Assembly: GCA_963704725.1 (NCBI GenBank)
Contig: OY969934.1
Coordinates: forward strand, 3,232,001-3,296,000
Reading direction: 5' to 3'
Source: an uncultured Actinomycetes bacterium
GTDB taxonomy: Bacteria > Actinomycetota > UBA4738 > HRBIN12
Length of the DNA: 64,000 bases
A model generated the notes under the pieces. It saw nothing but the letters and a program-made list of their open reading frames with translations. It was not told where the DNA came from and ran no database searches. Position numbers and translations under genes: made by a program. Below are positions 1-64,000 of the stretch, piece after piece. Position 1 is the stretch's first letter. The number at the start of each line of letters is the position of its first letter.

Positions 1-1
1 G

Positions 2-595
2 GAGATCCTCGACGCGGCCGCCCGCGTCATCACAGACCGGGGGCTCGCGGAGACCCGCATCTCGGACATCGCCGAGCAGGCCGGGGTCTCGCCGGGGCTG
101 ATCCTGTACTACTTCGAGTCCAAGGACCGGCTACTCGCCGAGGCCCTCACGTTCGCCAACGACCAGTTCTACCTGCGGACGTCGCGGGAGATCCGCCGCA
201 TGCCGAGCGCGATCGACCAGCTCCGCCGCCTCGTCGACCTCTCGGTGCCGGGGTACCTGCCCGAGTTCGGCCGCCTCGACGAGTGGGCGCTGTGGATCGA
301 GGTGTGGGTCCGGGCTCTGCGCGACGCCGACATGGCCAAGGAGCGCGAGGTCCTCGACGAGCGCTGGCGCAGCCAGATCGCCGAGATCGTCCGCGCCGGC
401 AGAGAGTCCGGCGAGTTCACCGCGAAGGTCGACGTCGACGAGGTCTCGCTCCAGCTCGCTTGTCTGATCGACGGGCTCGCGATCCAGGTCGTCATGAACG
501 ACCCGAAGGTCACGCCGGAACGCATGCACCGCTCGTGCATGGAGGTCGCCGCCCACGAGCTCGGCTTCGCGCTCGAGCCGGCGGCCAAGGCGTGA
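2..595 (+). CDS. TetR-family transcriptional regulator, BetI-like C-terminal domain (5' truncated by window edge)
   Basis: Frame from base 2 reads EILDAAARVITDRGLAETRISDIAEQAGVSPGLILYYFESKDRLL (TetR HTH) and continues into the 200..595 ORF (LWIEVW...LIDGLAIQ, TetR_C_6-like). Confidence 0.9.
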   Translation, partial: EILDAAARVITDRGLAETRISDIAEQAGVSPGLILYYFESKDRLLAEALTFANDQFYLRTSREIRRMPSAIDQLRRLVDLSVPGYLPEFGRLDEWALWIEVWVRALRDADMAKEREVLDERWRSQIAEIVRAGRESGEFTAKVDVDEVSLQLACLIDGLAIQVVMNDPKVTPERMHRSCMEVAAHELGFALEPAAKA

Positions 596-648
596 CTCGC
601 TCGGCAATGCCAGCCATTCCGACGACCATGAGTCGCAAGCGCCTCGTG

Positions 649-1101
649 CTACTCGTCCTCCCTCTTCCTGAGTCGGGTCTTGATGTCCGACCAGGTTCGA
701 AAAGACGTGTGTGGAGACGCAATCCCCATGACCAGTAGGAACCCGCCGACGACACCAGACAGGGCTGGCAGTGCGCCAGGGGCGGACCTCGCAACTGCAG
801 CCCCTGCACCAACTGCGAGAAGTCCCCAACCCCACGCCGCTCTTGGCGGGGTTTCAGGACGACGCGGGCCGCGTCGTCACGACCGTCTGGCGGCCACAAC
901 GCCGCCGGACCCCCCCACCATGGCCGACACCAAGAGGGCGGGGCCCTTTGCGTCATACGACAGGAGTGCCGCTAGGAAGATCGCTGCAGCGACTAGCAAT
1001 AGAAATAGCCGCCCCGGGAATGTCTCCCTGATCCGAAGATCGCGGAGCATCATGCTCGGTCGCACCAGCGGAGCATAGAGGCCACGAAGCCGACCCCTCA
1101 T
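649..1101 (-). pseudogene. Small multi-pass membrane protein interrupted by one in-frame TGA (877-879)
   Basis: ORF 877..1101 is hydrophobic (LFLLLVAAAIFLAALL; ALLVSAMVGGSGGVV). The same frame continues past TGA as RRGPRRPETPPRAAWGWGLLAVGAGAAV...LSGVVGGFLLVMGIA...EDE to TAG at 649-651. Region is lower in GC than its flanks. Start uncertain. Confidence 0.4.
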
Positions 1102-1229
1102 GGCCTCCCTTCGCCGCCGGAGGCCCCGCGATTGATTCGGTTCGCAAGCGAGAGGCGGCCCGGAGTGAAGTCACTTGCCCATCGTCGGTCGGAACTTCAC
1201 CTCCGGGGAAAGACGTGCCGGTCGCTTTC

Positions 1230-1559
1230 TTAGGCAATCAAAGAACCCGGCTCGACGTCGCGGTCGGGACGGAGAAGCACCACACCGTGCTCGTCCGAGT
1301 AGGCGCCGAGCACAAGCACCTCGCTCTTGAAGCCCGCTACGCGCTTGGACTCGAAGCCGAGGACGCAGACCACCTGGCGCCCGACGAGATCGTCCTTCGC
1401 GTAGTGGGTCGCCTGCGCGCTCGAGCGTCGCGTGCCGCGGGGACCGAAGTCGAGCGTCAGCTTGTACGCGGGGTTCCGAGCCTCGGGGAAGTCCTCGACC
1501 TCGGTGATCATGCCCACCGCGAGCTCAAGCCGCTCGAACTCGTCCCAGGTCGCCGTCAT
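1230..1559 (-). CDS. csaA: tRNA-binding protein / export chaperone CsaA
   Basis: MTATWDEFERLELAVG...FPEARNPAYKLTLDFG...SSAQAT...GFKSEVLVLG, typical CsaA/Trbp111 OB fold; ATGA overlap with upstream gene. Confidence 0.9.
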   Translation of the reverse strand: MTATWDEFERLELAVGMITEVEDFPEARNPAYKLTLDFGPRGTRRSSAQATHYAKDDLVGRQVVCVLGFESKRVAGFKSEVLVLGAYSDEHGVVLLRPDRDVEPGSLIA

Positions 1560-1996
1560 CCGGCGAAGCGCTCGAGGTCGGCCATGTGCTCCTCGTAGTG
1601 CTCGAACGTCTCGCCGGCGAACCACTCGATGGCATCGGCATCCACCTCGGGAAGCTCGTCCCATCGTCGTCGGACGAGGTCGCGGGCGGCGGCGAGCCCC
1701 GACCAGATCGCGTCGCCGTCCATCGTCCGGGCCGCCGCCGCGAACGCCTCGTTCATCGCCTCCACCTCGTCGGTGGTCTCTTCGAGCCCCTCGTGGACTC
1801 CGTCCCGAAGCCGCTCGAGGATCTCCGCGCACCGGTCGACCCATCCGGCCACGTGCCACAGCAGGTCGTTCACCGACCAGCCCGGCAACACGCCCTCGGT
1901 CGCCCACCGGTCGCGCGGGATCCGCTGCACGGCGGCCTCGAACGCCGACCAGGCGTCGGCCTCGCGGGACGCGAGCTCGGATCGCGGGTCGCTCAT
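1556..1996 (-). CDS. DinB/YfiT-like (maleylpyruvate isomerase N-terminal type) protein
   Basis: MSDPRSEL...GWSVNDLLWHVAGW...ETFEHYEEH: DinB superfamily W-S/T-V..H and C-terminal HxxxH motifs; translationally coupled on both sides. Confidence 0.75.
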   Translation of the reverse strand: MSDPRSELASREADAWSAFEAAVQRIPRDRWATEGVLPGWSVNDLLWHVAGWVDRCAEILERLRDGVHEGLEETTDEVEAMNEAFAAAARTMDGDAIWSGLAAARDLVRRRWDELPEVDADAIEWFAGETFEHYEEHMADLERFAG

Positions 1997-3168
1997 CCGG
2001 TCAGCATACGGACGCCGCGCTTGGCGAGCTGGTCGGCCACGATGTTGCGCTGGATCTCCGAGGTTCCCTCCCAGATGCGGTCGACGCGCAGCTCGCGGTA
2101 GAAGCGCTCGGCGACGTTCTCGCGCATGTATCCGCGGCCGCCGAAGATCTGCAGGGCGCGATCGGCCACGCGGTTGGCCATCTCGCTCGCGTAGAGCTTG
2201 GCCATCGAGCACTGGGCGTGCTGCACCTTGAGGTCGACGCCGCGGTCGATGTTCTTGGCCAGCTCGTACGTCATGAGCCGGGCCGCCCACAGCTCGGTCA
2301 GCGAGTCCGCCAGCATGTGCTGGATCGCCTGGAACGAGATGATCGGGGCGCCGAACTGCACGCGCCCCTTGGCGAACGCCGTGGCCTCCTCGATGAGCCG
2401 CTCGGCGGCCCCGCAGCACCGGGCGGCGATCATGAGGCGCTCGTACCGGAACCACTCGTACGTGAAGTCGAGGCCGTCGCCCTCGGCGCCGACCCGATAG
2501 GCCTCGGGAACACGGACGCCCTCGAACGCCACGATGGCGTGGGTATCGGCGTACGTGTGCGAGTACGCGGGCTCGCGCACCAGACGCACGCCGGGCGTGT
2601 CCTTGTCGACGAAGAACATGGCGTGGGCGCCGGCGTTCGGTCCGTCGGCGACCTTGGCCTGGAAGAACAGGTAGTCGGACGTGTTGAACGACGTGACGTG
2701 CCACTTGAGGCCGTCGAGCACGTACCCGTCGCCGTCGCGGCGCGCGGTGGCCGCGATCGCGTCGACGTCGGAGCCGGCGCCCTCCTCCGTGATCGCGTAG
2801 CACTCCCGCCGCTCGCCGCGGATCGAGGGGACGATCCAGCGCTCGAGCTGCTCGGGGCTGACGACCTTCGGCGCCCACGCCGGCGGCGTGTGCACGCACC
2901 AGCCGAGGGCGTTCGTCACCCGGCCGAGCTGCTCGGAGACCAGGACCTGCTGGAGCATGGTCATGCCGCCGCCGCCGAGCTCGCGCGGCATGTTCATCGA
3001 GTACAGGCCGAGCTCGACCGCCAGTCGGTGATGGCGCTCACGCAGCTCGTCGGGGAGCCGCCCGCCGTGCATCTCCGCCTCGACCTCGTGCGGGATGAGC
3101 TCCTCGTCGACGAAGCGCCGGGCGCGCTCCTGGATCTCGCGGTCCTCGTCGGACATCGGATACGTCAT
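1993..3168 (-). CDS. Acyl-CoA dehydrogenase
   Basis: YAITEEGAGSD, GxKWHVT, RVQFGAPI..FQAIQ, QIFGGRGY, RIWEGTSEIQR motifs; RBS-like GGTGGGG upstream of ATG 3168. Confidence 0.95.
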   Translation of the reverse strand: MTYPMSDEDREIQERARRFVDEELIPHEVEAEMHGGRLPDELRERHHRLAVELGLYSMNMPRELGGGGMTMLQQVLVSEQLGRVTNALGWCVHTPPAWAPKVVSPEQLERWIVPSIRGERRECYAITEEGAGSDVDAIAATARRDGDGYVLDGLKWHVTSFNTSDYLFFQAKVADGPNAGAHAMFFVDKDTPGVRLVREPAYSHTYADTHAIVAFEGVRVPEAYRVGAEGDGLDFTYEWFRYERLMIAARCCGAAERLIEEATAFAKGRVQFGAPIISFQAIQHMLADSLTELWAARLMTYELAKNIDRGVDLKVQHAQCSMAKLYASEMANRVADRALQIFGGRGYMRENVAERFYRELRVDRIWEGTSEIQRNIVADQLAKRGVRMLTG

Positions 3169-3203
3169 CCCGCCCCACCTCCGGCGCGAAGCATAGGGCC
3201 GCC

Positions 3204-3219
3204 TTGAACGATCGTTCAA
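3204..3219. promoter_or_regulatory. Palindromic operator TTGAACGATCGTTCAA
   Basis: Perfect 16-bp palindrome just upstream of a minus-strand -10 (TATGCT, 3190-3195) of the acyl-CoA dehydrogenase operon; the motif recurs at 20000, 21317 and 27184. Confidence 0.75.
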
Positions 3220-3626
3220 TCCCGCCGGGGGGACCCCTCCTCCCCCTCGCCCGATCGGGCGGACTCCTCCTCTCGGTCTCGCAGCCGCTCGAGCTCCTCC
3301 CCGCTCAACCGCTCGGCACCCACGATCGCGTTGTGCGCCTCCGTCGTGACCCGGATGAGCTCGTCGAGCTTGACGTGCAGCGCCGTGGAGTCGCGGTTGA
3401 GCGAGTTCTGGATCACGAACACCATGAGGAACGTCAGCACGGTCGTGCCCGTGTTGATCACGAGCTGCCACGTGTCGGAGAAGCCGAACAGTGGCCCCGA
3501 CACCGCCCATGCCACGACGACCACCGCGGCCAGCGCGAAGGCCCCCGCGTGTCCCGTCAGTCGCGCCCCGCCGCTCGCGAAGCGGTCGAACCGTTCCTGC
3601 CAAGTCGAAGCATCCTCGTCGGGCAT
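3216..3626 (-). CDS. Low-affinity iron permease (Fet4-like) family protein
   Basis: WAVSGPLFGFSDTWQLVINTGTTVLTFLMVFVIQNSLNRD..ALHVKLDELI family signature. Confidence 0.9.
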   Translation of the reverse strand: MPDEDASTWQERFDRFASGGARLTGHAGAFALAAVVVVAWAVSGPLFGFSDTWQLVINTGTTVLTFLMVFVIQNSLNRDSTALHVKLDELIRVTTEAHNAIVGAERLSGEELERLRDREEESARSGEGEEGSPRRD

Positions 3627-3749
3627 CCCGCCTCCTTGCGTTCGTGGCGAGGATTCCCGTGAGGTGGCCCCGGCAATCCCTGGGACCGGCCCGGCGCTCA
3701 GCGCGCAGGGCGGCGGAGCGAGAGGTGCCCGAGGCGGGCGGGTAGCGGA

Positions 3750-5054
3750 TCAGCCCTGGGAGCCGTCGCCGACGAAGAGCGCGACGGCGCGACCGGCCAC
3801 GACCGCCTCTCCCGGCGTCGGGTCCGTCCGGACGACCTCGCCGTCGGGTCCGGGTACCGAGGCGACCAGGCCCACCGTCAGCCCCGCCTGCTCCAGGAGC
3901 TGCGTCGCCTCGTCGACCCGGTGCCCGAGGACGTCGGGAACGGTGGCGCGCTCCACGGGCGCGACGACGGACGCCGAGACCGAGGCGGACGGGGCCTCGG
4001 GCGGGGCGTCGCCGCCGCCCAGGAGAACGAGCGCACCCCCGACGACCGCCGCGAGGGCGACGAGCGCCGCCAGCGCGGCGACGAGTCGCCTGGAGCGTCG
4101 AGGCGCCCTCGGGGAGGGCGGCAGCTCGACGAACCGATCCTCGCGGACCGGAGGCACCCGCGGTGCCGGTGCCTCGGGCTCCACCGACGGGGCGACGATC
4201 GGTGCCGGTGCCTCGGGTTCCACCGACGGGGCGACGATCGGTGCCGCCGGCCAGTCGGCGGGCGTGAGCTCGAGCTCCACGGCGGGGGCCCGGGACCCGG
4301 GAGTCTCGGCGCTCGGAGCGTTCCGGCCGAGCTCCCGGGCGAGCTGGGCCATCTCGGGCCGCAGGCGCGGGTGGGGGGACCGCGATCGCTCGAGCAGCGT
4401 CGCTGCCTCCGCAGGCAGATCCGCCTCCCACGGCCGTTCGGCCTCGCCCTCGCCCGGCCGGGCGGCCGTCCCCGAGACGAGCCGATCGAACAGCTCGGCG
4501 AGCGCGAGCACGTCGGCCGGCCCCCGGTCGGTCAGCGTCGGGCCCCGCCGCGCCTCCCCCTCCTCGAGCAGCTCGCCGAGTCCGACGTCGATCACCTTGA
4601 CGCCGCCGTCCTGGTCGACCACCACGCTCGAGGCCGTGAGCGCCCCGTGGTAGATCCACGCGACGTGCGCGGAGGCGAGCCCGTCCGCCACGGCCGCGAT
4701 CAGGCGGAGCGATCCCGGGACGTCGAGCGCCTCGCCGCGCGCCAGACGCCGAGCCACCGGCTCGCCCGACGCCCCGTACACGACCACCGCCTGCCGCCCC
4801 GCCACCCATCGGAGATCGTGATGGAGCAGCGGGGCGAGATGGGGACTCGCGGCCCGCCACTGGAGCCGGCGGAGCTGCGACGTCACCCGGTGCAGGGCGG
4901 CCGGATCCGACGTCAACCGCTCGTCGAGAAGCCGGACGCAGACGGCCGCTCCCGAACGGTCGTCCACCCCCCGCCAGAGGGTGCCGAGCGCGTCCTCGCT
5001 CAGGATCTCGGAGACGGGGTATCGCCGGCCGGACCCGACGACCGTCGGCTGCAT
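3750..5054 (-). CDS. Ser/Thr kinase-like (probable pseudokinase) membrane protein with C-terminal PASTA domain
   Basis: Kinase-fold remnants (RY..., IYHGALTASSVVV, GVKVIDVG, ADVLALA), Pro-rich linker, one TM helix, PASTA (VPDVLG...ATQLLEQAGL...GEVVRTDP). Confidence 0.75.
   Translation of the reverse strand: MQPTVVGSGRRYPVSEILSEDALGTLWRGVDDRSGAAVCVRLLDERLTSDPAALHRVTSQLRRLQWRAASPHLAPLLHHDLRWVAGRQAVVVYGASGEPVARRLARGEALDVPGSLRLIAAVADGLASAHVAWIYHGALTASSVVVDQDGGVKVIDVGLGELLEEGEARRGPTLTDRGPADVLALAELFDRLVSGTAARPGEGEAERPWEADLPAEAATLLERSRSPHPRLRPEMAQLARELGRNAPSAETPGSRAPAVELELTPADWPAAPIVAPSVEPEAPAPIVAPSVEPEAPAPRVPPVREDRFVELPPSPRAPRRSRRLVAALAALVALAAVVGGALVLLGGGDAPPEAPSASVSASVVAPVERATVPDVLGHRVDEATQLLEQAGLTVGLVASVPGPDGEVVRTDPTPGEAVVAGRAVALFVGDGSQG
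4162..4246. repeat. 39-bp intragenic tandem repeat (about 2.2 copies) encoding APIVAPSVEPEAP
   Basis: ggtgccggtgcctcggg(c/t)tccaccgacggggcgacgatc at 4162 and 4201, partial third copy at 4240. Confidence 0.9.
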
Positions 5055-5163
5055 GCACCGAATGTAGCCCCCCGCCGTTCGAACACGCCACCGGGGATGC
5101 CGGTAGGTTGCGGGGCTCCGGCGCGAGGCCCCACACTACGCGTCGATCGTCTGGGGGGCGACG

Positions 5164-6474
5164 ATGGAACGTCCAACCGACCGACATCAGAGCGGCGAGG
5201 CGAGCCGCGGCCGGACGCTCTCGCGACGCGAGGTCCTGCGCTCGCTCGGGATGGGGACCGGGGCGCTCCTGCTGGCCTCCCTGGCGGCGTGCGAGCCCGG
5301 CGCACACGACTCGGCGTCCCCCGCCGCCACCGCCTCCGGCTCGGGCGAGCCGGCGGTCGACTGGGACGCGTGGTGGGCGGACCAGCAGCTCACCGGCGAG
5401 GTCGACTTCGCGAACTGGCCGTACTACATCGACCGGACGAAGGGGGATCGCCACCCCTCGCTCGAACGGTTCACGGCCGAGACCGGGATCGACGTGGCCT
5501 ACACGCCGGCGATCCAGGACAACGCCACCTTCCTCGAGCAGATCCGGCCGGCGCTGGAGGCCGGCGAACCGATCGGCTACGACCTCGTGGTGATCTCCAA
5601 CGGCCCCGAGCTCTCGGAGATGATCCGCTCCGGCTGGCTGACGCCGCTCGACCGCTCCCGGCTCCCCACCTTCGACCGGTACGCAGGGCCCCTCGTCCGC
5701 GATCCGATCTGGGATCCGGGCAACCGGCACTCGATCGCCTGGCAGTCGGGGCTGACCGGCATCGCCTACGCGCCGGAGGCGGTCGAGGCGCTCGGCCACG
5801 AGCCGACCAGCATCCAGGACCTGTGGGACCCGGCTCTACGCGGCAAGGTCGGCATGATGAGCGACGTGGTCGAGCTGGGGAGCGCCGGGCTGCTCGCGAT
5901 CGGCGTCGACCCTTCGGTCTCGACCCCCGACAACTGGCGCACCGCCGCCGGGATGCTCCGCCGGCAGCAGGACGCCGTCGAGCCCCGCTACTACGACCAG
6001 GGCTACATCGACGCGCTGACGCGGCGGGACACTTGGATCACGCTCGCGTGGTCCGGGGACATCGTCCAACTCAACAACCTCGGCCACCCGAACGTCCGGT
6101 TCGTGGTCCCGGACGAGGGCGCGATGCTGTGGACCGACAGCATGCTGATCCCCCGCAACGCCGCCCACCCGCTCGACGCCCTCACGCTCATGGACTTCGT
6201 CTACCGGCCGAGGGTCGCGGCGCTGATCGCGGATTGGGTCTGGTACCTCTGCCCCGTTCCGGCCGCGAAGCCGATCGTGGCGCAGCGCCTGCACGACCCC
6301 GAGGTGGCGGGGAGCCCGCTGGTCTTCCCCGGCCCCGACCTCGTCGGCCACGCCGTGGAGGGCGGCGACCAGCAGGAGCTGCTCGGCTCGCGCGTGCGGA
6401 ACTACTACGTCTACACCGATGCCGGCGCGTACCGCGAGTGGGCGGAGACGTTCGAGCCGATCGTGTTCTCCTGA
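5164..6474 (+). CDS. Polyamine ABC transporter substrate-binding lipoprotein (PotD/PotF-like), Tat signal
   Basis: SRREVLR twin-Arg, LAAC lipobox, FANWPYYID, WQSGLTGIAY, AWSGD, VPDEGAMLWTDSMLIP. Confidence 0.9.
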   Translation: MERPTDRHQSGEASRGRTLSRREVLRSLGMGTGALLLASLAACEPGAHDSASPAATASGSGEPAVDWDAWWADQQLTGEVDFANWPYYIDRTKGDRHPSLERFTAETGIDVAYTPAIQDNATFLEQIRPALEAGEPIGYDLVVISNGPELSEMIRSGWLTPLDRSRLPTFDRYAGPLVRDPIWDPGNRHSIAWQSGLTGIAYAPEAVEALGHEPTSIQDLWDPALRGKVGMMSDVVELGSAGLLAIGVDPSVSTPDNWRTAAGMLRRQQDAVEPRYYDQGYIDALTRRDTWITLAWSGDIVQLNNLGHPNVRFVVPDEGAMLWTDSMLIPRNAAHPLDALTLMDFVYRPRVAALIADWVWYLCPVPAAKPIVAQRLHDPEVAGSPLVFPGPDLVGHAVEGGDQQELLGSRVRNYYVYTDAGAYREWAETFEPIVFS

Positions 6475-6478
6475 TCCC

Positions 6479-6952
6479 ATGCCCGACACCCCCGCGCTCC
6501 GGGCGCTCGAGGGGACGAGCCTCGCGTTCGAGGTGGTCCGCACCGAGCGCGCCCGCAGCGCCGAGGAGAGCGCCGAGCGCCAGGGCATCGAGCTCGGCAG
6601 CCTCCTGCGCACGATCGTCGTCCGCCGCGGCGCGGGCGACTACGTCTTCGTGCTCGTGCCCGGGGGACGCGAGATCGATTGGAAGAAGCTGCGCGCCCAC
6701 CTCGGCGTCTCACGGCTCTCGCTGCCCGACGCCGAGGAGGCCAGGTCGGCCACCGGCTACGAGCGTGGGACCATCACGCCGTTCGGCTCCGCGACCGCGT
6801 GGCCGGTCGTCGCGGACGCGACCGTCCCGGCGCTCGCACGCGTCGCCATCGGCGGCGGCGCGCACGGCGTGAACCTCCACCTCGCCGGGCCCGACCTTGT
6901 GGCCACCCTCGGCGCGGCGGTCGCGGACGTCACGAAGCCCGGGGAGCGCTGA
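6479..6952 (+). CDS. YbaK/EbsC aminoacyl-tRNA deacylase family protein
   Basis: LLRTIVVR, FVLVPG.R, ATGYERGTITPFG, IGGGAHG motifs. Confidence 0.9.
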   Translation: MPDTPALRALEGTSLAFEVVRTERARSAEESAERQGIELGSLLRTIVVRRGAGDYVFVLVPGGREIDWKKLRAHLGVSRLSLPDAEEARSATGYERGTITPFGSATAWPVVADATVPALARVAIGGGAHGVNLHLAGPDLVATLGAAVADVTKPGER

Positions 6953-7008
6953 AGGTCTCCTCGGTCGCGGCGGTCGCGGAGCCCGCCTGCCGGTACCCTT
7001 CCGGGACC

Positions 7009-7995
7009 GTGCGCGTCTTCTCGGGCATCCAGCCGACCGGGCGGAAGCACCTCGGGAACTTCCTGGGGGCGATCCGCAACTACGTGGCCCTGCAGGCAGA
7101 CGGCGACGCCATCTACTGCGTCGTCGACCTGCACGCCATCACCGTCGAGGTCGACCCCGCCGAACTGCGCGAACGCCTCTACGACACCGCGGCGATCCTG
7201 CTCGCCGCCGGGCTCGACCCGGCGCGCTGCATCCTGTTCCGCCAGTCGGACGTCCGCGAGCACTCCGAGCTCTGCTGGATGCTCACGTCGGTCGCGTCCT
7301 ACGGCGAGGTCTCCCGGATGACGCAGTTCAAGGAGAAGTCCGAGCAGCAGCGCTCGTTCGTCTCGTCCGGGCTGTTCCTGTACCCGGTGCTCCAGGCCGC
7401 CGACATCCTCGCCTACCAGACGAACGAGGTGCCGGTCGGCGAGGACCAGAAACAGCACCTCGAGCTGGCGCGGAACATCGCCGAGCGGTTCAACACGCGG
7501 TTCGGGGACACGTTCACGGTCCCGGCGCACCGCATCCCCCCGGTGGCGGCGCGGGTCAAGGACCTCCAGGTGCCCGAGAGCCGGATGTCCACGACGGCGG
7601 GCACGGAGCAGGGGACCGTCTACATCCTCGACGAGGACGACGTGATCCGGAAGAAGTTCCGCTCGGCCGTCACCGACACCGGTCGGGAGATCGTCCGCGG
7701 GCCGGACAAGCCAGGCATCTCGAACCTCATCGAGCTCCTCGCCGCGGCCCGGGGCACGACCCCCGAGGAGGTGGAGAAGACGTACGCGGACGCGCCCGGA
7801 TACGCGGACTTCAAGCGCGACGTCGGCGAGGCGGTCGTCGAGCTCCTCGCGCCGGTGCGCGAGCGCTTCGGTCCGATCCGCGCCGACGTCACCGCCCTCG
7901 AGGAGACCCTGCGGGACGGAGCCGAGCGCGCACGGGCGATCGCGTCCGAGACCGTGGCCCTGGCGCGCTCGCGGATGGGGCTGGGGCCGGCGTAG
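7009..7995 (+). CDS. trpS: Tryptophan--tRNA ligase
   Basis: VFSGIQPTG, HLGN (HIGH), YPVLQAADIL, VPVGEDQKQHLEL, KMSKS-equivalent RMSTT. Confidence 0.95.
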   Translation: MRVFSGIQPTGRKHLGNFLGAIRNYVALQADGDAIYCVVDLHAITVEVDPAELRERLYDTAAILLAAGLDPARCILFRQSDVREHSELCWMLTSVASYGEVSRMTQFKEKSEQQRSFVSSGLFLYPVLQAADILAYQTNEVPVGEDQKQHLELARNIAERFNTRFGDTFTVPAHRIPPVAARVKDLQVPESRMSTTAGTEQGTVYILDEDDVIRKKFRSAVTDTGREIVRGPDKPGISNLIELLAAARGTTPEEVEKTYADAPGYADFKRDVGEAVVELLAPVRERFGPIRADVTALEETLRDGAERARAIASETVALARSRMGLGPA

Positions 7996-8005
7996 GGATC
8001 GCATC

Positions 8006-8428
8006 GTGTCGAGCGCTTATCGCGTCGAGCTTCGGACCGTCGCCGGAGGGCCGACGGCGCTCGGATCCGCCGGCGGCCACACGCTCGTGGTCGATCGACC
8101 GACTTCGGCCGGCGGCGCCGGGCTCGGATTCAACGGCGGGCAGCTCCTGTATCTCGCGATCGCCGCCTGCATCTCGAACGACCTGTACCGCGAGGCGGCG
8201 GCCATGGGGGTCGTCGTGGCCGACGTCGTCGTGGAGGTCGACGGCGACTTCCCAGCGCCGGGGTCGGCGTCGACCCCGATCGAGGTCGCGGTGGACCTCG
8301 CCGGAGACGGGCCCGAGGAGGTCTTGCGCGCCCTGCTGGACCGGGTCGTCGACATGGCGGAGATCCCGAAGTCGCTGATCGGCACCACGCCGATCACGGT
8401 CTCCGCCCGCCGCATCGTCCGGCGTTAG
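8006..8428 (+). CDS. OsmC family protein
   Basis: LVVDRP..AGG.GLGFNGGQLLYLAIAAC OsmC-like motif. Confidence 0.85.
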   Translation: MSSAYRVELRTVAGGPTALGSAGGHTLVVDRPTSAGGAGLGFNGGQLLYLAIAACISNDLYREAAAMGVVVADVVVEVDGDFPAPGSASTPIEVAVDLAGDGPEEVLRALLDRVVDMAEIPKSLIGTTPITVSARRIVRR

Positions 8429-8459
8429 CTCCGCGACCGTCTCCGTTCTGCGGACGGCG

Positions 8460-10923
8460 TCACGCCCTCGATCGCTCGCCGTTCGGATCGAACAGGGGGT
8501 CCGAGGCGACCGTCGCCGGGATCCGCTCGTCGAAGTACTCGACCTCCACGGGTGTGCCCTCCATCGCAAGCTCGGCCGGCAGGTAGCCGTAGACGATGCC
8601 GCGGCCGATCGAGTAGCCGTAGCCGGCGGAGGTCACGTAGCTCACGACCTCGCCTCCGTGGCGGATCGGCTCCTTGCCCATGACGACCGCGGTCGGATCG
8701 TCGAGCGTCATCGGCACCAGTCGGCGCCGGACGCCCTCCTCGCGGATCCGCTCCAGTGCGGCCCGTCCCTGGAAGTCCTTGTCCCAGCGAACGGCGAAGC
8801 CGAGCCCGGCCTCGAGCGGATCGCGCTCGATGTCGAGATCCTGCCCCCACAGGCGATACCCCTTCTCCAGCCGCAACGTGTCGAACGCGCCGAGCCCCGC
8901 CGCGACGAGTCCGTGCTCGCGCCCCGCCTCCCACAGGACCTCCCACGCCCGGTTCCCCATCGCGAACTGTCCGTACAGCTCCCAGCCGAGCTCGCCGGCG
9001 TAGCTGACCCGCTGCGCCCACACGGGCCCGACCTCGCCGACGTTCAAGTAGCGGGCGGTCAGGTAGGGGAACGCCTCGTTGCTCACGTCGGCGTCGGTGA
9101 CCGCGCGCAGGATCTCCCGCGCGTTCGGCCCCCACAGGCCGAGCGCGAACAGCGACCCCGTGCGCTCGGTGATCGTGACGCGCTCGTCGGCCCGGACCTG
9201 CGACCGCATCCACGCCAGGTCGTGCTGCCCGGACCCGCTGCCGGTGATGACGCGGAACAGGTCCTCCTCCTTGCGGGTCACGGTGACGTCGCAGCGGATC
9301 CCGCCGCGCGGCGTGAGCATCGCCGTGTGCACGATCGTGCCGACGGGCCGGTCGATCCGGTTGGCGCAGATCCGCTCGAGGAACTCGAGCGCGTCCGGGC
9401 CGGTCACGTCGAGCTTGGCGAACGGCGTGAGATCGAACAGCGCCGCGCGCGATCGCGTCGCGAGGTGCTCGGCGCCCTCGATCGGGGACCAGTACTTCGC
9501 GGCCCACTCGTTCCGGGTCTCCCAGGGCGCCCCGCCGAGCAGCGGGCGATTGACCTCGAACCACTGCGGCCGCTCCCAACCCGCGCCCGTGACGAACTCG
9601 GCGCCCAGCTCGACGTGCCTGGCGTAGAAGGGCGTGAGCCGGAGCCTGCGGGGCCGCAGCATCTGCCGGCGCGGATGGATGACGTCGTCCACCTCGCGGT
9701 ACTGCTGCTTGCCGCGCTCGAGCACGTACGGTGGGGTGGTCGCGTACGGGTAGAAGCGGTTCGCATCGGCCTCGGCCAGGTCGTACGAGGGCTCGCCGAG
9801 GACCATCCACTCGGCCACCTGCCGTCCCATGCCGCCGCCGTGCGTCACCCGCACCGCCTCGCACACCCACACGCCGCGGACCTTCGCCGACTCGCCGACG
9901 ATCGAGCCGCCGTCCGGCGTGAACGAGAGCATCCCGTTGATCGAGCGGTCGGGATCGGCGGGCCGCATCCGGCCGGCCAGCGCCGGAAGCAGGCGCGCGG
10001 CCTCGGCCTCGGCGACGTCGAAGTCGCGCGGCGTCCACGTCATGAGCGAGGGCATCGGCCCGGCTCCCGGACGCCGGAGCGCCGACTGCGGCGTGGCGAT
10101 CGGCTCGTGGTGGTAGTTGCCGACCGCGTAGTGGTCCTCGCGGTGACGGAGGTACACGGCCATGTCCGGATGACGCAGGATGGGGTGAACCACCTCGCGT
10201 GCCTCGCCCTCGAGCTCGGGGACCGGGTCGGTCCACACGAGCTGGTGCTGCACCGCGACCAATGGGAATCGGGACGCCGGCCATCGCGCCGACGGTCGGC
10301 CCCCAGATCCCGGCGCAGATCAGGACGCGCTCGCACTCGACGTCGCCGAGATCGGTCCGGACGCCGCGCACCCGGCCCTCGCGGACGTCGAACCCGGTCA
10401 CGGTCACGCCGCCCTCGAAGGACGCACCGTGCGCCTCGGCGCCTCGCGCGAGCGCCGTGGCCAGCCGGACCGTCTTCGCGATGCCGTCGCTCGGCACGAG
10501 GTACGCGCCGAGGATCGTCGAGGGATCGAGCAGCGGGATCTTCGCGGCGGCCTCGGCCGGCGTGAGCAGCTCGGCGCCCGGGAGGCCCCACGACCGCGCG
10601 AACCCGAGCCGCCGCTTCAGCTCCCGCATCCGTTCGGGCGTCGTCGCCACCTCGATCCCGCCGACCCCGTACCATCCCGGCTCGCCGTCGAGCTCGAGCG
10701 TCCGGTACAGGGCGACCGCGTCCTGCGCGATCCGGCACATCGTCCTCGAGGGGTTCGTCTGGAAGACGAGCCCGGGCGCGTGCGAGGTCGACCCACCCGT
10801 CTCGAACAGCGGACCCTGGTCGAGGACGAGGACGTCGGCCGCACCGAGCTCGGCCAGGTGGTACGCGGCGCTCGTGCCGACCATCCCGGCGCCGACGACG
10901 ACGGTCTCCGCCCGCTCGCGCAT
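8460..10923 (-). pseudogene. GcvT-family FAD oxidoreductase (dimethylglycine oxidase/sarcosine dehydrogenase-like), frameshifted near 10263-10266
   Basis: N-part VVGAGMVG, GGSTSHAPG, CAGIWG in one frame; the rest (VAVQHQ, SFTPDG, GWERPQWF, RVSYAGELGWELY, LRLEKGYR) in another. Removing one base at ATT CCC A TTG restores one ORF. Confidence 0.85.
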
Positions 10924-10987
10924 CAGGACCCCGAGGTTCGCCGTCGCCGGGTGCGGCGACGAGCCGGCGGTTGCGAGCGCTGCAACC

Positions 10988-12205
10988 TCACGCGGCGTCG
11001 GCGAGCTGGCGGCGGACGCGCCGGGCGATCGTCTCGCCGATCGCGAGGCACGCGGTCGCGGCCGGCGAGGGAGCGTTCAGGACCAGGACGCGGCCCGGCG
11101 CCTCGCCCAGGGCGAAGTCGTCGAGCAGCTCGCCGCCCCGGCTGAGGAGCTGCGCCCGGATCCCCGAGAACCGCTCGCCGAGGTGCCGACCCTCGAGCGC
11201 CGGGACGTACCGCCGGCACGCCTGGAGGAACGCCCGGTCCGAGACGTCGCGGCGGATCTCGGACGCGCCGGAGCCGAGGTGCCGCCGGGCCAGGCGCCAC
11301 AGCCCCGGATAGGCGAGCGCGTCGAGCGCGTCGCGGGGCGACAGCGAGCGGCGTCGCAGCCCCTCCCGCGAGAGCGCGGGGACGGCGTTCGGTCCGATCC
11401 ACACCGAGCCGTCGGGCTGCGGCGTGAAGTGGACGCCGAGGAACGGCAGCGTCGGATCCGGCACCGGGTACACGAGCCCCCGCACGAGGTCCTTCGCCTC
11501 CGCCGTCAGCGCGCGGTACGTGCCGCGGAAGGGCACGACGCGGTGCGGCGTCCGCATGCCCAGCATCGAGGCGGCGCGGTCGGCCTGCAGGCCGGCGCAC
11601 GCGACGACGACGCGGGCGGGCAGCTCGCGGGTGTCGGTGACGACCAGGCGGGCGCGACCGTCCTCGGCGGTCGAACGGACGGCCTCGCCGAGCACCACCT
11701 GCCCCCCGAGCCCCCGGACGTCCTCCGCGAGCCGTTCGGCGACCCGCCGGAAGTCCACGACGGCCGTGCCCGGCACGTGGAGCGCCCGGACGCCCGTCAC
11801 CTCCGGCTCGAGCTCGTGGATCGCCGAGGCGTCGAGCATCTCGATGCCGTCGATCCCGTTCGCCCGGCCGCGCTCGTACAGGGCTTCGAGCCGCTCGACC
11901 TCGGCGTCTTCGACCGCCACGACGAGCTTGCCGAGGCGATGGACGTCGATCCCGCGCCGCTCCGCGTAGGACTCGAGCTCGCGCTTGCCCGTCGTGCACA
12001 GCGCCGCCCGCAGCGAATCCGGCCGATAGTAGATGCCCGAGTGCAGCACGTTGGAGTTGTGGCCGCTCTGGTGCCGCGCGACCTCGGTCTCCTTCTCGAC
12101 GAGGGTCAGCGACAGGCCGGGCGACGACTCGAGCAGCCGGTACGCGGTGGCGAGGCCGACGAGACCGCCTCCGATCACCACCACGTCGAGCGCCGAGGAC
12201 CGCAC
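10988..12205 (-). CDS. lhgO: L-2-hydroxyglutarate oxidase
   Basis: VIGGGLVG, HQSGHNSNVLHSGIYY, YPVPDP.LPFLGVHFT, NAPSPAATACLAIG. Confidence 0.9.
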   Translation of the reverse strand: MRSSALDVVVIGGGLVGLATAYRLLESSPGLSLTLVEKETEVARHQSGHNSNVLHSGIYYRPDSLRAALCTTGKRELESYAERRGIDVHRLGKLVVAVEDAEVERLEALYERGRANGIDGIEMLDASAIHELEPEVTGVRALHVPGTAVVDFRRVAERLAEDVRGLGGQVVLGEAVRSTAEDGRARLVVTDTRELPARVVVACAGLQADRAASMLGMRTPHRVVPFRGTYRALTAEAKDLVRGLVYPVPDPTLPFLGVHFTPQPDGSVWIGPNAVPALSREGLRRRSLSPRDALDALAYPGLWRLARRHLGSGASEIRRDVSDRAFLQACRRYVPALEGRHLGERFSGIRAQLLSRGGELLDDFALGEAPGRVLVLNAPSPAATACLAIGETIARRVRRQLADAA

Positions 12206-12222
12206 GGCCCCCAACGTACGAC

Positions 12223-12840
12223 TCAGCGGCGGCGGTCCGCGAGGCGGCGGCTCGCCGGCAGCAGCGTGGCGGCGATCGCCAGCTTGAGCGCGTCGCCCGC
12301 GAGGAAGGGCTTGAAGCCGAGGCTCACCGCCCGGCCAAGCGACACCCCGAGCGCGGCTGCCAGCCAGGGCACGCCGACCGCATACAGCACGACCTCGCCG
12401 AGCACCATCGCGCCGGCGGCCCGCCGGACCGAGCGGTCCCAGCCCCGCTCGACGAGCCATCCGACCGCAGCCGCCGCCAGGACGAACCCCCACAGGTAGC
12501 CGCCCGTCGCCGAGGACAGCCCGAGCAGGCTCACGCCCGAGGACCCGCCCGAGAAGAACGGGGCCCCCAGCGCCCCCTGTGCCAGGTACAGCCCGAGCGA
12601 GGCCGCCCCGAGCCCGATCCCGAGCGAGGCCCCGACCAGCAGCACGCCCAGGGTCTGACCGGTCACCGGCACGGGCGTGAAGGGCACTCGAACCTCGACC
12701 TGCGCGAGCCCGGCGATCAGCCAGCTCCCCGCCAGCGCGAGCAGCGGACGCACGGCCGCTCCCGTCCCGGCGCGAACGGAGAGCTCGACGGCGACCGCCG
12801 GGCGACGTGGCTGCGCGAACGGGGATCGTGGTCGGTTCAT
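12223..12840 (-). CDS. bioY: Biotin transporter BioY (ECF S component)
   Basis: PFTPVPVTGQTLGV, GAPFFSGG, TGGYLWGF, PFLAGDALK. Confidence 0.9.
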   Translation of the reverse strand: MNRPRSPFAQPRRPAVAVELSVRAGTGAAVRPLLALAGSWLIAGLAQVEVRVPFTPVPVTGQTLGVLLVGASLGIGLGAASLGLYLAQGALGAPFFSGGSSGVSLLGLSSATGGYLWGFVLAAAAVGWLVERGWDRSVRRAAGAMVLGEVVLYAVGVPWLAAALGVSLGRAVSLGFKPFLAGDALKLAIAATLLPASRRLADRRR

Positions 12841-13137
12841 CGCGATGGCCTCGCAGAATAGCCCGCGCTGACCAATCCGGACCGCGAGGAGAGAGACACT
12901 GACCGCCGCGCGCCGCTCTCAGGACAGCCTGGCGCTTTCTCACGCGGCGCACGCGCCGTATGGCGAACGGGTGTCCTTTCGGGTCCCGCTTCGCTGGGAC
13001 ATGCGTCTCTTCCCCGGCCGGGCCGTTCAGAAGAGACTCGTCGGAGCTGAGGACGGGTGGTCGCGTGCCAACGCCCATATAGTGCATCGTCGAAGCGAGG
13101 GCATACTACGGTCCCTCGGAGCACCGGGAGGCCTGAG

Positions 13138-14467
13138 ATGAGATCGGGCTGGCGAATCCTCTTGATCTTCATCGCGGCAACCTCCCTCCTGGGGATCGGA
13201 TGGAACCACTCGGCGAAAGACGCCTCATTTGCGGACTCCGGGTGCCAACGCGTTCCGTCGCCGCCTTGGCTGAACCTTCCGAAGGCGGTGGAGGCAGACT
13301 CGGTACCCGATCTCTCGAGCTTCCTTGAGACCCTGAACGCGGCCATCGGTCCTGACCGACTCTCTGGGACGTGGTTCGGGAACGATGGGGACGCCTTGAC
13401 ACTCCATCTGGGGATTACCTCGCCAACGGAGGCAGACGTTGCATCCGTGCTCCATGCTCTCAAGGGCGAAGATTCGCTCGATGGCGTTCCCCTTGTCTTG
13501 GTCGATGTTCCGCTCGGCTCCTCTGAACTTAGTGAGATCCAGGAGAAGGTCGATGCCGTGCTGACAGAGCAGCAAGTTGAGTACACAAGCACTGTGCGCC
13601 CCGACCTTGGCATCCTCGAAACAGAGGTGTGGGGCACAGATACCAGCGCTGTCACCGACGCGATCGGACCACTGGCGGAACGATGCATCGTCAGCGTGCT
13701 CGATGGGGAAGAACGCAACAGATATGCCGCGATGGTGGGGAGATCCGATCAGCCGCCATACAAGGCGGGCAAGCGCATCCATGTTCTCGTTCGAACGGGC
13801 GGGACCGGAGAAACGGGTACGGACAGCAACTGCACAGCCGGATTCGTCTTCGAGACCGAGGGCGAGGGCGAGCAGCCTCTTCGGCAGTACAGCTGGGCAC
13901 TGCTCTCAGTACGACAACATTGGGATGCTCGTCTCTGATGACGAGTTCGAATTCACCACCGTCGGGACCACGGTTCCCCCGAACCTCTTCCGTGCCACGG
14001 GCCCGGCAATCGGTGACGCGGTGCTATTCACGATCGATTTCGAACGCGAAGACATCCACACGCAGATCATCGTGAACTCGAACTTCCAACGACTGGTGAC
14101 CGGCCAGAAGAACCCCTCCCAGCTATCGCTCGGCCTAAGCATCTGCCACTCTGGCGCCAGAACCGCAGTCGAGATGTGCGGTCCGATAGGCTCTCTGTCA
14201 CAAACCGTTTCCTTCGTCTTCGAGAACAACGACACGTTCCCACCAACACTGCTACAGAAGCAGGTACGGAACAACGTCTGCTTCTCGACCACAGCCATGC
14301 AGGGGGACAGTGGCGCTGGCGTCTACCAGAAGTCCGGGTCGACCGATGCGTTCGCCGTCGCGCTCCTTTCGTCAGCCTCCTCATCGAACGTCTGGGGTAC
14401 ACCGATCAATAGGATTGCGACCGACACCGGCTCTCACCTCTGGCTGGGTGACGGAATCCCGACGTGA
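13138..14467 (+). pseudogene. Secreted chymotrypsin-like (alpha-lytic/streptogrisin type) serine protease, frameshifted near 13870-13880
   Basis: Signal peptide, pro-region and CTAGF in the frame of 13138; TAGHC, GDA and GDSGA in the +1 frame. Region is lower in GC than the flanks. Confidence 0.75.
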
Positions 14468-14584
14468 CGTCGTCGACGAGGCCGCGACCGGCGGACCCGA
14501 CGAGCCGGCTCCGCCGCCGACCTCTGACTGTCCTAGGAGCGATGGCCGGCGCCGTCCCGTGGACGACGCCGGCCATCCAATCGC

Positions 14585-15436
14585 CTACGGCAGGAAGTAG
14601 TTCGGGTTCGGCATCTTGAACGTGCGGTTGGCGAACCCGCCGTTCAGGTCGCTGAACTGGTCACCGAAGTTGCCCACGATGTCGTACCCGAGCGACTCGA
14701 TGTGGGCCCGGGTGCCGGACTTGTACAGGACCGTCGGGCACGACACGCCGGCGGCGATCGACGGCCCGCAGAACTCCGGCGTATTCAGGTAGTCGGGGTA
14801 GGAACCGACCGGTGGCTTGGTGAACAGACCGTCCTCGCCGTCGTTCAGCGTGGAGGGCATCGGGTACCCGGCGTCGACGCCGATCCCGTCGGAGGTCAGG
14901 TTCCCGAGCGTGGCCGCCTCCTGAGCAGCACCCCTGCCGGTGAGGAAGACGATCGTGTACCCGGCCTGCCCGGCGGCGTTCACGAGGTCCACCATGCCCG
15001 GTACGGCCGGGAACGCCTGATCGGTCACGAACTGCGAGTTCGTCCCGAAGTTGAAGGCCCAGTTGCTGAAGATCTCGTAGTTCCACGTGGCGAGCGTCGT
15101 GTCGTCGACATCGAGCACGATCGTCTTCGTGGAGTCCACGGTGTGGCCGAGCTTCAGGTAGTGACCGGCGTTGGCGGCGACGCCCCGCGCCTCGCGCGCG
15201 TAGTAGCTGTCGTCCGCGAACACCCCCGTACCGAGCGGATCGCCGTAGTAGTTCCGGATCTGCTGGCGCAGGACGTCCAGGTTGGTGATCTGCCGCTCCG
15301 AGTGCGGCGTGATCGTCTGGATCGCCGGATCGGCTGCCCAGACCGCCACCGCCCCCCCGACCAGACTCACGACTGCGACTCCGACGATCACGGCCAGCCG
15401 CGGTGATCGCCTGAGCCACGACGTACGACGCTTCAT
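14585..15436 (-). CDS. Secreted HAD-superfamily acid phosphatase (class B/C-like)
   Basis: Signal peptide, VLDVDDTTL, FLTGR, GNFGDQFSDL, KMPNPNY. Confidence 0.9.
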   Translation of the reverse strand: MKRRTSWLRRSPRLAVIVGVAVVSLVGGAVAVWAADPAIQTITPHSERQITNLDVLRQQIRNYYGDPLGTGVFADDSYYAREARGVAANAGHYLKLGHTVDSTKTIVLDVDDTTLATWNYEIFSNWAFNFGTNSQFVTDQAFPAVPGMVDLVNAAGQAGYTIVFLTGRGAAQEAATLGNLTSDGIGVDAGYPMPSTLNDGEDGLFTKPPVGSYPDYLNTPEFCGPSIAAGVSCPTVLYKSGTRAHIESLGYDIVGNFGDQFSDLNGGFANRTFKMPNPNYFLP

Positions 15437-15519
15437 GACGCCTCCTCTCTTCGACGCACTTGGAACCCTCCGACCCCATGACCCTATGACCATCCGGCCC
15501 GGTCGGGGAAGTTGGCTCG

Positions 15520-16125
15520 TCAGGCACCCGTGGACCGGCCGAAGAACGAGCTCTCGACCACGTAGAACAGCGCGATCGCGGCGTACAGGATCGCGCTCGT
15601 CGTCGGACTGACCAGGGCGACGAGCGTCGCGATCAGGTAGATCCACGGGCCGGGCAGGTAGCTCCGGGAGATCCCGCTCACCACGCGCTCCTCGGCGTCT
15701 GCTCGCAGGAGTCGCCGCCCCAGCGCCGCGGAGAACCAGATCACGTTGAACATCACGGCCGTCGCCGTGAGCGTGATGCCGTACGCGAGCGCGGCCGCCC
15801 GCGCCCCGTCCTCGCGCAGGTGCTCGGCGAGCAGGCGGGTGGGGAACGGGATGAAGGCCACGCACATCAGGAAGCCAACGTTGGCGAGCAGGAACCGGCG
15901 GTCGGCCCGCTCGATCAGGCTCATCACCTGGTGGTGGTTGACCCAGACGATCCCGATCGTCACGAAGCTCACCGCGTAGCCGACGTATGACGGCCAGGCC
16001 CGCAGCAGTTCGCCGCCGAGGTCTGTCGTCCCCTCCCGGATCGCGCCGTCGACGTTCAGGATGAGCAGCGTGGCCGCGATCGCGAACACGCCGTCGGCGA
16101 ACGTCTCCAGGCGATCGGTGCGCAT
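15520..16125 (-). CDS. TMEM175-family potassium channel
   Basis: RLETFADGVFAIAATLLIL, SFVTIGIVWVNHH, FIPFPT. Confidence 0.9.
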   Translation of the reverse strand: MRTDRLETFADGVFAIAATLLILNVDGAIREGTTDLGGELLRAWPSYVGYAVSFVTIGIVWVNHHQVMSLIERADRRFLLANVGFLMCVAFIPFPTRLLAEHLREDGARAAALAYGITLTATAVMFNVIWFSAALGRRLLRADAEERVVSGISRSYLPGPWIYLIATLVALVSPTTSAILYAAIALFYVVESSFFGRSTGA

Positions 16126-16145
16126 CGGCCGATGGTAGCCGCGAC

Positions 16146-17006
16146 TCAGGCCAGGCCGAGGAGCAGCAGCCCGGCCAGGGTCAGCACGACCCCGCCCCAC
16201 TGGTTGGGGACGAGCCGTTCGCGCAGGAAGCCGATCGACAGGGCGACGGCGATCGCGGGGAAGATCGCGCTGGCGGCCAGGACGATCGACAGGAGCCCGC
16301 GCTCGGCGCCGGCCGAGTAGGTGGTCACGCCGAGGAGATCGGCCGCGCCGGCGAACAGGGCGATCGCCACGCCGGCCGCGGCGCCGGGCAGCGTGGGGAC
16401 ACGGGCGAACGCCCCTCGGCGCGCGGCGACGAGCGGGACGTACGAGATCACCTGCGCGACGCGCGACGCGCCGAGCCCGAGGATCCACCCGAGCTCCTGC
16501 GCGGCCCGCCCCAGGATGAACGCCGCCACGCCGAAGCCGACCGCCGAGACGATCGCCCACGGCACCCCGGGCGCGTGTCCGCGGATGCCGGCTCGGAGCG
16601 CCCGGAGGTCGGTCGACACCAGCGCCACCCCGGCCACCGTGACGCCGGCGCCCACCAGAGCGAGGCCGCCGGGCCGCTCGTCGTGGATGAGCATGGCGAG
16701 GGCGATCCCGACGACGGCGAACGACGCGCCGATCGGCGAGACGACGGCGACGGGCCCGAGCTCGAGCGCCCGGTAGTGCGTGGCGTACGCGATCGCCGTG
16801 AAGATCCCGTTCAGCGCGAGGGGCCCGAGGAACGTGCTCACCCGCGACACGTCCTGCCCGGTGACGACCATCAGGACGACCATGAACGCCGCCGAGAAGA
16901 CCTGGCCGATGACCACGGCGGGCAGGCTCCCGATCCGACGCCCGCCGAGCGCCCCCGCATAGTCCGCGAGCCCCCAGCCGAGCGCCGCCGCCAGACCGAA
17001 GATCAC
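16146..17006 (-). CDS. EamA/DMT family transporter
   Basis: About 10 TM segments, YRALELGPVAVVSPI, LRERL; GTGA overlap with upstream ligase. Confidence 0.85.
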   Translation of the reverse strand: MIFGLAAALGWGLADYAGALGGRRIGSLPAVVIGQVFSAAFMVVLMVVTGQDVSRVSTFLGPLALNGIFTAIAYATHYRALELGPVAVVSPIGASFAVVGIALAMLIHDERPGGLALVGAGVTVAGVALVSTDLRALRAGIRGHAPGVPWAIVSAVGFGVAAFILGRAAQELGWILGLGASRVAQVISYVPLVAARRGAFARVPTLPGAAAGVAIALFAGAADLLGVTTYSAGAERGLLSIVLAASAIFPAIAVALSIGFLRERLVPNQWGGVVLTLAGLLLLGLA

Positions 17007-19102
17007 GCGGGCCGGGCCTCGGCGAGCGCGTCCACGGCGACCACGCCCCGGCGGCCGACGAGCAGCGGGTTCGCCTCGAGCGAGACGAGCCGGTGGCGCA
17101 GGTCGTGCGCGGCCAGGGCGATCGACCGGACCGCCCCGGCGAACGCCCGCAGGTCGTGCCGGTCCGGGTCGAGGCCGCACCGAGCGGCCTGCTCGAGGAC
17201 GTACCGGCGAGCCTGCGCCGGCGACAGCGGCGCCGGGACGAACGCCGCCTCGCCGGCCTCCGCCATCGCCCCGCCGGGGCGAACCGTCACGAGCGCGCCG
17301 AACCGGTCCTCGACGACCGCTCCGACGAGCACCTCGGTCCCGGTGGCCATGCGCTGGACGAGCACGCGCGGCGAGCTCGCGCCGGCTCGCGTCGCCGCCC
17401 GCAGGACCTCGGCCGCGGCGGCCTCGACGTCGTCGGGGGTCGACAGGCCGAGCCGGACGCCGCCGATCGTGCCCTTGTGCGGGATCTCCGCCGCGAGCGC
17501 CTTCACGGCGACCGGGAGGCCGATCGCAAGCGCCGCCGCCGCGGCGGCGGCCGGTGTCCGCGCCACCGTTCCCCGGGGGCGGCGGACGCCGTAGAGCTCG
17601 AGCAGGGTCGCGGCCCGAACCTCATCGAGGGGGCCGGACCGGCCGCGGAGCGCCCGGAGCGCCCGCGCTCGGTTGGGATGGGGCGCGACCTCGACGATCC
17701 GGCGACCCCGCGAGCCCTGGAGCTCGACGAGCGCGCGGATCGCGCCGGCCGCCGCCCGGTGACCCTGGAGGAACGGCAGCGGATGGCTCCGCACGGCGGC
17801 CCGGGCCGCCTCGCCGTACGACAGCGCGCTCATGGCGACCGAGGCGAACGCGACGCCCGTGGTCCGTCGGAGCTCGCGCACCCGGTGCAGCACCGGCTCG
17901 GCCCACGCGTCGCCGTCCTCGAGTCGCGGCGGGAAGGCGTCGAACGCGACGAGCCCGACGGCCGGATCGCTCGCGAGCGCCTCGAGCGCGGCGCCGAACA
18001 TGTCGGTCTCGACGGCCGCCTGGCCCGTCACGTCGAGCGGGTTGTTCGGCGACGCGAACGGCGGCAGCGCGCGCCGGAGCGCGGCTTTCGTCGCCGCGGC
18101 GAGCTCCGGCAGCTCGAGCCCCCGGGAAGCGGCCGCATCCGCGAACAGCGTGCACGCCCCGCCCGACTGGAACGCGGCCGCGACCCCGCTCGTCCGCAGC
18201 CGCCGATGGTGCGAGAGCAGCACCGCGGTCTCGAACAACGTCACCGGGTCCTCCACGAGGATCGCCCCGTGGCCCCGGAGCCACGCGTCGCGCAGCGCGG
18301 TGTCGCCCGCCAGCGCGCCCGTGTGCGCCACGATCGAGCGCCGGACCGCCTCGCTCCGGCCCTCGGGCGCGCACACGAGGACCGGCTTGCCGGCCGCGCC
18401 GAGCGCGTCGAGACCCCGGCCGATGCCCTCGACGTCACGCATCGTCTCGAGGTAGGTGGCCACGAGCGAGGTGTGCGGGTCGGCGGCCGCCCACTCGAAC
18501 AGGTCGCCCAGCCCGAGCACCGCCTCGTTCCCCACCCCGAGGACGATCCGCAGGCCCACCGCCCGGTCCGAGGCGAGCTGGCTCATCGTCCAGGCCACGG
18601 TCCCGGACTGGCTGATCACCGCGATCGATCCCGCCACCGGCCGGGGCGGCGGGGTGGCGCCGTACGGCGCCACGCGGTCGACGTAGTTGACGAACCCCTC
18701 GACGTTCGGGCCGAGCACGGGTATGCGGTTCCGCAACGCCGCGGCCCGCAGCTCTTCCTGGAGCGCGCGCCCCGTGGGACCCGATTCGGCGAACCCGGAC
18801 GACACCACCAGGACCGAGCGCGCTCCGGCCCGGCCGCAGTCGTCGATCGTCTCGACCACGACGCGCGCCGGGACGACGAGCACGACGAGGTCGACGCCCC
18901 GCGGCAGGTCGAGCACCGACGCCGCGCACGAGCGCCCCCACACCTGGTCGTACTTGGGGTTGACGGGGAGGATCTCGCCCTCGAACCCGATGTGCCGCAA
19001 CGATCCGTGGATCTCGGGGGCCCAGGAGGAGGACGCTTCCGAGGCGCCGACGATCGCGATGGATCGCGGCGCGAGGAGCGGCCGGAGGTCGCGGCGGGTC
19101 AC
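17003..19102 (-). CDS. ADP-forming acyl-CoA synthetase (acetate--CoA ligase family, fused alpha/beta)
   Basis: PRSIAIVGAS, PVNPK, LGPN, SQSG, HTGALAG, NPLDVT, HKGTIGGV, LEANPL. Confidence 0.9.
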   Translation of the reverse strand: MTRRDLRPLLAPRSIAIVGASEASSSWAPEIHGSLRHIGFEGEILPVNPKYDQVWGRSCAASVLDLPRGVDLVVLVVPARVVVETIDDCGRAGARSVLVVSSGFAESGPTGRALQEELRAAALRNRIPVLGPNVEGFVNYVDRVAPYGATPPPRPVAGSIAVISQSGTVAWTMSQLASDRAVGLRIVLGVGNEAVLGLGDLFEWAAADPHTSLVATYLETMRDVEGIGRGLDALGAAGKPVLVCAPEGRSEAVRRSIVAHTGALAGDTALRDAWLRGHGAILVEDPVTLFETAVLLSHHRRLRTSGVAAAFQSGGACTLFADAAASRGLELPELAAATKAALRRALPPFASPNNPLDVTGQAAVETDMFGAALEALASDPAVGLVAFDAFPPRLEDGDAWAEPVLHRVRELRRTTGVAFASVAMSALSYGEAARAAVRSHPLPFLQGHRAAAGAIRALVELQGSRGRRIVEVAPHPNRARALRALRGRSGPLDEVRAATLLELYGVRRPRGTVARTPAAAAAAALAIGLPVAVKALAAEIPHKGTIGGVRLGLSTPDDVEAAAAEVLRAATRAGASSPRVLVQRMATGTEVLVGAVVEDRFGALVTVRPGGAMAEAGEAAFVPAPLSPAQARRYVLEQAARCGLDPDRHDLRAFAGAVRSIALAAHDLRHRLVSLEANPLLVGRRGVVAVDALAEARPA

Positions 19103-19920
19103 GCCCCGTCTCGGTACCGCGCGTCGCGCCAGGCGATCGCCGCCTTCAGTCCCTGCTCCTGGGTGATCCGGCGGAACTCGTCGCGCGCCGGCAGGTTGGC
19201 CGTCTCGATCCCCACGTCGATCTCGACGTTGGCCTCCATGGCCGCGCGGAACCCCGCCACGTCCCAGGCGCGGTTCACCGCTCGCTTGGTCGACTGCACG
19301 ACGAACGGCTCGTTCTTGGCGATCTCCTCGGCGAGCGCGAGCGTCGCCGAGTCGAGCTCGTCCCGCGGGACCACGCGGTTGACGAGCCCGAGCCGCAGCG
19401 CCTCGGCCGCGCTCACCCGGTCCTCGCCGGTGAGCAGCAGCTCCTTCGCCGACCGGACGCCGATGACCCACGGCAGGAACATCGACACGACGCCCGAGCC
19501 GAACCGGACGTCCACGTACCCGAAGAACGCGTCGTCCGCCGCGACGGCCAGATCGCACGCGAGCATCAGGTCGGTGCCGCCGGCCAGGCAGTAGGAGTGG
19601 ACGCTCGCGATCACCGGCTTGGGATGGTCGAGGATCCGCAGCATCCGGTCGTTGTCGTGCTTGAGCACGCGGTGCCACTCTCGGGCGTCGACCTCGCCCT
19701 CTTCGGCGTCCTCGTTCAGGTCGTAGCCGGCGCAGAACGCGCGCCCCGCACCGCGCAGGATCACTGCGTGCACGGCGTCTTCGTCCGCCGCCGCGTCCAG
19801 CGCCTCCATCAGCGCGTCCATGAGCTCGCCGTTCAGCGCGTTCAGCGCGTTCGGCCGGTTCAGGGTGAGCCGCCGGACCGGGCCGAGGTCCTCCCTCACC
19901 ACCACGGGCTCGGCGCTCAC
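19099..19920 (-). CDS. Enoyl-CoA hydratase/isomerase family protein
   Basis: LTLNRPNALNAL, GRAFCAGYDL, PKPVIASV..YCLAGG, AKELLLTG. Confidence 0.9.
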   Translation of the reverse strand: MSAEPVVVREDLGPVRRLTLNRPNALNALNGELMDALMEALDAAADEDAVHAVILRGAGRAFCAGYDLNEDAEEGEVDAREWHRVLKHDNDRMLRILDHPKPVIASVHSYCLAGGTDLMLACDLAVAADDAFFGYVDVRFGSGVVSMFLPWVIGVRSAKELLLTGEDRVSAAEALRLGLVNRVVPRDELDSATLALAEEIAKNEPFVVQSTKRAVNRAWDVAGFRAAMEANVEIDVGIETANLPARDEFRRITQEQGLKAAIAWRDARYRDGA

Positions 19921-19999
19921 GGGTCTCCCTCCGACGTGGACGCCGCGGCCCGAGCCCTGCCCGGACCGAGCCGCGGCTGGCCGGATGATACACGGCGGT

Positions 20000-20015
20000 T
20001 TGAACGGCCCTTCAA
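20000..20015. promoter_or_regulatory. Operator TTGAACGGCCCTTCAA
   Basis: Near-palindrome (extends to GTTTGAAC..TTCAAAC) upstream of a minus-strand -10 TATCAT (19985-19990) for the hydratase-ligase-EamA operon. Confidence 0.7.
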
Positions 20016-21268
20016 ACGCGGTCCATCACCGCGCGGATCTCCCTCGCCGCGCGGCGGCCGCTGCGCAGCGCCCCCTCCAGGGTCCCGTGCCACCGGGTCC
20101 CCGCGGTATGTTCGCCGGCCAGGGCGATCCGTCCGACGGCCGGCTCCAGCGCCGGCAGCAGCGACGGCGCGCCCGGCGGGACGGCGCTGTAGGCGCCCCC
20201 GGCCAAGGGCTCGGATCCCCACGCAACCACGCGGGCCGCCCACTCCGCCTCGATCGACGGGTCCAGCGACCGGAGCCGGCGGATCCACGTGTCGAGGCCG
20301 CCGCCCGCGAGCTCCGCCTCGGTGGACGGCCATGCGGCGAACGACATGACGCAGCGCCGGGCGCGACCGCCCTCGCCGAGCGCCGTCCACCACCAGAACG
20401 GCCCCTCCAGGCTCTGGCGCGCTGCGGGATCCGGCTCGTCCGCGAGCTCGAAGACGAGCTTGCCGGCCGCACCCATGTCGAGCGAGGCCAGCGCCTCGCG
20501 GACCCCGGGCGGCAGCGTCGGCTCGATCGGGAGCGCCCGCAGCATCGGCAGCGGCAGGGCGACCACCCCCGCGGCGGCGTCCACCTCGCCGCCGCCCCTC
20601 GAACGCGGATCGCCCCCGGCGTCGTCGAGCCGGACCCGCACACCTCCGCGATCCTGCACCACGCCGGTCGCGGAGCAGCCCAGGCGCACGTCGGCGAGCC
20701 GGTCGGCGATCGCCTCGGCGAGCGCCTGCGCCCCGTCCGCGAGGCGCCGGGTCGGCCCGGCGCCGTCGGGGTGCAGGAGGTCCTCGGCCGCCGCCAGCGC
20801 GACCCGCTGCAAGGGCACGGCGCAGGTCCCGCGGATCCTGGCTCGAACGCCGGCCGCGGCCTCCGCGTCCCCGCCGAGCTCGTCGAGGAACGAGGCCAGG
20901 GAACGGCGCTCTCGCTCGGCCGGCGGGACCCGCACCAGGGCCTCGGTCGCCGCCGCCAGGAACGCCTCCTGGCGCTCAAGGCCCGCCGCCCCGCCCGTGG
21001 GCTCGCGACGGGCGAAGTCGACGCCCGTCGGCACCAGCGGCAGGCCGAGCCGCCGCGCCACCCCCTCGAGCTCCTCGTATCCCTCGAAGACCCACTCGCC
21101 GCCGAGCTCGGCCAGCGCGCCGCCTGCGAGCCGGACAGTCCGGGCTCGCCCGCCCACGCGGTCGCCCGCCTCCAGCACGGTCACCGAGAGCCCCGCGTCC
21201 TGCAGGTCGAGCGCGGCGGCCAGGCCGGCGTAGCCGGCACCGATCACGACCACGTCGGGGTTGCTCAT
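20012..21268 (-). CDS. Flavin monoamine oxidase family protein
   Basis: VIGAGYAGLAAA, EAGDRVGGR, ELGGEW, W..EP...GAYS, AGEHT....GTLEGALRSG. Confidence 0.9.
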   Translation of the reverse strand: MSNPDVVVIGAGYAGLAAALDLQDAGLSVTVLEAGDRVGGRARTVRLAGGALAELGGEWVFEGYEELEGVARRLGLPLVPTGVDFARREPTGGAAGLERQEAFLAAATEALVRVPPAERERRSLASFLDELGGDAEAAAGVRARIRGTCAVPLQRVALAAAEDLLHPDGAGPTRRLADGAQALAEAIADRLADVRLGCSATGVVQDRGGVRVRLDDAGGDPRSRGGGEVDAAAGVVALPLPMLRALPIEPTLPPGVREALASLDMGAAGKLVFELADEPDPAARQSLEGPFWWWTALGEGGRARRCVMSFAAWPSTEAELAGGGLDTWIRRLRSLDPSIEAEWAARVVAWGSEPLAGGAYSAVPPGAPSLLPALEPAVGRIALAGEHTAGTRWHGTLEGALRSGRRAAREIRAVMDRV

Positions 21269-21314
21269 CCGGGAGACTGGGTTGCGGAACGACCGGTGCC
21301 TATGCTACTCAGGC

Positions 21315-21334
21315 GTTTGTACGGCCGTACAAAC
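21315..21334. promoter_or_regulatory. Perfect 20-bp palindromic operator GTTTGTACGGCCGTACAAAC
   Basis: Between the divergent amine oxidase and potD genes, just downstream of -10 TATGCT (21301-21306). Confidence 0.8.
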
Positions 21335-21355
21335 ACCGAATCGGAGGTGGGGGGC

Positions 21356-22648
21356 ATGGCACACCCGTTCGAGCGACGGCCGGGGATGAGCCGACGGGAC
21401 TTCCTGAGGACCTCGGTCGGCGCGGCCGCCCTCCTGCCTTCGGCCGCGGCGATCCTCGCCGCCTGCTCCAAGCCCGGGACGACCAGCGGCGGTGGCGACG
21501 GGGGCGGGGGAACCGCCGCGACGGGCGGAACCGCCGGGCGAGTCCTGGCGCGCCCGGACAACCCCGTGACCCTGCCCATGAGCCGCGATCCGATATCGAC
21601 CGATACGCCGATCGAGACGGGGACCCTGCGCGTCTACAACTGGGCCGACTACATGTACAAGAAGGTGATCAAGGGCTTCGAGGACCAGTACGGCGTCACG
21701 GTCGAGGTCACCACCTTCCAGAACATGGAGGAGGGAATCCAGAAGCTCGTCGCCGGCCAGGTCCAGGCCGACGTCTTCTTCCCAACCACCGATTACATCT
21801 CCCGCCTGGTCGAGCGCGATCTGATCCAGCCGGTCAACCACGAGCTGCTCCCGAACCTGGTGGCCAACTACTGGCAATCGTTCTGGGACCCCGGCCCCTG
21901 GTACGACCTCGGCTGGGAATACACCGTCCCGTACACGATCTACACGACGGGGGTGGCGTACCGGCGCGACCGTATCAGCGACGAGGACGCCGCCGCGGCC
22001 GGATACGAGCTGCTGTTCAACCAAGCCTACAACGGAGCCGTGAGCTACTACGACTCGTACCGAGACGCGCTCGGCATGATGATGCTCCGCAACGGGGACA
22101 CGGACATGAACACGGACGATCCGGCCGTGATCGGGAAGGCGAAGGACGACGTCCTCCAGCTGATCGTCGACAACGGCGCTCGCCTGACGATCAACGGCGT
22201 GTACTCGAAGCTCCCCGAGGGCGAGTTCAGCGTCGCGCAGTCCTGGTCGGGCGACATCGTCGGCGCCCAGTGGTACCTGCCGAAGGACACCACCACCGAC
22301 GTGCTCGGCTACTGGTACCCGTCGGACGGCAGAGGGCTGATCGGCAACGACACGATCGCGATCCCCACCGGCGCGCAGAGCCCGCGCCTCGCGCACGAGT
22401 TCCTGAACTTCCTGATGGACGCGCACTGGGGCTACCTCAACTTCACCGACTGGAACGGCTACCAGCCGCCGATGACCTCGATCGATCCGGCCCGGCTGAT
22501 CGACGAGGGCGTCGTCCCTCCCACCCTGCCGCTCGCAGTCGTGTCCGAGGACAACTTCAAGACCGGCTACTTCAACGGGACGGAGCTGACGGCCGAGGCA
22601 GACCAGCTCTGGATCGACGCCTGGAGCGAGATCCAGGCCGGTGGCTAG
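21356..22648 (+). CDS. potD: Spermidine/putrescine ABC transporter substrate-binding lipoprotein, Tat signal
   Basis: SRRDFLR, LAAC lipobox, VYNWADY, YTVPY, SWSGD, GND...IP; first gene of the permease operon. Confidence 0.9.
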   Translation: MAHPFERRPGMSRRDFLRTSVGAAALLPSAAAILAACSKPGTTSGGGDGGGGTAATGGTAGRVLARPDNPVTLPMSRDPISTDTPIETGTLRVYNWADYMYKKVIKGFEDQYGVTVEVTTFQNMEEGIQKLVAGQVQADVFFPTTDYISRLVERDLIQPVNHELLPNLVANYWQSFWDPGPWYDLGWEYTVPYTIYTTGVAYRRDRISDEDAAAAGYELLFNQAYNGAVSYYDSYRDALGMMMLRNGDTDMNTDDPAVIGKAKDDVLQLIVDNGARLTINGVYSKLPEGEFSVAQSWSGDIVGAQWYLPKDTTTDVLGYWYPSDGRGLIGNDTIAIPTGAQSPRLAHEFLNFLMDAHWGYLNFTDWNGYQPPMTSIDPARLIDEGVVPPTLPLAVVSEDNFKTGYFNGTELTAEADQLWIDAWSEIQAGG

Positions 22649-23591
22649 CTCGATCGACGCGGCGCCGCGACGCAGGCGGCGCCGGACTCGAGCGAGCGAG
22701 ACCCGGTCGGGTGTCTGGTATCCGCGGTGGTACTGGCCCTCGTTCACGCTACCCGGGAGCGCCTGGCTGGCGGTGTTCTTCGTCCTGCCGTTCTGGGTGG
22801 TGCTCTCCGTGGCCTTCGGCACGGTCGAGCCCCTGTTCCGGACGCCCCTGCCCGTCTACCAGCCGTGGTGGTGGAGCTTCGCGACGTTCTCGGAGACCTT
22901 CCAGAAGTTCTACGCGGGCGATCGGATCTACCTCGACCCGCTGATCCGCACCTTGGCGTACGTGTTCGCCGCGAGCCTGATCTGCCTGGTCGTCGGCTAC
23001 GCCGTCGCGTACTACACGGCTCGCTCCGCGGGGCGCTCGCGCGGGCTGATCCTGATGTTGCTGATCGCTCCGTTCTGGATCAGCTACTTGATGCGGATCT
23101 ACGCGTGGCAGAGCCTCCTACAGCCGGACGGCTACATCAACGACGCGATCGGCGTGTTCGGCGTCTCCCCCGTGAACTGGATCGGCCAGCCGGTCACGGT
23201 CGTCCTCGGGCTGGTGTACGGCTACATCCCGTACATGATCCTGCCGCTCTTCGGGTTTCTCGACCGGATCGATGACCGACTCCTGGAGGCGGGACGCGAT
23301 CTCGGGGCGAGCCCGTTCCAGACGTTCCGGCGCGTCACGCTGCCGATGTCCAAGCCCGGGATCCTCGCAGGGTTGGTGATCGTGTCGCTGCCGATGTTCG
23401 GCGACTACTACACGAACAACCTGCTCGGGAGCCAGCGCACGTCGATGTTCGGCAACCTGATCGACAACGCGGTAGGCCAAGCGGGCCAGCAGCCCGAGGC
23501 CGGTGCGCTCGTGCTGCTCCTCATCACGATCGTGATCGTGCCGATGGTCTACTACCTGCGCTCGACCAGGCGCACCGTGGAGTCGGCGTGA
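22641..23591 (+). CDS. potB: Polyamine ABC transporter permease
   Basis: PFWISYLMRIYAW, YIPYMILPL, EAGRDLGA (EAA loop). Confidence 0.9.
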   Translation: MASSIDAAPRRRRRRTRASETRSGVWYPRWYWPSFTLPGSAWLAVFFVLPFWVVLSVAFGTVEPLFRTPLPVYQPWWWSFATFSETFQKFYAGDRIYLDPLIRTLAYVFAASLICLVVGYAVAYYTARSAGRSRGLILMLLIAPFWISYLMRIYAWQSLLQPDGYINDAIGVFGVSPVNWIGQPVTVVLGLVYGYIPYMILPLFGFLDRIDDRLLEAGRDLGASPFQTFRRVTLPMSKPGILAGLVIVSLPMFGDYYTNNLLGSQRTSMFGNLIDNAVGQAGQQPEAGALVLLLITIVIVPMVYYLRSTRRTVESA

Positions 23592-24511
23592 GCGAGGCGA
23601 CGATCCAGCCACAGAGGACGTCCGCGGTCAGCGCGCCGAGGGGCCTCACGAGGTGGGTCCGAAATCCCTGGCGCAAGCCGCGCGTCCTGCAGGGCATCAC
23701 CTGGGTCTATCTGTTCTGGTCGATCGTGCCCGTCGTGATCGCGGTCGTCTTCTCCTTCAACGCCGGCCGGTCCCGGAGCACGTGGCAGGGGTTCTCGCTC
23801 CGGTGGTGGACTCAGGACCCGTTCGACTCCCTGTGGCGCGACGCCGAGCTGCGAACCGCCATGTTCCAGACGCTCCGGCTCTCGCTCGGGACGGTGCTGT
23901 TGGCGGTCCCGCTCGGCACGGCCTTCGCGATCGGGGTCGACCGGTGGCGAGGGCGTCCGGCGGCCACCGCCAACTTCTTCATGCTCTTCTCGTTCGTGAT
24001 CCCCGAGATCATCCTCGGGGTCTCGCTGTTCCTGCTGTTCACCAACCTGATCCACAACGCGATCCCGCTCGGCACCACCGCGCAGATCCTGGGTCTGGTC
24101 ACCTTCCAGCTGTCCTATCCGGTGATCATCGTGCGCGCGCGATTGCTCTCGATCGGGCCCGAGTACGAGGAGGCGGCCATGGACCTCGGCGCGTCGCCGA
24201 ACCAGGCCCTTCGCAGGGTTCTGCTGCCGCTGCTCGGGCCGGCGATCCTTGCCAGCGCCGCGCTCGTCTTCGCCGACTCCGTGGATAACTTCGTGACCGT
24301 CCGTTACCTGTCCGCACAGGCGCCGACGGAGCCGCTGTCGGTGAAGATCTACACGGCCGCGAGGACCTCGCCGACGCCGGCGGTCAACGCCGCCGCCACG
24401 GTGATGCTCGTGGCCACCCTGCTCACGATCGCGCTCGCGTGGGTGCTCTACCGGCGGATCGCGGGGAGCCGTGGCGAGGGCATGTCGGCGGCCGGGCTCG
24501 CCGAGCTCTGA
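23588..24511 (+). CDS. potC: Polyamine ABC transporter permease
   Basis: FSFN...WQGFSLRWW, PEIILG, EEAAMDLGA, PAVNA. Confidence 0.9.
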   Translation: MSEATIQPQRTSAVSAPRGLTRWVRNPWRKPRVLQGITWVYLFWSIVPVVIAVVFSFNAGRSRSTWQGFSLRWWTQDPFDSLWRDAELRTAMFQTLRLSLGTVLLAVPLGTAFAIGVDRWRGRPAATANFFMLFSFVIPEIILGVSLFLLFTNLIHNAIPLGTTAQILGLVTFQLSYPVIIVRARLLSIGPEYEEAAMDLGASPNQALRRVLLPLLGPAILASAALVFADSVDNFVTVRYLSAQAPTEPLSVKIYTAARTSPTPAVNAAATVMLVATLLTIALAWVLYRRIAGSRGEGMSAAGLAEL

Positions 24512-24514
24512 GGC

Positions 24515-25636
24515 TCAGCCAGCCGGCGCATCCAGCATGGCGGCCCGCGAGCCGGCGCTCGAGTCGACCAGCACCCGGAGCGCGTCGGGCGGCAGGTGCA
24601 CCGAGACCGGATGCCCCTGTTCGAAGGGAAGACCCTCACCCTGGTTCTGCACCCAGACCTGGATCGTCTGGCCCGGCGCGAGGTGCACGATCACCTGCAT
24701 GATCGAGCCGACGTAGACCACGCGCTCGACCATGCCCGGCACCCGGTTCTCGCCGGCGGTGCCGCCCTCGTGGAGCCGGACGCGCTCGGGCCGGATGACG
24801 ATCTTCACGTCCCCCTGCGCGTCGGTGTCGCCCTGCGCTGCCATGAGGTCGAACTCGCCGAGCCGGATCGCCGCCCGCCCGTCCTGGCGAGCCCCCGCGG
24901 CCCGCGCGTCCATCAGGTTCGAGACGCCCAGGAAATCCGCGACGTAGGTGGTCCTCGGCTCCTCGTACACCTCCGACGGCGTGCCCACCTGCTCGACCCG
25001 GCCGTTGCTCATGACGGCCAGGCGGTCGGACATCGTGAGCGCCTCCTCCTGGTCGTGCGTGACGTAGATGAACGTGATGCCGATCTCCTCCTGGAGCGCT
25101 TTGAGCTCGATCTGCAGCGCCTTGCGCAGCTTGGCGTCGAGCGCGCCGAGCGGCTCGTCGAGCAGGAGCACCGCGGGGTTCAGGACGAGCGCCCGCGCCA
25201 GAGCGACGCGCTGCTGCTGCCCCCCCGAGAGCTGCGAGGGCCGGCGCTGTCCGAGCCCCTCGAGCCGCACGAGCGCGAGCGCGTCTCCCACCTTCTTCCG
25301 CACCTCGGCCTTCGAGACCTCCTGGTACCGGAGGCCGAAGCCGACGTTCTCCTCAACGGTCAGGTGCGGGAACAGGGCGTAGTTCTGGAACACCGTGTTG
25401 ACGTTGCGCTTGTGCGGCGGGGTCTGGGCCATGTCCACGCCGTCGAGGAGGATCTGCCCCTCGTCGGGGCGCTCGAACCCGGCGATCAGCCTCAGCGTCG
25501 TGGTCTTGCCGCACCCGGAGGGCCCGAGCAGCGAGAAGAACTCGCCCGGGGGCATGTCGAGGTTGATCCCGGCGACCGCGGTCACGTCCGTGAACCGCTT
25601 CACCAGATCGACGAGCTGGACCTCTCCCCCGGCCAT
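24515..25636 (-). CDS. potA: Polyamine ABC transporter ATP-binding protein
   Basis: GPSGCGKTT, VFQNYALFPHL, LSGGQQQR, LLLDEPLGALD, VTHDQEEAL, C-terminal TOBE. Confidence 0.95.
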   Translation of the reverse strand: MAGGEVQLVDLVKRFTDVTAVAGINLDMPPGEFFSLLGPSGCGKTTTLRLIAGFERPDEGQILLDGVDMAQTPPHKRNVNTVFQNYALFPHLTVEENVGFGLRYQEVSKAEVRKKVGDALALVRLEGLGQRRPSQLSGGQQQRVALARALVLNPAVLLLDEPLGALDAKLRKALQIELKALQEEIGITFIYVTHDQEEALTMSDRLAVMSNGRVEQVGTPSEVYEEPRTTYVADFLGVSNLMDARAAGARQDGRAAIRLGEFDLMAAQGDTDAQGDVKIVIRPERVRLHEGGTAGENRVPGMVERVVYVGSIMQVIVHLAPGQTIQVWVQNQGEGLPFEQGHPVSVHLPPDALRVLVDSSAGSRAAMLDAPAG

Positions 25637-25713
25637 GGCACGCGGAGGATACCCGAGGTGCCCAGGCGTTTGCATCGCCGTTCAGCCAGGGCCGGCCTCG
25701 ACACGTCAGATCC

Positions 25714-27162
25714 CTACTCGAGGTTCACGTAGACGGCCTTCTTCTCCAGGAAGTCCTCGACGCCCTCCTTGCCGAGCTCGCGCCCGATGCCCGACTGCTT
25801 GTAGCCGCCCCAGGGCATCTCGGTCGGTGCCGACTGCGTGTCGTTGATCCAGACCACCCCGGCCCGGAGGGCCTGGGCCGTCCGCAGCGCCTTCTTGATG
25901 TCGTTCGTCCAGATCGCCGCGGCGAGCCCGTACTGGTTGTCGTTCGCCATCTCGACCACGTCCTCGACGTCGCCGAACGGGATCACCGACATGACGGGCC
26001 CGAAGATCTCCTCTCGCGCGATCGTGTCCGTGTTGTGCACGTCGGCGAAGATCGTCGGCGGCACGAAGTACCCGGTCGCCAGCCGCGGCTCGGCCGGCCG
26101 CGTGCCCTGCACGGCCAGGGTGGCCTCCGCCTGGCCGATCTCGATGTACCGCTCCACGCGCTCCAGCTGCTCCTCGCTGACGAGGGGACCCATCGTGGTC
26201 TCCTCGTCGAGCCCGTCGCCAAGCCGGATCTCCTTGGCCAGGTCCACGAACGCGTTCAGGGCGTCGTCGTAGATCGAGCGGTCGACGAAGACGCGCGTGC
26301 CGGCCGAGCAGATCTCGCCCTGGTTCCAGAACACACCGTTGCAGGAGCCCTCCACGGCCGTCGCGAAGTCGGCGTCGGCGAACACGATGTTCGGCGACTT
26401 GCCGCCGAGCTCGAGCGTGACCCGCTTCAGCGTGTCCGCGCCCGAGCGCATGATGGTCCGGCCGACCTCGCGCGAGCCCGTGAACGTGATCTTGTCCACG
26501 CCGGCGTGCGCGACGAGCGGCGCCCCCGCCGTCTCGCCGAACCCGGTGAGGACGTGGAACACGCCGGGGGGCAACCCGGCCTCCTCGAGGATCCTCGGCA
26601 GCTCGAGGCACGTGAGCGGGGTCTGCTCGGGCGGCTTGAGGATGAACGTGCATCCCGCCGCCAGCGCCGCCGCGAGCTTCTGCGACGCCATCGACATCGG
26701 GTAGTTCCACGGCGTGATCCCGGCGGCGACCCCCACCGGCTCCTTCCACACCATGAACATCGCGTCGCGCGAGACGTGCTGGACGTCGCCGTCGATCTTC
26801 GTGGCCCAGCCGCCGTAGTACTCGAACATGTAGGCGACCTCGTCGACGTCGCCCCGCGCGTCGCCGATCGGCTTGCCCGAGTCGAGCGTCTCCAGGCGCG
26901 CCAGGCGGTCCCGCTCGCGGCGGATGATCTCGGCGGCTCGGAACAGGATCTGCCCTCGCTCGCGCGCCGGCGTTCCCGGCCACCACGAGCCCTCGTCGAA
27001 GCACCGCCGGGCGCTCGCGACGGCCAGGTCGACGTCGGCCGGCTTGGAGTGGGCCGCGGTCGCGATGACCTCGCCGGTGGCGGGGTTGAACACGTCGAAC
27101 CGCTCCCCGTCCAGGGCGTCGACCCACCGACCGTCGACGTAGTTCTGCAGCGCATCAGCCAC
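25714..27162 (-). CDS. NAD-dependent aldehyde dehydrogenase (betaine/aminoaldehyde DH-like)
   Basis: ITPWNYP, FTGS, LELGGKSP, NQGEICSAG, EEIFGPV, GGYKQSG; RBS GGAGGGG before GTG 27162. Confidence 0.95.
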   Translation of the reverse strand: MADALQNYVDGRWVDALDGERFDVFNPATGEVIATAAHSKPADVDLAVASARRCFDEGSWWPGTPARERGQILFRAAEIIRRERDRLARLETLDSGKPIGDARGDVDEVAYMFEYYGGWATKIDGDVQHVSRDAMFMVWKEPVGVAAGITPWNYPMSMASQKLAAALAAGCTFILKPPEQTPLTCLELPRILEEAGLPPGVFHVLTGFGETAGAPLVAHAGVDKITFTGSREVGRTIMRSGADTLKRVTLELGGKSPNIVFADADFATAVEGSCNGVFWNQGEICSAGTRVFVDRSIYDDALNAFVDLAKEIRLGDGLDEETTMGPLVSEEQLERVERYIEIGQAEATLAVQGTRPAEPRLATGYFVPPTIFADVHNTDTIAREEIFGPVMSVIPFGDVEDVVEMANDNQYGLAAAIWTNDIKKALRTAQALRAGVVWINDTQSAPTEMPWGGYKQSGIGRELGKEGVEDFLEKKAVYVNLE

Positions 27163-27183
27163 GGGTCCCCCTCCGTGCCGCTC

Positions 27184-27199
27184 TTGAACGACCATTCAG
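27184..27199. promoter_or_regulatory. Operator TTGAACGACCATTCAG
   Basis: 13/16 match to the 3204 palindrome; overlaps the 3' edge of a minus-strand -10 TAGGCT (27198-27203) upstream of the aldehyde dehydrogenase. Confidence 0.65.
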
Positions 27200-27230
27200 C
27201 CTATCGCGGGGCGACGCCGGAGCGGAAGGG

Positions 27231-27515
27231 CTAGTCCTGCAACCACTCCCCGTCGGTCCACTCCGGGTCCGCCTCCAGGAGCGCGCGCATCTTCAGGTAC
27301 GACTCGTGCTGCTCGGGGCTGTCCGCATTCGTGTCGTACGAGTCCTTGTCCTCGAACAGCACGGCGACGATCACCTCGTCGTCCCAGGCGTCCGGGAGCA
27401 GCACGTGCGCGCTCACGAACCCCGGAACCTGCCGGGTTCGCGCCTCGCTCGCCCACGCGCGCAGCGCGTCGAGGTTCTCCCGCTTGACCTTCATCCTGGC
27501 CACCGTCCCGTACAT
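27231..27515 (-). CDS. Small ABM-like (dimeric alpha/beta barrel) protein
   Basis: MYGTVARMKVK...PGFV...NADSPEQHESYLKMRALLEADPEWTDGE; RBS GGAGG. Confidence 0.75.
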   Translation of the reverse strand: MYGTVARMKVKRENLDALRAWASEARTRQVPGFVSAHVLLPDAWDDEVIVAVLFEDKDSYDTNADSPEQHESYLKMRALLEADPEWTDGEWLQD

Positions 27516-27602
27516 CGCACCCTCCCTCGCGTCGAGGGCGGCGAGCATACGCCACCCGCGCGGCCCCCACCGTCCGGCGCGCGCCGGGTACGCTCGCTCG
27601 TC

Positions 27603-28457
27603 ATGGCGATGGAGCGCTGGGTGCTCGGCGACGGCGTTCGGCTGTCCGCGCGCGAGTGGCCGGGCGACCGGGGCTCGGCGCTCCTCGTCCACGGGCTGGC
27701 GTCGTCCTCGCGGATCTGGGACCTCGTCGCGCCGAGGCTGTCGCGGGCCGAGATCCGGACCGTGGCGTACGACCAGCGCGGTCACGGCCGATCGGCCAAG
27801 CCCGCCGGGGCGTACGGCTTCGACCGCACGGCGGCAGACGCGGCCGCGGTGATCCGAGCGCTCCGGCTCCGCCGGCCGGTCGCGGTCGGGCACTCCTGGG
27901 GAGCGAACGTGGTCCTCGAGCTCGCGGTCCGTCACCCCCGCTCGGTCCGAGGGGTCGTCCTCGTCGACGGGGGGTTCCTGAGCCTGCGAGAGCGGTTCGA
28001 CTGGGCCACCGCCCGGCGGACGCTCGCCCCGCCGGAGATCGCCGGGACGCCGGTCGAGGAGTTCCTGCGCCACATCCGGCAGGGCCCCGGGACGGTGATC
28101 GGCCTCACGCCGGAGGTCGAGGAGGTGTTCCTCTCGCTGATGCGCGTCGACCGCGAGGGAAGGATCCACCCGCGGCTGTCGCGGACAAACCACCTCCGCA
28201 TCCTCCGGGCGCTGTGGGGGCAGGACACGATCGGGCTGCTCGAGCGGATCCGCGTCCCCACCCTGGTCCTGGCCGTGCGCGCGCTCCCCGGGACGCCGGA
28301 CTCGGCCGGGCTGCTCGAGGACAAGCGTCGGGCGGCCGCCGTCGTCCGCTCGATCGGAGATCCGGTCCGGTTCGAGTGGGTGACCGGGATCCACGACCTG
28401 CCGCTGCAACGACCGGACGCCCTGGCTCGGCGCATCGTTCGCGTCGTTCGAACGTAG
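27603..28457 (+). CDS. Alpha/beta hydrolase
   Basis: LVHGL, DQRGHGRS, GHSWG nucleophile elbow, HDLP. Confidence 0.9.
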   Translation: MAMERWVLGDGVRLSAREWPGDRGSALLVHGLASSSRIWDLVAPRLSRAEIRTVAYDQRGHGRSAKPAGAYGFDRTAADAAAVIRALRLRRPVAVGHSWGANVVLELAVRHPRSVRGVVLVDGGFLSLRERFDWATARRTLAPPEIAGTPVEEFLRHIRQGPGTVIGLTPEVEEVFLSLMRVDREGRIHPRLSRTNHLRILRALWGQDTIGLLERIRVPTLVLAVRALPGTPDSAGLLEDKRRAAAVVRSIGDPVRFEWVTGIHDLPLQRPDALARRIVRVVRT

Positions 28458-28466
28458 GATGGCGGC

Positions 28467-28731
28467 GTGTTCGTCATGATCCTGATCCTGCTGCTGGTCG
28501 CCGCGGCGGCCGGGAGTCCTGGGGGCCGTTCTGAAGGTCGCCCTGGTCGTGATCCTCTCGCTGATCCTGTCGGTCGTGGTCCTCACGTGGATCGGCATCT
28601 GGTACGCCAAACGCCGCATCCGCGAGTTCCAGCGGGACGTGGAGGTCCGGATCGACCAGGCCCGCCGCCGACGGGAGGCCTACGACGTCGGTCGGGACCC
28701 GGGCGAGAGCCCCCTCCCCGGCGGCCGCTGA
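28467..28731 (+). pseudogene. Small membrane protein with an apparent frameshift near 28512-28514
   Basis: MFVMILILLLVAAAAG then, after removing one G, VLGAVLKVALVVILSLILSVVVLTWIGIWYAKRR...; -10 TAGGAT 6 nt before GTG. Confidence 0.6.
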
Positions 28732-28744
28732 CCGCCACCGTACC

Positions 28745-29494
28745 GTGCCGGCGCGATCTCGGATCCCGAGCCCGACCGACCGCGCGGCCGCCGTCCTGAA
28801 GGCTCTCCGCCGGATCGCCGACCCGGCGCGACTCGAAGGCATGGCCCGCTACGGCATCGCGACCGACCGGGCCCTCGGCGTCACCGTGACCCAGCTGCGC
28901 GAGGTGGCCCGCAAGCTGGGCCGCGACCACGAGCTCGCCGGCGCGCTGTGGCGAACGGGGATCCACGAGGCCCGGATCCTCGCCACCTTGGTGGACGACC
29001 CCGCCAGGGTCACGGAGAAGCAGATGGAGTCCTGGGTGCGCGTCGTGGACTCGTGGGACCTGTGCGACGGGATGTGCGGCAACCTGTTCGACCGGACGCC
29101 GTTCGCACTGGACAAGGCCGCCGAGTGGAGCGCCCGCGAGCCCGAGTTCACCAAACGCGCCGGGTTCGCCCTCATGGCCTGGACCGCCGTGCACCGCAAG
29201 GACCTCGGGGACGAGCAGCTCGAGCGCTTCCTGCCCATGATCCAGGCCCAGGCCGCCGACGACCGGACCTACGTCCGCAAGGCCGTCAACTGGGCCCTCC
29301 GCCAGATCGGGAAGCGGAGCCCGCGTCTGCACCGCCGCGCCGTCGCGACCGCCCGCCGCATCGCGAAGATCGACGCCCGGTCCGCGCGATGGATCGCCTC
29401 CGACGCGCTGCGCGAGCTCGAGAGCGAAGCGGTGCAGGAGCGTCTCGCGCGCATCGCGAGCTCTGGCTCCGCCGCCGTCGGACCCCGCCGCTGA
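28745..29494 (+). CDS. DNA alkylation repair protein (AlkD-like HEAT repeat)
   Basis: GMARYGI, HEARILA, DSWDLCD, EFTKRAGF, DDRTYVRKAVNWALRQIGKR. Confidence 0.9.
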   Translation: MPARSRIPSPTDRAAAVLKALRRIADPARLEGMARYGIATDRALGVTVTQLREVARKLGRDHELAGALWRTGIHEARILATLVDDPARVTEKQMESWVRVVDSWDLCDGMCGNLFDRTPFALDKAAEWSAREPEFTKRAGFALMAWTAVHRKDLGDEQLERFLPMIQAQAADDRTYVRKAVNWALRQIGKRSPRLHRRAVATARRIAKIDARSARWIASDALRELESEAVQERLARIASSGSAAVGPRR

Positions 29495-29501
29495 ACACAC
29501 G

Positions 29502-29534
29502 CGGCGGGGGGCTCCGACCCGGAGCCCCCCGCCG
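29502..29534. terminator. Perfect 15-bp hairpin between convergent genes
   Basis: cggcggggggctccg-acc-cggagccccccgccg. Confidence 0.8.
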
Positions 29535-29564
29535 TCGAGCGATGCGTTCGCGAACCCGCCGGGC

Positions 29565-31889
29565 CTACCCGTCCTCGCGGGCCGGAACCGCCTCGGGTTC
29601 CACGTGACCGTTCCCGCTCGCGGCCGCCGGCTGGAGCTCGGGGATGAGGACGTGCTCCTCGCGCGTCGGCTCGTGGCCCTCGACGTTGATCTGCGGGAGC
29701 CACTGGAGCCACTTGGGCAGGTACCAGTTCCAGTCGCCCAGCAGGCGCATGCCGGCGGGCACCAGCAGCGTCCGGACGATCGTGGCGTCCATGAACACCG
29801 CCACCGCCAGCCCGAAGCCCATCTGCTGCAGCGGTCCGAGCCGTCCCGCGGCGAACCCGGTGAACACCGCGACCATGATGAGCGCGGCCCCGGTGATGAT
29901 CCCCGCCGTCGTTCGCAGGCCGTACGCCACGGCCTCGGTGTTGTCGTGCGTCTTGTCGTACTCCTCCCGGATCCGCGAGAGCAGGAACACGTGGTAGTCC
30001 ATCGAGAGCCCGAACAGCACCGAGAACAGGAACAGCGGCAGCCAGGCCTCGATCGACTCCGTCTTGCGGAACTGGAACTGCAGGATGTCGTTGAAGATGA
30101 ACAGGCCGAAGCCCTTCTGGAACACGAGGGTGACGGCGCCGTACGCCGCGCCCACGGACAGCAGGTTCATCAGGATCGCCTTCACCGGCAGGACGATCGA
30201 GCGGAACACCACCGTGAGCAGGATGAACGACAGGCCGAGCACGAACACGAACACGATCCACTGGTACTGGTCGGCCACGTCCAGGAAGTCGGTGAAGAAC
30301 GCGGTGTTCCCGCCGACCAGCACCTCGACCCCGTTCACGCCCGCGAAGGCCTGCGGGACGAACGTGTCCCGGATGTCCCGGATGCCCTGGAACGCGGCGT
30401 CGTTCGAGGAGTCGGGCCCCGCGAAGAACGCCTGGACCTGGATCGTCGTGCCGTCGTCGCTGGGAACGACGTTCGTCTGCTGCGCGAACGTCGGGTCGGC
30501 GGTGATCTCCTGCTGCAGTCGGGCGATGGCGTCCTGAACCGCGGACGACTGCACGTCGCCCGTGATCACGATCTTCGCCGGGTCGGTCAGGTTCCCGGCG
30601 AACTCACGCTGGAGCGTCAGGAACGCCGCCTTGGACTCGAACTCGTCGGGGAGCTGGCTCACGTTCTGCGAGGTCCCCCGGTTCAGCTGGAAGTAGAAGG
30701 AGCCGAGGACGCCCAGCACCAACACGCTCGCGGTGAGGAAGACCCACGGACGGGCCATGACCCCACGGGTCAGGCGGTCCCAGAAGCCGCCCCTGGGGTC
30801 GTGCTCGGAGTCCATCCGGGCCCGCCTGGACAGGCGGGGCCAGTTGATGCGGTCCCCGAACAACGCGAGCAGCGCGGGGAGCAGCGTCATCGACGCCGCG
30901 AGCGAGGCGATCGTGACCAGGATCGCGCCGCCGGCGAGCGCTCGGAAGATCGTCGTGGGGATGATGAGCATGCCGGCGAGGGCCAGGACGACCGTCAGGC
31001 CGCTGAAGAAGACCGCGCGGTTGGCCGTCGCGCCGGCCGCGCCGATCGCGTCGAGCTTGGCGAATCCCTTCTTCCGCTCCTCGCGATAGCGGGACACGAT
31101 GAACAGCGAGTAGTCGATGCCGACCGCCAGGCCGATCATCGTCACCATGTTCTCGACGAACAGGTTGAAGTTGAACAGCTGCCCGATCAGCGCCACGAGG
31201 CCGAGCGCGACGAAGATCGCGAAGATGGCCATGACGATCGGGACCACGGCGGCGACCACCGCGGCGAACACGACGATCAGGACGAGCAGGGCGATGCCGA
31301 TCCCGATCGACTCGCTCTGCTGGAGGTCCTCCTCGGCGATCTTGGTGAAGTCCGCCTGGAGCGCGCCCTGTCCGGCGACCTCGACGGTGAAGCCCTCGGC
31401 CTGCGACTCGGTCGCGATCGTGCGGAGGCGCTCGATCGTGGTGTCCTCGGCGTCGGTCAGGTCGACGGGGATGAGGGTGTAGCTCTTGTCCTGCGACACG
31501 AGCCCGGGCGCCTGGTCCGGCGCCTGCTCGAGGAGGTCGTAGTAGGTGACGGGCGGGTCGGCGAGGAGACCGCCGTCGATGGCCGCCACCCGCTGCTGCA
31601 CCTGGGTCACGAACGTCTGGTACTCGGGATCGTCCACCGTGGCCGAGTCCGAGTGGATGATGAAGAACTCGGTGTCGGCCGACCGCGTGGTCCCGTACTT
31701 GGCGTCGAGCACGTCCTGGGCCTGGACCGACTCGGGGCTGTTCGTGAACGCGATGTCCTGGGTCAGTACGTCCGCCAGGAGGCTGCTCGTGACGGCCCCC
31801 ATGGCCACGATCAGGACGAGCCAGATGCCGAGCGTCCGCCAGGGGTGACGGCTGCTGGCGCGGGCCAGGGTCTCGGGATTCAACTTCAT
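29565..31889 (-). CDS. MMPL (RND superfamily) transporter
   Basis: GLAVGIDYSLF..SRYREE, FGLSMDYHVFLLSRIREE, IITGAALIM, DATIVR. Confidence 0.95.
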   Translation of the reverse strand: MKLNPETLARASSRHPWRTLGIWLVLIVAMGAVTSSLLADVLTQDIAFTNSPESVQAQDVLDAKYGTTRSADTEFFIIHSDSATVDDPEYQTFVTQVQQRVAAIDGGLLADPPVTYYDLLEQAPDQAPGLVSQDKSYTLIPVDLTDAEDTTIERLRTIATESQAEGFTVEVAGQGALQADFTKIAEEDLQQSESIGIGIALLVLIVVFAAVVAAVVPIVMAIFAIFVALGLVALIGQLFNFNLFVENMVTMIGLAVGIDYSLFIVSRYREERKKGFAKLDAIGAAGATANRAVFFSGLTVVLALAGMLIIPTTIFRALAGGAILVTIASLAASMTLLPALLALFGDRINWPRLSRRARMDSEHDPRGGFWDRLTRGVMARPWVFLTASVLVLGVLGSFYFQLNRGTSQNVSQLPDEFESKAAFLTLQREFAGNLTDPAKIVITGDVQSSAVQDAIARLQQEITADPTFAQQTNVVPSDDGTTIQVQAFFAGPDSSNDAAFQGIRDIRDTFVPQAFAGVNGVEVLVGGNTAFFTDFLDVADQYQWIVFVFVLGLSFILLTVVFRSIVLPVKAILMNLLSVGAAYGAVTLVFQKGFGLFIFNDILQFQFRKTESIEAWLPLFLFSVLFGLSMDYHVFLLSRIREEYDKTHDNTEAVAYGLRTTAGIITGAALIMVAVFTGFAAGRLGPLQQMGFGLAVAVFMDATIVRTLLVPAGMRLLGDWNWYLPKWLQWLPQINVEGHEPTREEHVLIPELQPAAASGNGHVEPEAVPAREDG

Positions 31890-31933
31890 GAACCACCCCC
31901 ACCTCTCGGGCCCGGGTACTTCCCCGGGCGGCA

Positions 31934-31990
31934 CTTACGCCATATGCTTACAATGTGAGTGAAGTATAGGCGTACGTTGTAAGGTGTCAA
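31934..31990. promoter_or_regulatory. MMPL promoter (TTGACA-N16-TATACT, minus strand) with CTTAC-N3-GTAAG-like TetR operators
   Basis: tgtcaa 31985-31990, agtata 31963-31968; operator-like cttacaatgtgag 31947-31959, cgtacgttgtaag 31971-31983, cttacgccatatg 31934-31946. Confidence 0.7.
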
Positions 31991-32042
31991 CCCACGGAGC
32001 CCGGGATCGAGATTCCCAGGGCCGGATGAACAGGAGACGAAC

Positions 32043-32765
32043 GTGAGCCGGACGGCTCGGGGGGCATCGGCTGTCGTTCCGGAGAAGCCGCACCGGGACC
32101 CGCTCACGCGGGCCCGCGTGATCGAGGCGGCCCTGCGGATCATGGACTCGGAGGGCCTGGAGGCCGTCACGATGCGCCGCATCGGGCGCGAGCTGGGCGT
32201 CGAGGCCATGTCGCTCTACAACCACGTCCGGGACAAGGAGGACATCCTCGACGGCATCAGCGAGGCCGTGATGTCCGAGTTCGAGATCCCGTCGCCGACC
32301 GGCGACTGGGCAGCCGACGCGCGCTGCATGGCGCTGGAGTGGCGGCGGCTGCTCGGCCTGCATCCCGGCGTCATGCAGCTCCTCGCGGAGCGACACAAGC
32401 CCCTTGAGGGGATGACGGCCTACCGGCCGATGGATGCCGCGCTCGAGGCGCTGAGCGGCACGGGATTGTCCGATCGCGAGCTCGCTCAGACCTTCAACGC
32501 CCTCGGCGGGTACATCATGGGGTTCGTGATGATGGAGCAGGGGCTCATGCCCGGCCACGAGCCGCACGACCACGCCCACCAGCACGAGGCCGTCGCGGAG
32601 GCGCTCCGCGAGGCCGGACTCGCGCGGCTCTCCGCGTGCTTCGAGTACTTCGCCGAGTGCCCGAACGACGAGCAGTTCGAGTTCGGTCTCGACCTGATGA
32701 TCGCCGGACTTGCGGCCCGGTCCCGGTCGATCGCCGCCGCCACGAAGCCGTCCGCCGAGGTCTAG
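32043..32765 (+). CDS. TetR/AcrR regulator with tetracycline-repressor-like C-terminal domain
   Basis: GLEAVTMRRIGRELGVEAMSLYNHV..K, FEFGLDLMIAGL; divergent from MMPL. Confidence 0.9.
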   Translation: MSRTARGASAVVPEKPHRDPLTRARVIEAALRIMDSEGLEAVTMRRIGRELGVEAMSLYNHVRDKEDILDGISEAVMSEFEIPSPTGDWAADARCMALEWRRLLGLHPGVMQLLAERHKPLEGMTAYRPMDAALEALSGTGLSDRELAQTFNALGGYIMGFVMMEQGLMPGHEPHDHAHQHEAVAEALREAGLARLSACFEYFAECPNDEQFEFGLDLMIAGLAARSRSIAAATKPSAEV

Positions 32766-33940
32766 AGGACCCCGAGCTCCTTCCCCACCCGCTCGAACGC
32801 GGCGAGCGCCTCGGCCAGGTCCTGCGGCGTGTGGTCCGCCGTGACGATCGTGCGGACGCGGGCATGCCCCTTCGCCACCGTCGGGAACACGATGGCCGGC
32901 GTGAACACGCCCTCCTCGAACAGCCGGCGGGCGAACGCCTGGGTCGTCTCCTCCTCGCCGGTGATGACCGGCGTGATGGGGGTCTCGCTGGCGCCGGTGT
33001 CGAACCCGAGGGACTGCAGGCCGGCCTTGAGCGAGCGCGTGTTCTCCCACAGGCGTTCGAGGCGCTCGGGCTCGTCGCGGATGATGTCGAGCGCCTCCAT
33101 GCAGGCGGCGGTCACGGCCGGCGGCAGGCTCGTCGAGAACAGGAACGGCCGCCCTCGGTTCACGAGCCACTCGATCAGCTCGTTCGGGCCGGCGGTGAAC
33201 CCGCCGAGGACCCCGATCGCCTTCGAGAGGGTGCCGACCTGGATGTCGACGCGGCCGTGGAGCCCGAAGTGATCCACCGTCCCGGCGCCGCCCGATCCCA
33301 GCACCCCGGACGCGTGCGCGTCGTCGATCATCATGATCGCGCCGCGGCGTTCGGCCACCTCGACGAGGGCCGGCAGCGGCGCGATGTCTCCATCCATGGA
33401 GAAGACGCCGTCGGTGATGAGGAGCTGCCGGCGGCCCGGCCGCGCCGTCTCCGCGAGGAGCGCATCGGCGTGCTCCGCGTCTCGGTGCTCGAACACCTTG
33501 ATCTCCGCCCGCGACAGCCGTGCGCCGTCGATGATGGACGCGTGGTTCAGCCGGTCGCTGACGATCACGTCCTCCTTGTCGAGGATGGCGGCGACCGTGC
33601 CGGCGTTGGCCGTGAACCCCGACTGGAACATGAGCGCGTCCTCGGCGTGCTTGAAGTCGGCGAAGCGGCGCTCGAGGTCCCGGTGCATCGACATCGTGCC
33701 GGCGATCGTGCGGACGGCCCCGCTCCCCGCCCCGAGCTCGGTCGCGGCCCTCGCCGCCGCCGCGTTCATCCGTGGGTGGCTCGCCAGGCCGAGGTAGTTG
33801 TTCGAGGCCAGGTTGATCACCTCACGGCCGTCGAATCGGGCCCGGGCCCCGGTCGGTCCCTCCAGGGTCCGCGGATGGATCGCGAGGCCCTGCTCCTCGA
33901 GCTCGTGCAGCCGTTCCTTCAGGTAGTCCAGCGCGCCCAT
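32762..33940 (-). CDS. kbl: Glycine C-acetyltransferase (2-amino-3-ketobutyrate CoA ligase)
   Basis: SNNYLGL, LNHASIIDG, DGVFSMDGD, DDAH, GTLSKA; downstream of tdh. Confidence 0.9.
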   Translation of the reverse strand: MGALDYLKERLHELEEQGLAIHPRTLEGPTGARARFDGREVINLASNNYLGLASHPRMNAAAARAATELGAGSGAVRTIAGTMSMHRDLERRFADFKHAEDALMFQSGFTANAGTVAAILDKEDVIVSDRLNHASIIDGARLSRAEIKVFEHRDAEHADALLAETARPGRRQLLITDGVFSMDGDIAPLPALVEVAERRGAIMMIDDAHASGVLGSGGAGTVDHFGLHGRVDIQVGTLSKAIGVLGGFTAGPNELIEWLVNRGRPFLFSTSLPPAVTAACMEALDIIRDEPERLERLWENTRSLKAGLQSLGFDTGASETPITPVITGEEETTQAFARRLFEEGVFTPAIVFPTVAKGHARVRTIVTADHTPQDLAEALAAFERVGKELGVL

Positions 33941-33943
33941 CGA

Positions 33944-35062
33944 TCAGCCTCCGGTCTGCGGGGGGCCACCGCTCGCCCATTCGGGCTCGCTCCTCGAGCT
34001 CCCCGAACCCCCCGGGAACATGATGACCTTCGCGGCGTGCCCGGAGCGGGCCGTCTCGAAGGCCTCGTCGAATCGCTCGAGCGGGAACCGATGCGTGATG
34101 ACCGGCGACACGTCCACGCGGCCCGTGGACAGCAGCGTGGTCGTCTGCTGCCACGTCCGGAACATCTCGCGACCGGTGATGCCGAGGATCCGGGCCTCCT
34201 TGAAGATGACCTGGTCGTTCAGGTCCAGGGTGACCGGGCCGTCGGGCAGGCCGAGGAGCGAGACGCGGCCGCCGCGCGCGACCATCCGCGTCCCCTGGTC
34301 GATGGCGCGGGCGTTGCCCGACATCTCGAGCACCACCTCGGCGCCCGCCCCGTCGGTCTCGCGGAGCACGACCTCAACCGGGTCCTCCACCGTAGGGTCG
34401 ATCAACAGATCCGCGCCCATCTTGCCGGCGAGCGCGCGCCGGTCCGGGTTGGGCTCGATGGCGAACACCTTCCACGCGCCGAGGGCACGGGCGATCGCCA
34501 CGGAGAACAGGCCGATCGGCCCGCAGCCGATCACGGCGACGGGGTTGGTGAGCAGGTCCTCGCCGCCCTCGGTCCCGAACGCGGCGTGCACGGCGTTGCC
34601 GAACGGCTCCATGACCGAGGCGTGGTCGGGCCGGATGCCCTCGCCCACGATCCACGCGTTCTCGGCGGGCAGGACCACGTACTCGGCGAAGCCGCCGTCG
34701 GTGTCCACCCCAAGGATCCGCAGGTTCCGGCAGATGTGCGCCCGCCCGGTCCGGCAGGTGGAGCAGTGTCCGCACGCGATGTGTGTCTCGGCGGCGACGA
34801 ACGCACCCGGCTGGATGTGATGGACCTCGGGACCCACGACCTCGACCGAGCCGGCGACCTCGTGCCCGAACGTCATCGGGACGCGGGGGATGCGGCCCTC
34901 CGCCCACTCGTTCCAGTCGTAGATATGCAGGTCGGTGCCGCAGATCGAGGCCGCGTGGACCCGGACGAGCACCTCGCCCTCGCCGGGCTGAGGTACCGGA
35001 ACGTCCTCGAGCCTGGCACCGGGGCCTCTCGAGGTCTTCCGCAGGGCGCGCATCGTGCCCAT
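33944..35062 (-). CDS. tdh: L-threonine 3-dehydrogenase
   Basis: ICGTDLHIY.W, GHE, CGHCSTCR...HIC, EPFGNAVH, GCGPIG, GITGREMF.TW. Confidence 0.95.
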   Translation of the reverse strand: MGTMRALRKTSRGPGARLEDVPVPQPGEGEVLVRVHAASICGTDLHIYDWNEWAEGRIPRVPMTFGHEVAGSVEVVGPEVHHIQPGAFVAAETHIACGHCSTCRTGRAHICRNLRILGVDTDGGFAEYVVLPAENAWIVGEGIRPDHASVMEPFGNAVHAAFGTEGGEDLLTNPVAVIGCGPIGLFSVAIARALGAWKVFAIEPNPDRRALAGKMGADLLIDPTVEDPVEVVLRETDGAGAEVVLEMSGNARAIDQGTRMVARGGRVSLLGLPDGPVTLDLNDQVIFKEARILGITGREMFRTWQQTTTLLSTGRVDVSPVITHRFPLERFDEAFETARSGHAAKVIMFPGGSGSSRSEPEWASGGPPQTGG

Positions 35063-35175
35063 CGGCGGGGAGCCTACCCTGCCCGGAGCAACGGCATCCG
35101 AGGCGGCCCCGCCCGGAACCAGCGGGCCGTCCGGCACCGTCCAAGGCGCCACACGCGACAACGGAGGATGCCCCG

Positions 35176-36078
35176 ATGAGGACCAAGACGTTCGCGCTCG
35201 CCCTGCTGCTCCCGGCCCTGATCCTGTCCGCCTGCGGCCGACTCAACGACGAGGGAGGGGCCGGCAGCGGAGGATCCGGCGCCACCGGCGACTCCGGGAG
35301 CGGTGGGTCCCCCGCCATCGATCACCCCACGGGCGCGAGCGATCTGATCCTCCGGGTGGAGACCGGCGGCGGGTTCGTCATGCCGTCGTTCACCCTCCGC
35401 TCGGTCCCCGGCTTCTCCCTCTACGGAGACGGCCGCCTCATCGTCGAGGGCCCGATGATCGAGATCTATCCCGGCCCCGCGCTGCCCAACCTCCAGGTCA
35501 TGCGCCTGTCCGAGGAGGCCGTGCAGGCCATCCTCGAGGCGGCCGGCAACGCCGATCTCCTCGTGCGGGACACGAGCTACGACTACAACTGCATCGCCGA
35601 CGCGGCCACGACGACGTTCACGGTCACCGCCGACGGCGCCACCCACACGGTGTCCGCATACGCGCTCGGGATGGACCAGGACGGTGGGAGCTGCCAGGGG
35701 TCGAACGTGGACGCGCGCACCAAGCTCCAGGACTTCGCGACGGCGCTCGGGGACCTCCAGAGCTGGCTCCCCGCCGGCTCGATCGGCGCCTCCGAGGAGT
35801 ACACGCCGTCGGAGATGCGGGTCTACGTGCAGCCGTACCAGGCCGACCCCCAGCTCGAGGAGCCGGCCGTCGACTGGCCGCTCGCGGCGCCGCTCGGGTC
35901 GTTCGGGGAACCCGACCCGAACCTGTCGGACGCCCGGTGCGGCGTCGTCTCGGGTGCCGACTTCGACGCGCTCCTGCCGCTCGTCCGGTCGGCCAACGAG
36001 CTCACGCCCTGGTCGAGCGACGGCACGGACTACGGCCTGATCTTCCGGCCGCTCCTGCCCGACGAGCACGCCTGCTGA
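35176..36078 (+). CDS. Hypothetical lipoprotein
   Basis: RBS GGAGGA, signal peptide with LSAC lipobox, Gly/Ser linker, typical codon usage; ends FRPLLPDE. Confidence 0.8.
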   Translation: MRTKTFALALLLPALILSACGRLNDEGGAGSGGSGATGDSGSGGSPAIDHPTGASDLILRVETGGGFVMPSFTLRSVPGFSLYGDGRLIVEGPMIEIYPGPALPNLQVMRLSEEAVQAILEAAGNADLLVRDTSYDYNCIADAATTTFTVTADGATHTVSAYALGMDQDGGSCQGSNVDARTKLQDFATALGDLQSWLPAGSIGASEEYTPSEMRVYVQPYQADPQLEEPAVDWPLAAPLGSFGEPDPNLSDARCGVVSGADFDALLPLVRSANELTPWSSDGTDYGLIFRPLLPDEHAC

Positions 36079-36082
36079 TCGA

Positions 36083-37139
<1,057 letters not shown>

Positions 37140-37168
<29 letters not shown>

Positions 37169-37805
37169 CGCGCACCGTCTCGATCACCTCGGGGCCGAGC
37201 CGTCCCCGGAGCCGGCCGACGCAGACGTCGACGACATTGCTCCCCGGATCGAACCCGTACCCCCAGACCTCCTGCAGGAGCCGCTGGCGGGTCGCCACGT
37301 CGTCGCCGAGCTGCATGAGATGGCGGAGTAGGAGGAACTCACGCTCGGGCAGGACGACCGGCCCCGACCCGACGTCCGCCGTGCGCCGGACGAGGTCGAG
37401 CGCGACGCCCTCCAGCCGCAGGAACCGCTCGCCCGGCCCCGACGCCGCCTGGCGGAGCCGGGCTCGCACTCGCGCCAGGAGCTCCGCGAGCGAGAAGGGC
37501 TTGGGGAGGTAGTCGGAGGCCCCCAGCTCCAGGCATTCCACCTTGCTCTCCACGTCCGAGAGCGCGGACAGGACGAGCACGCGCTGCTCGGGCCTGCTCT
37601 CCATCAGGCTCCGGAGCACCGAGACGCCGTCCATCCCGGGCAGGAGGAGATCGAGCACGACGAGCGCGTACCGGCCGCTCCGCGCGAGCTCGAGACCCCG
37701 TCGGCCGTCCGGCGCCGCATCGACCTGGAACCCTTCGGCCGTCAGCGCCCTCGAGACGAAGCTCGAGATCCTCGGCTCGTCGTCAACGACCAGGACCCGC
37801 GGCAC
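37140..37805 (-). CDS. OmpR/PhoB-family response regulator
   Basis: LVVDDE, LDLLLP, DYLPKPF, VWGY, IETVRGVGY. Confidence 0.95.
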
Positions 37806-37893
37806 GTCGGGAATCCTAGGCCGACCGGGCCTCCGAGCGGCAGGGGTTCATGACGCCGAGGTCATCGTCCTCGCGGAGGGATCCTGAACGGGC

Positions 37894-37921
37894 GATGACA
37901 CCGGGATGACGGCGCGGTCAC
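37894..37921. promoter_or_regulatory. 11-bp-period direct repeats GATGAC (putative OmpR-type box)
   Basis: gatgac at 37894 and 37905, ggtcac at 37916, between the divergent response regulator and cupredoxin genes. Confidence 0.45.
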
Positions 37922-38002
37922 ATCGCTTCGGTGCGCCGGTGGGTCGGTCCTACACTCCGGCGCCGATCGCGGGTTGCGGTCGCCGACAGAAGGGAGGGGA
38001 TC

Positions 38003-38464
38003 ATGACCCAGGGCGCGGTGCGCGTGGCCGCGGGTCTGTTCGTCGCCATCGCGCTGGCGCTGCCCGCGTGCGGGGACGACGAGGGTGGAGGCGAGAGCGG
38101 CGACTCCTCCGTCGACGTCACCCTGCAGGAGTTCGCGGTGGTCCCGGACTCGAGCTCGGCCCCCGCCGGCTCGGTCACCTTCACGATCACGAACGAGGGA
38201 CCGGAGGACGAGCACGAGTTCGTCGTCATCCGGACCGACCTCGATCCGATCTCGCTTCCGACGAACGACGACGGCTCGGTGAACGAGGAGGGCGAGGGGA
38301 TCGAGCCGGTCGACGAGGTCGAGGAAATCCCGGTCGGGGACACGCAGACGCTGACGGTGGACCTCGAGGCAGGCAGCTACGTCCTCATCTGCAACATCTA
38401 CGACGAGGACGAGCAGGAGTCCCACTACCAGGAGGGCATGCGAACGGCGTTCACCGTCGCCTAG
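38003..38464 (+). CDS. Cupredoxin-like (blue copper) lipoprotein
   Basis: LPAC lipobox, HEFVV, GSYVLICNI...SHYQEGM (His/Cys/His/Met type-1 Cu ligands). Confidence 0.85.
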   Translation: MTQGAVRVAAGLFVAIALALPACGDDEGGGESGDSSVDVTLQEFAVVPDSSSAPAGSVTFTITNEGPEDEHEFVVIRTDLDPISLPTNDDGSVNEEGEGIEPVDEVEEIPVGDTQTLTVDLEAGSYVLICNIYDEDEQESHYQEGMRTAFTVA

Positions 38465-38483
38465 TGGCGCGGCTCGCCGCCCG

Positions 38484-39677
38484 CTACAGCACCCGGCGCT
38501 TCGGCCTGCGCAGGCCGGAGCGTCGACCCGAAGCCGAGGCGGAGAAGACCACGCGCGGGGGCGCGACCTTCATGCCCTCCTCCTCGAACTCGTCGTGGAG
38601 GTCGAGGCGTGCGGCCATCCGTCCGACGTCGCCCTGCTGATCCGCCGTGACCAGCGTGATGCTGTTCCCGGTCCGGCCGGCCCGTGCGGTGCGGCCCACG
38701 CGGTGGACGTAGCCCTTGTCGTCGTTCGGCGGGTCGTAGTTCACTACGTGGCTGATCCGCTCGAGGTCGAGGCCGCGAGCCGCGACGTCCGTGGCCACCA
38801 GGACCTGGGCGCGTCCGGACTCGAACCGGGCGAGCGCGTGCTGCCGCGCGGTCTGGGTCATGTCGCCGTGGAGCGCCTCGGCCTTGAGGCCCTTCGCCTT
38901 CAGCTTGTGGACCAGACGGTCCGCCCCGCGCTTGGTCCGGACGAAGACGAGCGTCAGCTCACCGCCGTGCTGGAGCAGCTCGATCAGCGCCTCGACCTTG
39001 CCCGCAGCGGAGACCGAGACGAACCGGTGCGAGAGGCCGTCCACGGTGTCGCCGTCCGACTCGACCTCGTGCAGCACCGGGGCCCGCGTGTAGGCCTGCG
39101 CCAGCCGCCCCACCGCGCCGTCGAGCGTGGCCGAGAAGAACATCGTCTGGCGATCGGCGGGGAGGTGCCGCACGATGCGATCGACTTGCGGCTGGAACCC
39201 CATGTCGAGCATGCGATCGGCCTCGTCGAGCACCAGGGTGCGCACGCGCTCGAGCTTGAGGGATCCGCGCTCGATCAGGTCCTGGAGCCGTCCGGGCGTG
39301 GCGATCAGGATGTGCGCCGTGCTGTTGCCGCGCGCCTGCTCCCGGAGGCTCACGCCGCCGTAGGCGACGCCGACGCGCAGGCCCTTGGCCTTGGCCACCG
39401 GCTCGAAGTCGTCCGCCACCTGCTGCGCGAGCTCGCGCGTGGGGACGAGGACGAGGGCGGCCGGGGTCGCGTCGTCGGCGTGGATCCGCTCGACGATCGG
39501 GAGCGCGAAGGCGAGCGTCTTGCCGGAACCGGTCGCAGAGCGCGCGAGCACGTCGGTTCCGGCCATGGCGTCGCGCAGCACGAGCGCCTGCACCGGGAAC
39601 GGCGAGACGACGCCGCCCTCGGCGAGGACGTCGATCACGGCGCGAGATACGCCGAGATCGGCGAAGGTGGTGGTCAT
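38484..39677 (-). CDS. DEAD-box RNA helicase
   Basis: ATGSGKT, PTRELA, TPGR, DEAD, SAT, ARGLD, HRVGRTAR. Confidence 0.95.
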   Translation of the reverse strand: MTTTFADLGVSRAVIDVLAEGGVVSPFPVQALVLRDAMAGTDVLARSATGSGKTLAFALPIVERIHADDATPAALVLVPTRELAQQVADDFEPVAKAKGLRVGVAYGGVSLREQARGNSTAHILIATPGRLQDLIERGSLKLERVRTLVLDEADRMLDMGFQPQVDRIVRHLPADRQTMFFSATLDGAVGRLAQAYTRAPVLHEVESDGDTVDGLSHRFVSVSAAGKVEALIELLQHGGELTLVFVRTKRGADRLVHKLKAKGLKAEALHGDMTQTARQHALARFESGRAQVLVATDVAARGLDLERISHVVNYDPPNDDKGYVHRVGRTARAGRTGNSITLVTADQQGDVGRMAARLDLHDEFEEEGMKVAPPRVVFSASASGRRSGLRRPKRRVL

Positions 39678-39818
39678 GTTCGACTCCTTCTGACCGCGTT
39701 GCTCGCGGCCCGGTCAACGGGGAGGTTGGCCTTGCCCCGAGACCGCCGGAAGGAGGAACGAGGAAAAACAACCTCACGGAGTGGCTCGATGCCGCTCCTC
39801 ATGCAGGATCGTACCAGC

Positions 39819-40463
39819 TCAGGTGCGCAGGACGAGCAGGATCATCGCGTAGTGGCAGCCGGCGGCCGCCACCATGAACGCGTGCCAGATCTCGTGGTAC
39901 CCGAACACGTCGGGTCGGGGGTCCGGGCGATGCGAGGCGAACATGATCGCGCCGGCCGTATAGAGGAGCCCTCCGGTCAGCAGCAGGATCAGCTCCGCGA
40001 GCGACAGCCCCTGCACCAGCTGGGGGAAGGCGATCATGGCGAGCCACCCCATCACCATGTAGAGGGTCGCGGTGACGATCGAGAGGCCGTGCGGCTTCAC
40101 CATCTTCAGGGTGATGCCGATCGCCGCGGCCGCCCAGATGACCGAGAGCAGGACGACCTCCCAGGGCCCGTGCAGCGCCAGGACCGTGATCGGCGTGTAG
40201 CTGCCCGCGATCAGGACGTAGATCATCGAGTGGTCCAGCCGCTTCATCCAGGTGCGGACGGCCGGGGACCAGGCGCCTCGGTGATAGGCGGCGCTCGAGC
40301 CGAGGACCGCCGTGAGGCTTGCCGCGTAGATCGATGCGACGGCCGTCGCGGCGGCGCCCTGCGCGACGAGGATGACCACGACGCCCGCGGGGATCGAGAC
40401 GAAGAACGCGACCTGGTGGATGCGGCCGCGCAGCCGAGGCTTCTCGAGCACGGCGGCGGCCAT
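39819..40463 (-). CDS. Hemolysin III / PAQR family membrane protein
   Basis: KPRLRG.IH, SAAYH, RLDHSMIYVLIAGSYTP, GYHEIWH. Confidence 0.9.
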   Translation of the reverse strand: MAAAVLEKPRLRGRIHQVAFFVSIPAGVVVILVAQGAAATAVASIYAASLTAVLGSSAAYHRGAWSPAVRTWMKRLDHSMIYVLIAGSYTPITVLALHGPWEVVLLSVIWAAAAIGITLKMVKPHGLSIVTATLYMVMGWLAMIAFPQLVQGLSLAELILLLTGGLLYTAGAIMFASHRPDPRPDVFGYHEIWHAFMVAAAGCHYAMILLVLRT

Positions 40464-40506
40464 CGGTTGCATGGTACCGCAACACGCCATCGGCTACCCT
40501 TCGGTC

Positions 40507-42225
40507 ATGGCCCCGGACCTCGTCCGCAGGCTCGCCGTCGCCCGCGGTGACGAGCCCGCCGACCTCGTGCTTCGGGGCGGGCGTGTGCTCTCGGTCTTCA
40601 CCGGCGAGCTCCTCGATGCGGACATCGCGATCTGCGGCGAGCACGTCGCCGGCGTCGGATCCGACTACGACGGCGTCGAGATCGTCGACGTCTCGGGGCT
40701 GATCCTGCTCCCCGGCTTCATCGACGGGCACATGCATCTCGAGTCGACCAAGCTCATGGTCGACGAGTTCGCCCGCGCCGCGCTCCCGTGGGGGACGACC
40801 ACGGTCGTGCTCGACCCGCACGAGATCGCCAACGTCTTCGGGCTCGACGGAGTCCGAGCGATCCTCGAGCGCGCCGCCGACATCCCGCTCGACTATTTCG
40901 TGATGGTGTCCTCGTGCGTCCCGGCGTCGCCGTTCGAGTCGAGCGGCGCCACGGTCACGGCCGAGGACATCGCTGCGTTCCTGTCGGAGGAGCCGAACGC
41001 GATCGGCATCGCGGAGATGATGGACGTGCCCGGCGTGGTGCACGGCCACCCCGACGCGCTCGCCAAGGTGGACGCGGCGGCGGGACGTCACATCGACGGC
41101 CACGCCCCCGGCCTGTCGGGTCGAGGGCTCAACGCGTACCTGGCGGCCGGCGTCCGCAGCGACCACGAGTGCACGACCTACGAGGAGGCGCTCGAGAAGC
41201 GCCGCCTCGGCATGTGGATCATGATCCGCGAGGGCTCGGCCGCGCGGAACCTGGAAGCGCTGCTGCCCCTGGTCCTCGAGCACGGCCCGGCGAACACGCT
41301 GCTCTGCACGGACGACCGGGAGCCGGACCAGCTCCTCGAGGAGGGTCACATCAACGACGTGATGCGCAAGGCGGTCGCGCTCGGCTGCCCGCCCGCCGAT
41401 GCCGTCCTGATGGGGACCCTGAACGCGGCCCGGTACCACCGCCTGTACGAGCACGGCGCCCTCGCCCCCGGCTACCTCGCCGACGTCGTCGCCGTGGCCG
41501 ACCTCGAGTCGTTCCGGCCGGTGCGGGTGTACAAGCGGGGACGCATGGCGGCCGCGAACGGTCGCGCCGTCGGCGTTCCCCGCGTCACCCCCCACGATTG
41601 GATGCGCGGCAGCGTCCACGTCCGCCACCTGGAGGCCTCGGACTTCCAGATCTCGATCGACGGGCGGGTGCGCGTGATCGGTGTCGAGGCCGGGCAGATC
41701 GTGACGAAGGCGCTTGAGGACGACCCGGGCCACCGCAACGGCCACGCCACCGCGGATCCCGATCGCGACCTGGCCAAGATGGCCGTGATCGAGCGTCACC
41801 GCGACACCGGGCGGATCGGCCTCGGCTTCGTCCGCGGGTTCGGTCTGCGGCGGGGCGCGCTCGCCTCCAGCCACGCGCACGACGCCCACAACGTGGTCGT
41901 GGTCGGGGTCGACGACGCCGACATGGCGACCGCGGCCAACCGCCTCCGCGACATCGGCGGCGGTCAGGTCGCCGTGGCGGGCGGCGAGGTCCTGGCGGAG
42001 GTGCCGTGTCCCATCGGCGGGCTGCTCTCGGACCTCCCGGTGGAGGAGGTGGCGTCCGCGGTCCGCCGGATGGAAACGGCCGCGCACAAGGCGCTCGGGG
42101 CCACGCTGCCCTCGCCCTTCATGGCGATGTCGTTCATGGCGCTCTCGGTCATCCCCGAGCTGAAGCTCACCGACCGGGGATTGATCGACGTGCTCCGCTC
42201 CGAGCTGGTCCCGCTCGAGGCGTAG
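40507..42225 (+). CDS. ade: Adenine deaminase
   Basis: PGFIDGHMHLES, DPHEIANV, DGHAP, DHEC, IREGS, CTDDR, HDAHN, LSVIPELKLTDRG. Confidence 0.95.
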   Translation: MAPDLVRRLAVARGDEPADLVLRGGRVLSVFTGELLDADIAICGEHVAGVGSDYDGVEIVDVSGLILLPGFIDGHMHLESTKLMVDEFARAALPWGTTTVVLDPHEIANVFGLDGVRAILERAADIPLDYFVMVSSCVPASPFESSGATVTAEDIAAFLSEEPNAIGIAEMMDVPGVVHGHPDALAKVDAAAGRHIDGHAPGLSGRGLNAYLAAGVRSDHECTTYEEALEKRRLGMWIMIREGSAARNLEALLPLVLEHGPANTLLCTDDREPDQLLEEGHINDVMRKAVALGCPPADAVLMGTLNAARYHRLYEHGALAPGYLADVVAVADLESFRPVRVYKRGRMAAANGRAVGVPRVTPHDWMRGSVHVRHLEASDFQISIDGRVRVIGVEAGQIVTKALEDDPGHRNGHATADPDRDLAKMAVIERHRDTGRIGLGFVRGFGLRRGALASSHAHDAHNVVVVGVDDADMATAANRLRDIGGGQVAVAGGEVLAEVPCPIGGLLSDLPVEEVASAVRRMETAAHKALGATLPSPFMAMSFMALSVIPELKLTDRGLIDVLRSELVPLEA

Positions 42226-42228
42226 CCG

Positions 42229-44064
42229 CTACCCGCCGAGCAGCTCCCGAACAGCCTCGGCGATCCTCGCCGAGGAGATCCCCGCCCACTCGCGGAGCTC
42301 CTCGGGTGTCCCCGAGCCGGGCATGGCCTCGACCGCGAGCTTGTGGACGCGCCCGGTGAGCGGACCGCCGGACGCGATCGCCGACAGCACGGCGTCACCG
42401 AGCCCGCCTTCGGGCCAGTGGTCCTCCGCGGTCACCACGAGACCGGTCTCGGCCAGCGCCCGCCGGAGCGCGGCGGCGTCGATCGGCTTGATGGAGTAGG
42501 CGTCGATCACCCGGGCAGAGATGCCCTCGGCGGCGAGGGCGTCGGCGGCCTCGAGCCCCTGGAAGACGGTCACGCCGGCCCCCACGATCGTCACGCGATC
42601 CCCGTCGCTCGACCGCAGGGTCTTGCTGCCGCCGATCGGGAACTCCTCGGCCGGACCGTACAGGCGCGCGGTCTTCTCCCGTGTCGTCCGGATGTAGGAG
42701 ATGCCCGGCAGGTCCGCCATCGCCGCGACGAGCTTGGCCGTGGCGTTGCCGTCCGCCGGGTAGAACACGGTCGAGCCGTGGACGGCGCGCATCATGGCCA
42801 GGTCCTCAAGCGCCATCTGCGACGGCCCGTCCTCGCCGATCGAGACGCCCGCGTGGGACCCGGAGAGCCGGAGGTTGGCCCGGCTGATGGCGGCCATCCG
42901 GACGAAGTCGTACGCGCGCGTGAGGAACGCGGCGAACGTGGCGGCGAACACGGTCTTGCCCAGAACCTGCATCCCGACCGCCATCCCGAGCATGTTCTGC
43001 TCCGCGATGTAGCTCTCCACGAATCGCTCCGGCGCCACCTTCTGGAAATCCTCGGTGTACGTGGAGTTGGCCACCTCGCCGTCGATCGCGACGACGTCGG
43101 GACGGGCGGCGAGCGCCGCGAGCGTCTCCCCGAACGCCTTGCGCGTCGCGATCGCTTCCTCGTACTCGGGCAGGACGACCGGGGCGCCGTTCGGCGGTGG
43201 GGTCACGCCGGCCTCGGGCTTGGGCGGGGTGATCCGCAGGTCGCGCTCCCCGCCGAGCTCGGCGATCGCGCGCTCGGCCTCCTCGGCCGAGAGCGGCTTG
43301 CCGTGCCAGCCCTCCGCGTTCGCCAGGAACGAGACGCCGTGACCCTTCTCCGTCCGGGCCACGACGAGGGCGGGCCGGCCCGCCGACTCGGCCTGGCGGT
43401 AGGCGTCGTCGATCGCGGCGACGTCGTGACCGTCGACACGGACGGCGAGCCACCCGAACGACTCGGCTCGCGCGGCGTAGGCATCGCCGTCCCACTGGAG
43501 CATCGTCGGACCCCGCTGGCCGAGCCGGTTCATGTCTAGGACGGCGACGAGATTGTCGACGCCGTGGAACGAGGCGTTCTCCATCGCCTCCCACACCGAG
43601 CCCTCGGCCGACTCGGAGTCCCCGAGCAGCACCCACACCCGCGCCGGGATCCGGTCCAGCTTCATGGCCAGGGCCATGCCGAGCCCGATCGGGAGCCCCT
43701 GGCCCAGCGAGCCCGTCGCCACGTCCACCCACGGCATGTCGGGAAGCGGCACGGGGTGGCCCTGCACCGGCGAGCCGAAGCGGCGGAAGGACATGAGCTG
43801 CTCGTCGGTGATGGCCCCGACCGCCTTGAGCATGGAGAACATCAGCGGCGACGCATGGCCCTTGGACAGCACGAACCGGTCGTTGGCGAGCGCCTTGGGG
43901 TCGGCGACGTCGGTGCGCAGGTGGCCGGCGTACAGCACCGCGAGCAGATGGGCCGCCGACAGCGAGGAGGTCGGGTGTCCCGAGCCCGCCGCGGTCGAGC
44001 ACCGGATCGAGTCGACGGCGAGCTGGGCGGCCAGCTCGTTCCACTCTCGGACCGCGTCGTCCAT
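42229..44064 (-). CDS. tkt: Transketolase
   Basis: SGHPTSS, DRFVLSKGHA, ATGSLGQG, GDSE..EG..WE, IAEQNM, GEDGPSQM. Confidence 0.95.
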   Translation of the reverse strand: MDDAVREWNELAAQLAVDSIRCSTAAGSGHPTSSLSAAHLLAVLYAGHLRTDVADPKALANDRFVLSKGHASPLMFSMLKAVGAITDEQLMSFRRFGSPVQGHPVPLPDMPWVDVATGSLGQGLPIGLGMALAMKLDRIPARVWVLLGDSESAEGSVWEAMENASFHGVDNLVAVLDMNRLGQRGPTMLQWDGDAYAARAESFGWLAVRVDGHDVAAIDDAYRQAESAGRPALVVARTEKGHGVSFLANAEGWHGKPLSAEEAERAIAELGGERDLRITPPKPEAGVTPPPNGAPVVLPEYEEAIATRKAFGETLAALAARPDVVAIDGEVANSTYTEDFQKVAPERFVESYIAEQNMLGMAVGMQVLGKTVFAATFAAFLTRAYDFVRMAAISRANLRLSGSHAGVSIGEDGPSQMALEDLAMMRAVHGSTVFYPADGNATAKLVAAMADLPGISYIRTTREKTARLYGPAEEFPIGGSKTLRSSDGDRVTIVGAGVTVFQGLEAADALAAEGISARVIDAYSIKPIDAAALRRALAETGLVVTAEDHWPEGGLGDAVLSAIASGGPLTGRVHKLAVEAMPGSGTPEELREWAGISSARIAEAVRELLGG

Positions 44065-44156
44065 GCTCGCCTCCTGCCCGGGGATGCTTGTGTACCCGCT
44101 CCGGCCGCAGCTTACGTGCCGGCTGCGGATATCGACGCCCTGCTACCCTGGGGCCC

Positions 44157-44447
44157 GTGGCCGACTACAAGGAAGCGCGAGCCGAGCGCCTGTACCTGAA
44201 GGTGCCCAACACCGACAAGCTGCGCAAGAACGCCGCCGGGCGCCACCGGCACCTGCTCGCCGCCGGCTGGCGCGAGGTGGAGCGCAAGCCGCAGATCGAC
44301 CACATCTGGGTCCGCTACGAGCGCACGGGGCCGACGCCCCTGAAGCTGCGGATGCCCCGCCCCGACAAGGACCAGGGCCGCTTCGAGCGTCGCCCCCGGG
44401 GCGGCGACCGCGGTGGGTTCCGCGGCGGCCCACGCGGCCGGCGCTAG
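44157..44447 (+). CDS. Small basic hypothetical protein with RGG-rich tail
   Basis: GTG 7 nt after -10 TACCCT; good codon usage; ends RPRGGDRGGFRGGPRGRR. Confidence 0.7.
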   Translation: MADYKEARAERLYLKVPNTDKLRKNAAGRHRHLLAAGWREVERKPQIDHIWVRYERTGPTPLKLRMPRPDKDQGRFERRPRGGDRGGFRGGPRGRR

Positions 44448-44622
44448 CGCCCGCCCGCCCTCACCCCACCCTCTTGCCGTTCCCGAACGTCGCACCCCCG
44501 TAGGGCCGAACGTGCCGAAGGATCTTCGGCGAACGACCTGTTTCGCCGCAGGAAGCCCGGGTACAATCGCGGTACGGGCACCATCCGTTCAGTCCGCTGA
44601 CGCGTGGGAGGAGGGCCGAGGG

Positions 44623-46050
44623 ATGAGCGAGGCGACGACGCCGGCTCCGGGCGCGGCACGGCAACGACCCAAGCGCGAGGCCGGTCGCGCCCACGCGGCC
44701 GAGCAGCCCTTCGCCTATCCGATGCGGCGCGAGTTCGGCGAGCCGGACTGGACGCGCCTGCCCGGGTTCGCCGACGTGACGAAGGACCAGTGGGAGTCGG
44801 CGCAGTGGCAGCGGGCCCACTCGATCAAGAACCTCGTCGAGCTCAAGCGGGCGCTCGGCGACCATCTGGACGACGACCTGTACGCGGACATCGAGCGCGA
44901 CCAGCAGGAACGGGCCACCATGTCGATGCTGATCCCTCCGCAGATGGTCAACACGATGGACGAGACCGACCTGCGGAGCGACCCCGTGCGCCGCTACATG
45001 GCGCCGGCGCTCGGTGATCGCGACCCCGAGTTCCCCTCGCACCCCATGGCCACGCGCGACTCGCTGCACGAGTCGGACATGTGGGCGGTCGAGGGGCTCA
45101 CCCACCGTTACCCGACGAAGGTGCTCGCCGAGCTGATCCCGACGTGCCCCCAGTACTGCGGCCACTGCACCCGGATGGACCTCGTCGGCAACGACACGGC
45201 GCAGGTCCTCAAGTACAAGTTCGACATGAAGCAGAACGAGCGCTGGGCCGCGATGCTCGACTACCTCCGCCGGACGCCGTCCGTGCGCGACGTCGTGGTG
45301 TCGGGCGGCGACATGGCCAACGTGCCGATCAAGCGGCTCCGGGAGTGGTTGTTCGAGCTGATGGACATCGAGAACGTCCGCGAGGTCCGGATCGCCACGA
45401 AGGGGCTGATGGGGATCCCCCAGCACTTCCTGCAGGACGAGGTCCTCGAGGGCTACGACGCGATCTCGCGGCGCGCGCACGAACGCGGGGTCGAGGTGGC
45501 CATCCACACCCACGTCAACGCCGCGCAGCAGGTCACGCCGCTCGTGGCGAAGGCCGTCCGAAAGCTCCTCGACATGGGGTTCCGCGACGTTCGGAACCAG
45601 GGCGTCCTGCTCCGCGGGGTGAACACGACCACCAACCAGATCCTCGAGCTGTGCTTCACGCTCTTGGATCACGCGAAGATCATGCCGTACTACTTCTACC
45701 TGTGCGACATGATCCCGGGCAGCGAGCACTGGCGGCTCGCGCTGTGGGAGGCGCAGGACCTCCAGTTCTCGATCATGGGGTACCTGCCCGGGTTCGCCAC
45801 GCCGCGCTTCGTCTGCGACGTGCCGTTCGTCGGCAAGCGCTGGGTCCACATGCTCAGCAGCTACGACCGAACGAAGGGCATCTCGTACTGGAAGAAGAAC
45901 TACCGCACCGGCATCGAGTACGACGACCCCGACGCGCTCTCGCGCGAGTACGCGTACTACGACCCGGTCTCCACGCTGCCCGAGGACGGGAAGCGGTACT
46001 GGCGGGAGTTCCTCGCCCAGCAGCAGGGTCGCACGCTCCAGCCGGCGTGA
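44623..46050 (+). CDS. KamA-family radical SAM aminomutase (lysine 2,3-aminomutase-like)
   Basis: [41 protein letters not shown], candidate PLP lysine in VGKR. Confidence 0.9.
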
Positions 46051-46087
46051 GCCTTCGGCCGCGTCCGGTGCGATAGGGTCGGGGGCC

Positions 46088-47455
46088 GTGTCCCGGGGCC
46101 GTCTCGTCGCCTTCTCGCTCGTGCTGCTCGGCGCGCTCGTCGCGGCGGCCTGCCGTGGAGACGACACGCCCACCTGGGATCCGCTGCCGCCGCTCGACTA
46201 CGGGGTCGCGCCCGCGCCGTTCGACGCCTCCGCGCTCGAGACGATGACGCCGATCAAGCACGTCGTGTTCGTCATCAAGGAGAACCGGACGCTCGACAAC
46301 ATGTACGGGATGTTCCCCGGGGCGAACGGCGTGAGCGTGGGGATGGACCAGGGCGAGCCGCGCACGCTGACGCCGACGCTCGACCGCCTCCCCACGGACA
46401 TCAAGCACTGCTACACGTGCTCGCTCCAAGCGTGGAACGGCGGCGCCATGGACGGCTTCGCCACGATCAGCGCGGCGGCCGATCGGTACGCGTACACGCA
46501 GTTCCAGCCGGGCGACTTGCCCAACTACTGGCGGTGGGCATCCGAGTTCGTCCTCGGCGACAACTTCTTCGCCAGCGCCCAGGGCCCGTCGTTCCCCAAC
46601 CACCTGTTCACGATCGCGGCGCAGTCGGGGGGGACGCACGAGAACCCGCCGCAGAGCCCGGCGCTGCTGACGGAGCACCATCGATCGACCGGACTGTTCA
46701 AGGCCTGGGGCTGCGACTCGCTCGACACGGCGTACTCGACCGTGACCGACAGCGAGGGCGTCACGAAGCGGGTCCCGCCATGCTTCGACTTCCTCACCGA
46801 GGGGGACCTGCTCACCCGGGCCGGGATCCCGTGGGCGTACTACGCCGCGTCGCAGGACCAGAACGGCTACATCTGGTCGGCGTACGACGCCGTCCGCCAC
46901 ATCCGGCAGGACGAGGCGTATTGGCAGGCCCACGTGTTCCCGGTGGACGACTTCGTCGAGCAGGCCCGGGACGGGCTCCTGCCGCCGGTGACGTGGGTGA
47001 CGCCGCGGTTCGAGCTCTCGGACCATCCCGAGTACAGCATGTGCAACGGCGAGAACTGGACCACCAGCGTCGTGAACGCGGTGATGCAGGGGCCCGACTG
47101 GCAGGAAACGGCCATCTTCATCACGTGGGACGACTACGGCGGCTTCTACGACCACGTGCCGCCGCCCCAGGTGGACGACTTCGGCTTCGGGATCCGGGTG
47201 CCCCTGCTGGTCATCTCCCCTTACGCGAAGCGGGGGTTCGTCACGCACGAGCTCGGCGAGTTCTCGAGCGTGCTGCGGTTCATCGAGGACAACTGGGGGC
47301 TCACGCAGCTCACGCACCGCGATCGAGACGCGACACCGCTGATCTCGTCGTTCGACTTCGAGCAGGAGCCCCGGCCCCCGGACGCTCTCCCGCTGCGGAC
47401 CGACTGCCCTGCCGAGCAGTTCCCCGAGCCCGGCCGCTACCAGGGTGGCGGCTGA
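46088..47455 (+). CDS. Phospholipase C/acid phosphatase (phosphoesterase) lipoprotein
   Basis: AAAC lipobox, [41 protein letters not shown]. Confidence 0.9.
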
Positions 47456-47471
47456 GGCTCCGAGCCCGCGG

Positions 47472-49094
47472 TCAGTCGAACGGGCTCCCGATGGTCCGCA
47501 GGAACGGCCAGCTCGCGCGGAACTGGCTCGACGACGTCCCGTACGGACAGTCCGTGCGGAGCGGCAGGATCAGCTTGTGGAAGTCCGGGTGCTCGAAGTC
47601 GAAGGCCCCGAGCAAGGGATTGGCCCTTCGGTCCCGCGCCGTCATGGGGTCGAGCCCGAAGAGCTGCTCGACGAAGGCGAGCATCGAGCTGAACTCGTAC
47701 ACGGTGTGGTCGACGGATCCGCCCTCCGGGTTGTCGCCCTGGAGCGTGTACGGGCTGATGATCAGCGCCGGGGTCCGCGGCCCGAGGCCCATGATGTCGT
47801 ACTGCGGCGGCACCACGGGGTCGTAGAAGCCCCCGAAATCGTCCCAGACCAGGACGATCGCCGTGGACCGCCAGTACTCGCTCTTCATCACGGTGTTGAC
47901 GAGGTCGACGAACCAGTTCTCGCCGGCGCAGGTGCTCTTTCCCTCGCCGGGATGCTCGTTGTAGGACTCGGGAGGCAGGACCCAGGAGACCTGTGGCATC
48001 TCGCCGCTCCGCACGTCGTGGACGAAGTTCGCCGGCGGCTGGACGTTGTCCCACATCGGCCCGTATCGAACGTGGCGGATCATCTGCATGGCGTTCTGCC
48101 AGGCGTTCTCCGTCGCGTAGTACTTCCAGCTGATCCCGGCGTCCTCGAGCTCGTCCGGCAGCACGTCGATGTCGAAGCACAGGCGGACGCTTCCCCAGTA
48201 GTCGCCGATGTCGTAGGTGTTGGACCCGTTCGCCGTGATCTCGCGCTCGAGCTTCATGATGCGATCCTCGTTCCCACGGATCTCCTGCGGGTCGAATCGC
48301 GTCGCATTCTCGGTCGGGTCGTCGCAGTAGCTGCCCTCGTGGTCGGTCGTGGACTTGTTGTCGACGATGAAGTTCGACTGCGCGGCGATCGTGTACAGGT
48401 GCTCTGGAAGCGTGGGGCCGTACATCGACGTGAAGAAGTGGTCGGCCAGCACGAACCGATCCGCGTACGCCCAGTAGTTCGGGATGTCCTCGCGCTCCAG
48501 GTACGAGTAGCCCTCCATGTCCCTGCCGTACAGGTCCGCCCGGTCTCCGGAGATCGGGATCGGGCCGTTCATCCGGTTGAACCCGTTCATCTTCCCGTCG
48601 TTGATCGCCGTCAGCCCGCACCGGAAGCAGTGCGTGAGGTCGTGCTCGTAGGCATCGACGCCGTGCGTCAGCTGCACGACGGGGCCGTCGTGACACCCGT
48701 CCTGCGTGCACTCGATCGTCCCGCCCTCCGTGGCGCCCTCTGCGCCGGGGTACGTGGCGAAGTAGTTGTTGAACGTGCGGTTCTCCTTGACGACGAACAC
48801 GACGTGCTCGATCGGCGTCTCGCCGGGCACGATGCCCGTCTGACCGCCGCCCGTCGTGCCGTCGCCCCCGCCGGTCGTGCCTCCACCGGCCGACGGTCCA
48901 CCGGTGGGCGAGGCGCCGGCGCCGGTGCTCCCCCCGTCGTCGCCGCGCGTGGCCCACGCCAGCACGCCGATGAACAGGACGACGAGGCCGAGGAACGCGG
49001 CGAACCCGCGCCGACGGGCGGCGCGGCGACGGCTGAAGCGCAACCGGCTCTTCGGGATCGGCACGCGAGAGCCGGGGCCGGGCGTGTAGCTCAC
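47472..49094 (-). CDS. Membrane-anchored phospholipase C/phosphoesterase
   Basis: N-terminal TM, IEHVVFVVKENRT, GPTLPEH, WDDFGGFYD, GPRTP..ISPY. Confidence 0.9.
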   Translation of the reverse strand: MSYTPGPGSRVPIPKSRLRFSRRRAARRRGFAAFLGLVVLFIGVLAWATRGDDGGSTGAGASPTGGPSAGGGTTGGGDGTTGGGQTGIVPGETPIEHVVFVVKENRTFNNYFATYPGAEGATEGGTIECTQDGCHDGPVVQLTHGVDAYEHDLTHCFRCGLTAINDGKMNGFNRMNGPIPISGDRADLYGRDMEGYSYLEREDIPNYWAYADRFVLADHFFTSMYGPTLPEHLYTIAAQSNFIVDNKSTTDHEGSYCDDPTENATRFDPQEIRGNEDRIMKLEREITANGSNTYDIGDYWGSVRLCFDIDVLPDELEDAGISWKYYATENAWQNAMQMIRHVRYGPMWDNVQPPANFVHDVRSGEMPQVSWVLPPESYNEHPGEGKSTCAGENWFVDLVNTVMKSEYWRSTAIVLVWDDFGGFYDPVVPPQYDIMGLGPRTPALIISPYTLQGDNPEGGSVDHTVYEFSSMLAFVEQLFGLDPMTARDRRANPLLGAFDFEHPDFHKLILPLRTDCPYGTSSSQFRASWPFLRTIGSPFD

Positions 49095-49149
49095 GGCGAC
49101 ACCCTATCGTCCGTCGGCCGCTCGACCGGGACGCAGCGACCCGCGCCGC

Positions 49150-50529
49150 TCACGAACCGCGGGAGCGACGGAGCACCGCCGAGAGGCGGCGAACCGCGGC
49201 CGCGTAGGCCGGATCCTCGGCGACGTTCTCGAGCTCGCCGGGATCGCCCCGCAGGTCGTACAGCTCGCGCTCGTCGGTCTCGAGCTCGACGTACGCGAAC
49301 CGAGCGGTCCGCACCTCCCGCCACCCCGGCACGCGCTCACCGCCGATCCACTCGAGCAGGACCCGGCCCGAGCCGACGTCGCTCCGGCCGTCGAGGAGCG
49401 GGACGAGGCTCGTGCCGCTCGTGGCCGTCGGCGGCCGGATCCCCGCGAGCTCGGCGATCGTCGGCGCGAGGTCGACGGTCGAGGCCAGCGCCCGCTCCAC
49501 GCCGTGGCCGGCCGGCGGGTACCGCACGAGGAAGGGGACGTGCGTGCACTCCTCGTACGGGCACGTCTTCGTCACCCACCGATGCTCGCCGAAGGAGAAC
49601 CCGTTGTCCGAGACGAACACGATCACCGTCCGCTCGAGGTCGCCCCGCTCGCGCAGCGCACCGACGATCTCCCGCACGGCGTCGTCGACGGCCAGGAGCG
49701 CCTCGAACGACCGGCGATGGGCCTCGGCCAGCCCCGCCCGTGCCGCGGGGCCGAGCGGCGGGAGCGCCCGAACCCACGCCGGCTTGTCGCTCACGTCGGC
49801 CTCGTCCACGCTCGCAGGGACGGGAACCCGCATCCGGGCGTCGGCGCCCGCGTCCCGCGGGGCCGGGATCCACGGCGGGTGAGGCGCCGTGGGCGCGAAC
49901 CACAAGAAGAACGGCCGGTCGAGTGGCGCGTCCCGCAGGAACGAGACGGCGGCGCCGGCGAGCACGTCGGTGGAGTAGTCGCCGGGCCCACTCCCGTAGG
50001 CGGTCGGGACGCCTTGCTGGATCAGTGTGTAGTCGTGGTACAGGGTGTCCACCGCCCCCTGGGCCTTGCCCCACCACCGATCCCAGCCGAACGGCACGAA
50101 CGCCTCGCGGCCGAAGGGGTACTCGTTCAGGTACTTGCCGACGAGGCCCGTGTGATAGCCCGCCTCGTGCAGCCACGCGGCGATCGTGGCCCGCTCGTCG
50201 AGCCGAACGGCCGAGTCGTTGTTCACCACGCCGGTCTCGTGCGCGTAGCGCCCGGTCAGCATCGTCGCCCGCGACGGGCAGCACAGCGGGGTGTTGGCGA
50301 AGAAGTTGGGGAAGACGATCCAGTGATCCCGTCGATCGGTCGCCGCGGCCTGCAGGAACGGCATCACCGGCGGATCGTGCGGCAGGGAGTCGAGGGTCTG
50401 GTCGTCGGTGATGATGACGACCACGTTCCACCGCGGGTCGCGCTCGACCGCGGTCCCGGAACCGAGTGACAGACCGGCGGCGAGGACCGCGACCGCCGCC
50501 GCGGCCGCCCCGAGCCGGCGGGCCCTCAG
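49150..50529 (-). CDS. Secreted sulfatase (formylglycine-dependent)
   Basis: NVVVIITDDQ, CCPSRA..LTG, GKYLN, APH, SDNG, K..PYEE; start codon uncertain. Confidence 0.85.
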   Translation of the reverse strand: MRARRLGAAAAAVAVLAAGLSLGSGTAVERDPRWNVVVIITDDQTLDSLPHDPPVMPFLQAAATDRRDHWIVFPNFFANTPLCCPSRATMLTGRYAHETGVVNNDSAVRLDERATIAAWLHEAGYHTGLVGKYLNEYPFGREAFVPFGWDRWWGKAQGAVDTLYHDYTLIQQGVPTAYGSGPGDYSTDVLAGAAVSFLRDAPLDRPFFLWFAPTAPHPPWIPAPRDAGADARMRVPVPASVDEADVSDKPAWVRALPPLGPAARAGLAEAHRRSFEALLAVDDAVREIVGALRERGDLERTVIVFVSDNGFSFGEHRWVTKTCPYEECTHVPFLVRYPPAGHGVERALASTVDLAPTIAELAGIRPPTATSGTSLVPLLDGRSDVGSGRVLLEWIGGERVPGWREVRTARFAYVELETDERELYDLRGDPGELENVAEDPAYAAAVRRLSAVLRRSRGS

Positions 50530-51275
50530 GCGAGCCGCTTGCGCAACTTCCAGATGCTCTCCGCGGGGAACCGGCGCGCCCACGCCAGCGGCGCGTACCA
50601 GGGATACGTCGTCGTCGCGTCGGGACGGGGGCGAGGCTCCACGAGGTCCTCGACCTCGAGGCCGTTCGAGCGGAAGAGCCGGATCCACTCGCCGTACGGC
50701 AGCATGAAGTCGACCGTCTCCTGGTCCCACTTGCGGATCCCGAAGTAGTCGCGGGCCAGACGATCGCCGACCCGGTCCCGCGCGTCGTCCCAGCACACGA
50801 AGTGGAACGGGGAGGCGTGGCCGAACGCGAACAACCCCCCCGGCCGCAGCACGCGGGCCACCTCAGGGACGGTGCGGAAGGGGTCGGCGAAGGTCATCGC
50901 CCCGTGATCGCACATCACCACGTCGAAGCTCGCGTCCGCGAACGGGGTGCGCTCGGCGTCGGCGTTCACGAGCCGGACCCCGCCGCGCGTCCGCGAGGCC
51001 GCGTGGCGGATCTGGTTCAGGGAGACGTCGAGCCCGACGGGCCGAGCGCCCATCGCGGCGAGCCACCCGGACCACTGCCCGCCCCCGCATCCGAACTCCA
51101 GGACGTCCAGGCCCCGGACGTCGCCGAGCACGCGCAGGCGCGACTCGGGGATCGCCCAGACGCCCCAGACCGGCGTGCGGGACCCGAGCTGGGCGTCGTG
51201 CTCGCGCTGGTACCGCGCGCTCTCGGCCTCCCAGTAGCGCCGGTTCTTCCGGACGTGCCGCGACGTCGCGGTCAC
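50526..51275 (-). CDS. Class I SAM-dependent methyltransferase
   Basis: VLEFGCGGG, DAE..PF.DASFD, RVLRPGG. Confidence 0.9.
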   Translation of the reverse strand: MTATSRHVRKNRRYWEAESARYQREHDAQLGSRTPVWGVWAIPESRLRVLGDVRGLDVLEFGCGGGQWSGWLAAMGARPVGLDVSLNQIRHAASRTRGGVRLVNADAERTPFADASFDVVMCDHGAMTFADPFRTVPEVARVLRPGGLFAFGHASPFHFVCWDDARDRVGDRLARDYFGIRKWDQETVDFMLPYGEWIRLFRSNGLEVEDLVEPRPRPDATTTYPWYAPLAWARRFPAESIWKLRKRLA

Positions 51276-52516
51276 CGGGCGTCGAGCCATCCGCCGCTCC
51301 GTCCGTGGCGGGCGGCCACGAGTCCGGCCGCGATCGACATCGCGATCTCCTCGGGACGCCGGCCGCCGAGATCGAGCCCCACCGGCGAGCGGATCCGTCC
51401 GATCGCGGCGGCGTCGACGCCCATCGCCCGCAGCTCGTCGAGATAGGGACCCACGTGGCCCCGGCTCCCCATCACGCCGACGAATCGCGCCGGCGAGCGG
51501 AGCGCCTCGGCCAGCAGCCCGGCGATGCCCGGAGCGTCGTGATCCGTGAATACGACGTCGGTGCGCTCGTCGAGCGAGGCCTCATCCATCGTGAAGGCGA
51601 CGGCTCCGGGCTGCGTCCGGTCCTCGGCCGTCACGCGCTCGGGCCGCGTCTCGACCAGGACGGTCTCGTCGCCCAGACGCGCCGCGTGGCGACGGAGCTC
51701 GCGAGCGACGTCCGTCGCGGAGACCACCACGAGCCGGGAAGACACGGGTGGCGGTTCGAAGAACACGACGACGTCGCCGTGCTCGTGGTGGTAGCGGCGG
51801 GTCTGCGGCGTTCCCGAGCGGGCGATCTCGGCCGCGTCCCGGGCCGCAGCCTCGTCGAACTCCGCACAGCCCAGCGTGCCGTGGACCTCGCCGCCCGGCA
51901 CGATCCGCATCGCGTTGCCGACACGGCACGGCGGAGACCCCTCCACCTCGACCGCGCGCACGTCGACCCATGCCCTGGCCTCGGCGGCCGGCGCCGGCGC
52001 GGCGGGAACCCCGTGACCCGGCGGATGCGCCCCCGCTCGGCCCCCGAGGAGCTCGACGGCGTGGGGAAGGACCGGCAGCGCGGCCTCGAGGCTCTCGCGC
52101 ACGCCCTTCGGGCTGCCGGGGAGGTTCACGATCAGCGTGGAGCCCCGGCTGCCCACGACCGCCCGCGACAACGCGGCCAGCGGCGTGTGGTCGAACCCGG
52201 CGCGGCGCATCAGCTCGGCCAGGCCGGGCGCCTCGCGGTCGATCACGGCTCGCGTGGCTTCGGGAGTCACGTCCCGGGGGCCGAACCCCGTCCCACCCGT
52301 CGTGACCACGAGCCCCAGGGCCCGCTCGTCGGCCAGCGTGCGAAGGAGCGCCTCGATCTGGTCCCGCTCGTCCGGCACGACCGCGCGCTCGGCGACCTCG
52401 ATGCCGGCGTCGGCGAGCATCCGGGCCGCGAGGTCGCCCGACTCGTCGAGGCGCACGCCGTGCGTCACCCCATCCGAAACCGTGATCACGGCGGCGGCCG
52501 ACCGGGAGCGGTCCAT
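51272..52516 (-). CDS. MogA/MoaB molybdopterin adenylyltransferase fused to XdhC/CoxI-like domains
   Basis: N-part TVSD, TTGGTG.GPRDVTPEA, NLPGSPKG; C-part GSPPC..G..M...GEVHGTLG, FVGVMGSR, RSPVGLDLGG..PEEIA.SI. Confidence 0.85.
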   Translation of the reverse strand: MDRSRSAAAVITVSDGVTHGVRLDESGDLAARMLADAGIEVAERAVVPDERDQIEALLRTLADERALGLVVTTGGTGFGPRDVTPEATRAVIDREAPGLAELMRRAGFDHTPLAALSRAVVGSRGSTLIVNLPGSPKGVRESLEAALPVLPHAVELLGGRAGAHPPGHGVPAAPAPAAEARAWVDVRAVEVEGSPPCRVGNAMRIVPGGEVHGTLGCAEFDEAAARDAAEIARSGTPQTRRYHHEHGDVVVFFEPPPVSSRLVVVSATDVARELRRHAARLGDETVLVETRPERVTAEDRTQPGAVAFTMDEASLDERTDVVFTDHDAPGIAGLLAEALRSPARFVGVMGSRGHVGPYLDELRAMGVDAAAIGRIRSPVGLDLGGRRPEEIAMSIAAGLVAARHGRSGGWLDAR

Positions 52517-52555
52517 CGGCGTCATCCTAGCCAGCGAGGCGCAACCGGCGGGACG

Positions 52556-53788
52556 TCACGCCCCCCACACGCCGAGCTGGCGCGCGGTGAGCACCCGAGC
52601 GCGCCCCAGGGGCGCGAACGCCCACGCCTTGAGGAGCGCGAGACCGCCGCCCCCGAGCGCCAAGCCCGCGCCCACCGCCCCCATCGTTCCGCCGAACCAT
52701 CCGGCCCCCGACATCGCGAGCAGCGCGACCCCGGAGTTCAGCGCCAGGACCTGGATGGCTCCGCCGAACTCGATCCCGGCGAGCTGCCGGCGCCGGTCGT
52801 CGGGGTGGCCGGGGCGAGCCATGGGGAGCAGGTACTGCCACGCGCCGAGGAGGGTCTGGATCACCCACCCCCCCACGAAGATCGCGAGGTAGGGGTCCCG
52901 GAAGCGCGCGAACGAGACGGGCCCACCCGCCAGGACGAACGGCAGGAGGACCGACCCCAGGACGAACCAGCACAGCGCCAGCAGGAGATGCTTGGCGGCC
53001 ACCGGCACGGGCCACCGTCGTTGCGTCCGCACCGCCGAGGCCGCCATCCAGGCCAGGCCGAGGGCACCGATCGCGTACGCGGCACCCCCCGCGGTGGCGA
53101 GCGGCGTGGAGCGGACGGCGAGGCCGGCCGCGACGGCCACGACGCCGGCCGACAGGCCCACCCCGGTCGCGGCGCCGTGCCAGGTGGGCATCCGGATCCG
53201 CAGGACCGTGGGCAGCAGCGTCACGAGCGTCCCGCCGATCGTGAGCGACGCCCATCCCAGGACGTTCATCGAGAGGTGTGCCGCTCGAAGTGCGACCCAC
53301 GTCTCCCCGTCGTGCACGGCTCCGCTTCCGATCAGGGCGCCGATCGTGCCTCCGGCCAGCACCGCCGTCACCGCCGCGAGGTACATGACGATCGGCAGTC
53401 GGTGTCTCAGGTTCAACCCCACCCGCCGGGCGCGCACGACGAACCACCCGAGGACGAACGCCGCGGCGACGAAGCACGCTCCCCCCACGGCGACGAGCGC
53501 GGGATGGCCGGACGGGTACCCGGCCGCCACGAGCCCGGCGCCGAGGTTCACCGCGGCGAACTGCCCGAACACGAGCCGGCGATCGGGCGCGGGCGCCGAC
53601 GTGAGCGTCAGGGCGAAGTTCTGCATCGCGCCGGAGATCGCGACGGAGACCGCTCCCGCCAGCGCCAGGTGCAGGGGGAGCCAGATCCCCCGGCGGTCGG
53701 CCTCGGGGAGCAGCAGCGACAGGGCCGCCGCCGAGAGCCAGATCCGCGCCGCCGTCTGATACCACCGGATCGTGGTGCGCGCGTCCAT
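52556..53788 (-). CDS. Multi-pass membrane protein, NnrS-like / resembling the membrane region of actinobacterial Cu nitrite reductase fusions
   Basis: About 12 TM helices, WLPLHL..AG, AHL..NVLGW, GW..QTLLGAW..LLP. Confidence 0.65.
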   Translation of the reverse strand: MDARTTIRWYQTAARIWLSAAALSLLLPEADRRGIWLPLHLALAGAVSVAISGAMQNFALTLTSAPAPDRRLVFGQFAAVNLGAGLVAAGYPSGHPALVAVGGACFVAAAFVLGWFVVRARRVGLNLRHRLPIVMYLAAVTAVLAGGTIGALIGSGAVHDGETWVALRAAHLSMNVLGWASLTIGGTLVTLLPTVLRIRMPTWHGAATGVGLSAGVVAVAAGLAVRSTPLATAGGAAYAIGALGLAWMAASAVRTQRRWPVPVAAKHLLLALCWFVLGSVLLPFVLAGGPVSFARFRDPYLAIFVGGWVIQTLLGAWQYLLPMARPGHPDDRRRQLAGIEFGGAIQVLALNSGVALLAMSGAGWFGGTMGAVGAGLALGGGGLALLKAWAFAPLGRARVLTARQLGVWGA

Positions 53789-53866
53789 CTCGGCAGCCTA
53801 GGCGTCTCGCCGCGAGGGCGCCGGGGGGCACCGCCGTAAACGCGGGGCGGGGTAGGCTGGAGGTTC

Positions 53867-54895
53867 ATGGCCGATCCCTGGGAGCCGCCGACCTCGCCGC
53901 CTCCTCCCGGAGGTCCGCTGGTGGACACGTTCGGCCGCGTGGCCGACGACCTGCGGATCTCGGTCACCGACCGGTGCAACTTCCGGTGCACGTACTGCAT
54001 GCCGGCCGAGGGCCTGGCCTGGTTGCCGAAGCGGGAGATCCTGACCTTCGAGGAGCTGACCCGCCTCCTCGGCCTGTTCGTCCGGCTCGGCGTGCGCTCG
54101 GTCAAGGTCACGGGCGGTGAGCCGACCGTCCGAGCCGACCTCCCCGAGCTGATCCGGATGTTCCGAGGGGTCGCTCCACACATCGACCTGTCGATGACCA
54201 CGAACGGGGTCCTCCTCGACCGCCTGGCGGCTCCGCTCGCGCGGGCCGGGCTCGACCGGGTGACGGTGTCCCTGGACTCGCTGCTGCGGCACCGGTTCGA
54301 GGAGATGACCCGGCGCGACGCGCTCGATCGCGTGCTCGCCGGCATCCGCGCGGCCGAGGACGCCGGGCTGACCCCCGTCAAGATCAACTGCGTGGTGATC
54401 GGCGGGACGAACGACGGCGAGGTGGTGGACTTCGCGGCCTGGTCCCGGCAGCACGGCCACCCGGTCCGATTCATCGAGTACATGCCGCTCGACGCGGAGC
54501 ACGCATGGGAGCGGGCCAAGGTCGTTCCGTCGTCACGGATCCTCGAGGCGATCGACGCGGTCTTCCCGCTCGCCTCCCAGGGACCCGATCACGAGCCCGC
54601 GACGAGCTTCCGGTTCGCTGACGGCGCCCCCGGTGGGATCGGGGTCATCGCCAGCGTCACCGAGCCGTTCTGCGAGACCTGCAACCGGTTGCGCATCACG
54701 GCGGAGGGTGAGGTGCGCGCGTGCCTGTTCGCGCTCGAGGAGACGGATCTTCGCGGCCCGCTCCGCGCCGGTGCCTCCGACGACGACCTCGAGTCGCTGA
54801 TCCGCGCGAACGTGTGGCGCAAGTGGTCCGGGCATCGCATCAACCACCCGGACTTCGTCCAGCCCGAGCGATCGATGTCCGCGATCGGCGGCTGA
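53867..54895 (+). CDS. moaA: GTP 3',8-cyclase MoaA
   Basis: LRISVTDRCNFRCTYCMP, TGGEP, RFIEYMP, FCETCNRLR....CLF, C-terminal MSAIGG. Confidence 0.97.
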   Translation: MADPWEPPTSPPPPGGPLVDTFGRVADDLRISVTDRCNFRCTYCMPAEGLAWLPKREILTFEELTRLLGLFVRLGVRSVKVTGGEPTVRADLPELIRMFRGVAPHIDLSMTTNGVLLDRLAAPLARAGLDRVTVSLDSLLRHRFEEMTRRDALDRVLAGIRAAEDAGLTPVKINCVVIGGTNDGEVVDFAAWSRQHGHPVRFIEYMPLDAEHAWERAKVVPSSRILEAIDAVFPLASQGPDHEPATSFRFADGAPGGIGVIASVTEPFCETCNRLRITAEGEVRACLFALEETDLRGPLRAGASDDDLESLIRANVWRKWSGHRINHPDFVQPERSMSAIGG

Positions 54896-54922
54896 GGGTC
54901 TCGGCCCGACCCGATCCGGCCG

Positions 54923-55642
54923 CTACCGATCGCCGACGCCGGCGAGCCGAGCGAGCTCCGCGATCTTCGTGAGAACGTAGCGGCGGCCGCTCCGCTCCAC
55001 GAACCCGCGACGCTGGAGGTCGGAGAGGATCCGCGTCACGTTCTCGCGGCTGCCCCCGCACAGGCTCGCCAGGTCGGCGTGGGTGACGACCGAGGGAACC
55101 ATGGCGCCGTCGTCGGGAAGCTCGTCGAGCGACGGGGTGACGAGCTGCAGGAGGCGCTTGGCCACGCGGCCCTTGAGGTCGAGGTAGAGCAGATCCTCGA
55201 CGAACGCCTCCTGCGACTGCACCTGACGCGCCAGCGCGCGCAGGAGTGCCTGTGAGACCGCGGGCTCCTCTGACAGGAAGTCCAGGAACACGGATGAGGA
55301 GACGACCCAGACCTGCGACTCCTCGAGCGCGAGCGCGGAGGCCGTGCGCATCATGCGGCCGAGGGCGCCGAGCTCCCCGAAGAACTGCGGCCGATCGAGC
55401 GTCGTGTGCAGCTGGCGGTGCCCTCCGGCGGACAGCGAGCTGATCTCGATGCGGCCCTCGACCACGAAGAACACCGCGGGCGAATCGTCGCCCTGATGGA
55501 ACAGATAGGTGCTGCGGCGGTACCGGCGCGTCGTCCCACGCTCGGCCAGTCGCGCGATCGTCCCCGGCGCCGCGCCCTCGAACAGCGGCGTCCGGGACAT
55601 CGCCTCCACGAGGGGTCCCGCCACGGGGGCCCGGCTCACCAT
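54923..55642 (-). CDS. Crp/Fnr-family regulator (cAMP-receptor type)
   Basis: LFHQGD, FFGELGAL...RTASA (phosphate-binding cassette), GRVAK.L, THADLASLCGGSRENVTR HTH; -10 TACGCT 7 nt before ATG. Confidence 0.9.
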   Translation of the reverse strand: MVSRAPVAGPLVEAMSRTPLFEGAAPGTIARLAERGTTRRYRRSTYLFHQGDDSPAVFFVVEGRIEISSLSAGGHRQLHTTLDRPQFFGELGALGRMMRTASALALEESQVWVVSSSVFLDFLSEEPAVSQALLRALARQVQSQEAFVEDLLYLDLKGRVAKRLLQLVTPSLDELPDDGAMVPSVVTHADLASLCGGSRENVTRILSDLQRRGFVERSGRRYVLTKIAELARLAGVGDR

Positions 55643-55685
55643 CGCTCGAAGCGTAGTCAATGCTCTCGGCCCCGGATAGTCCGCA

Positions 55686-55725
55686 GACGCCGCGGGCCCG
55701 GATCCTAGGACCCGGGCCCGGCGTC
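55686..55725. terminator. Long GC-rich hairpin downstream of the small peptide gene
   Basis: gacgccgcgggcccggatcc-ta-ggacccgggcccggcgtc imperfect inverted repeat. Confidence 0.6.
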
Positions 55726-55745
55726 GGGGTATCGGTTGTGGTGAC

Positions 55746-55865
55746 TCAGGCCTTCTTCATCTTCCTGAGTACCTTCTTCTTGGTCACCCGGGTCGCCGCC
55801 GCCTTCTTCGAGCTCTTCGCCGCCTTGGGGGCCGCGGCCTTCGGGGAGATCCGCTTCTCCGCCAC
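55746..55865 (-). CDS. 39-aa Lys/Ala-rich peptide MAEKRISPKAAAPKAAKSSKKAAATRVTKKKVLRKMKKA
   Basis: Strong RBS GGGAGGTG 5-6 nt before GTG, all Lys codons AAG, own candidate promoter and downstream hairpin; below the ORF-track cut-off. Confidence 0.8.
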   Translation of the reverse strand: MAEKRISPKAAAPKAAKSSKKAAATRVTKKKVLRKMKKA

Positions 55866-55939
55866 CGAAATCACCTCCCTCGTCCGATCCGGCGAGCAGG
55901 ACGTTCGCGCGGATCGTGCGCCCGGCGGCGGATCGAGGA

Positions 55940-55979
55940 TGTGACGTACGTCACGAACCGGAACGTGATGATCGTCACA
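55940..55979. promoter_or_regulatory. Two tandem CRP/GlxR boxes
   Basis: TGTGA-CGTACG-TCACG (55940-55955) and CGTGA-TGATCG-TCACA (55964-55979), each 9/10 to TGTGA-N6-TCACA. Confidence 0.8.
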
Positions 55980-55991
55980 TCCCGGGTCGGA

Positions 55992-56210
55992 TCACGACTC
56001 CGTGTCGAGCTCCGGCAGGTCGATCGGATCGGGCCGGGGCGTGCAGGCGCCGCAGTAGAGCGCGTCCTCCACGACGAGCGCGCGCATGACGTCCTTCGCG
56101 CGGTAGAGCTCCAGGACGTAGGGCATCGTCTCGACGTGGTCCTCGCAGATCGCCCGGCCACAGAAACGGCAGGTGCCGACGGCCGTCCTGCGGCAGTGCC
56201 AGCAATCCAT
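55992..56210 (-). CDS. Small Cys/His-rich zinc-finger protein (B-box-like)
   Basis: CWHC-x7-CRFC-x4-CEDH ... CGAC; RBS GGAGGG. Confidence 0.8.
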   Translation of the reverse strand: MDCWHCRRTAVGTCRFCGRAICEDHVETMPYVLELYRAKDVMRALVVEDALYCGACTPRPDPIDLPELDTES

Positions 56211-56243
56211 CGTCCCTCCCGCTCCCTCGGCCGCCCCGCGGCC

Positions 56244-58544
56244 CTAATGCTGCCAGGTCCGGTCGATCGCCGCGGCGGGGTTCAGCGTGCCCCTGCGGAA
56301 GGCCCCGGCCACCGCACGGCCGAACCCCTCCCGGTCCAGCCTGAACAGCCGCGCGGGCGTGCGGGCGACCACCGACGCCGTCCGCGGCACCCCGGCGAGC
56401 AGGGCGATCTCGCCGAAGTGCTCTCCCGGCCCCATCGTGCGCTCGAGCACGCCGCCTCGCACCACGTCGACGCGGCCCGACCCGATCGCGTAGAACGCGT
56501 CCCCCTCCTCCCCCTGCTCGATGATCGTCTCGCCGGGCGACACGTTCAGCCACGCCCCGCGCTCGAGCACCTCGGACAGATCGTCCTCGCCGAGCGCCCC
56601 GAAGGCGGGCAGGCGGCGAAGCTCGACCACGGCCTGCAGGGTCGGCGCGAACGCCGGGAGGCGCACGGTGTCGGCGAGGAGGCGATCGAACGTCCCCTCG
56701 GCAACCTCGAAGAGCTGGGCGTCGGTCACGGCTCGCACCGTGGCGCTCCGGGCCGCGGCGTCGACCAGCGCGAGCTCGCCGAACGACGCACCCCGGCCCA
56801 GGGACTGGAGCACGCGCTCCTTCCCGGAGTCGGGATCCTCCTCCACCACGTGCAGGACCCCCCGGCGCACGACGTAGAACGTCTCCGGGCGATCCCCCTG
56901 CCGGAACACCGACTTGCCCGCCGGGAAGCGCCGGAGGCGGACCCGGCCCGCGAGATCCGAGAGCACGTCCTCGGGCAGGTCCTCGAAGATCGGCAGGGCG
57001 TCGATGAGGGTTGCAGCCTCGACGCGCCACCTCGTCTGCATCCGGAACCGGATGCGCTCCACGGCCGCCCGAGCGCGACGCAGGAGAGACCGCACGAGCG
57101 AGATGGCGCCGCGGAGCACGGGCCCGGTGACGAACAACGCGAGCGCGACCAGCAGTGCCCGGCCCAGCGCCCCCCCTTGCCACAGCGCCCGGACGAGCCC
57201 GCCGAACACCTCGTCCCAGAAGATCACCGACCACCAGACCGAGACGATCGTGAAGGCCACCCCGAGCACGGCGTACAGCCCGAGGCCGGCCTCCTGTTTC
57301 GTGAGGTGCTCCCGGTGGCGGAGCTTGCGCCACAGGTCGTAGCGGAGGAACTGCAGCGAGCGAGGGCGCAGGTCGGGGACCTGGATAACGTCGGAAAGGA
57401 TCCAGTAGCCGTCGAGCTCGAGCATCGGCACGAGGTTCAGGAAGATCACGAAGTAGTTGAGAAGGGCGAACTTGTACAGCACGGGCGCGACGGGCGATCC
57501 GGGGAAGATCCAGACGAGCCCCGCGGCGATCCCGGCGATGATCAGCTCGACGTACGGCCCGGCGAACGACTGCACCATCCGCTGGCGCCGGTCGAGCATC
57601 AACCCGTCCGACGAATCGACGAAGAACGCGGGCGAGCCGAAGTAGATCATGAACCCCGCGCTCTTCACGCGGCGCCCGTAGTGCACCAGGACGACCGCGT
57701 GCCCCAGCTCGTGCATGAAGGTCAAGAAGTAGTTCATCCCGAGCAGGATCAGGGACTCCGCGACCGGCGAATCGCCCGAGAGCCCGAACCGGCCCGAGTG
57801 ATACACGGACCAGAACGCGAGCCCGCCGGCCACGGCGACGGTCAGAGCGGCCGCGCCCACAACCGGGATGAAGAACCATCGCAGGAGGTACCGGTGGAAC
57901 CACGACACCAGCCGGTGCGCCCCCTTCCATTCGATCGACAGAGTCCTGGCGAACGCCCGGGCGCGAGCCCGGGCCGCGGAGACGGGATCGATGGCCCGGC
58001 GCACGGCCGCGTCGACGTCCAGGAATGGCGTCGTCAGGAAGTTGCCGACGCGGAGCTGACGGACGAGGTCGGCGACCGCGGATAGGTCGAGGTCGCCCGA
58101 CCCGCGGAGGCGGTCGACGACGATCTCCGACACGGTTCGAGAACCGTCCATGAGCGGCAGAAGCTCGGTCTCTCCGGGCTCGAGCCGGTAGTGGACGAGA
58201 TCCCGGGGGTTCGCGATCATCGCGTAGTCGTTCCCCCACCGGAGGCGGAACGTCTTGACCTCGACGTCCGAGGCGAGCTGGGGACGGAAGGCCGCCGGGT
58301 CGAGCCGCTCGGCAAGCTCGTCCCACAGACCTCGCCCGTCCCGGTCCGTAACCGTTCCGGCCCCGAGTGCCGCCTCCACCCCTCGAGCCGGTCCCGCCGC
58401 CCCACCTTCAGTGGATCCGATCCCACGCTGAATCGACGCGTATGCGGAGGGGCGCGGTGCCCCTCGCCGCCTGGAGAGCACGAGGTTGCCGACGAACCCC
58501 CCCACGAGGACCGCGACCACCACGGCGAGCACCACGTCACGCAT
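56244..58544 (-). CDS. Membrane metalloprotease (M50/site-2 type) with N-terminal RRE/PqqD-like region and two C-terminal cNMP-binding domains
   Basis: LLPLMDGSRTVSEI...LVRQL...NFL winged-helix pattern; HELGH (57699-57713); AGP; NLVPMLELDGY; FGELAL...RSATVRA and FGEIAL...PRTASVVA cassettes. Confidence 0.85.
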   Translation of the reverse strand: MRDVVLAVVVAVLVGGFVGNLVLSRRRGAPRPSAYASIQRGIGSTEGGAAGPARGVEAALGAGTVTDRDGRGLWDELAERLDPAAFRPQLASDVEVKTFRLRWGNDYAMIANPRDLVHYRLEPGETELLPLMDGSRTVSEIVVDRLRGSGDLDLSAVADLVRQLRVGNFLTTPFLDVDAAVRRAIDPVSAARARARAFARTLSIEWKGAHRLVSWFHRYLLRWFFIPVVGAAALTVAVAGGLAFWSVYHSGRFGLSGDSPVAESLILLGMNYFLTFMHELGHAVVLVHYGRRVKSAGFMIYFGSPAFFVDSSDGLMLDRRQRMVQSFAGPYVELIIAGIAAGLVWIFPGSPVAPVLYKFALLNYFVIFLNLVPMLELDGYWILSDVIQVPDLRPRSLQFLRYDLWRKLRHREHLTKQEAGLGLYAVLGVAFTIVSVWWSVIFWDEVFGGLVRALWQGGALGRALLVALALFVTGPVLRGAISLVRSLLRRARAAVERIRFRMQTRWRVEAATLIDALPIFEDLPEDVLSDLAGRVRLRRFPAGKSVFRQGDRPETFYVVRRGVLHVVEEDPDSGKERVLQSLGRGASFGELALVDAAARSATVRAVTDAQLFEVAEGTFDRLLADTVRLPAFAPTLQAVVELRRLPAFGALGEDDLSEVLERGAWLNVSPGETIIEQGEEGDAFYAIGSGRVDVVRGGVLERTMGPGEHFGEIALLAGVPRTASVVARTPARLFRLDREGFGRAVAGAFRRGTLNPAAAIDRTWQH

Positions 58545-58580
58545 CGGCGCATCTTCGGCTCCGGGCCCCCCGGGGGCAAG

Positions 58581-58596
58581 GGTGACGGATGTCACC
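58581..58596. promoter_or_regulatory. CRP-like box GGTGA-CGGATG-TCACC
   Basis: GTGA-N6-TCAC palindrome about 45 nt upstream of the protease ATG, in a divergent intergenic region. Confidence 0.55.
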
Positions 58597-58678
58597 ACCG
58601 GTCCGTGCGTCCGGTCACCGAGATCGAACGGGCTCGACGCCTAGCCTGCGCCCAGACGTTGCATCGAGGAGGTGCGAG

Positions 58679-58849
58679 ATGCTGAGTGACGAGGTCGGGA
58701 GGTACAAGATCTCCGAGCGGGTCCGCGAGGGCGAGGCGGAGCGGCTGGCCCGCCGGACTCGCCGGGCTCATGCGGCCGACGAGCGGAGCCTGACTCGGCG
58801 GGTCGGTCGAGCCGCGATCGCCCTCGTCGCGTGGCCCATGCGGCACTGA
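58679..58849 (+). CDS. Small Arg-rich hypothetical protein (56 aa)
   Basis: RBS GAGGAGG; MLSDEVGRYKISERVREGEAERLARR... Confidence 0.65.
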   Translation: MLSDEVGRYKISERVREGEAERLARRTRRAHAADERSLTRRVGRAAIALVAWPMRH

Positions 58850-59000
58850 AGCGGCGGGATCGAATTCACGTCCCCGTCACATGAGCGTCGCGGGGACGCC
58901 ACGGGGCACGGCTAGCGTTCGGACCGCCAAGAGGCATGCGCCCCTCTGGAGCGGGGGGCCGGTCCGTCACCCGGCCCCCCGCGCCCCCCCTCCACCGAGC

Positions 59001-59684
59001 TCAGGTGAGCGATCCGATCACGGTCCGCAGGTCGGCGTCGTCGACCTCGCCGCTGAGGTACTGCACGACCTTGCCGTCAGATCCGACGAAGTACAGGGTC
59101 GGGTACCCCTCGATGCCGAGCACGTTCGCGAGCTTCTGAGTGCCGTCATCGATCGCCGTCGGGGCGACGATGCCGTTGTCCTGCAGGAACACCGCAGGGT
59201 CCGGACCCGGCTGATCCCCGATCGAGGTCACCACGGTCACGAACTGCACGTCCGGGAACTCCGTCATGACCTCGTTCAGCCTCGGAAGCTCAACCTGGCA
59301 GTGGGGGCACCACGGCGCCCACACGGACAGGACGACCGGCCCCCCCGCGTAGTCGCCCCACCGGAAGGTCCCGCCGTCGATGGCCGGGGCGGAGAAGTCG
59401 GGCACGGACTCGCCGGCCGACAGCGGCTGCCCCTGCCGCGCCTGGCCCGAGGTCGTGACGTCGGCCGAGCGCGACGGATGGATCGCCGTGCTCTGCGGGG
59501 CCCCGTCACCGCTCGTCAGCGCGAAGACGGCGATGACCACCACCGCGACGAACGCCGCGCCGCCCAGGACGTAGCCCAGCGTCCGGCGCTGTACCTGTCG
59601 CCGGCGCGCCGACTCCCGCGCCTCAGCGGCGGCCCGCCGTCGCTCCTGCTTGGTCGGGTTCCTGGGCTCCATCGCCTTCGCCAT
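59001..59684 (-). CDS. TlpA-family thiol:disulfide oxidoreductase
   Basis: TM anchor, PDFS, WAPWCPHC..E.P, GYPT.YFV. Confidence 0.9.
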   Translation of the reverse strand: MAKAMEPRNPTKQERRRAAAEARESARRRQVQRRTLGYVLGGAAFVAVVVIAVFALTSGDGAPQSTAIHPSRSADVTTSGQARQGQPLSAGESVPDFSAPAIDGGTFRWGDYAGGPVVLSVWAPWCPHCQVELPRLNEVMTEFPDVQFVTVVTSIGDQPGPDPAVFLQDNGIVAPTAIDDGTQKLANVLGIEGYPTLYFVGSDGKVVQYLSGEVDDADLRTVIGSLT

Positions 59685-60156
59685 CGTCGACCTCCACGTC
59701 GAGGAATCGGTTGTCCAACTGGAGCGGCCCTCGAGGGCGGACCGCCAGGTACACGCCGGACAGGACGATCGGCACGTCGCGCACGATGTCCCACCAGCTC
59801 ACGCCGTCCCCCGCCCCGCCCCCGCCGAAGCACCCGCAGCTGATGTCGAGCCCGCGCGCCTTCGCCTGCGACAGTGCTGCGATGAACATCACCGCCAGAG
59901 CCGCCGTGGCGACGCCGGCGAACCGGACGAAGAGCCCGAGCACGAGCAGGAAGCCGACCGAGATCTCGACCCACGGCAGCACCGCCGCCACGAGACGGAC
60001 CCCGCCGTCAGGGAGCACGTCGTAGGCGCCGACGGCCAGGATCGAGTCCTGGCGGGCGAATGCCTTCGTCAGCCCCGCCCACAGCAGGAGCGCGGCGGGC
60101 AGGGCTCGACACCCCACGCGGAAGGCGAGCTCGGATCGGGACGTCATGGCCTTCAT
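59623..60156 (-). CDS. MauE/DoxX-family membrane protein
   Basis: LPWVE...G.LLVLG, RGLDISCGCFG. Confidence 0.9.
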   Translation of the reverse strand: MKAMTSRSELAFRVGCRALPAALLLWAGLTKAFARQDSILAVGAYDVLPDGGVRLVAAVLPWVEISVGFLLVLGLFVRFAGVATAALAVMFIAALSQAKARGLDISCGCFGGGGAGDGVSWWDIVRDVPIVLSGVYLAVRPRGPLQLDNRFLDVEVDDGEGDGAQEPDQAGATAGRR

Positions 60157-60257
60157 CCTCCCTCATCCTCGGGAAGGCGGGGACGCTCAGCGAAGGTCCT
60201 CCGGCCCCACGCGAGCGGGTCCGGCGGCCCGGCGCGCGACCGCCGGAGCCGGACGGA

Positions 60258-62213
60258 TCAGCTCGGAAGGTGGCGGATCTCCAGGGGCGGGAGGTCGTCG
60301 GCAGGCTCGAAGCCCAGGATCCTCCCGTAGAAGGCGAGCTCGGCCTGGAGCGACCGCACGAGGTTCTCGGCCTTGCGGAAGCCATGCTGTTCGCCCTCGA
60401 ACGCGACGTAGCCGTAGGGGACGTGACGAGCCTCGAGCGCCGCGATCATGATCTCGGCCTGCGAGGGCGGCACGACCACGTCCTCCAGACCCTGCAGGAG
60501 CAGCAGGGGCCGCTCGATCGCGTCGGCACGGTTCACGGGAGACCGCTCCCGCCACAGATCGGCCGCCTCGGGCCACGGCCCCACCAGCTGGTCGGTGTAC
60601 TTCAGCTCGAACTTGTGGGTGTCGGTCGCGAACGGCTCGAGATCCGCCACGCCGTAGTAGCTCACGCCCGCGGCGAACGCTTGCGGATGGAACGCCATCG
60701 AGGCGAGGACCACGTAGCCGCCGGCGCTCCCCCCGGTGACCACGAGACGATCGGGGTCGGCGCGGCCCGTCGCCGCCAGATACCGGGCGGCCGCGATGCA
60801 GTCGCCGACGTCGACGATCCCCCACGTCCCGTACAGCCGCTCCCGGTAGTCGCGCCCGTAGCCCGTGCTTCCCCCGTAGTTCACGTCGACGAAGGCGAAC
60901 CCCCGCGTGGTGAAGTACTGCACGTACGGCTTGAGGTCGGGCGTGGTCTCCGAGGTCGGTCCCCCGTGGGCGCGGACGACGAGGGGAGGCCGCTCGTCCA
61001 CAGGCCCGGTGAACCCGGGGTTGCGCGGCGGGTAGTAGTACGCGTGCGCCGTCCGTCCGTCCTCGGTGGGGAACTCGACCGGCTCGGCAGCCGACACGAA
61101 CGCGTCGTCGACGCCGAGGGCCTCGCCTCGCCGCAGCACCTCGACGCTCCTGGAGGTGAAGTCGAGCACGGCGACCTCGCGCGAGGTGGTGGGACCCGAG
61201 CCGACGAACGCGATCCGGCTCCCGGAGGCGCTCACGTACGGCGGGGAGAAGCACGAGTACGGGACGTCGAGGTCGATCAGCTCGGAGGTCGCCGGGTCGA
61301 GCAGCGCGAGGTGGTGCTCGCCCGATCGCCGGTAGGCGCAGACGATCCGCCCGTCGTCCAGGAACGCGTACGAGGAGTAGCCGAACTCCCAGGCCGGGAC
61401 CCCGAACTCGGCCGCGGCCGGCGTGAGATTCGTCGCCGCGCCGTCCTCCTCGAGCCGGTACAGGTTCCACCACCCCGTGCGGTCCGAGACGACGTGCAGG
61501 ACGTCCTGTGGCGACCACGCGGGCTGGAAGATCGACTCGGCCTCCCCGCCGGCCAGGAGCCGCGGCTCGCCGAGGGCGTCGCCGTCGACGGGCGCGACGA
61601 GGAGCTCCGTGCCGTCCCACGGCATCCGCGGCATGTCCCACCGCAGCCAGGCGAGACGCCCTCCGTCCCGCGAGAAGCGGGGGAAGCCGAAGAAGTCGCT
61701 GCCCGAGGCCACGATCGTGGGCTCGGCGGAGCCGTCGGTGGGAAGGAGGACGAGCTCGTTCAGGGCCAGGCGCTCGACGCCGTGCCGCTCCCGCACGCAG
61801 GCGATCCGGCTCCCGTCGGGCGACACGTCCATGTCCGCGTACCGCAGCGAGCGCCGCTCCCGCGGCTCCGGCGTGATGGGGACCGGGTCCGCCCCGGGAT
61901 CCTGCCGGTACAGGCGCTGGTCGTCGAAGTTCGAGAAGAACGCCGTCTCCCCGGCGACCGCGAAGGCGCCCCCTCCGTACTCGTGTACCAGTGTGCGGAC
62001 GTTGAAGGTGTCCGGCGTGACGTCGCCGCGCCCGCCCGAGGCGTCCGAGCGCACGAGCACGGTCCGGCCGCCCTCCTCGGGCCGGGCCTCGAGCCACCAC
62101 GTCGCGTCGCCGGTGAGCCGCACCATCGAGACGCCCGTCGTGGCCCGCGCCACCGCCTCCGGGCCGAGCGGGGAGGCCCAGGTGCCGAACGGCGCGACGA
62201 CCGGCTCGCTCAC
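60258..62213 (-). CDS. S9-family peptidase (prolyl oligopeptidase/acylaminoacyl peptidase)
   Basis: APFGTWASP, VHEYGG, HGGPT, NYGGSTGYG, GGSAGG, QGLEDVVV, GEQHGFR. Confidence 0.95.
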   Translation of the reverse strand: MSEPVVAPFGTWASPLGPEAVARATTGVSMVRLTGDATWWLEARPEEGGRTVLVRSDASGGRGDVTPDTFNVRTLVHEYGGGAFAVAGETAFFSNFDDQRLYRQDPGADPVPITPEPRERRSLRYADMDVSPDGSRIACVRERHGVERLALNELVLLPTDGSAEPTIVASGSDFFGFPRFSRDGGRLAWLRWDMPRMPWDGTELLVAPVDGDALGEPRLLAGGEAESIFQPAWSPQDVLHVVSDRTGWWNLYRLEEDGAATNLTPAAAEFGVPAWEFGYSSYAFLDDGRIVCAYRRSGEHHLALLDPATSELIDLDVPYSCFSPPYVSASGSRIAFVGSGPTTSREVAVLDFTSRSVEVLRRGEALGVDDAFVSAAEPVEFPTEDGRTAHAYYYPPRNPGFTGPVDERPPLVVRAHGGPTSETTPDLKPYVQYFTTRGFAFVDVNYGGSTGYGRDYRERLYGTWGIVDVGDCIAAARYLAATGRADPDRLVVTGGSAGGYVVLASMAFHPQAFAAGVSYYGVADLEPFATDTHKFELKYTDQLVGPWPEAADLWRERSPVNRADAIERPLLLLQGLEDVVVPPSQAEIMIAALEARHVPYGYVAFEGEQHGFRKAENLVRSLQAELAFYGRILGFEPADDLPPLEIRHLPS

Positions 62214-63067
62214 CACCGGCCGACCATCACGCGCGTCACCTTGAATCCCCGATCGAGCGTGCTCCGAACGTCGACGAACCCGTTCGCCCGCATGACCCGG
62301 GCCACGGCGCGCGCTCGGTCCGGGCTCACCTCGATCAGGAGCCAGCCGCCCGGCTTGAGCCACCCCCCGGCCTCCCCGGCCGCCCGGCCGACCAGGCCGA
62401 GCCCGTCCCGGCTGTGATCGGTGAGCGTGTGGACCGGCTCCCATCGCCGGATCTCGTCCGGCAGGTCGCGCAGCTCCTGCTTCGCCACGTACGGCGGGTG
62501 CAGCGTGATCACGTCCACGTCGCCGGCGAGCGGGCGCGGCAACCCCCCGAAGAGATCGCCCACGACGAACGCCGCATCCAGATCGAGGCGGCGGGCGTTG
62601 CGGCGGGCGACGCGCACGGCCTCGTGCGAGATGTCGGTGCCGAACGCGTGGACGCCTCGAACCTCGTTGGCCACGGCGAGCGCCACGGCGCCGCCGCCGG
62701 TGGCGAGGTCGACGGAGACGGGTTCCCGGCGCCGGCGGAGCCGGCGGACGGCCTGCTCGGCAAGGAACTCGGTCGAGTCGCGCGGCACGAACACACCCGG
62801 TCTGGCCACGATCTCGAGCCCCCGGAACACGGCGAACCCCTTGATGAGCTGCACGGGCTCGCCCTGCACGCGGCGCGCCACCATCCGGTCGAACCGCCGC
62901 CGGGCGGCACCCGGGACCTCCTCGTCGGGGTCGAGGTCGTCGACGCCGAGCGCGTGGCACAGGAGGTCCTCGGCCTCGATCAGCTCGCGGTCCTTCTGCC
63001 AGTGGTCGATCGCGGGAGACGCCCGAAGCGTCCCGACCGCGCGTTCGAGAAGCTCCGACGCGTTCAC
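62210..63067 (-). CDS. HemK/PrmC-family methyltransferase
   Basis: RRVQGEPVQLI.G...F, VFVPR..TE, DLATGGGA, HPPY in place of NPPY, EP..TL...DGL. Confidence 0.85.
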   Translation of the reverse strand: MNASELLERAVGTLRASPAIDHWQKDRELIEAEDLLCHALGVDDLDPDEEVPGAARRRFDRMVARRVQGEPVQLIKGFAVFRGLEIVARPGVFVPRDSTEFLAEQAVRRLRRRREPVSVDLATGGGAVALAVANEVRGVHAFGTDISHEAVRVARRNARRLDLDAAFVVGDLFGGLPRPLAGDVDVITLHPPYVAKQELRDLPDEIRRWEPVHTLTDHSRDGLGLVGRAAGEAGGWLKPGGWLLIEVSPDRARAVARVMRANGFVDVRSTLDRGFKVTRVMVGRW

Positions 63068-63124
63068 GGGCCGCACGGTACCAGGCACGGTGAGCGGGCT
63101 CACGGCCGTGGGACAATCGCTGGC

Positions 63125-63484
63125 ATGCCGAAGACGACCACGCCGAAGTCGCGGAAGACCCGCGCACCGTCCGACGACGTCCGGCTGACCGGCGACCGCA
63201 TCGTCGTCGAGCATCCCGACGACGGCGAGCGCAAGACGCGGGGCGGACTGCTGATCCCGGCGACCGCCGTGCCGGCGCCGAAGCGATGCGTCTGGGGCGT
63301 CGTCGCCCTGGTGGGACCGGACGTGCGGTCGGCCCGGTCCGGTGACCGGATCCTGTACCTGCCCCAGGCCGGGCTCGAGGTGGAGATCGACGGCCGCGAG
63401 TTCCTCCTGCTGCGCGAGCGCGACGTGCAGGCCGTGTCCTCGCCGGCCGACGGCGCCGAGCGCCAGCCCGGCCAGTACCTGTAG
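63125..63484 (+). CDS. groES: Co-chaperonin GroES-like protein
   Basis: GDRIVV, ERKTRGGLLIP.TA, GVVALVGP, GDRILY, LLLRERDV.AV. Confidence 0.8.
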   Translation: MPKTTTPKSRKTRAPSDDVRLTGDRIVVEHPDDGERKTRGGLLIPATAVPAPKRCVWGVVALVGPDVRSARSGDRILYLPQAGLEVEIDGREFLLLRERDVQAVSSPADGAERQPGQYL

Positions 63485-63499
63485 CCCGGACCTCGGCGC

Positions 63500-63904
63500 T
63501 CAGCCGGCGACGAAGGACAGCCGCAGCCGCCGCACGTCGTTGTCGCGGTTGGGGTCGACGAGGACCACGCGCTGCCAGGTGCCGAGGACGAGGCGTCCGC
63601 CCTCCACGGCCAGCACGAGGGAGGGCGACACGAGGACCGGGACCAGGTGGTCCCCGCCGTGACCCACCGAGCCGTGTCGGTGCGCGTAGCGGTCGTCGCG
63701 CGGCACCACCCGTTCCAGCAGCTCCTCGAGGTCCCTCTCGGACCCGGAGCCCGTCTCCATCAGCGCCACGCCCGCCGTGGCGTGCGGCGCGAAGACGTGC
63801 ACCAGCCCGTCGCCGCCACCCGCCGCCGCGAAGGCGGCGACGTCCTCGGTCACGTCGAGCACCCGCCTCCCACGCGTGTCGAGCGTGAGCTCCTCGACCC
63901 GCAC
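63500..63904 (-). CDS. yjbQ: YjbQ/UPF0047 family protein
   Basis: PHATAG, Y.H.HG, DH, LGTWQ. Confidence 0.9.
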   Translation of the reverse strand: MRVEELTLDTRGRRVLDVTEDVAAFAAAGGGDGLVHVFAPHATAGVALMETGSGSERDLEELLERVVPRDDRYAHRHGSVGHGGDHLVPVLVSPSLVLAVEGGRLVLGTWQRVVLVDPNRDNDVRRLRLSFVAG

Positions 63905-63912
63905 GGCGGCCC

Positions 63913-63999
63913 TCAGATCGCGGGCGGCCCGGGCGGAGGCGGCGGGGGGGGCGGGGCGGGCGGCGACCCCGAGGACGGCGCCGGCCCCTGCGCGAGCGT
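63913..63999 (-). CDS. Pro-rich C-terminus of a gene that starts beyond the window
   Basis: ...TLAQGPAPSSGSPPAPPPPPPPPGPPAI then TGA at 63913-63915. Confidence 0.5.
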   Translation of the reverse strand, partial: TLAQGPAPSSGSPPAPPPPPPPPGPPAI

Positions 64000-64000
64000 G

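Follow-up and report, generated by a model that had tools for sequence, protein, structure and literature searches.

A conserved actinobacterial cassette of an RRE-bearing membrane metalloprotease with cyclic-nucleotide-binding domains, a Zn-finger protein, a Lys-rich peptide and a Crp regulator

SpoIVFB and other site-2 proteases carry cytoplasmic regulatory domains (CBS or PDZ), which bind ligands and probably control access to the M50 core; SpoIVFB itself acts on a soluble pro-protein and removes an N-terminal piece from it. M50-type HExxH membrane proteases are also tied to small peptides, as in the epipeptide maturation metalloprotease YydH/LiaK (NF058609). In daptide biosynthesis, leaders are removed by RRE-fused site-2 proteases, namely DapP/MpaP (NF041824), which combine an N-terminal RRE with an HExxH M50 membrane core and are encoded near a short precursor gene (Ren et al., bioRxiv 10.1101/2023.03.08.531785).

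In this work, we analyzed a 64-kb stretch of DNA from an uncultured actinobacterium (hereafter the window) and found a cassette that shares features with each of these systems. As the preliminary description stated, its four genes (protease, Zn finger, peptide, and crp) are co-oriented, all on the minus strand. The features are as follows.

56244..58544, minus strand: RRE-M50(S2P)-2x cNMP membrane metalloprotease, 766 aa from ATG (784 aa from an alternative GTG at 58598)
58035..58328, minus strand: predicted RRE (PqqD-like) domain at the N-terminus of the protease, roughly aa 73-170, from AF2 and Foldseek
57030..57902, minus strand: M50 transmembrane catalytic core of the protease, about aa 215-505, from invariant residues and hydrophobic segments
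56247..56933, minus strand: pair of cyclic-nucleotide-binding domains at the C-terminus of the protease (roughly aa 538-645 and aa 655-766), from two stretches of Pfam PF00027
55992..56210, minus strand: 72-aa Cys/His-rich (DUF2180-like) Zn-finger protein, from alignments and protease linkage
55964..55979, unstranded: distal Crp box, centre at about -65.5 by the inferred -10, one mismatch to TGTGA-N6-TCACA
55940..55955, unstranded: proximal Crp box, centre at about -41.5 by the inferred -10, one mismatch to TGTGA-N6-TCACA
55913..55918, minus strand: putative -10-like hexamer CACGAT (family pattern N-A-N-G-A-T), with a kept position relative to the boxes
55746..55865, minus strand: 39-aa Lys-rich peptide gene, with conserved N-terminus, ATRVT motif, and polybasic tail
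55686..55729, minus strand: GC-rich hairpin in the spacer that separates the peptide gene from crp, MFE -43.9 kcal/mol, z -1.96
54923..55660, minus strand: crp, a Crp/GlxR-type cAMP receptor transcription factor, from Pfam and structural relatives
58581..58596, unstranded: weak Crp-like box with two mismatches, lying ahead of the protease in the divergent region

The protease matches Pfam Peptidase_M50 (32.4 bits; cut-off 27.2) and, in two stretches, cNMP_binding (139.1 bits), and the claimed pair of cNMP domains is confirmed. It retains HExxH (HELGH at aa 278), NxxPxxxLDG (NLVPMLELDG at aa 370), and both cNMP phosphate-binding motifs; FGEIALLAGVPRTA is located at aa 710, within the cNMP region, and hydrophobic segments are present in the M50 core region. 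Across 50 protease sequences, H214, E215, H218, N306, P309, D314, and G315 (alignment numbering) are invariant, and the G-E...R-[ST]-A positions of the two cNMP domains vary little or not at all. The N-terminal domain is modeled as an RRE/PqqD domain, in agreement with the original assignment: the AF2 model of aa 65-215 (pLDDT 80.3) has three successive strands followed by helices, and its best Foldseek PDB matches (5sxy PqqD, E 2.2e-3; 4v1v, 4bs9, 5v1u, 8t19, and 6jx3) are to PqqD, LynD/TruD, TbiB1, and the PbtF RRE. Many homologues carry the JGI name "putative peptide zinc metalloprotease protein".

Despite these similarities, the locus differs from the described systems. Against the NCBIfam RRE-peptidase model daptide_HExxH (NF041824), the protease aligns over positions 12-366 of 379 and scores only 166 bits (cut-off 300), and it carries two extra C-terminal cNMP domains. 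Compared with daptide clusters, the locus has no DapB, decarboxylase, aminotransferase, or methyltransferase, its precursor is polybasic without a Thr end, and it encodes a Zn-finger partner along with a Crp of its own. The score against YydH/LiaK is 47.9 bits (cut-off 225), and neither a radical-SAM epimerase nor an ABC exporter accompanies the protease. In contrast to SpoIVFB, the protease has two cNMP-binding domains in tandem as its regulatory part and an RRE in addition, and its partner is a DUF2180-like Zn finger rather than BofA/SpoIVFA.

The Zn-finger ORF begins 33 nt past the protease stop. Seven Cys and two His residues are invariant among 28 sequences, mean column identity is 76-83% (two alignments), and an acidic C-terminal tail, PRPDP.DLPELD, is conserved. 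This protein had been labeled a B-box protein, a label for which we found no support: no Pfam B-box match was found, and the only Pfam matches were sub-threshold ones to C5HCH (23.2 bits; cut-off 26.3) and DUF2180 (18.6 bits; cut-off 22.2). Atlas DUF2180-like clusters score 0.97. A fold search of PDB with its structural model (pLDDT 80.1) yielded nothing significant. Rich in Leu and Pro, the acidic tail is reminiscent of the acidic motifs in RiPP leaders, for example the daptide leader positions E-L-D-P-M-E-x-P.

The Lys-rich peptide starts at a GTG preceded by GGAGG with 8-nt spacing, and, by hand count, 38 of its 39 codons end in G or C. Searching 135 related loci yielded 126 Lys-rich ORFs in 118 loci (98 unique), which share the N-terminal pattern M-A-E-K-K-I-[ST]-P-K-A-P ... 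A-T-R-V-T followed by a polybasic tail that is hypervariable, consists of short repeats with periods of 3-6 residues, and is 50% K+R. Pairwise identity is 0.63 in the N-terminal 11 aa versus 0.16 in the C-terminal 15 aa. No Pfam, NCBIfam, or PADLOC family was found for the peptide. It is highly charged, without a membrane-spanning or hydrophobic stretch, and is thus unlike typical site-2 protease substrates, which counts against its processing by the protease; its conserved N-terminus, with a single hydrophobic residue, is also ill suited to binding by strand addition, as is usual in RREs. Judging by composition, the tail fits a small protein that binds nucleic acids no worse than it fits a secreted product.

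The two Crp boxes reported ahead of the peptide gene proved to be the sole matches to TGTGA-N6-TCACA with at most one mismatch in the window, and their core is kept among relatives, where at least one GTGA-N6-TCAC core occurs in 90 of 99 distinct peptide upstream regions. These promoters have one to four Crp sites with 24-bp phasing, at about -41.5, -65.5, and -89.5 from the -10-like hexamer, and no recognizable -35. In the window, the proximal box is centered 29.5 nt upstream of CACGAT, which is the modal distance (48/69 related promoters). Such phasing relative to the putative -10 is an activator-type layout by sequence. The box described upstream of the protease did not hold up as a general feature: it is among 10 two-mismatch matches in the window against 9.7 expected, and a core box occupies that place in only 13 of 95 related loci. 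A comparable hairpin (z below -2) follows the peptide gene in 87 of 129 related downstream stretches; that of the window has no T-run, and it may act as a terminator, an attenuator, or a 3' stabilizer.

The crp product matches Pfam cNMP_binding, HTH_Crp_2, and Crp. Its recognition helix, RENVTR, fits the RE..R helix noted earlier, and its best solved relatives are GlxR (3r6s/4byy) and Mycobacterium tuberculosis CRP (3d0s/3i54), at full length with E values of 1e-27 to 1e-29. It therefore resembles actinobacterial Crp/GlxR in full-length similarity, recognition helix, and TGTGA-N6-TCACA-type sites. Unlike those regulators, it is inherited with the cassette and missing with it, is preceded by a peptide gene, and has a promoter with up to four phased sites. 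The genome encodes 22 class III cyclase domains.

The grouping of these genes extends to relatives, where protease homologues do adjoin the peptide, Zn finger, crp, and Crp boxes, as the preliminary description would lead one to expect. The Zn finger is adjacent to the protease in all 80 related loci; 75 of these also have a co-oriented crp downstream, and in the five others the contig ends within 430 nt. Among the 39 loci with full 6-kb flanks, crp was found in 38, moaA in 24, tlpA in 11, and mauE in 6. Of 151 genomes surveyed in the class, 119 gave a protease match, or 118 once G021, whose match covers the cNMP part only, is set aside. A crp match with 51% identity or more occurs in 114 of the 118 protease-bearing genomes versus 2 of 33 without the protease, and the DNA pattern of the peptide N-terminus in 72/118 versus 0/33 (reversed control, 0/151), although these counts overstate the support because related genomes are not independent. 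The Zn finger was found in none of five protease-less genomes tested, and the peptide is absent where crp stands alone (G021 and G131); one genome (G092) has the protease and Zn finger without peptide or crp. In another class, a clade with about 40%-identical proteases retains the Zn finger together with a pair of Lys-rich peptides and a gene of the Crp family. The four genes are kept or missing together across the class, a linkage well beyond local synteny, and within the lineage the cassette forms part of the core genome, being nearly universal and single-copy.

Several explanations may account for this linkage. The Zn finger, rather than the peptide, could be the target or controller of the protease, for example as a soluble adaptor or anti-regulator that keeps either Crp or the protease in an inactive state until removed by the cNMP-gated protease. 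The peptide would then be a small basic protein, induced by Crp and left unprocessed, with DNA, RNA, or ribosomes as its binding target. No other part of the cassette is as well conserved as the Zn finger or as tightly linked to the protease, and it is still 62-73% identical in the clade whose protease is only about 40% identical. Moreover, in all three more distant genomes, from other actinobacterial families, a Zn finger that is 43-46% identical and ends in the same kind of tail (P.PEPI.MPELA) adjoins a PrsW-family intramembrane metalloprotease (PF13367, 60-80 bits), and a small winged-helix-like protein comes next in two of the three loci, which parallels the protease, Zn finger, and Crp. 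Being linked to two unrelated protease families, the Zn finger is a candidate for a competing substrate. Its leader-like tail also favors this explanation, as does the closest named Atlas cluster of the peptide, the histone-like HC2 family, which is a lead only because the score is just 0.83. The PrsW pairs have an unrelated protease fold and no RRE, cNMP domains, or Crp, and no Lys-rich peptide lies beside any of the three. Yet this explanation does not account for the occurrence of such peptides only with the RRE-bearing protease, the Zn finger has no membrane segment, and its putative contact with Crp has no support. We consider this explanation rather unlikely, if still a serious competitor. 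Mere shared regulation, with all parts belonging to a cAMP/Crp regulon, the protease cutting an unlinked membrane substrate, and the peptide and Zn finger having unrelated roles, appears improbable. GTGA-N6-TCAC occurs 87 times in the genome versus about 24 expected from base composition, Crp-type cores precede other genes (a CpaB pilus gene, an FAD monooxygenase with two boxes, an M23 peptidase, adenylate cyclase, and an atpI-like gene), and the peptide and crp own a separate promoter. However, the four parts are lost and kept jointly across genera while the flanks change, and the distant clade retains the same gene set with a different Crp paralogue and no such boxes.

It is very doubtful that the locus is a classical RiPP or bacteriocin cluster with tailoring and export genes elsewhere in the genome. 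An RRE-fused M50 peptidase is the hallmark of daptide clusters, conservation of the peptide is leader/core-like, and tandem precursor duplicates exist in some loci. Nevertheless, the protease falls well short of the daptide cut-off, the C-terminal Thr needed by daptide chemistry ends only 7 of 98 peptides, and Cys, Trp, and other usually modified residues are absent from the peptides. Neither tailoring enzymes nor an ABC exporter were found in the neighborhood within the window by ORF list and Pfam search, just as had been claimed, and a near-universal core set is unlike patchy biosynthetic clusters. Equally hard to credit is a small ORF that serves only as a regulatory leader for crp, with a functionless product. 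It does lie 85-130 nt upstream of crp, behind a putative Crp-dependent promoter and ahead of a conserved hairpin, and it remains with crp and not with the protease in insertion-split loci (L098, L105, and L133-L135). But matched sequences show an N-terminus that is conserved as protein despite variable third codon positions, its Shine-Dalgarno sequence is strong and conserved, the gene is duplicated in tandem in some loci, the rearranged loci L129 and L131 have copies right behind the protease and away from crp, and the ORF is missing upstream of crp in genomes without the protease.

The reading that we favor, tentatively and at somewhat less than even confidence, is that the cassette is a self-contained, cAMP-wired module for regulated proteolysis and peptide maturation. 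Besides the charge of the peptide and the poor fit of its N-terminus to an RRE, the points that speak against it are the absence of exporter and tailoring genes from the neighborhood, the insertion-split loci in which the peptide remains with crp, genome G092, and the competing Zn finger. Based on promoter anatomy, Crp-cAMP would activate the phased-site promoter of the small precursor gene, and crp itself would be transcribed by read-through of the hairpin from this promoter; as crp would then be transcribed from a Crp-activated promoter, positive feedback may result. The peptide, with its conserved N-terminus and hypervariable tail, would be a precursor whose "leader" docks on the cytoplasmic RRE of the membrane M50/site-2 protease. 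We infer that the RRE binds the peptide, that the protease cleaves it, and that a cyclic nucleotide gates cleavage. As CBS or PDZ domains probably gate other site-2 proteases, the two cNMP-binding domains, with their retained motifs, may gate this one by the same nucleotide, such that expression and processing would form an AND gate or a feed-forward loop that releases the polybasic tail. The DUF2180-like Zn finger, probably co-transcribed with the protease, would be an obligate partner acting as a regulatory subunit, adaptor, or inhibitor. Because the protease bears cyclic-nucleotide sensors and the cassette has a cAMP-type regulator, one signal may both induce and process the peptide in this lineage.

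In the window, four co-oriented genes on the minus strand (54923-58598) form a cassette that encodes a membrane protease with two cyclic nucleotide-binding (cNMP) domains, a small Zn-finger protein, a Lys-rich peptide, and a Crp-family regulator. Its features are listed below.

Features of the cassette (window positions)
Start at 58544, minus strand: protease gene, 766 aa from an ATG, or 18 residues longer if started from a GTG at 58598
55992-56210, minus strand: Cys/His-rich Zn-finger protein of 72 aa, beginning 33 bases past the protease stop
Spacer of 126 nt between the Zn-finger gene and the peptide: carries two near-perfect Crp boxes
55964-55979: distal Crp box, at most one mismatch to TGTGA-N6-TCACA
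55940-55955: proximal Crp box, at most one mismatch to TGTGA-N6-TCACA
55746-55865, minus strand: Lys-rich ORF of 39 aa, GTG start with GGAGG 8 nt ahead
55686-55729, minus strand: GC-rich hairpin after the peptide and ahead of crp (-43.9 kcal/mol, z -1.96)
54923-55660, minus strand: crp (Pfam cNMP_binding, HTH_Crp_2, and Crp)

The neighbours identified by Pfam are moaA (convergent), a MoCF/XdhC fusion, a TlpA-like thioredoxin, and MauE. No tailoring enzyme or ABC exporter was found near the cassette among the window ORFs and their Pfam matches, which agrees with the preliminary description that neither is adjacent. A separate ORF of 56 aa (58679-58849, plus strand; pattern REAEAERLAR...WP.KH) is divergent from the protease and has no Pfam or PADLOC family match. 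It was found in 53 related loci (21 of the 39 with full flanks), always on the opposite strand and upstream of the protease. In locus L120, a small protein between the peptides and a Crp paralogue is possibly similar to it.

The protease has Pfam matches to cNMP_binding in two stretches (139.1 bits; tandem cNMP part at about aa 530-766) and to Peptidase_M50 (32.4 bits; cut-off 27.2). It contains the zinc-site motifs HELGH (aa 278) and NLVPMLELDG (aa 370) and several hydrophobic segments, one of which is located at the extreme N-terminus. Among 50 aligned protease sequences, the HExxH and NxxPxxxxDG positions are invariant, and the phosphate-binding cassette of the cNMP domains (G-E ... R-[ST]-A) is intact, with G525/E526/R535 and G647/E648/R657/A659 invariant. 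For the N-terminal region, an AF2 model of residues 65-215 based on a 47-sequence alignment (pLDDT 80.3) has three strands and then helices. Its top Foldseek matches in PDB were PqqD (5sxy, E 2.2e-3), LynD (4v1v/4v1t), TruD (4bs9), TbiB1 (5v1u/5v1v), the PbtF RRE (8t19), lasso B1 (6jx3), and CteB (5wgg), with probabilities of 0.99-1.00 for 5sxy, 4v1v, 4bs9, 5v1u, and 8t19; the E-values are modest, none reaching 0.001, yet all of the best matches are RRE domains. The protease also aligns to NCBIfam NF041824 (daptide intramembrane metalloprotease) over model positions 12-366 of 379 (166.1 bits, E 1.3e-48), which is below the equivalog cut-off of 300 bits. According to the model, the N-terminal domain of the protease (about aa 73-170) is an RRE (PqqD-like) fold, and the uniform list of Foldseek matches together with the NF041824 alignment bears out the earlier assignment. 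Ahead of the RRE, the window's protease and several relatives have an extra N-terminal hydrophobic helix (58461-58544, minus strand), which homologues of about 722 aa are without.

Among known systems, the nearest is the RRE-fused site-2 protease found in daptide clusters (DapP type, NF041824). The daptide protease is described, in part of the source, as an RRE fused N-terminally to a site-2 protease that removes the leader (bioRxiv 10.1101/2023.03.08.531785). Both DapP and the window's protease have the RRE and HExxH M50 membrane architecture, but the latter scores below the family cut-off and adds cNMP domains. The locus also differs from daptide clusters in that it is without any tailoring gene and that its precursor, mostly not Thr-ended (Thr is the last residue in seven of 98 peptides), is a different kind of peptide. 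In the ORF list of the closest cNMP-less RRE-M50 relative (393 aa, genome G311), neither a small basic ORF nor a Zn finger is obvious. In our literature search, neither a cNMP-bearing RRE-M50 protease nor DUF2180 nor the cassette layout turned out to be described, in line with the preliminary description, which had named no described system with such a layout; supplementary tables of the daptide and RRE papers might list the family. PMC3239186 is unrelated to the layout. A role in anti-phage defence (e.g., Pycsar) was rejected because the PADLOC matches (PycTIR, Effector, and PycC) cover the cNMP domains and nothing else; no PADLOC match was obtained for the Zn finger, the peptide, or the small ORF.

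The cassette is strongly conserved. Among 8000 candidates scored, 1281 proteins match the protease at E 0.001; the best 120 of these are at least 61% identical and all from uncultured Actinomycetota. In the 30 loci fetched, the Zn finger is always right behind the protease, 26 have a crp (>50% identical) no more than 1.5 kb away, and GTGA-N6-TCAC cores occur directly past the Zn-finger stop in 27. A profile scan of genome contigs with the Zn-finger alignment gave 195 relatives, of which 80 loci were kept; except for two with other labels, the organisms are Actinomycetota or unclassified 'bacterium' MAGs. The protease is immediately upstream of the Zn finger in 80/80 loci, boxes are found behind the Zn finger in 74/80, and a same-strand crp follows in 75/80, the five misses being contigs that end within 430 nt. 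The neighbours that the preliminary description proposed to look for beside homologous proteases are thus the ones found. Where the 6-kb flanks are complete (39 loci), crp persists in 38, compared with 24 for moaA, 11 for tlpA, and six for mauE, which indicates that the cassette outlives its surroundings. These synteny counts (80 and 39 loci) are based on named public MAG contigs.

Gene co-occurrence follows the same pattern. In the home class, 119 of the 151 sampled genomes have a protease match and 118 have the protease proper, as the match in G021 covers the cNMP part only. A crp at least 51% identical (fragments counted) was found in 114 of the 118 protease-positive genomes vs two of the 33 protease-negative ones (G021 and G131), and these two solitary crp genes have neither boxes nor a Lys-rich ORF upstream. 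The four misses are G010, G102, and G113, where the protease is at a contig end, and the unpublished G092, the single case of protease and Zn finger without crp, in which the rest of the cassette is absent. Seven other protease-negative genomes, all of one genus, have a Crp of 44-46% identity in other surroundings. The Zn finger was found in none of the five protease-negative genomes searched (92-97% completeness). A degenerate DNA pattern for the peptide N-terminus, strict enough to miss even the window's own peptide (AEKR), was matched in 72/118 protease-positive vs 0/33 negative genomes, and in 0/151 for the reversed control. Since related genomes are not independent, these co-occurrence tables describe a pattern and are not a statistic. 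In one genus with 7/19 genomes positive, the whole set was lost or gained within the genus. In the phylum sample, the full-length protease was found in 32/301 genomes, the Zn finger in 34, and both in 31; the one protease-only genome is 62% complete, and its gene is cut by the contig end. The protease is carried by the home order and, in another class, by two families (2/10 and 13/21 genomes). The 151- and 301-genome tallies include 12 unpublished genomes (G006, G025, G032, G058, G059, G082, G092, G093, G100, G119, G123, and G136).

There are also rearranged versions of the cassette. In a clade of proteases about 40% identical (L119-L126), a Zn finger 62-73% identical is directly downstream, and no GTGA-N6-TCAC boxes are found behind it. 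In L120 of this clade, the genes after the Zn finger are a tandem pair of Lys-rich ORFs, one for a small protein, and one for a Crp-family paralogue of 216 aa (31% identical). The order is protease, peptide, peptide in L129, where the Zn finger is beside a Crp-like gene 1.8 kb off, and Zn finger, protease, peptide, peptide in L131. In L098, L105, and L133-L135, an insertion (HtrA-like protease) parts the Zn finger from the boxes, the peptide, and crp; this split layout is based partly on the unpublished G059 and G123 (L133 and L134), and the public L098 and L105 agree. Serine proteases of the trypsin/HtrA-PDZ type were seen in or beside the cassette in L133 (4918-6045), L134 (4757-5671), L098 (~6691-7602), and L129 (6274-7149), and Zn-ribbon-cyclase-AAA-TPR genes (cyclase-STAND gene) adjoin it in L129 and L134. 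Neither is a general cassette member: tblastn with the L134 proteins found the cyclase in 0/39 and the HtrA in 1/39 full-flank loci, and both are lineage-specific additions. In G053, G097, G101, and G138, the protease is broken into pieces with in-frame TGA stops, and crp is also fragmented alongside it in G097 and G138. These split genes could represent pseudogenisation of the whole cassette or assembly frameshifts.

The Lys-rich ORFs form a family with a conserved start and a variable end. We found 126 such ORFs in 118/135 loci, 98 of them unique, with lengths of 35-67 aa (median 45) and a composition of K 24%, A 17%, R 10.5%, and T 10% without Cys or Trp. The N-terminus is M-A-[ED]-K-K-[IV]-[ST]-P-K-[AK]-[PA] (mean pairwise identity 0.63 over the first 11 aa), and the motif A-[AT]-[RG]-V is located near position 24 in 77/98 peptides. 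The tail past this motif has 8-40 residues, 50% K+R, and almost no acidic residues; pairwise identity in the C-terminal 15 aa is 0.16. The peptide thus shows the split of a RiPP precursor, with a conserved leader and a variable core. Exact tandem repeats of 3-6-residue units were found in the tails of 43/98 peptides, and the units vary by lineage (e.g., KRQT, KVQ, RVK, KKLSH, KTLAK, and RVASK). In the codons of the conserved N-terminus, third positions vary, which points to selection on the peptide as a protein; in the window's ORF, G or C occupies 38/39 third codon positions (codon count). The peptide belongs to no Pfam, NCBIfam, or PADLOC family, and the nearest named Atlas cluster, histone-like HC2, is at only 0.83 and serves as a lead. 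Gene callers likely miss polybasic peptides of 35-67 aa. Tandem duplication of the peptide gene was observed in L022-L024, L045, L100, L102, L106, L110, L120, L129, and L131; the repeat tails of the copies often differ, and those of the L100 pair are identical.

As the preliminary description had proposed, two Crp boxes precede the peptide, and they are the only matches to TGTGA-N6-TCACA with at most one mismatch in the 64 kb. The further box that it had placed upstream of the protease (58581-58596) is not sustained: it has two mismatches, a stringency at which the window has 10 matches vs 9.7 expected, and a core box at this position was found in 13/95 non-redundant related loci, mostly close kin. 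Among 99 distinct peptide upstream regions, a core box is present in 90, of which 63 have several. The box-to-box spacing was 24 nt in 51 cases, 23 nt in 16, and 22 nt in 5. When a degenerate last half-site was tolerated, 69 regions had both a box and a conserved N-A-N-G-A-T hexamer; in 48 of them, the hexamer starts 29-30 nt past a box centre, and more boxes are found at 52-54 nt (61), 75-78 nt (50), and 98-100 nt (11) from the hexamer. If the hexamer is a -10 element, the Crp sites would be centred at about -41.5, -65.5, -89.5, and -113.5. Class II and tandem CRP-activated promoters of E. coli have such a geometry. In the window, the hexamer is CACGAT (55913-55918), with the Crp boxes predicted at about -41.5 and -65.5 and the 5' end of the transcript predicted near 55906. 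A simple scan of 55600-56050 for sigma-70 promoters and T-run terminators found nothing, so the promoter model rests on comparative phasing instead.

A hairpin past the peptide stop had z < -2 in 87 of 129 related downstream stretches, a set obtained with a looser ORF filter and scored by mononucleotide shuffles. The window's hairpin and its equivalents have 11-17 bp and are GC-rich, conserved, and without a T-run. This sequence feature suggests that the peptide has a transcript of its own, with some read-through into crp, and the hairpin may act as a terminator, attenuator, or 3' stabiliser that sets the peptide:Crp ratio. A search of sequencing runs found no RNA run and only four DNA runs (shares 0.05-0.09).

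The regulator matches the GlxR and M. tuberculosis CRP structures (3r6s, 4byy, and 3d0s) over its full length (residues 16-240, E 1e-27 to 1e-29), and its recognition helix reads RENVTR, the RE..R type assigned to it earlier. The window's own genome (3.45 Mb) has 22 matches to class III cyclase domains (PF00211). One cyclase-AAA gene (2605081-2607120) has a Crp-type core 49 nt upstream (G000:C1:2607162), which hints at Crp feedback on cAMP synthesis. GTGA-N6-TCAC was observed 87 times in this genome vs about 24 expected from base composition. Other intergenic Crp-type boxes (G000:C1 1355, 989946, 3036842+3036874, 3046934, 2308560, and 1420802) precede genes for HNH/DUF222, CpaB pilus, FAD monooxygenase, CcdA/DsbD-like, M23 peptidase, and atpI-like proteins, with two boxes 32 nt apart at the FAD monooxygenase gene.

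The Zn finger had been labelled a B-box, a name we do not retain. It has no match to Pfam B-box (PF00643), and its Pfam matches are all sub-threshold: C5HCH (23.2 vs 26.3 bits) and DUF2180 (PF09947; 18.6 vs 22.2 bits, covering the first 27 residues only). The best PDB fold match of its AF2 model (pLDDT 80.1), the C5HCH domain of NSD3, is not significant (E 0.69). The nearest ESM Atlas clusters are DUF2180-like (0.96-0.97), with PF09947 in 12-28% of cluster members. The predicted complex of the Zn finger with protease residues 65-766 (alignments A3 and A4) had an ipSAE of 0.00 in two runs without controls, which is no evidence either way. Three phylum genomes (G222, G383, and G395) have a Zn finger without the full-length protease. 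In these, a 43-46% identical Zn finger, which keeps the same C-terminal tail (P.PEPI.MPELA), adjoins a PrsW-family intramembrane metalloprotease (PF13367, 60-80 bits).

PrsW-Zn-finger pairs, from other actinobacterial families (locus positions)
L156, 4996-6413
L157, 5030-6342
L158, 4624-5859

The next gene after the pair encodes a small winged-helix-like protein in two of the three loci (L156 and L158), and no Lys-rich ORF was found near any of them. In L157, a gene for a GGDEF-EAL-PAS protein is located upstream of the pair. The DUF2180-like family thus appears, from gene context, to partner two unrelated membrane protease families, M50 and PrsW. Among longer proteins with the Zn-finger domain, there were 18 matches, nearly all singletons, and no convincing natural fusion; two of the four inspected (P0122 and P0129) look frame-shifted or read-through. 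P0129 is an annotated protein of 590 aa from Phytohabitans flavus, a cultured actinomycete; it ends C-terminally in a Zn-finger sequence (59% identical), and its middle part resembles a wrong-frame translation.

The sequences and models show the domains and the fold, catalytic and nucleotide-binding motifs that do not vary, and how the genes are linked, co-occur, and are spaced from their promoter elements; every physical interaction within the cassette is one that we infer. In our tentative model, which as a whole falls a little short of an even chance, Crp-cAMP would switch on the peptide and crp, the RRE of the protease would dock the conserved N-terminus of the peptide, and the tandem cNMP domains would gate cleavage with the same nucleotide as Crp. 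The polybasic tail would then be set free, and the Zn finger would be an obligate partner of the protease. The main alternative, which we consider somewhat less likely, is that the Zn finger is a substrate or regulator of the protease, perhaps an anti-regulator of Crp, while the peptide is an unprocessed small basic protein that binds nucleic acids. The extreme conservation of the Zn finger, its C-terminal tail, and its occurrence beside proteases of two unrelated families, together with a winged-helix protein, favour this alternative. The distribution of the Lys-rich ORFs, the best single argument for pairing the peptide with the RRE, points the other way: they occur with the RRE-bearing protease in either clade as well as in the rearranged loci, and they are absent beside the PrsW-Zn-finger pairs and the solitary crp genes.

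A broader form of the docking-and-cleavage model is possible, if still doubtful. The cassette would be a minimal ribosomal-peptide system of a kind not described before, in which production of an unmodified, hypervariable polybasic peptide depends doubly on one cyclic nucleotide, through a dedicated Crp and through a cNMP-gated RRE-site-2 protease, with the DUF2180-type Zn finger as a general partner of intramembrane proteases of the M50 and PrsW types alike. The repeat tail, diversifying by slippage between close relatives, would be a lineage-specific effector or signal, acting in nucleoid or ribosome silencing during starvation or as a secreted cationic peptide.

The cassette defines a family of polybasic peptides (35-67 aa) whose repeat tails evolve fast, and it gives the uncharacterised DUF2180-like Zn-finger family a testable role. 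If the model is true, direct switching of an intramembrane protease by a cyclic nucleotide would be shown here for the first time, and an RRE-dependent leader peptidase would be at work outside any biosynthetic cluster. RRE biology would be widened from natural-product tailoring to signal-controlled proteolysis, and actinobacterial cAMP signalling, here in a genome with 22 class III cyclase domains, would gain a post-translational arm. The near-universal presence of the module in a large uncultured lineage of actinobacteria makes it probable that it serves a physiological switch of central importance to them.
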